A stretch of DNA of 16,266 nt, taken from contig MTSL01000220.1 of the NCBI GenBank assembly GCA_002794465.1, forward strand, positions 13,620 to 29,885, given 5' to 3'. A program made the translations under genes and the position numbers. The notes under the pieces were generated by a model. It did not search any database. It saw only the letters and a list, made by a program, of their open reading frames with translations, and was not told where the DNA came from. The stretch's first letter is position 1, and every line of letters begins with the position of its first letter. Shown piece by piece: positions 1 through 16,266 of the stretch. The stretch comes from Paramicrosporidium saccamoebae KSL3 (Eukaryota; Fungi; Cryptomycota).

Positions 1-4
1 TTCT

Positions 5-82
5 GATTGCGGATCCTGCTACAGATTCTGGGTTGCTATGATTGCTATGGATTGTGGATTTTGCCATGATTGGGGATCCTGC
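5..82. repeat. Three degenerate copies of a 15-mer (GATTGNGGATYYTGC)
   Basis: Copies at 5-19, 50-64 and 68-82, plus a TTGCTATG pair between them. Confidence 0.65.
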
Positions 83-383
83 TGTGACATAGAAGACTGA
101 TTAGCATGTCTTTTGGAAATAGTTCCCTAGTTTGGAGAAGGGATAATCAGAACAACCGATGAAGGATAATGAGATCTTTACCATTTGGGAGACTACAAAA
201 GGGTCGTTGGATTGACTGAATAAATTCTCTTCTCGCCTAAACTGGGCCGTGGTATTATCCCACTACGCGACACTGCTATGATAAACTGCTATGGACTGCT
301 ATAAATTGTAAATTTTGTTATGATAGATAGCTGTGTATCGCAAAGTCTGATATGATAGATGGTGGAACTAACCACTACCAGTA

Positions 384-1386
384 TTATAAGCGCTTTGGTT
401 CCAACTTTAAAACATCTCTTAGAGCAGAAATAGTGTTGATTGGGGAATAGGTCAATAGACAATCTGACTTTCGTGGAGCAGTTGGTGTATCTATAATGAA
501 CAGTTTTCGAAGGGCCTCTACGGCCGCACGTTCCTGTGCCACCAGCAGCGACGGTCCATGTGCTATGGATTAAAACAGTGTCATATGGTACCTTCCGCAA
601 GCTTGTCCAGGCCACAGTAGACACCAACTACGTAAATAGATGTGCTGCTTTGACGGCCCGTCTCATGGAGTAATCGGTAATCAGGCTCGGTGCGATGGAA
701 ATGTTGCATAGCGTGGGCCAGCTTCAACATTGGATTCCGCGGTCTGCATAGTAAATCTTTGTTAAACTGGGCTGAAAACAAAAAGGCATCTAGAAACTTT
801 CTCGCCTCCAAAGCTCCCTAGAACATAAAACCAAGGAACGTTGAAATACCTTTTCCTTGAAGACGACTCCAAGCAGTGCCATAAAAATGTCTGAATAGAC
901 ACTGGTGGGCTTGAAATTGACGGCACGATCGGGTGAAGATTTGTTAACATATGCTTGCAAAGTGGGCATGCTGATATTAGGGATCCCCTCAAATTCTATC
1001 AGCGCATACTCAATGCCTGTGCTACGGGCTATTGCAGACACATTGCTGGGCGTAGTGTACACCTGCACAGCCAGCTCGGTACTGTCCTTGGGCAGTCTTG
1101 CAAACCGGGCAGCCACGTAATCACGCACAAAAATGTCCAAAACCTCTGAACCAGCAGTCTTATAGTCCTCAAAGAATGAAGAGAACGGCTTGGACCGAGG
1201 CAGGATGGGATGCGCAAGAGCGGCACGGAATTTACGCTCCGGCACGTCATGCATGCCCAAGCGATGTGAGAATGCCGTTTCTGAGGGTCTCAACGTCCGA
1301 TTCGACTTTTTGAAAACGGACTGCACGCTTTCCACGACACTCGGCCCAACATACAGACTGCGCCGCTGCACCCGGAAGAATCGCAT
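384..1386 (-). CDS. MRPL3: Mitochondrial large-subunit ribosomal protein mL44 (RNase III-like + dsRBD), 3 exons, 313 aa
   Basis: Exons 1386-850, 817-592 and 562-384 (942 nt) join in frame across two GT-AG introns. The dsRBD segment EPDYRLLHETGRQSSTSIYVVGVYCGLDKLAEAHGPSLLVAQERAAVEALRKLF resembles yeast Mrpl3/human MRPL44. The N-terminus MRFFRVQRRSL is Arg-rich and presequence-like. Confidence 0.8.
563..591 (-). other. Spliceosomal intron, 29 nt (mL44 intron 2, phase 1)
   Basis: GTACCA...TTTAAT-CCATAG. Removal restores LAE-A-HGPSLLVAQERAA. Confidence 0.85.
818..849 (-). other. Spliceosomal intron, 32 nt (mL44 intron 1, phase 0)
   Basis: GTATTT...TTCTAG. Removal joins FKEK to GALEARKFL, linking ORFs 790-1386 and 581-811. 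Confidence 0.85.
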
Positions 1387-1431
1387 CTGGACGTATATCC
1401 ACGCGAGCCGGGCGTCCTGATTGGTCGGGCG
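1387..1431. promoter_or_regulatory. 45-nt divergent intergenic region (mL44/TRM5) with an ATTGG (CCAAT) box
   Basis: ATGs at 1386 (-) and 1432 (+). ATTGG at 1420-1424. Regulatory role is inferred. Confidence 0.5.
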
Positions 1432-2679
1432 ATGGGCATTCTTCTTAATAAGGAAGCCTTTGTAAAGAGGATTCCTGTCTTGGCACTTAGGGTGATTGCG
1501 TCTTCTGTTGACCCGCTACGTAAGAGACTAGCAAGGTTTGCCAAGCAATAATGTGCTGACAGTAGGGAGCATATACTCGCGTTGCCAAAGGTCAAGACTG
1601 TGGTTGCCGATGAACAAGACACTGCCACTCGACTTGTCCTTCTTTCCGAATCCATCAGCGACATAGACGGGCTTTCGGAAGATGCCCGAAAGGCTATTAG
1701 TGAATTCAAGGCCGAGGTGGTACCATATACAGTGCAGGTTGGATTTGACCAATATTCGACTCATGAGGTGCTGGAACGGCTTCTCCCCGAAGGGATGGAT
1801 ATTCCAAGTGCGTTTGAAACTGTTGGTCATATTGCACATGTAAACCTGCGCGATGAACACGAACTCTACAAAGAGTTGATTGGCGAAGTGATCCTCGAGA
1901 AAAACAGCCAAATACGCACAGTGGTCAACAAAATTGGTGCCATTGAGTCAACTTTTCGTTACTTTAAGATGGAGGTTCTCGCAGGCATCCCCAGCACTGA
2001 AGTAGAGGTACAAGAAGAGGGCTGTACGTTCCGTTTTGATTACTCCAAGGTTTATTGGAACTCGCGTCTGCAGTATGAGCATCGTCGACTAGTGCAAATG
2101 CTGCGTGGGACAGTATGTGACATGTTCTGTGGGGTGGGTCCGTTTGCATTACCCGCTGCCAAACGTGGCTGTACAGTGTATGCAAATGATCTGAATCCAG
2201 AATCTATACATTGGCTGCAGATTAACGTGGGACGGAACAAGTTGATTCAAAAGGTCAATGTTTATAATATGGATGCAAGAGAGTTTGTCTCTAAAGCGAT
2301 CACAGACCTCCAAAATATGGACAAGACAAATGATCTGGATGGTAAGGTGAATAATACCAACAAGACGAATGCCCAGTTTGACCATTTCGTCATGAATCTG
2401 CCAGCTTCAGCTCACGAATTCTTGGATGTCTTTCCCAAACTTGCACAAGACGGCTTGATTAGTCAAGATGCAACCAGTACGGTGCACTGCTATATTTTCT
2501 GTAAAACTGACGAAGATCCCATCGAAAAGATTGAATCGGGTTTGGGCCATAAAGTAACAACGGCTACCGTGAAGCGAGTTAGGGATGTTGCACCTAATAA
2601 GGAAATGTTCTGCGTTTCCTTTAATCTGCCACCATCGATCTTTCCTAATGCCGCTAATAAGCGCTCTAGAACGGAATAA
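1432..2679 (+). CDS. TRM5: tRNA (guanine37-N1)-methyltransferase Trm5, 2 exons, 405 aa
   Basis: Exons 1432-1535 and 1566-2679. Contains [27 protein letters not shown], the SAM-binding motif [27 protein letters not shown], and HFVMNLP. Exon 1 ([12 protein letters not shown]) matches Trm5 N-termini. The ORF track's TTG start at 1582 is an artefact of the intron. Confidence 0.95.
1536..1565 (+). other. Spliceosomal intron, 30 nt (TRM5, phase 2), tandem CAGTAG acceptor
   Basis: GTTTGC...GCTGAC-AGTAG. In-frame junction LAR|EHILALPK. Confidence 0.85.
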
Positions 2680-2680
2680 A
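2675..2680 (+). terminator. AATAAA polyadenylation signal overlapping the TRM5 stop codon
   Basis: GAA TAA A; stop at 2677-2679. Confidence 0.5.
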
Positions 2681-2720
2681 CCAATCTGTGATTTTTGTAA
2701 TCGGTTATAGACAGTCGGCT

Positions 2721-2729
2721 ACCCTGGTC
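2721..2729 (+). promoter_or_regulatory. ACCCTGGTC motif upstream of HAS1
   Basis: Identical 9-mer upstream of RPL22 (4537-4545) and a related copy upstream of RPL27 (7125-7133). Confidence 0.4.
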
Positions 2730-2738
2730 ATCCTATCG

Positions 2739-4280
2739 ATGACAGTCGAGCAAGTCGAGTCCACCCCTAAAGATGCGTCTGAAGCGCTAAACCTGAACGA
2801 GTCTACCCCTAAGAATGCGTTTGAAACACTAAACCTGAGCGAGCCCACTATGAAGGCGATCAGGGAGCTTGGATTCACCTCCATGACGGAAGTACAGGCA
2901 CGCTGCATCCCGCCCCTCCTTGCTGGGAAGGACGTTCTCGGTGCAGCTCGCACTGGCTCCGGTAAGACGTTGGCCTTTCTCCTGCCCGCCATCGAGCTCC
3001 TCCACCGTCTAAAGTTCAAACCGCGCAACGGGACCGGCGTGGTGATTGTATCGCCGACGAGAGAGTTGGCTTTGCAGATTTTTGGAGTGGCAAAAGAGCT
3101 GCTCAAGTTCCACAGCCAGACTTTTGGGATTGTCATGGGCGGTGCTAACAGAAAGGCAGAGGCGGAAAAGCTGCAGAAGGGTGTCTGTCTGTTGGTTGCC
3201 ACTCCTGGAAGACTGTTGGATCACTTGCAGAATACGCCTGGCTTTGTGGTCAAGCATCTTCGAGCACTGGTTATTGACGAAGCCGATCGTATTCTTGAAG
3301 TTGGATTTGAGGAAGAGATGAAACAGATTATCAACCTGCTTCCCAAGGAAAGACAGACGCTGCTCTTCTCCGCCACCCAGACGACAAAAGTGGAGGATCT
3401 TGCTCGCATTTCCCTAAAACAGGGGCCTATCTATATCAATGTCCATGAGAATCTTGCGGCGGCGACCAACGACAATCTTGAACAGGGCTATGTTGTTTGT
3501 CCCAGTGACCGTCGTTTCTTACTGTTATTTACCTTTTTGAAGAAGAATCTCAACAAAAAGGTGATTGTTTTCTTTTCATCATGCAATGCCGTCAAGTATC
3601 ATGCAGAGTTGCTCAACTACATAGACGTTCCCGTGTTGGATCTGCATGGTAAGCAAAAGCAGAAGAAGAGAACTGCTACATTTTTTGAATTTATGAACGC
3701 CGAGTCGGGAGTTCTTCTTTGTACTGACGTTGCCGCTCGTGGACTTGACATTCCCTCTGTGGATTGGATTGTGCAATACGATCCCACCGACGATCCTCGT
3801 GAGTACATTCATCGTGTGGGTCGTACTGCCCGTGCCGGTGGCCGCGGGCGTGCCCTTCTCTTCCTTCTCCCCTCTGAGCTTGGCTTCCTTCGCTATCTCA
3901 AACAGGCCAAGGTTCCCCTCAACGAGTATGAATTCCCCATTACCAAAATTGCCAATGTCCAGCAACAGCTAGAGAAGCTGATTGAGAAGAATTACTATCT
4001 CAACAAGTCGGCAAAGGAGGCCTACCGGTCCTACTTGCAAGCCTACGCGTCACACTCGCTGAAAAAGATTTTCAACATTAACGAGTTGGATCTGAAAAAG
4101 GTTGCCGGCTCCTTTGGATTTACCGTGCCCCCGAACGTAAACATTACCATCGGGGCCAGCGGACGGTCTGAAAAGAAGGGAAGAAAGCCCACCTCTGCTG
4201 GTTACTCGTCAAAGAAGCAAGATGACAAGCAGCATTACAAAAAGTCCAGTGTCTCTGCGAAAAATGTTCAGTATTCATAG
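2739..4280 (+). CDS. HAS1: DEAD-box RNA helicase Has1/DDX18, intronless, 513 aa
   Basis: Q motif [56 protein letters not shown], and the Has1-type C-terminus [15 protein letters not shown]. First in-frame ATG is 2739; the ORF track uses a GTG at 2688. Confidence 0.96.
2757..2840 (+). repeat. 42-bp in-frame tandem duplication in the HAS1 5' end
   Basis: Units 2757-2798 and 2799-2840 are 35/42 identical and encode [14 protein letters not shown] / [14 protein letters not shown]. Confidence 0.9.
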
Positions 4281-4536
4281 CCATGATAATAGAATGAAAG
4301 TTAAAAATTAGTATATAGACCTGTGTGAAGTGTATATACGCGGGGTGTCTATGTGCGAGATGCATCAACATGGATGTAAGGTGCATCAATCTAGATGTAG
4401 ACGGCAACCTAATGCAGCGCAAGGATCGGACTTGAAGTTACAGCATGTTAGTTAGTATGAAGGAGCATATACTTTACTACTTTGCTCATTAAGAGTCTCT
4501 ACTATAATCCCCTACAATACCTATTTAACATGGCCG

Positions 4537-4545
4537 ACCCTGGTC
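4537..4545 (+). promoter_or_regulatory. ACCCTGGTC motif upstream of RPL22
   Basis: Starts 34 nt upstream of the ATG at 4571. Shared with HAS1 and RPL27. Confidence 0.4.
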
Positions 4546-4570
4546 GACGTACGAAATTTTCACGTCCGGA

Positions 4571-4987
4571 ATGGCTCCCACCAAGGTAGCGTCTCCGTAA
4601 CGTGGCCTTAACTTTTAGACTGTCGCCGCCAAGAAGCCCTGCAAGTTTGTCATCGACTGCAGCCGTCCCGTCTCGGATGCCATCTTTGACGCTGCTGCGT
4701 TTGAGAACTTTTTGCATGACCGTTTCAAGGTGAACGGCAAGACTGGCCAGCTCGGCGCCGCTGTGGAGATTACCCGCGACGGTACCGGCCAGCGCATCGT
4801 CGTTGTTGGAAACTCTGTGGACTTTCCCAAGAGATACCTCAAGTATCTGACGAAAAAGTTCCTGAAGAAGAACCAGCTGCGCGATTGGTTGCACGTAGTG
4901 GCTTCTGATAAGCAGACCTACCAGCTGCGCTACTTTAACATTGGACAGGACGAGGAAGAGGGCGAAGATGCTGAAGCCGACAACTAA
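4571..4987 (+). CDS. RPL22: 60S ribosomal protein eL22, 2 exons, 127 aa
   Basis: Exons 4571-4585 and 4619-4987 give [48 protein letters not shown]...[27 protein letters not shown]...YQLRYFNI. Confidence 0.96.
4586..4618 (+). other. Spliceosomal intron, 33 nt (RPL22, phase 0)
   Basis: GTAGCG...CTTAAC-TTTTAG. Confidence 0.88.
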
Positions 4988-5112
4988 ATCCTAATAAATC
5001 CATTTGGCACTATGCTTATTTGTCGAGCGCGTTGCGTTTATTACAAAGTGGTGTACTAAGCAGTCCCCGGATGCGCGTTTAATAGCAGTACTGAGCGCAC
5101 GTCTGATACAAA

Positions 5113-5148
5113 TCTCGGTTACACTTCTATCACAAGTCTCGGTTACAC
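5113..5148 (+). repeat. 12-bp perfect direct repeat TCTCGGTTACAC x2 (24-nt period) between convergent RPL22 and B56
   Basis: Copies at 5113-5124 and 5137-5148. Confidence 0.8.
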
Positions 5149-5240
5149 ATCCAATACAGAGCTTGGTTGCACGTTTAGATGTTTATTACGAATGTATGTA
5201 TGGAGCAATCTCCTGATTGCACATGGAGAATATTTACAAA

Positions 5241-6855
5241 CTAAAAGGTCGATGTACGCTCCACTGACTGCTGCACATCCAACGTGCCGGCCGTTGAGAC
5301 GGGTTCCAGGGAGCGACGCTCCTGTTTCCGGGACGAATTCCGTACTGCAACGGCCTCTACCTTTGCCCACCTTTGGTCCCGGGTGTTTCCATCGACCATA
5401 TCGCAGGTGGAAGAGATGCGTTCATAGAGTCGCGGATTCATGTCCATGAATAGTCGCAGGCCATTGAACACTTGCAACTGCACGCCCCTACTAGTCAGTA
5501 TACGACACAGTACAATTACTTGTTCCAATGTTCTCGGGAATATTTAAGCATAGCCGGCAGGACGATGGGCATGGCATCCTCGGCATTTTCCGAAACGGCT
5601 CCCACAATATATTCGTTGCTCCAATACTGCAGCGCCCGCTCCGCCACCTGGAAATGCGGACTGCTGATACAGCGGGCAATCTGATGCATCAGTGGCGTCA
5701 GAAACTTGACGAAACGACCCTGTGGGGTGACGTCAAGGACTTCTTCAATTTCATTGAGAAACATGATTTCTTTGGTCGTGTTTGTCTTGGGCCAGAGCCG
5801 GAGCAGTCCCAAGATGATAGGTTCAACAAGGGAACAGTCCTTTTCGGCAAACTGTACAACACACAAGGAAAGTTGTGGAAAGTAGATGGGCAGGCATCGG
5901 TTCTTATGCAGCGGAATGAGTGTTTTCAACAAAAAGATTTTGTGTTCGTCCCGTAGCGGCACGGCAAATCCATTTACTACACTCCCCAATATTTCCAGCA
6001 TCTCGGCAATGTTGTGTCGTTCGTCTTCATAGATAAATTCATAGAAAACGTGTCGCATTGCCTTTCGTATGAATGCACGCAGATTGAGAAACTTTCCATA
6101 TACGCGATGGACGGCCGTCTTGACCATATCCCGCTCTCGTGGATCCTCCAGATCAAACAGCGTCAACAGTCGATATACAAACAGTTGATCTACAAACTTT
6201 CGTGCCATATTCACATTGAATGCATGGGACTCAACTAGTCGGATGAAAATTTCATACACAAGATGCGTATGAGGCCAACTCGAGTCGTAGAGCGGTTCGT
6301 CGTCCTCCGGGTCATATTCATCGCCTATTGGGTTTTGACTCGGTGGAATGGCTCTGAACACGTTTTTGGCAAACATTATAATCACTTCCTGGTACTGCTG
6401 CTCGCCCAGTCCTGCTGTATGTTCGGTAATGACCATGAGAATTTCGTTCAGGGCTGCAGTTTTGAGTTCCTTGTTGCGAATGTCAAAGAGCGGCATGTCA
6501 AAGTCAAATATAAACTCGCACTGCGCAATCTTCTTGGAGAACAGTTTGGGCCATTGTGACTCGGATACATCTACAAGAGGCAGTTAGCAGGAAATGCAGC
6601 CATACCGACAAATTTGGGAAGGGGCTCCATTTCGACAATTTGTCGAGTCAGAAGCAGAGTATGCAGCATCTTCCTTGGTGTTCGTGCGCCTGGCGGCAGC
6701 GCATCCATCTGGTCTGCCCTCAACTTTGCTACATTAGTCTCTGGCTTGGGGGAGGGTGTCTACATGTGTTAGGCGCACAAAAGCTGTACCCGGGCCGGCG
6801 CAGGTGGCGAAGTAGTGGCCTCGGGTTGAGGCGATGCAATTTCGACCTCTGACAT
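5241..6855 (-). CDS. RTS1: PP2A regulatory subunit B'/B56, 4 exons, 505 aa
   Basis: Exons 6855-6790, 6759-6606, 6570-5520 and 5487-5241 (1518 nt). Motifs LFSKKIAQCEFIFDF, EDDEPLYDSSWPH, FDLEDPRERD, HRVYGKF, EILGSVVNGFAVPL, WPKTNTTKE, HFQVAERAL and HWNK..FNGLRLFMDMN. Confidence 0.93.
5488..5519 (-). other. Spliceosomal intron, 32 nt (B56 intron 3, phase 2), tandem TAGTAG acceptor
   Basis: GTAATT...ACTGAC-TAGTAG. Restores HWNK-GVQLQVFNGL. Confidence 0.9.
6571..6605 (-). other. Spliceosomal intron, 35 nt (B56 intron 2, phase 1)
   Basis: GTATGG...GCTAAC-TGCCTCTTGTAG. Restores PLPKFV-D-VSESQWPKLF. Confidence 0.9.
6760..6789 (-). other. Spliceosomal intron, 30 nt (B56 intron 1, phase 0)
   Basis: GTACAG...CCTAAC-ACATGTAG. 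Contains an in-frame TAA. Confidence 0.8.
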
Positions 6856-7124
6856 GAGCGTCTGAATGTCCTTTCCCGCACACTCTAGAGTCTACAAAGG
6901 GGCGGTGTGCCCCCATCCAATTAGATTCATCACAAAGCATGCAGTACCGAATCTCGTCCTTCATTGGCGGCTCCCAACATGTCTTCCGCCCTCACTGCCA
7001 ATAGTATACACCACGTTCGTCTCGAAAATCCAGTCAAAAGCGCCCCGGGTAAAGAGCGCGTTGATGAACGGAGTTTCCGCCAGCAGCCAATCAAAGCCGT
7101 CCGGGCCCTGGCTTAGTACTTGAG

Positions 7125-7133
7125 ACCCTAGGC
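7125..7133 (+). promoter_or_regulatory. ACCCTAGGC motif upstream of RPL27
   Basis: Starts 33 nt upstream of the ATG at 7158, almost the same spacing as in RPL22. A GCCCTGG variant lies about 20 nt further upstream. Confidence 0.4.
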
Positions 7134-7157
7134 AGCCTTCGACTCACTGTACTGAGT

Positions 7158-7694
7158 ATGGCCAAGTTCCTGAAGCCCAACAAGGTCGTATTGGTCCTTA
7201 GCGGCCGTTTCGCCGGCAAGAAGGCCGTCATTGTGAAAAATACGTATCGTTCCTACAACTTTCAGTGTCTCTGAGGATGGATGGACAGGCCGTCCGTGGG
7301 TGGACATCCTGTCCTGAAGCCTTTTCCTTTTCCTATGAGTGCAGTAACTAATGACTATATACATTTCGACGAAGGCGACAAGAGCACCAACAAAAAGTTT
7401 GGCTGTGCCTTGGTTGTTGGCGTTGAGCGTGCCCCGTTGAAGGTCACCAAGGCGATGAGCCAGAAGAAGGTTTCTCGTCGCTCGCGCGTCAAGCCCTTTG
7501 TCAAGGTAATCAACTACAGCCATCTGATGCCCACCCGCTACAACTTTGAGTTGGAGGTCAACACCCCCGTTTCCAGCGAGCTACTGAAGGATCCTTCCAA
7601 GAAGAAGGAGATTCGCGGAGAGCTGAAGAAGGTGATGGAGGACAAGTACAAGACTGGACAGTCCAAGTGGTTCTTCCAAAAGCTGCGTTTCTAA
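7158..7694 (+). CDS. RPL27: 60S ribosomal protein eL27, 2 exons, 137 aa in the preferred model
   Basis: [27 protein letters not shown]...FDEG...[15 protein letters not shown]...[17 protein letters not shown]...KWFFQKLRF. Exons 7158-7239 and 7363-7694 give IVKNFDEG. Gene identity is secure; the splice junction is non-canonical (see findings). Confidence 0.95.
7240..7362 (+). other. Putative 123-nt AT-AC intron in RPL27 (phase 1) with U2-type signals
   Basis: 5' end ATACGT, branch-like ACTAAT at 7347-7352, 3' end TATAC. No AG lies near the required junction, and retention hits TGA at 7272-7274. Confidence 0.65.
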
Positions 7695-7727
7695 ACTGAC
7701 ACGAGAATAAATATCGTCTATTAGTAA

Positions 7728-7739
7728 TGTGTGTGTGTG
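7728..7739 (+). repeat. (TG)6 microsatellite followed by G-rich tracts
   Basis: tgtgtgtgtgtg read directly; G runs continue over 7741-7801. Confidence 0.85.
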
Positions 7740-8061
7740 AGGGGAGGGGGTATAAAGTCGAGATGAGGGTGGGGTGTGTAGAGTTGGGATGAGAGTGAGG
7801 GTGCAAATTACAATGCCAAGCAATAATGATACACTGCCGAGGTTATCCGAGACTGCAATGCCGATATCACAGTGCCGGGACCGCAAAAAGTTTGCTGATG
7901 GGTAAACTTGCCTATTAAAGTATATGGCTTCTTTATAGATGGCCATTCTTAACATAGCCGGACTGGACTATGGGACCGCTATCTGGGTCGGATTCACCAA
8001 TAATAAGTGGATGCTGTTTAACAAATTCTATTATAGAGCTCACTATCAAACAGATTCCAAA

Positions 8062-9610
8062 CTAACAGTTGCGAGCTCTTGGATAAATGGCCTTGATGGT
8101 CGGAAATCGAAGCGACTTTAATCCTCCCCTCGTTTTATTGGAGCTCTCTTGGAAATATCGAACAGTAATCTGCGCACCCACCAGCTGGGTTGGGTCTTTT
8201 GCAAAACTGCGGCGCTCCTCCAGGGAAAATCCGCTGCCCACCCAGACATCAACGCCACCAAAATCAATCTTGACACTCGACACCAAATCCTCCACTACAT
8301 GCTGACCGTCTGAAGCAACCAGCATCCGTTCCAATTTGTAATCCTGGACAACAAATTCGGCTTCGAAAAAGTCTTTAACTTTGACAATGTCTTTCCTACG
8401 GGGATTAGTAGAATGATTGGGCATACGTTCGTTTTCCTACAAATGCGCAATCCCGTCGGATAATGAGCCCCTCCCATCCGCGGGCGCGTTGAATATCTAC
8501 AAAATTTCTAAACTCCAAGGGATCATCCGTCCGGTGCTGCTCCAGAACATGCACCTTTTGGATCCCCTCTGCAGCCGACTTTAGCCTGTGCAGACGTTCT
8601 GAGAGAATGGCGTCCTTCATGTTGGTTTCATCGATCAGATCAAATGCAAAAAAGACGAGTCGGCTAGCGTCAGTTTTTGATTTTTCCTCAAATGGTTTTG
8701 AAAGGACAATGGACAGGGCAGCGCTGAAATTGTCGGCCAGCTGATGTACAGTAGTGTCGGGTGTGCCGTCTTCCAGCACACAAAGCTCTCCATCAATATA
8801 AAAATTCGTCATCTCGGTATTGGCCTTGCGAAGGTTCTTTGCAATCTGTAGCAGATTTTCAGAAATGCGGTGGAGATGGCTGAGAATATTGCCTGCGCGT
8901 GTGTATAGTTTAATTGCGGTACCATCGAAATGAGCCAAACACCTGATTCCGTCCAGCTTTCTCGAAATCAACCAATAGTCATCTTTGGTAGCTTCCAGCT
9001 TTATCGAGGGATGTTGTAAAGGATATCCCAACGCCACGGGAAGCTGCTTGCTTGTCACTGGAAAGCTCCTGGTATTTTTTGATTGGGCCACTGTGACATG
9101 TCTCGCCGACACTGCAGTCCCATCCACCTCAACAGTCTCTGAATCGAGAGCCTTTTGCAGCATCCGTTTTCCCATTCCAATGTTTAGATCGCGATCAAAA
9201 ATATCTAATAAAAGTGCACGATGATCTTCATTTGCAGCAATGAAATTCTGGGCCGCCTCAATGGCGCAATGTCCTCTCAGACCATTCTGGAGCTTCTCCA
9301 ACAAACATGAAAGATCCTCTTCGACAATGGGGACAAGGCCTTTGTTACGATGCGTCAGAATAGAATTTCGAGTCACATATATGGGACCCAAACTGTTGAA
9401 GAAACGCAAAAAGTCATGCAGCTCAGTGTATTGTCGTACGATGGCAATTTTCTCTTTGGCCTTGGTGGTCCGACGCACCTCTACGCTCATTAGACACAGC
9501 CTGGAAAGCAGGTCTTGCTTGGTGCTAAAGAAACGCAAGGTTCGTCGGGTGCCAAAGCGATACAGGGCCGAGAATTCTAATTGGGGAATAATTAGAGAAA
9601 CGCGTAGCAT
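8062..9610 (-). CDS. ATP-dependent DNA ligase, phage T4-like architecture (DBD + adenylation + OB), probable mitochondrial presequence, 2 exons, about 505 aa
   Basis: Exons 9610-8427 and 8395-8062. Motif I SRKLDGIRC (Lys codon 8957-8959), III YIDGEL, IIIa FFAFDL, IV GWEGLIIR, V KRTKDIVKVK (spanning the intron), OB-fold VGSGFS and SLRFP. No BRCT or zinc finger. Start is uncertain: 9610 preferred, 9625 and 9490 also in frame. Confidence 0.88.
8396..8426 (-). other. Spliceosomal intron, 31 nt (ligase, phase 2)
   Basis: GTATGC...TACTAAT-CCCCGTAG. Restores FVGKR-T-KDIVKVKDFFEAE. Confidence 0.92.
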
Positions 9611-9623
9611 TGCGGTCCCCGGC

Positions 9624-10910
9624 ATGGACGTGGCCGTGGAGCTGGTCAGAGTTGTTGCTCGTTCATTGTATGAGGACAAGTACACTGTGCTTCTGGACAT
9701 TTTGCTCCGGGACAAAATGTACCGTGCGTGGTGCAGCTGCTCTAATCTCTATAGAATATCGGACGAAGGCGCGGCTGAGAGGATGCAGCTCATGGTCAAG
9801 GACGTTGGAAAGATAGCGGCAAGGCTGAAGGAAGACCGTCTCATTAAGAGTGAGGTGCGGCTAGAGTCGCGCGGCTTGGATGAACGTCCCTTCAACCGGA
9901 CTTTTTATTACATTGACTTGGCTATCTTTGCCGACGTTGTCAAATATCGACTCCATATGATGCGCAAAACACTGGAGGACCGTGTCAAAAATGATGTCAA
10001 TGAAAAGGGCTATCACTGTGTCCGATGTAATCGAACATATTCAGTAATGGATGTCGGAAAGCTGTTCAATCCGACAACCAATGAATTCCATTGCGAAGTT
10101 TGTTCTGCAGAATTGCAGTCGGTTGACCAGTCCATGCTCAGCGCTGACTCGGGACGACAGTCCAAGCTGATTGAGCAGACAAATCATATTTTGCGTCTGC
10201 TACGGCGGATTGACGAGGTGCAAATTCCGCGTTTTGATCCGATAGAATATTTAAAAGCCAGGGACTCTATCGACCTACAAGTCACATCACCCAAGGACTC
10301 GATCAGCGATGTTCTGTCAACGTCGGGGAAGAGTGTTGAGCTGAGGGTAGCGGGGGCTGATGCAAAGGAAAAGGAGCTTCAGGTTGAAATTCTGTCCACT
10401 AGTGTACCCGAGTCAGAAACCAGACACGAGATGCCGGTGTGGCACACTCACAGTACCGTTACGGGACAGCAAGTTAAAGGCTCTGTCGTCTCCATTGCCT
10501 CTCCTGAATCCATCTCCTCCACATTGGCAGCCTCTAAAGAGACCATGGACTATGTGAAATACTATGAAGCAGCGCAAATGAATCCAATGTCTTTACCAAA
10601 GAAATCTCGAACCGAAATGACAGTACCAGAATCCCCCAAACTTGTACAGACGGGTACACTAAAGAGTTCACCAACAGATGCCAAAATAGCTATGACAACA
10701 GATTTGACAACAAATGTGCCAACAGACGTGACAAAAGACGTGACAACAGACGTGACAAAAGATGCGACAACATCCCTCCAGTCACCAATGGTTTCTGTGC
10801 AAGGTGTACTAAAGCCTCTGAGAAACGTGACTGATGATGACAAGAACAACATGACCGAGGAAGAGTATCACAAATACTACGAAGCATATATGGCTCTAGA
10901 CCTAGAATAA
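9624..10910 (+). CDS. TFA1: General transcription factor TFIIE alpha (large) subunit, 2 exons, 416 aa
   Basis: N-terminal winged helix LVRVVARSLY...YYID...DVVKYRL, zinc ribbon YHCVRC...FHCEVC, and C-terminal motif VSVQGVLKPLRNVTDDDKNNMTEEEY. Exons 9624-9718 and 9755-10910. The ORF track's 128-aa upstream extension is antisense to the ligase. Confidence 0.9.
   Translation: MDVAVELVRVVARSLYEDKYTVLLDILLRDKMYRAWCSCSNLYRISDEGAAERMQLMVKDVGKIAARLKEDRLIKSEVRLESRGLDERPFNRTFYYIDLAIFADVVKYRLHMMRKTLEDRVKNDVNEKGYHCVRCNRTYSVMDVGKLFNPTTNEFHCEVCSAELQSVDQSMLSADSGRQSKLIEQTNHILRLLRRIDEVQIPRFDPIEYLKARDSIDLQVTSPKDSISDVLSTSGKSVELRVAGADAKEKELQVEILSTSVPESETRHEMPVWHTHSTVTGQQVKGSVVSIASPESISSTLAASKETMDYVKYYEAAQMNPMSLPKKSRTEMTVPESPKLVQTGTLKSSPTDAKIAMTTDLTTNVPTDVTKDVTTDVTKDATTSLQSPMVSVQGVLKPLRNVTDDDKNNMTEEEYHKYYEAYMALDLE
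9719..9754 (+). other. Spliceosomal intron, 36 nt, in frame and stop-free (TFA1, phase 2)
   Basis: GTACCG...CTCTAAT-CTCTATAG. Removal converts DKMYRAWCSCSNLYRISDEG to DKIISDEG. Confidence 0.78.
10692..10775 (+). repeat. 12-bp coding minisatellite, about 7 units (consensus GTGACAACAGAC) in the TFA1 linker
   Basis: Encodes MTTD LTTN VPTD VTKD VTTD VTKD ATTS. Confidence 0.88.
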
Positions 10911-10911
10911 A
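10906..10911 (+). terminator. AATAAA polyadenylation signal overlapping the TFA1 stop codon
   Basis: GAA TAA A; stop at 10908-10910. Confidence 0.5.
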
Positions 10912-11020
10912 ATTGTTTTGTCACATAGTAACCATTGCGAATGTCAATTCATTACGTCACAGTTTACTAAGAGGCTTGCTAGTCTAGATTAGGGTGCTAT
11001 GCATCTATGCCAACTCGTTG

Positions 11021-11959
11021 TTACCGCAACATGTAAAACTGCGTATACTGCTTGCTCTCCTCATGCACTGGCATTTCCTTCTTTACCTCATTCAACTCGC
11101 GCTTAATCATCATGGCAATATCGGGTGTCAGTGACTTTGCAATGTATTCCACTCCGCCCCGCTCATAGTCGTGGCGGTTCCAAGTCTCTCCATAGTCGGT
11201 GCGGTCCAAGTCAAAGCGCAGTTTTCGGTGACGGGCAAAGCCACTGCGTCGTCGCTCTTCAGTCGAGTGGCGCTGGACGAAGCGAGAGAGACGCTGCACT
11301 TCTTCGTGACGGAGAAAGGTGGATTTCTGGATGGGCGGGGGGATGAGCGACATGTCGCCCAGTGGTGGAGGCTTCTTCAGGATGCTCCTCGGCTGACGGG
11401 GCCTGAATCGCAAAACACTATGCGATTCAGGCTCATCAATTTCCATCGGCGATAAGGGCGCTTCTACGGGACTGCAACTGCCCGAGCTCTTTCCGGAGTA
11501 AAAATAGGAGAACCAGGATTGAAACTTGCGCACTGCCTGAGGATTCTTTGGCGATTCTGGTGATGGCATTCTGAGCGCAGGAATCTCGGGTAGTGTTATG
11601 CTAACTGTCTCCATGGGGCTTTCCATAACTGCCGTCTTTTGGATCTCCTCCTCCTCCAGGATCGACAGCTTTGCGCCAATGTCGCTTCCATTCGACTTGA
11701 TGAAGACGGCCCGATGCAGCTCATTACTTCCCCCATTTGGCACCATCGAGTCTGCCAGTCCTGGACCATTTAGAACCTCCATGATCTTGGCGCGCACCTG
11801 GCTATCCTCTTCATGTACCTTACTTGGTCGTCGTGCGAATCCCGACAGCACTGGCGCACTACTCACCGGTCTCCGCATCTCCGCTTCGAATATTTCCAAT
11901 TTGCTCAAACGCTGTTTGATGTCGTTCAGAGTGACGTTGTTGTTGTCGCCAGTCATCAT
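11021..11959 (-). CDS. PP1 (Glc7)-targeting protein with Bni4/Phactr-type C-terminal domain, 312 aa (5' end uncertain)
   Basis: C-terminus RKLRF...ETWNRHDYERGG...LTPDIAMMIKRELNEVKKEMPVHEESKQYTQFY resembles Bni4/Phactr C-termini. SILK motif at 11375-11386 and RVxF-like RKLRF at 11213-11227. The rest is Ser/Pro-rich. Confidence 0.78.
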   Translation of the reverse strand: MMTGDNNNVTLNDIKQRLSKLEIFEAEMRRPVSSAPVLSGFARRPSKVHEEDSQVRAKIMEVLNGPGLADSMVPNGGSNELHRAVFIKSNGSDIGAKLSILEEEEIQKTAVMESPMETVSITLPEIPALRMPSPESPKNPQAVRKFQSWFSYFYSGKSSGSCSPVEAPLSPMEIDEPESHSVLRFRPRQPRSILKKPPPLGDMSLIPPPIQKSTFLRHEEVQRLSRFVQRHSTEERRRSGFARHRKLRFDLDRTDYGETWNRHDYERGGVEYIAKSLTPDIAMMIKRELNEVKKEMPVHEESKQYTQFYMLR

Positions 11960-12634
11960 GCTGAACTACTAGTCACCCGAACCCAATCCGGTTCTTTATC
12001 TATGTTGTTTCTATTTATAGAACACACGTGATGACTAAAGGTCAGTTTTCCAGAGACGCCAACACCCTCCAAGGACTACTAGGAAATTAGAGAGGCACTA
12101 ATAATATGGTAGAGTATGTATATGACAGATGAGGGACTCTAATACTGGGCCATTGTTGCCAGTCCCACACTACAGCATGATATTAAAATGGATCAATATG
12201 ACTGGCTCAACTTTTGTGAGTTTGAGCAGGAAAATAATTGCACTACTCAAACTCGCAAAGATTACAAAAACAGTGCTATAGTCTCGTACAACTTGTATCG
12301 AATAATTCAGCAACAGTTTGGCCCAATAAGTCAGCCTAATACCTCAGCTCAATCGTCTAGTCCACTAATTGGGCAGCTAGATAAATTTAAACCTTGATGC
12401 AACATTCAAAGTAAACGCTGACCGAGAGCGCTAGCATGATCTGTACATACAATATATTCTCGCACATTAGACACACATTAACGGCTTTGGTACAGGCACG
12501 GTCTTTACTAATAGGCACCGATTATTGGGCCACTTACCATGTCCTGCAGCCCGCCAATAATATTTGGGAGAATGATCCAATTTTAGCAACTCGCCTATAT
12601 ATAGTAACCACCCACAAACCGGGTGGCATCCAAC

Positions 12635-13126
12635 ATGACCAAGAAGTACCGCATCCTGTTCTCTCTTGCATTTCTAAGCGGCCTGATTATGCTTGCTCGG
12701 AGCGTCGAGGTGAAATTAATAGCCCCTTCAGAGGGTAACACATGGTATACTGGCCAAACTGTCAATGTCAGCTGGGAAATGGGCTCTCTAAAGTCCAGCA
12801 AGGGCGAGGACATTACCCAAATCGATCTTGATCTTTTTGAAGACAATGGGAACAATCTGGTGGCAAACATTTCCTTTGGCGTACCGGTGGGAGTTAAATC
12901 GGCTGAGTGGGACGTCAGTGACCAGCTGGAAACGGGCAATGACTATTTCGTGCGGATTACCAGTGTAGAGGACCCCAAATTTGTGATGATGGGACCACGG
13001 TTTACGATTGTGAAGAATTCGACCAAGGCCGCAAAGAAGAATCCGGCCCAGCCCAAGGCAGCACCAGAATCGGGGATGAACTTTCTTATGAGTTTTGTGG
13101 CGTTCATTAGCTTCCTGTTGCTGTAG
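12635..13126 (+). CDS. Secreted, probably GPI-anchored Kre9/Knh1-N-like (Ser/Thr-rich GPI family) protein, 163 aa
   Basis: Signal peptide MTKKYRILFSLAFLSGLIMLARS; beta-sandwich pattern APSEGNTWYTGQTVNVSW...WDV...GNDYFVRI...GPRFTI; hydrophobic tail SGMNFLMSFVAFISFLLL. Confidence 0.75.
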   Translation: MTKKYRILFSLAFLSGLIMLARSVEVKLIAPSEGNTWYTGQTVNVSWEMGSLKSSKGEDITQIDLDLFEDNGNNLVANISFGVPVGVKSAEWDVSDQLETGNDYFVRITSVEDPKFVMMGPRFTIVKNSTKAAKKNPAQPKAAPESGMNFLMSFVAFISFLLL

Positions 13127-13149
13127 GCCCCTCAATTATTACAAACTTT

Positions 13150-13382
13150 GAATAAAGCCACATGGTGTTGAGCCGACTAAGCGGACGTCATCAGGGCGAT
13201 TGCTATTCAATGATTACTTTTGTGTCATGGCAGACAGAGCTGGCACTGGGCGGGGATGACACTTATGCTCGAATAAAGCCACCATGTTGTTGACCGATAA
13301 AGAGGACGTCGTCAAGGTGATTGTTATTCATTGATTATTTATGTACCATGACATACAGAGCTGACACTGAGTGAGGATGACA
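13150..13382 (+). repeat. Tandem duplication, 121-nt period, two 112-nt aligned copies about 81% identical
   Basis: 13150-13261 versus 13271-13382: 19 substitutions and 2 single-nt gaps by hand alignment. Confidence 0.93.
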
Positions 13383-16172
13383 TCCGTACCACTTGCCCCA
13401 GAGCTGCCCCCTCGTGCCGCCTCTCTTGATACTCTGACGCAAATGGCCATGCTCGACCGAACCACTTCTCTGTCTCATATATTGGCATCCAAGACTGCCA
13501 CCCTCAACACCTCCACCGACCCCGTCATTCGTTCCTGCGAAACTCTCAAACGGAGCCGTTCTGGCGGTCTGTCTGGACTATTAAAAAAGCTGAGAGGATC
13601 GGGACAGAGCATTAGTGATCCAGAACGGGCAGCACGTAAACAGGCGAGAGCATTGAGAAGGACCCGGTCGCTGGGAGCCATGCAGATCCTGACCAAGGAT
13701 TACTTTAAATTTGATGTTCCCGGAGAAGGAGAGGGAGGACTGTTAGCATCCCCGATTAGTCAGACTACCGATGGGATCGAGGGTCTCAGTCTTAAGAGTC
13801 AGGAAGATGAATACCTTGGCAGTCCGGGATCTCCAACATTGCAAGAAATCCTGTCAATGCAGACTGACTTGGGGGTGCTAAAGGTAACGTTGTACTGTTG
13901 AATACACTGATTTTACTAGATGGAGGGACAGGATAGCTCGCGCAATTCATTCACCGAGGAATGTGAACTGGTGGAAATCCCCGATAATGTCGATGCTGAT
14001 AAAACGTGCGATATTCCATTGGATATTCAAGAGGAGTCCCAAACCAGTTCCAGCGAACCCGAGCCGCACCAGGCCAAACTGATGGATGCCGTCATGAAAG
14101 GCTTTACTGCTTGTTTGGTAAAAAAGGCAACTTCGGCCAAAGAATCTAAAAGACCATCTTTGGATGGGTTCCTGGCTGATTTGAAAAAATCCCTGCCCAG
14201 AAGATACAGCGAGCAGGTCGATTTTATCCATCGACGTGTGTCCGATTTGGTCCAAGAATCTACGGCTGTGATTAAACAGAGAAGCAGTCAGACAGGCTCT
14301 ATATCTGTACCTGCTACTGCGACAGGTTCTGTATCTGCTGCTGAGACAGAACTGGAATGCAGCCAAGCGGGTCATCTCTATAGACGCTCATCAGATCCAG
14401 CCCAGGAATCCCGAGACCGTCATATTGTGTACTCCCTCCCCTCTCCTGCTCCCAGCACTGTGGACGAACAGTTGCAATCTGTGCTGGAGCGTTATTGTGT
14501 CATCAAGGAGCTTGCAGAGACGGATCCAGAGGCGCCCATTGTCAATGAGCTGCTCCAAGAATTGGATGAGATTGTCTGTGGATTGGGACGCACACCCATT
14601 GTGGACGTTGCCGAGAGTATGGCTCATTTAGACTTTAACGCATGCGGCGACTTGTTAAATTGCCAGGAAGAAATCCTTTCCCCTGTGGAACTTCCCCAGA
14701 CGCCCTTGGTCCGCGATCTTTCACATGAGATCCTGGCCCTGAACTCTCCTCAGAGTGTAGCGGCTCCCTCTTCGGACATGTTCAGCGACCTGGTAAGGAA
14801 GCCGAAGAAGACTTTGGCATTCTCCACCTCCCGATCCATGATCATGTCACTCAGTCGTCCCGAACTTGGATATTATGGGACAACCAATGACGAAGAAATG
14901 ATTGAAATTGAAGACAAGCCGAATGATCCCTTGTTATTGCAGATATTTGAGAACCATCGTAGTTGCATGCAGTATGGCCGCACAGCATTGCCGCAGTCCT
15001 TTACAGAGCTACAGATTACTCTCGCCCGCTTTGCAGATGACATTGACCTGACCCGCGACTCGGCTGACCCGAAACATCTTTTCTTGATTCCATTAAACGA
15101 GGCAAGCGTCCCACGATGGGTAAAGCCGGGGACTAGATTCAGAATCGGTCGAAACAGTCCCTGGTTACAGGGAAAATCACGTGTCGTCTCACGAAATCAC
15201 TGCGAAGTGTTCCACGACATTGATTGCTTCTTCATCTGCGATGTGGGAAGCTCCAGCGGGACCTTTATCAACGGGATTCGCCAGGCCGAGGAGGAGCAGA
15301 GCTGCGTTCCTCGGGCGCTGGAAAGCGGCGACATTGTGCAGATGGGTGTGGACTTTTATGCCGAGTCTGACCCGCTGGGAAATTTGGCTCTGGATTTCCG
15401 ATGTGTGCAAACACTCGTTTTGCTGGGATATCCTAAAAAGGCGACGGCCGGAACGCCCGCCGAAACCGATCTTGTCAATAGTCAGCGTGTGGCCAATTCC
15501 CAGTCCGCCTTGGTCAGCTGGAAGCAAATACAGAAAGCCACGCTAAAGGCCCGTAAATTCCCCACCCGTCTTGAGGGAGGCAATCTAAAGATTTACATGG
15601 AGTTGGGCGATTTGGTCCATGCAGATGGAGCCGGCATGGCGGTTGTATTCCGTGAGGACCAGCCGGCCTTTTCAGCCATCTTTAACAATTACAAAATGAA
15701 CTGGGAAATGGCCATGACCGACGCAGAAGGTTCATCTACCATTGTCCTAGATGTTCTGCCCAATTCTACCACGGCCTACAGTGTCATGCGCGAGTTGGCC
15801 GATTTGGGTCGAGTTACTGCCGTGACTCCGCAAAAGCTCGTCATCAATCCAGCCTGCTCCTATGGCCACACTGAAGAGCTTACTCCCTTCAGTGCCTCCG
15901 TTTCATTAGAGGACCTCACACCCACCTCCCTCACCGCCACGCCCTTTTACACAATCTCCGGCGATGACGCCACTTTTTACATCCTACAACGATCCCATAC
16001 CGATCGCCGTCAAATCTTCCTTGGAGAGGCTACTCTAACCACCAAGAAGAGCCGATGGGGCAAGAAGGGCCACATGCTCGAAGCCCGATTGGTGTTACCA
16101 GAGGGACACGAGCAACTGATAGTCCTAGGAATCTTGCTTTCGGCCCTGTTTAAAATTGAGAATACGAAATAG
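13377..16172 (+). CDS. FHA-domain protein with long low-complexity N-terminus and a beta-rich C-terminal domain, 2 exons, 919 aa
   Basis: Exons 13377-13883 and 13920-16172 join the two ORF-track entries. FHA at about 15135-15350: RIGR...KSRVVSRNHCEV...DVGSSSGTFING...GDIVQMG, Dma1/Vps64-like in sequence. No RING is seen after the FHA. Confidence 0.75.
13884..13919 (+). other. Spliceosomal intron, 36 nt (FHA gene, phase 0)
   Basis: GTAACG...ACTGAT-TTTACTAG. Contains the in-frame TGA at 13899-13901 that ends the upstream ORF. Confidence 0.8.
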
Positions 16173-16266
16173 ATGGACTGTGCAGAGTAGAATCAATACA
16201 AAATTTTGTGTAAGAGTACATCTATGGACCAAGGATCCGAATAAGGAGGCTGTTTATGAGCGAGAG

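Follow-up and report, generated by a model that had tools for sequence, protein, structure and literature searches.

How does the Paramicrosporidium saccamoebae gene for ribosomal protein eL27 give rise to a protein of normal spacing when its frame, translated without splicing, runs into a TGA codon? We addressed this question in a window of 16,266 nucleotides, the whole stretch of P. saccamoebae DNA that was analysed, in which the gene and its neighbours are arranged as listed in Table 1. A protein search with eL27 returned 888 matches (best E = 1e-63), all of them carrying the Ribosomal_L27e domain PF01777, which in eL27 accompanies an N-terminal KOW domain, and the similarity extends over the full length of the protein and includes the 21 invariant columns of a 49-sequence alignment. 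When we aligned the protein with a reference set of 46 full-length eL27 homologues from fungi, animals, a plant and protists, its start, MAKFLKP, fell together with the starts of all 46; sequence comparison further showed that exon 1 is conserved in relatives. Downstream, a GT/GA-rich low-complexity stretch (7729-7800, GTGTGTGTGTGAGGGGAGGGGG...GGGTGGGGTGTGT) lies 3' of the eL27 stop codon and before the convergent ligase gene.

Table 1. Features of the eL27 locus and verified introns of neighbouring genes (positions are those of the window).
Feature	Positions	Strand	Remarks
eL27 exon 1	7158..7239	+	ATG at 7158 ...GTG AAA A; ends with the first base of the split codon
Predicted AT-AC intron, 123 nt, phase 1 in an Asn codon (A/AT)	7240..7362	+	Sole excision with family spacing; same site and termini in 12 loci
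5' splice site core ATACGT (U2-type GTAYGT with G1 changed to A)	7240..7245	+	Lineage conservation
GTATCGTTCC, intron +5 to +14	7244..7253	+	Perfect complement of U6 nt 33-42 (GGAACGAUAC), canonical register
Conserved GGATGGATGG motif (7275-7284) and central hairpin GGACAGG 7283-7289 / CCTGTCC 7308-7314	7275..7314	+	Comparison, folding
Pyrimidine tract CCTTTTCCTTTTCCT, 5' of the branch site	7320..7334	+	Sequence
Branch site ACTAAT; predicted branch A 7351, 11 nt from the intron end	7347..7352	+	Motif in relatives and local introns
3' splice site TAC	7360..7362	+	-1 C and -2 A in 10/10 lineages; -3 pyrimidine in 10/10
eL27 exon 2	7363..7694	+	AT completes Asn; AT TTC GAC GAA GGC...WFFQKLRF; stop TAA 7692-7694; PF01777
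Verified intron, eL22	4586..4618		33 nt
Verified intron, B56	6571..6605	-	35 nt
Verified intron, ligase	8396..8426	-	31 nt

A preliminary description of this DNA had proposed that the two eL27 exons are separated by a natural intron that begins with AT and ends with AC. We enumerated all in-frame, stop-free pairs of donors and acceptors, covering GT-AG, GC-AG, AT-AC and several other terminal pairs, and found that only the AT/AC pair 7240/7362 yields KNFDEG without an insertion or a deletion. The intron so defined starts ATACGTATCG and ends ACTAATGACTATATAC, and its excision joins ...IVKN to FDEG... with the predicted junction GTGAAAA/ATTTCGAC. An insert between the N and the following F or Y occurs in none of the 46 homologues and is seen only in two alternative models of the P. 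saccamoebae gene itself. The earlier statement that no AG acceptor lies near the junction holds for the interval from 7345 to 7372; the nearest AG dinucleotides are found at 7343-7344 and 7338-7339 upstream and at 7373-7374 downstream.

The protein search also returned environmental relatives at 57-97% identity, and many of the environmental matches are exon-2 open reading frames that extend backwards into the intron, ending ...H/FD[ED]G. From the contigs of the relatives and a metagenome scan we obtained a comparative set of 12 loci with both exons, which represent 10 independent uncultured lineages and come from many projects. The spliced eL27 proteins of these loci are 68-99% identical to that of the window, and most of the loci share the gene order B56, eL27 and then DNA ligase or Trm5. 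The introns measure 123-307 nt and have interiors that cannot be aligned; the intron nevertheless sits at the same point in all 12 loci, with termini AT and AC throughout. Its 5' end is ATACGTATCG except in two loci, L016 (ATACGTGTCG) and L019 (ATATGAATCG), with the shared pattern ATA[CT]G.ATCG, and its 3' end is YAC in every locus. Across the loci the joined product always reads GKKAVIVK[N/S/T]F[D/E]. The split codon varies with the start of exon 2, with A/AT or A/AC encoding Asn, A/GT encoding Ser (L012) and A/CC encoding Thr (L019); Ser and Thr are also found at this position in intronless homologues (P0003 and P0047).

Because AT follows both window junctions, excision of 7241-7363 (TA...CA) or of 7242-7364 (AC...AT) would yield an mRNA identical to that from 7240-7362. 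Both shifts are ruled out by L012 and L019, whose second exons begin GT and CC, respectively: these differences in the first bases exclude a slide of the boundary by one or two bases, and only AT...AC is common to all loci. The RPL27 introns of related taxa, to which the preliminary description had pointed as a check, therefore run from AT to AC at the same point in 12 loci and 10 lineages, and together with the unique family spacing they bear out its prediction of a natural AT-AC intron at exactly 7240-7362. Judged by these comparisons, the eL27 gene of P. saccamoebae, a parasite of amoebae, almost certainly contains a rare intron with AT at its start and AC at its end.

No GT-AG or GC-AG scheme fits across all lineages, and the canonical alternatives differ from one lineage to another. 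An in-frame canonical option is missing altogether in L015 and L016. L005 and L008 lack an AG in the final 60 nt of the intron; in L009 and L012, splicing from the GT at +5 to any AG loses the frame or meets a stop; and in L019 positions +5/+6 are GA rather than GT. In one canonical alternative the main event would run from GT 7244 to AG 7339, removing 96 nt and inserting nine residues (TAVTNDYIH), with the AT-AC termini a coincidence; the preliminary description had itself named this route as one that could overturn its reading. Such splicing would use canonical dinucleotides, be in frame and stop-free, and have the pyrimidine tract directly before AG 7339; its frame is kept in L001-L004, and L006 and L017 offer analogous in-frame options. 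However, none of the 46 homologues has the insert, the path is either missing or frame-breaking in L005, L008, L009, L012, L015 and L016 and impossible in L019, and the share of lineages in which it is in frame, about one third (3/10), is that expected by chance. The donor at GT 7244 would be GTATCG, with C at +5 and G at +6, unlike those of the verified local introns (GTATGC, GTATGG and GTAGCG). Moreover, this route leaves unexplained the conserved ATAC at +1 to +4, the terminal AC and the register of pairing to U6 described below. Weakened by its lineage-limited occurrence and by the homologues, it is in our view very unlikely.

Two of the loci deserve separate mention. In L006 (2885-2895) and L017 (1095-1105), a TAG precedes the terminal AC by 5 nt, and splicing from the GT at +5 to this TAG gives an in-frame insert of three residues, TLH in L006 and TSH in L017. 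From their sequences, overlapping alternative AT-AC and GT-AG splicing is possible in these two loci, and a minor canonical isoform with an insert of 3-9 residues is likewise possible in the window clade, L006 and L017.

As for the class of the AT-AC intron, the preliminary description had assigned it major-spliceosome (U2-type) signals, and our comparison agrees. The termini are AT-AC in 10/10 lineages, the donor ATACGT is of the major type except at +1, and the branch site ACTAAT is of the CTRAY type and resembles those of the local GT-AG introns (ACTAATC, GCTAACT and CTTAACT, located 7-13 nt from YAG). A yCTAATg or TTAATG motif is found 11-17 nt from the 3' end (21 nt in L005) in eight of the 10 lineages; L015 has only TTTAAC, 24 nt from the 3' end, and L016 is without a clear branch site. 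The remark that the intron is about four times longer than the others here is also correct, given its 123 nt and the 31, 33 and 35 nt of the verified local introns. By these features the intron, conserved within its clade, appears to belong to the rare U2-type AT-AC introns and to add both a host group and a gene to those known to harbour them. Elsewhere in the window, the TFIIE-alpha gene contains a candidate 31-nt intron (9724-9754, GTGCGT...CTCTAATCTCTATAG) that breaks the frame; a 36-nt version (9719-9754) from GTACCG, five bases upstream, keeps the frame (...LRDK-I-ISDEG...), and the TFIIE-alpha open reading frame is also open when unspliced.

Conservation of the donor extends well past its core. 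Among the 10 lineages, +1 A, +2 T, +3 A and +5 G are found in all and +4 C and +6 T in nine, and each position from +1 to +14 is conserved in 7-10 lineages, with background values (3-6/10) from +15 onwards. The conservation past +8 is inexplicable by U1. As RNA, +5 to +14 reads GUAUCGUUCC, of which +7 to +14 is ATCGTTCC, and all 10 positions pair with nt 33-42 of human U6, our reference (PMC5467268), with the host U6, which may differ, taken as conserved in this stretch. With the same human reference, 9-10 of the 10 positions pair in 11 of the 12 loci when G-U pairs are counted. In this register, +5 G pairs with C42 and +6 U with A41, as expected for cleavage at A+1 (A7240) and not at GT 7244. 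The stretch of U6 from nt 33 to 42 is conserved in animals. It is also conserved in plants and in S. pombe, whose U6 contains the AACGAUAC stretch; the U6 of budding yeast differs at one of these positions.

The chance of at least nine matches for one pre-specified 10-mer at one position is about 3e-5, with a handful of snRNA segments compared. A 10-mer with at most one mismatch is expected 0.36-0.73 times by chance in 16 kb, so that the 10-mer alone is not improbable and its significance derives from its position and its conservation. The U6-type extension at +9 to +14 is absent from the verified local GT-AG introns. Positions +5 to +8, GUAU, are compatible with U1. On the strength of this complementarity, an exceptionally extended match to U6 snRNA seems to anchor the eL27 intron. 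The preliminary description had called the intron deliberately weak and regulated, a view not supported here: the conserved 10-nt U6 complement, the U1-compatible GUAU, the consensus branch site, the lack of a competing AG before the AC and the deep retention of the intron all speak against deliberate weakness. Rather than weak, the intron looks reinforced, and we infer that the extension from +5 to +14 may compensate for A+1 and C+4. A further-reaching proposal, for which we see the balance as even, is that the donor is defined mainly by U6, and not by U1 or a GT, with a clade-conserved 10-bp helix between +5 to +14 and U6 33-42 that sets the cleavage site and lets the major spliceosome tolerate A+1 together with a 3' C in the long term.

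A U12-type AT-AC intron would be expected to look different at both ends. According to this alternative, the signals would have drifted along with lineage-specific U11, U12 and U6atac, and one would expect a U6atac or U11 complementary to AUACGUAUCG. The AT-AC termini, the rigidly conserved and extended 5' splice site, a branch site that stays close to the 3' end, at a rather constant 11-17 nt, and the lack of a pyrimidine tract between the two would all suit it. Yet the U12 signatures are lacking at the donor and at the branch site, as had been claimed from the window alone. ATACGTATCG agrees with the U12 donor ATATCCTT only at +1 to +3 and +8; positions +4 to +7 are CGTA where [AG]TATCCTT has TCCT, and this is conserved in 9/10 lineages. 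At the branch site the distance fits (11 nt; norm 10-15), but the sequence, AACTAATG, does not match the U12 consensus TCCTTAAC: its motif is CTAAT, the same as in the neighbouring GT-AG introns, and a TCCTTAAC-like motif is found in none of the 10 lineages. Furthermore, the extended site perfectly complements major U6, with human U6 as the reference. An Rfam search found no snRNA genes in the 16-kb window. We found no statement on minor splicing in Paramicrosporidium in the literature, and the species is absent from the supplement of the pan-eukaryotic survey. Microsporidia have been reported to be without minor splicing. A U12-type intron is thus, in our assessment, very unlikely.

The public annotation takes yet another path. 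The deposited protein PJF16449.1 ("60S ribosomal protein L27 [Paramicrosporidium saccamoebae]", 243 aa) equals the window residue for residue except in its splice model, which removes 45 nt from GT 7244 to AG 7288 and leaves a 28-residue insert between KN and FDEG. It also carries an N-terminal extension of 80 residues (MQPYRQIW...LRLTVLS) that corresponds to an upstream open reading frame joined on (6866-7157); none of the 46 homologues has this extension, and all begin at the Met equivalent to that of MAKFLKP (7158). The P. saccamoebae genome was annotated with MAKER and RNA-seq, and introns are not mentioned in the genome paper (Quandt et al., 2017, PMC5701793). Apart from its status as the public annotation, the deposited model has in its favour that it is in frame and that its intron length is near the local norm. 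By contrast, neither the insert nor the extension is present in any homologue, and the sequence of the insert is conserved in no other lineage. In addition, L001-L004, which are 93-94% identical to the window, differ from it by a 1-nt indel in the region of the tract at 7320-7334, indicating that this stretch is not coding; the indel lies inside the supposed coding insert, and the path is out of frame in these loci. We attach next to no weight to the deposited splice and start, and the public eL27 model of P. saccamoebae is wrong in both its insert and its N-terminal extension, as had been anticipated in the earlier claim that gene predictors would miss the AT-AC intron. Exact look-ups in a collection of 15 billion proteins found neither the AT-AC product nor the GT-AG product nor two read-through open reading frames, so that the collection holds no cDNA-derived protein for either product; L018, on the P0002 contig, which we inspected as a possible cDNA, is without informative flanks. 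An assembly or sequencing error, with a canonical ...CAG acceptor or GT donor masked by a lost base, has nothing to recommend it but the rarity of AT-AC introns and has a negligible probability, given that ATACGTATCG...YAC recurs in more than 10 independent assemblies from different projects, which also excludes the missed G raised in the preliminary description.

Taking the explanation as a whole, it is probable that the major (U2-dependent) spliceosome excises a single AT-AC intron at 7240-7362, leaving a message for a normal eL27 of 136 residues. In the mechanism that we propose, A+1 would pair with the final C, an A/C combination known to stand in for the G/G contact of the first and last intron bases. 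A+1 and C+4 would weaken recognition by U1 and by the core of U6, and we propose that the donor is for this reason reinforced in two ways. The minor reinforcement would be the U1-compatible GUAU at +5 to +8, and the main one a continuous 10-bp helix of GUAUCGUUCC with U6 nt 33-42, 5' of and overlapping the ACAGAGA box, for which the host U6 would have to read ...GGAACGAUACAGAGA... or be a variant that pairs with GUAUCGUUCC. Its canonical register, with +5 G on C42 and +6 U on A41, would fix cleavage at A7240, four bases upstream of GT 7244. The second step would then be directed by ACUAAU (A7351) and by the lack of any AG before the AC at 7362. Finally, a central hairpin on the GGAUGGAUGG arm would probably shorten the effective length of an intron that is 3.5-4 times the usual 31-35 nt.

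This last suggestion derives from the interior of the intron. A GGATGGATGG motif or a (GGAT)n variant is located about 35-70 nt into the intron in most lineages, with ATCC-rich complements downstream; it is present inside the otherwise unalignable introns of L005, L006, L008, L009, L012, L016 and L017 and forms the 5' arm of the central stem in every fold. TGGA is repeated seven times in L008, and runs of CCATCCATCC are found in L015 and L016. The GGAT motif could be a structural zipper, a protein-binding site or an inverted repeat derived from a microsatellite. Stability of the whole intron, which we considered as a conserved property, was not upheld: compared with shuffled sequences, folding gave z = -3.9 for L006 and -3.8 for L009, whereas the window (-0.18) and L017 (-0.63) were no better than shuffled. 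By these fold predictions, and as a suggestion only, the central stem may bring donor and branch site effectively closer together in a genome accustomed to introns of about 30 nt. Rfam searches at the gathering threshold in the window and 14 relative loci, and at E <= 1 on 7100-7450, detected no known RNA (snoRNA, snRNA or other) in the intron. At the 5' end of the intron, ATACGTAT (7240-7247) forms a perfect palindrome; GTATAC or TATAC stands at most 3' ends (7357-7362 in the window). By sequence, AUAC at one end of the intron could pair with GUAU at the other; this end-to-end complementarity is not conserved in L006, L015 and L016 and may arise from the splice signals themselves.

The distribution of the intron suggests that it has been lost more than once. 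The locus L040, on a 175-kb genomic contig, has the order B56, eL27 and Trm5 as in the intron-bearing L005, with which it groups in a neighbour-joining tree, and its eL27 gene (3001-3501) is uninterrupted, reading GTA AAG AAC TTT GAT. This looks like a precise intron loss, AAG AAC TTT GAT being the trace expected from reverse-transcript-mediated loss of an intron spliced at KN/FD. Close relatives on long contigs that have the same synteny and are without the intron comprise L040 and the P0004, P0013 and P0006 contigs. Their sequences point to repeated precise loss within the clade. In a tree of the 136 residues, which is weak evidence, intron-bearing and intronless lineages are interleaved, a pattern that suggests a single early gain or retention and several later losses. 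The intron would be old: ten lineages of the Paramicrosporidium-like clade have it, and several others would have lost it precisely. The eL27 gene of Rozella allomycis (L038) does not have the AT-AC intron and has only a 28-nt GT-AG intron near its 3' end. In distant metagenomic eL27 genes of other eukaryotes (L027-L037), an ordinary intron lies before the P of PYDEG or PHDEG, apparently one base off; it is possible that this site is the old position with a 1-nt shift.

U2-type AT-AC introns number 15 in human, six in mouse and three in fly; worm and Arabidopsis have none, and the fungal cases cited, in xylanase genes, are hypothetical (PMC1557818). Those of human SCN4A/SCN5A and TAF2 (Wu and Krainer, 1997; Sheth et al., 2006, PMC1557818) likewise combine AT-AC termini with a major-type donor and branch site, are conserved between orthologues and are extremely rare. 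In contrast to these human type II introns, the present one belongs to a rozellid, a fungus-like parasite, and interrupts a gene for a ribosomal protein, and we note for it a continuous 10-nt U6 complement, whereas the human introns have been compared by termini and type of site only. In the yeast ACT1 double mutant G1A + G303C (Parker and Siliciano, 1993), as far as it is described in PMC1557818, an A in first and a C in last position restore the contact between the terminal bases for the second step. The eL27 intron resembles this mutant in its terminal A and C and in its predicted use of the major spliceosome; the mutant, in that account, is engineered and inefficient, whereas the eL27 intron is natural, retained and apparently provided with extra reinforcement.

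Extended pairing of U6 with the donor has precedents. In the cryo-EM structure 6AHD, U6 is aligned with the MINX donor up to +17, with extended pairing, and in human STAT3 exon 21 a weak downstream donor prefers CGTTCC at +9 to +14, which pairs with U6 33-38; mutations at +9 to +14 were rescued by compensatory changes at U6 33-35 (PMC11162779). The window has CGTTCC at exactly +9 to +14. While the STAT3 site has its core pairing in a shifted register and a GT donor, the helix predicted for the eL27 intron is continuous from +5 to +14, lies in the canonical register, sits on an AT donor and is conserved in a clade. U12-type AT-AC introns are similar in their termini, in a long, rigid donor helix with a U6-class snRNA and in a short distance from branch site to 3' end; they differ in ATATCCTT and TCCTTAAC, which are not found here, and the complementarity in our case is to U6 and not to U6atac. 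In Microsporidia, the long introns of the genes for poly(A)-binding protein and S23 (Whelan et al., 2018, PMC6349667) offer another parallel, since there, too, a single much longer intron has persisted in several taxa, in a reduced genome whose introns otherwise measure about 25-35 nt, with an internal conserved region or stem-loop and hyper-extended snRNA pairing. Those introns differ from that of eL27 in being GT-AG, in pairing between branch site and U2, and in residing in other genes, eL27 being outside the scope of that paper.

Ribosomal proteins of P. saccamoebae serve as phylogenomic markers for the transition between Rozellomycota and Microsporidia, and the error in the eL27 model matters for this reason; pipelines limited to GT/GC-AG will repeat it in every related genome. 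Few classes of intron are as rare as natural U2-type AT-AC introns, and here ten natural "replicates" reveal which positions are fixed: +1 to +14, the branch site and YAC. Evidence for a role of extended pairing between U6 and the 5' splice site came until now from a single cryo-EM substrate and a single human minigene study; the in-register complement to U6 33-42 would provide independent evolutionary support for such a function and suggests how a non-GT donor may become reliable. The eL27 intron also presents repeated precise loss beside long-term retention in a reducing genome. If the donor is indeed defined mainly by U6, splice-site recognition of a U12-like kind would have evolved inside the major spliceosome of a lineage heading towards microsporidian-style reduction.

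Follow-up and report, generated by a model that had tools for sequence, protein, structure and literature searches.

The window, a stretch of 16,266 nt from contig MTSL01000220.1 of Paramicrosporidium saccamoebae KSL3, carries a DNA ligase gene flanked by the housekeeping genes for Trm5, Has1, B56, RPL27e and TFIIE-alpha (Table 1). By Has1 homology the source belongs to the early-diverging fungi, although the closest named species (chytrids, Basidiobolus and Coemansia) reach an identity of only about 77%. The ligase gene, at exactly the coordinates first assigned to it, is read on the minus strand from 9610 to 8062 and yields a protein of 505 aa once a 31-nt intron is excised. Without splicing, the reading frame runs into a stop codon at GKRTYAQSFY, and the spliced junction, GKRT/KDIVKVKDFFEAEF, agrees residue for residue with the intronless relatives P0001 and P0002. 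When P0002 was compared with the window by tblastn, exon 1 was matched at 9490-8426, and aa 363-474 of the orthologue were matched at 8400-8068. The orthologue at locus L015 has an intron of 37 nt at the identical position and in the identical phase. An intron of 31 nt had been considered typical of this host, and this proved right, as homology-supported introns of 32-36 nt are found in the neighbouring genes (35 and 32 nt in B56, 36 nt in TFIIE-alpha). For TFIIE-alpha, a 31-nt intron starting with GTGCGT was discarded, as it would disrupt the reading frame, which the 36-nt version preserves. Since the ligase start lies only 13 nt from the divergent ATG of TFIIE-alpha, the 5′ end of the predicted ligase mRNA is uncertain. 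Another in-frame ATG is located 15 nt upstream of the assigned one and would yield a protein beginning with MPGTAMLRV.

Table 1. Features of the ligase gene and its upstream spacer, in coordinates of the window.
Feature	Position	Strand	Evidence
Ligase start codon (ATG)	9608-9610	-	
Ligase stop codon	8062-8064	-	
Exon 1 (aa 1-394 and first two bases of the T395 codon)	8427..9610	-	translation; tblastn
Spliceosomal intron, 31 nt, phase 2 (5′ site GTATGC, branch site TACTAAT, 3′ site CCCCGTAG)	8396..8426	-	
Exon 2 (last base of T395 to aa 505, and stop)	8062..8395	-	translation; tblastn
Head-to-head spacer, 13 nt	9611-9623		
TFIIE-alpha start codon	9624-9626	+	
N-terminal extension, aa 1-30 (MLRVSLIIPQLEFSALYRFGTRRTLRFFST), putative mitochondrial presequence with R-3 MPP/Icp55-type site RFF↓ST	9521..9610	-	
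Helical DNA-binding domain, aa 31-155, T4/Pmar-Lig type	9146..9520	-	AF2, hhalign, Foldseek
Linker, aa 156-193, clade-specific conserved insert (ARH...FPVTSKQLPVALGYPLQ)	9032..9145	-	alignment, AF2
Nucleotidyltransferase (adenylation) domain, aa 194-402, interrupted by the intron	8374..9031	-	Pfam PF01068, invariant columns
OB-fold domain, aa 405-499, OB_2 type	8083..8367	-	Pfam, alignment, AF2
Motif I (K218)	8942-8959	-	
Motif III	8780-8803	-	
Motif IIIa	8633-8659	-	
Motif IV	8453-8476	-	
Motif V	8371-8388	-	
Motif VI	8083-8115	-	

Judged from its sequence, the protein is an ATP-dependent DNA ligase with intact catalytic motifs. The initial annotation had reported a complete motif set, and all six motifs were located: I (KLDGIR, with K218), III (FYIDGELC), IIIa (LVFFAFDLI), IV (WEGLIIRR), V (IVKVKD) and VI (SLRFPTIKAIY). 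In an alignment of 19 sequences, K218, D220, G221, R223, D273, G274, E275, E380 and G381 are invariant. The nucleotidyltransferase domain is recognized by Pfam as DNA_ligase_A_M (PF01068; 2.7e-19, 70 bits), and aa 44-498 match PHROG_114 at 7.7e-52; a chance origin is impossible for either match. OB_2 (PF14743) is matched by aa 429-497 with 27.1 bits, slightly short of the cutoff of 28. This domain is on record for the orthologues P0001, P0003 and P0006, and the region aligns with the OB domain of PBCV-1 ligase and forms a beta barrel in the AF2 model. The same model places eight helices within aa 31-155, helix 1 being residues 31-46. BRCT, zinc-finger, DNA_ligase_A_N and DNA_ligase_A_C (PF04679) domains did not appear in a Pfam search of the protein at E <= 1, in agreement with the earlier remark that BRCT and zinc finger are absent.

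The architecture defines the class. The ligase belongs to the phage-type DBD-NTase-OB_2 class, of which T4 ligase (gp30, PDB 6DT1) and Pmar-Lig (6RAR/6RAS) are the solved examples; both have the same three-domain layout and both fall in PHROG_114. In contrast to these two enzymes, the window ligase is extended at its N-terminus, carries an insert of 35 aa in the linker, and is encoded by an intron-bearing nuclear gene of a eukaryote. Full-length structural searches with Foldseek gave Pmar-Lig (6rar, 4e-21) and T4 ligase (6dt1, 4e-20) as the best matches, whereas LIG1/3/4 were found at roughly 1e-13 to 1e-15, that is, 6-7 orders weaker. By hhalign, the family profile matches T4 gp30 with a probability of 99.5 and an E-value of 1.4e-22 over 394 columns that take in the DNA-binding, NTase and OB domains, with residues 40-155 of the query opposite residues 5-131 of gp30. 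The alignment reproduces the resemblances that had originally been pointed out, TTKAKEKIAIV with STKQKQAIL, LRGHCAIEAAQNFI with LTGNAAIEELTGYI, and DRDLNIG with MRDLECG. However, the designation "T4-type" holds for the DBD-NTase-OB_2 architecture and not for close kinship with gp30: identity by BLASTP is about 21% and confined to the catalytic core, and in a neighbor-joining (NJ) tree T4 and ValKK3 group together with 100% support, and 96 of 100 bootstraps place this group outside the most recent common ancestor of the fungal sequences. Membership of PHROG_114 is uninformative on this point because phrog_114 includes T7 ligase too. The placement outside LIG1/3/4, also made initially, is confirmed by the Foldseek values, by a TIGR00574 (dnl1) score of 43 bits, the cutoff being 217.8, and by the lack of A_N, A_C, BRCT and ZnF domains. 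As for the bacterial LigB, LigC, LigD and LigE, all 12 NCBIfam matches are far under the curated cutoffs.

Outside eukaryotes, the ligase has its nearest relatives in uncultured large or jumbo phages and in a few contigs of giant-virus-like character, which share 27-35% identity with it over aa ~30-505. These viral proteins (P0015, P0018, P0022, P0067 and those of IMG/VR loci L016-L095) have the same domain order as the window ligase, are 420-450 aa long, and are without the N-terminal extension and the linker insert; their genes are sited in viral replication modules. In IMG/VR, at least 566 contigs contain homologues of 27-33% identity, with genes for a Dda-like helicase, DNA polymerase and exonuclease as neighbours, and in jumbo phages T4_Y16D, Pyr_excise and GIY-YIG genes occur in the context of homologues. 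The window ligase appears to be of viral, large-phage ancestry, and we infer both the direction and the timing of the transfer. The donor would have resembled a large phage or giant virus and not a T7-like phage, which is disfavoured because T7 ligase is without a DNA-binding domain. In the NJ tree, the clade of the window ligase and that of Mucorales each received 100% bootstrap support. Monophyly of the eukaryotic members as the exact broad set was only moderately supported (35%, by a crude tree method), so that several transfers, or transfer from eukaryote to virus, may have occurred.

The gene is not confined to the source lineage but is spread over early-diverging fungi. Mucorales, Calcarisporiella, Jimgerdemannia and Basidiobolus have orthologues, each of them recorded as hypothetical ("hypothetical protein / DNA ligase-mRNA capping enzyme"). 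They are full length, share about 28-31% identity with the window ligase, and form a separate sub-clade that is devoid of its linker insert. A further homology search from alignment A1 added zero members. In the literature searched on phage-type, viral or fungal mitochondrial ligases, no paper on this ligase family and no study of its members from these four groups was found.

The ligase gene is resident and old in the fungal genome, in line with the initial description of a resident nuclear gene. Besides the intron, this is evident from synteny and composition. Locus L002 is collinear with the window, and the two ligases share 53% protein identity, a level at which synonymous sites are saturated. 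The divergent pair of TFIIE-alpha and ligase is retained in L002, L015 and L014, and the GC and GC3 of the ligase agree with those of neighbouring genes. That the closest non-fungal relatives are viral would also fit contamination, a viral gene inserted only recently, or an endogenous viral element that is decaying and devoid of host function. Against this, the intron is of host type and at a conserved position, the composition is host-like, synteny with housekeeping genes is kept in four loci, no viral gene other than the ligase is present in the window, and the catalytic motifs are invariant among orthologues of only 40-60% identity. This explanation is effectively refuted, and we assign it a negligible probability. 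Activity on RNA or RNA-DNA hybrids instead of DNA is very improbable, too. The protein does match the Pfam RNA_ligase family (PF09414) at 37 bits, above the cutoff of 27, but the match to DNA_ligase_A_M is stronger at 70 bits, the DNA-binding domain of T4 Dnl type, OB_2 and motif VI are features of DNA ligases, and all structural neighbours are DNA ligases.

The N-terminal extension is the part of the protein that bears on its destination. As originally described, Leu, Phe and Ser abound in the first 30 residues, which include five Arg, with E12 as the only acidic residue; AF2 models residues 1-29 as disordered. Thirty residues precede helix 1 in the window ligase, compared with a median of 0 in viral homologues and 5-90 in eukaryotic members. 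The eukaryotic extensions are rich in Arg and Ser/Thr (that of the window ligase is +5/-1), and across the 19 eukaryotic members acidic residues make up 2.7% of the extensions versus 13.3% of the mature part (p = 6e-16). The motif R-x-[FYLW]-[ST], which follows the R-2/R-3 motif definition for MPP and Icp55, occurs in 9 of the 19 extensions where 2.1 are expected, and none of 2000 shuffles reached nine, although both statistics come from 19 related sequences that are not statistically independent. In the window ligase the putative MPP site is R26-F-F↓S29-T, and RFF[ST] is common to this protein and those of Blakeslea, Phascolomyces, Zychaea and Basidiobolus. Mitochondrial targeting of the window ligase is likely because such extensions are poor in acidic residues and rich in Arg and Ser/Thr, often end in R-x-F↓S, and have no viral counterpart.

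The same extension has to be weighed against other destinations. A functional phage-derived ligase could have its place in the nucleus or cytosol, taking part perhaps in accessory repair or end-joining, the extension then being something other than an import signal. Indeed, some orthologues are nearly without it (9 aa in P0001; 5 aa, MARQG, in P0330), the unplaced relative P0245 has instead an NLS-like N-terminus rich in Lys, Asp and Glu, and fungal NT-OB_2 ligases with no assigned role are listed in a review (NAR 2020, PMC7470946). We consider this reading unlikely, however, as the extension is acidic-depleted and rich in Arg and Ser/Thr, is missing from viral homologues, and has an RFF↓ST end in common with distant fungi, and as no NLS-like cluster, PCNA-binding box or BRCT domain was seen in the window ligase. 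The two destinations might also be combined. Yeast Cdc9 and plant LIG1 are dual-targeted through alternative start codons, and by this precedent the window ligase could reach mitochondria from M1 and the nucleus from M41, an in-frame Met at position 9490 of the window at whose homologue the gene caller started P0002. M41 was nevertheless rejected as a genuine start: it lies within helix 1 of the DNA-binding domain, a helix that starts before M41 and that even the phage proteins retain, so that the M41 product would be truncated, and the ligase ORF of L002 also continues upstream to an ATG. We give dual targeting little probability, clearly less than a purely nuclear or cytosolic role.

The reading that we prefer, and hold to be probable, is that of a functional nuclear gene for a virus-derived ATP-dependent DNA ligase with a presequence, which serves mtDNA. 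The initial interpretation to this effect is supported, with mitochondrial localization and function predicted from sequence. The gene would have entered an ancestor of zygomycete-grade fungi and later gained spliceosomal introns and an N-terminal presequence of roughly 30 residues. The precursor would then be imported into the mitochondrial matrix, where MPP, possibly followed by Icp55, would cut at the predicted site RF↓F↓ST, so that the mature protein would start at nearly the same point as the phage proteins. The mature enzyme would close nicks of mtDNA in replication and repair by three-step chemistry: self-adenylation at the catalytic K218, transfer of AMP to the 5′ phosphate, and nick closure.

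Different ligases seal mtDNA in different groups, namely a Cdc9 isoform in yeast, LIG3 (LIG3-alpha) in vertebrates, LIG1 in plants, and LIG k-alpha and k-beta in kinetoplastids. To our knowledge, the ligase for this task has never been examined for most fungi. All these enzymes have the job and the N-terminal targeting route proposed here for the window ligase, whereas Cdc9, LIG1 and LIG3 possess a large A_N DNA-binding domain and an A_C OB domain that the window ligase lacks. The acquisition itself would also follow a known pattern, in which the nucleus takes over a phage enzyme, which gains a presequence and then works in the organelle; POLRMT, Twinkle and Pol gamma, which act in mitochondrial replication and transcription, are phage-derived in this way. 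The difference is that the enzyme of the window is a ligase and that its distribution is so far only fungal. As a dedicated enzyme that diverges strongly from LIG1/3/4 (review, PMC10719067), LIG k of kinetoplastids is likened to the window ligase by description, and kinetoplastid PolI proteins of phage origin (Harada et al., 2021, PMC7883662) follow the same evolutionary pattern of capture.

More tentatively, the mitochondrial DNA ligase with which fungi, or at least those of zygomycete grade, started out might be a captured viral enzyme, passed on by vertical descent over hundreds of millions of years, adjoining TFIIE-alpha in some lineages, and replaced by a Cdc9 isoform in Dikarya. If this is true, the ligase would be the fourth virus-derived component of opisthokont mtDNA maintenance after POLRMT, Twinkle and Pol gamma. 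A conserved ligase of viral origin with a presequence in early-diverging fungi would in itself extend the theme of captured phage enzymes that run mitochondrial DNA transactions. It would also provide a dated transfer from virus to eukaryote followed by gain of introns and of a targeting signal, and a compact, eukaryote-adapted ligase of T4 class open to biochemical characterization. The mitochondrial role is directly testable in yeast and in tractable Mucorales.

A last feature concerns the linker between the DNA-binding and nucleotidyltransferase domains. Its insert is conserved in P0001-P0012 and is absent from the phage and Mucorales homologues in the alignment, and aa 159-186 are modelled by AF2 with pLDDT < 50. 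The motif FPxTSKxLPVALG in this linker might serve to dock a partner in the mitochondrial replisome.

Sequence together with predicted structure places the window protein among the phage-type ATP-dependent DNA ligases. In a Pfam search, it matched the ATP-dependent DNA ligase adenylation domain (aa 205-402, 2.7e-19) and came close to OB_2 (aa 429-497, 27.1 bits vs. cutoff 28), and no DNA_ligase_A_N, DNA_ligase_A_C, BRCT or zinc finger was found. Thus, the initial annotation was right about the missing BRCT and zinc finger and about the ligase motifs: the protein has the full set of six nucleotidyltransferase motifs, in which K218 is the adenylation lysine, and they are invariant in 19 aligned homologues. 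It also held that the protein stands outside LIG1/3/4, which agrees with the domain search and with the LIG1 superfamily model (43 bits, cutoff 217.8); the protein fails membership in LIG1/3/4. Membership in the bacterial LigB-E families fails too, and none of the bacterial NCBIfam ligase models came near its cutoff. A broad PHROG, phrog_114, of which T7 ligase is also a member, covers aa 44-498 (7.7e-52). In Foldseek searches of the PDB with the AlphaFold2 model (mean pLDDT 80.6), the top full-length matches were the Prochlorococcus marinus ligase Pmar-Lig (6rar/6ras, 4e-21) and T4 DNA ligase (6dt1, 4e-20), while LIG1, LIG3 and LIG4 ranked lower (roughly 1e-13 to 1e-15). Among predicted viral structures, phage ligases matched best. 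The putative working mode is that of T4 ligase and Pmar-Lig. BLASTP aligned only the catalytic core with T4 gp30 (21% identity), and the family profile matched gp30 with probability 99.5 and E 1.4e-22 over 394 columns, N-terminal domain included; the three local resemblances to T4 given in the initial annotation were recovered in this alignment.

This is a large family: searching 1.84 billion representative proteins with its profile yielded 20,778 matches with E <= 1e-3 and 1,500 with E <= 1e-30; most are 420-450 aa long. Homologues lie on at least 566 IMG/VR contigs (27-33% identity, aligned from residue ~25-50 through the C-terminus), beside genes for Dda-like helicase, DNA polymerase, exonuclease and NAMPT. 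The ~300-kb source contigs of P0015 and P0018, with T4_Y16D, Pyr_excise, GIY-YIG and numerous small ORFs on the same strand, are jumbo phages, and P0067 sits on a marine contig of giant-virus-like context (Pox_A22, DUF5824). Among cultured phages, Bacillus phage Tsamsa scores best (25% identity, 98% coverage, 2e-22), and ValKK3, a T4-like Vibrio phage, gives 24% identity (5e-5). The window's own clade consists of P0001-P0012 (37-59% identity). Homologues also occur in the Mucorales Blakeslea, Phascolomyces, Zychaea, Hesseltinella, Halteromyces and Sporodiniella, and in Calcarisporiella, Jimgerdemannia and Basidiobolus, all annotated "hypothetical protein"; the contexts of P0051 and P0330 are plainly eukaryotic. 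NJ bootstrapping supports both the window clade and the Mucorales clade at 100%, and in the tree the fungal sequences group together, nested in the viral radiation. T4 pairs with ValKK3 (100% support), and in 96 of 100 replicates this pair branches outside the fungal MRCA; for the broad eukaryotic set, support for exact monophyly reaches only 35%. Therefore, from the structure and profile matches and the tree, the label "T4-type" fits the architecture and the superfamily, but T4 itself is only distantly related, and the protein is not a member of the T4 orthologue group. Evidently, the family has crossed between viral and eukaryotic genomes on more than one occasion, or else it has been retargeted.

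Several features of the relatives deserve mention. In the window's own clade only, a conserved insert, ARH...FPxTSKxLPVALGxPLQ, separates the DNA-binding domain from the adenylation domain; phage and Mucorales homologues lack it. It is predicted disordered and may serve to dock a partner. In Jimgerdemannia flammicorona, the deposited models P0275 and P0332 join the ligase to a 1743-2063-aa "EH domain-containing protein", probably by gene-model merging rather than true fusion. Three tandem ~45-nt repeats (AACCAGACCAAC...GATCTGGGCT) lie immediately 5' of the ligase start of P0001, the closest relative (positions 1-150 of its contig).

Features of the ligase and of neighboring introns (window positions; domains after AlphaFold2)
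Feature	Position	Strand	Remark
Ligase first ORF	ATG 9608-9610 down to 8405	minus	unspliced end ...GKRTYAQSFY(stop)
Ligase intron	8396-8426, 31 nt	minus	GTATGCCCAATCATTCTACTAATCCCCGTAG; excision fuses two frames
Ligase second frame	to stop at 8062-8064	minus	remainder of protein
PP2A-B56 introns	5488-5519 (32 nt), 6571-6605 (35 nt)	minus	homology-supported
TFIIE-alpha intron	9719-9754, 36 nt	plus	homology-supported
N-terminus	aa 1-29		disordered
DNA-binding domain	aa 31-155		eight helices
Clade-specific insert	9032-9145 (aa 156-193)		
Linker	aa 159-186		disordered
NTase domain	aa 194-402		
OB domain	aa 405-499		barrel

ORF and splice reconstruction reproduced exactly the gene coordinates proposed initially. 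The spliced CDS (1518 nt) encodes 505 aa, and its junction, GKRT|KDIVKVKDFFEAEF, agrees residue for residue with the intronless relatives P0001 (KRTRDIIKVKDFFEAEF) and P0002 (KRTKDIIKIKDFFEAEF). The P0010-P0012 models, made by a prokaryotic gene caller, stop exactly at this point, and the P0010 contig has a 37-nt GTAAGC...CAG intron at the identical codon position and phase. The PP2A-B56 and TFIIE-alpha introns share the GTA(T/A)G 5' site of the ligase and have CTAAC/CTGAC/CTAAT branch sites near the AG. Because these neighbors measure 32-36 nt with the same splice signals, the ligase intron is typical of this genome, as first proposed. Introns of this genome appear to be very short as a rule (about 30-45 nt), their branch site lying near the 3' AG.

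The claim that this is a resident nuclear gene is upheld by the intron and by its surroundings. Gene order is collinear, in inverted orientation, with contig L002 of a related organism, across genes for an FHA protein, Kre9/KNH, a 312-aa ORF, TFIIE-alpha, the ligase, RPL27e, B56, RPL22e and Has1; the neighbor identities in the window were corroborated with Pfam. Has1 homology points to early-diverging fungi, the closest named species being about 77% identical. The ligase GC (0.47) and GC3 (0.49) are inside the range of neighboring genes. TFIIE-alpha and the ligase stand head to head (9608-9626), and this divergent pair is kept in four loci: the window, L002 (~7880-7930), the P0010 contig (~2880-2920) and the more distant L014 (~5830-6003). 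Only 13 nt separate the start codons in the window (about 36-42 nt in L002 and the P0010 contig), so that the mRNAs overlap at their 5' ends, or nearly lack 5' UTRs, or the promoters lie within the partner's coding region. Synteny, host-like composition and the kept pairing exclude contamination or recent viral insertion. As for a dead viral insertion, the analysis shows an intact ligase of phage ancestry that has long been a fungal nuclear gene. RPL27e and the ligase converge at their 3' ends, and the gap separating them contains a low-complexity stretch rich in GT and G (~7730-7810), gtgtgtgtgtgaggggaggggg...gggtggggtgtg.

The extension of the window ligase is shown by its sequence to be presequence-like. 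Viral homologues start at or a few residues from helix 1 (median 0 residues ahead of it), whereas eukaryotic members have 5-90 residues there and the window ligase 30. M41 is implausible as the sole start because it falls within conserved helix 1. In the 481 pooled residues of 19 eukaryotic extensions, whose kinship makes the statistics overstate independence, acidic residues make up 2.7% against 13.3% in the mature part (binomial p = 6e-16), basic residues 15.4% against 14.3%, and Ser/Thr 20% against 11.8%. The R-3 pattern left by MPP and then Icp55, R-x-[FYLW]-[ST], occurs in 9 of the 19, against 2.1 expected by shuffling (0 of 2000 shuffles reached 9). RFF[ST] is common to the window ligase, three Mucorales and Basidiobolus, the rest of the extensions being unalignable, and cleavage at RFF|ST would leave S29 as mature N-terminus, essentially where the phage proteins start. 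P0318, of ambiguous genomic context, has a 56-aa presequence-like N-terminus. Against the presequence reading count the very short extensions of P0001 and P0330 and the NLS-like, Lys/Asp/Glu-rich N-terminus (75 aa) of P0245; a nuclear or cytosolic repair role, or dual targeting, is the rival here. RNA ligation is a rival as to the reaction.

With a mitochondrial presequence, the precursor would be imported into the matrix and processed by MPP/Icp55, and the ligase would seal mtDNA nicks in an ATP-dependent manner during replication and repair. Such a role would parallel those of the yeast Cdc9 mitochondrial isoform, LIG3, plant LIG1 and kinetoplastid LIG k, and the evolutionary history parallels those of POLRMT, Twinkle, Pol gamma and the phage-derived mitochondrial polymerases of kinetoplastids (PMC7883662). 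A literature search found no paper on this ligase family, its presequence or a mitochondrial role; the sole trace found was the remark in a 2020 review on NT-OB_2 ligases, mostly fungal and of unknown function (PMC7470946). The window may encode a second mitochondrial protein, a 198-aa ORF (790-1386, minus strand) with weak, sub-cutoff matches to RNase III and the mitochondrial ribosomal protein mL44, an Arg-rich N-terminus (MRFFRVQRRSLYV...) and an in-frame 39-nt intron candidate (971-1009).
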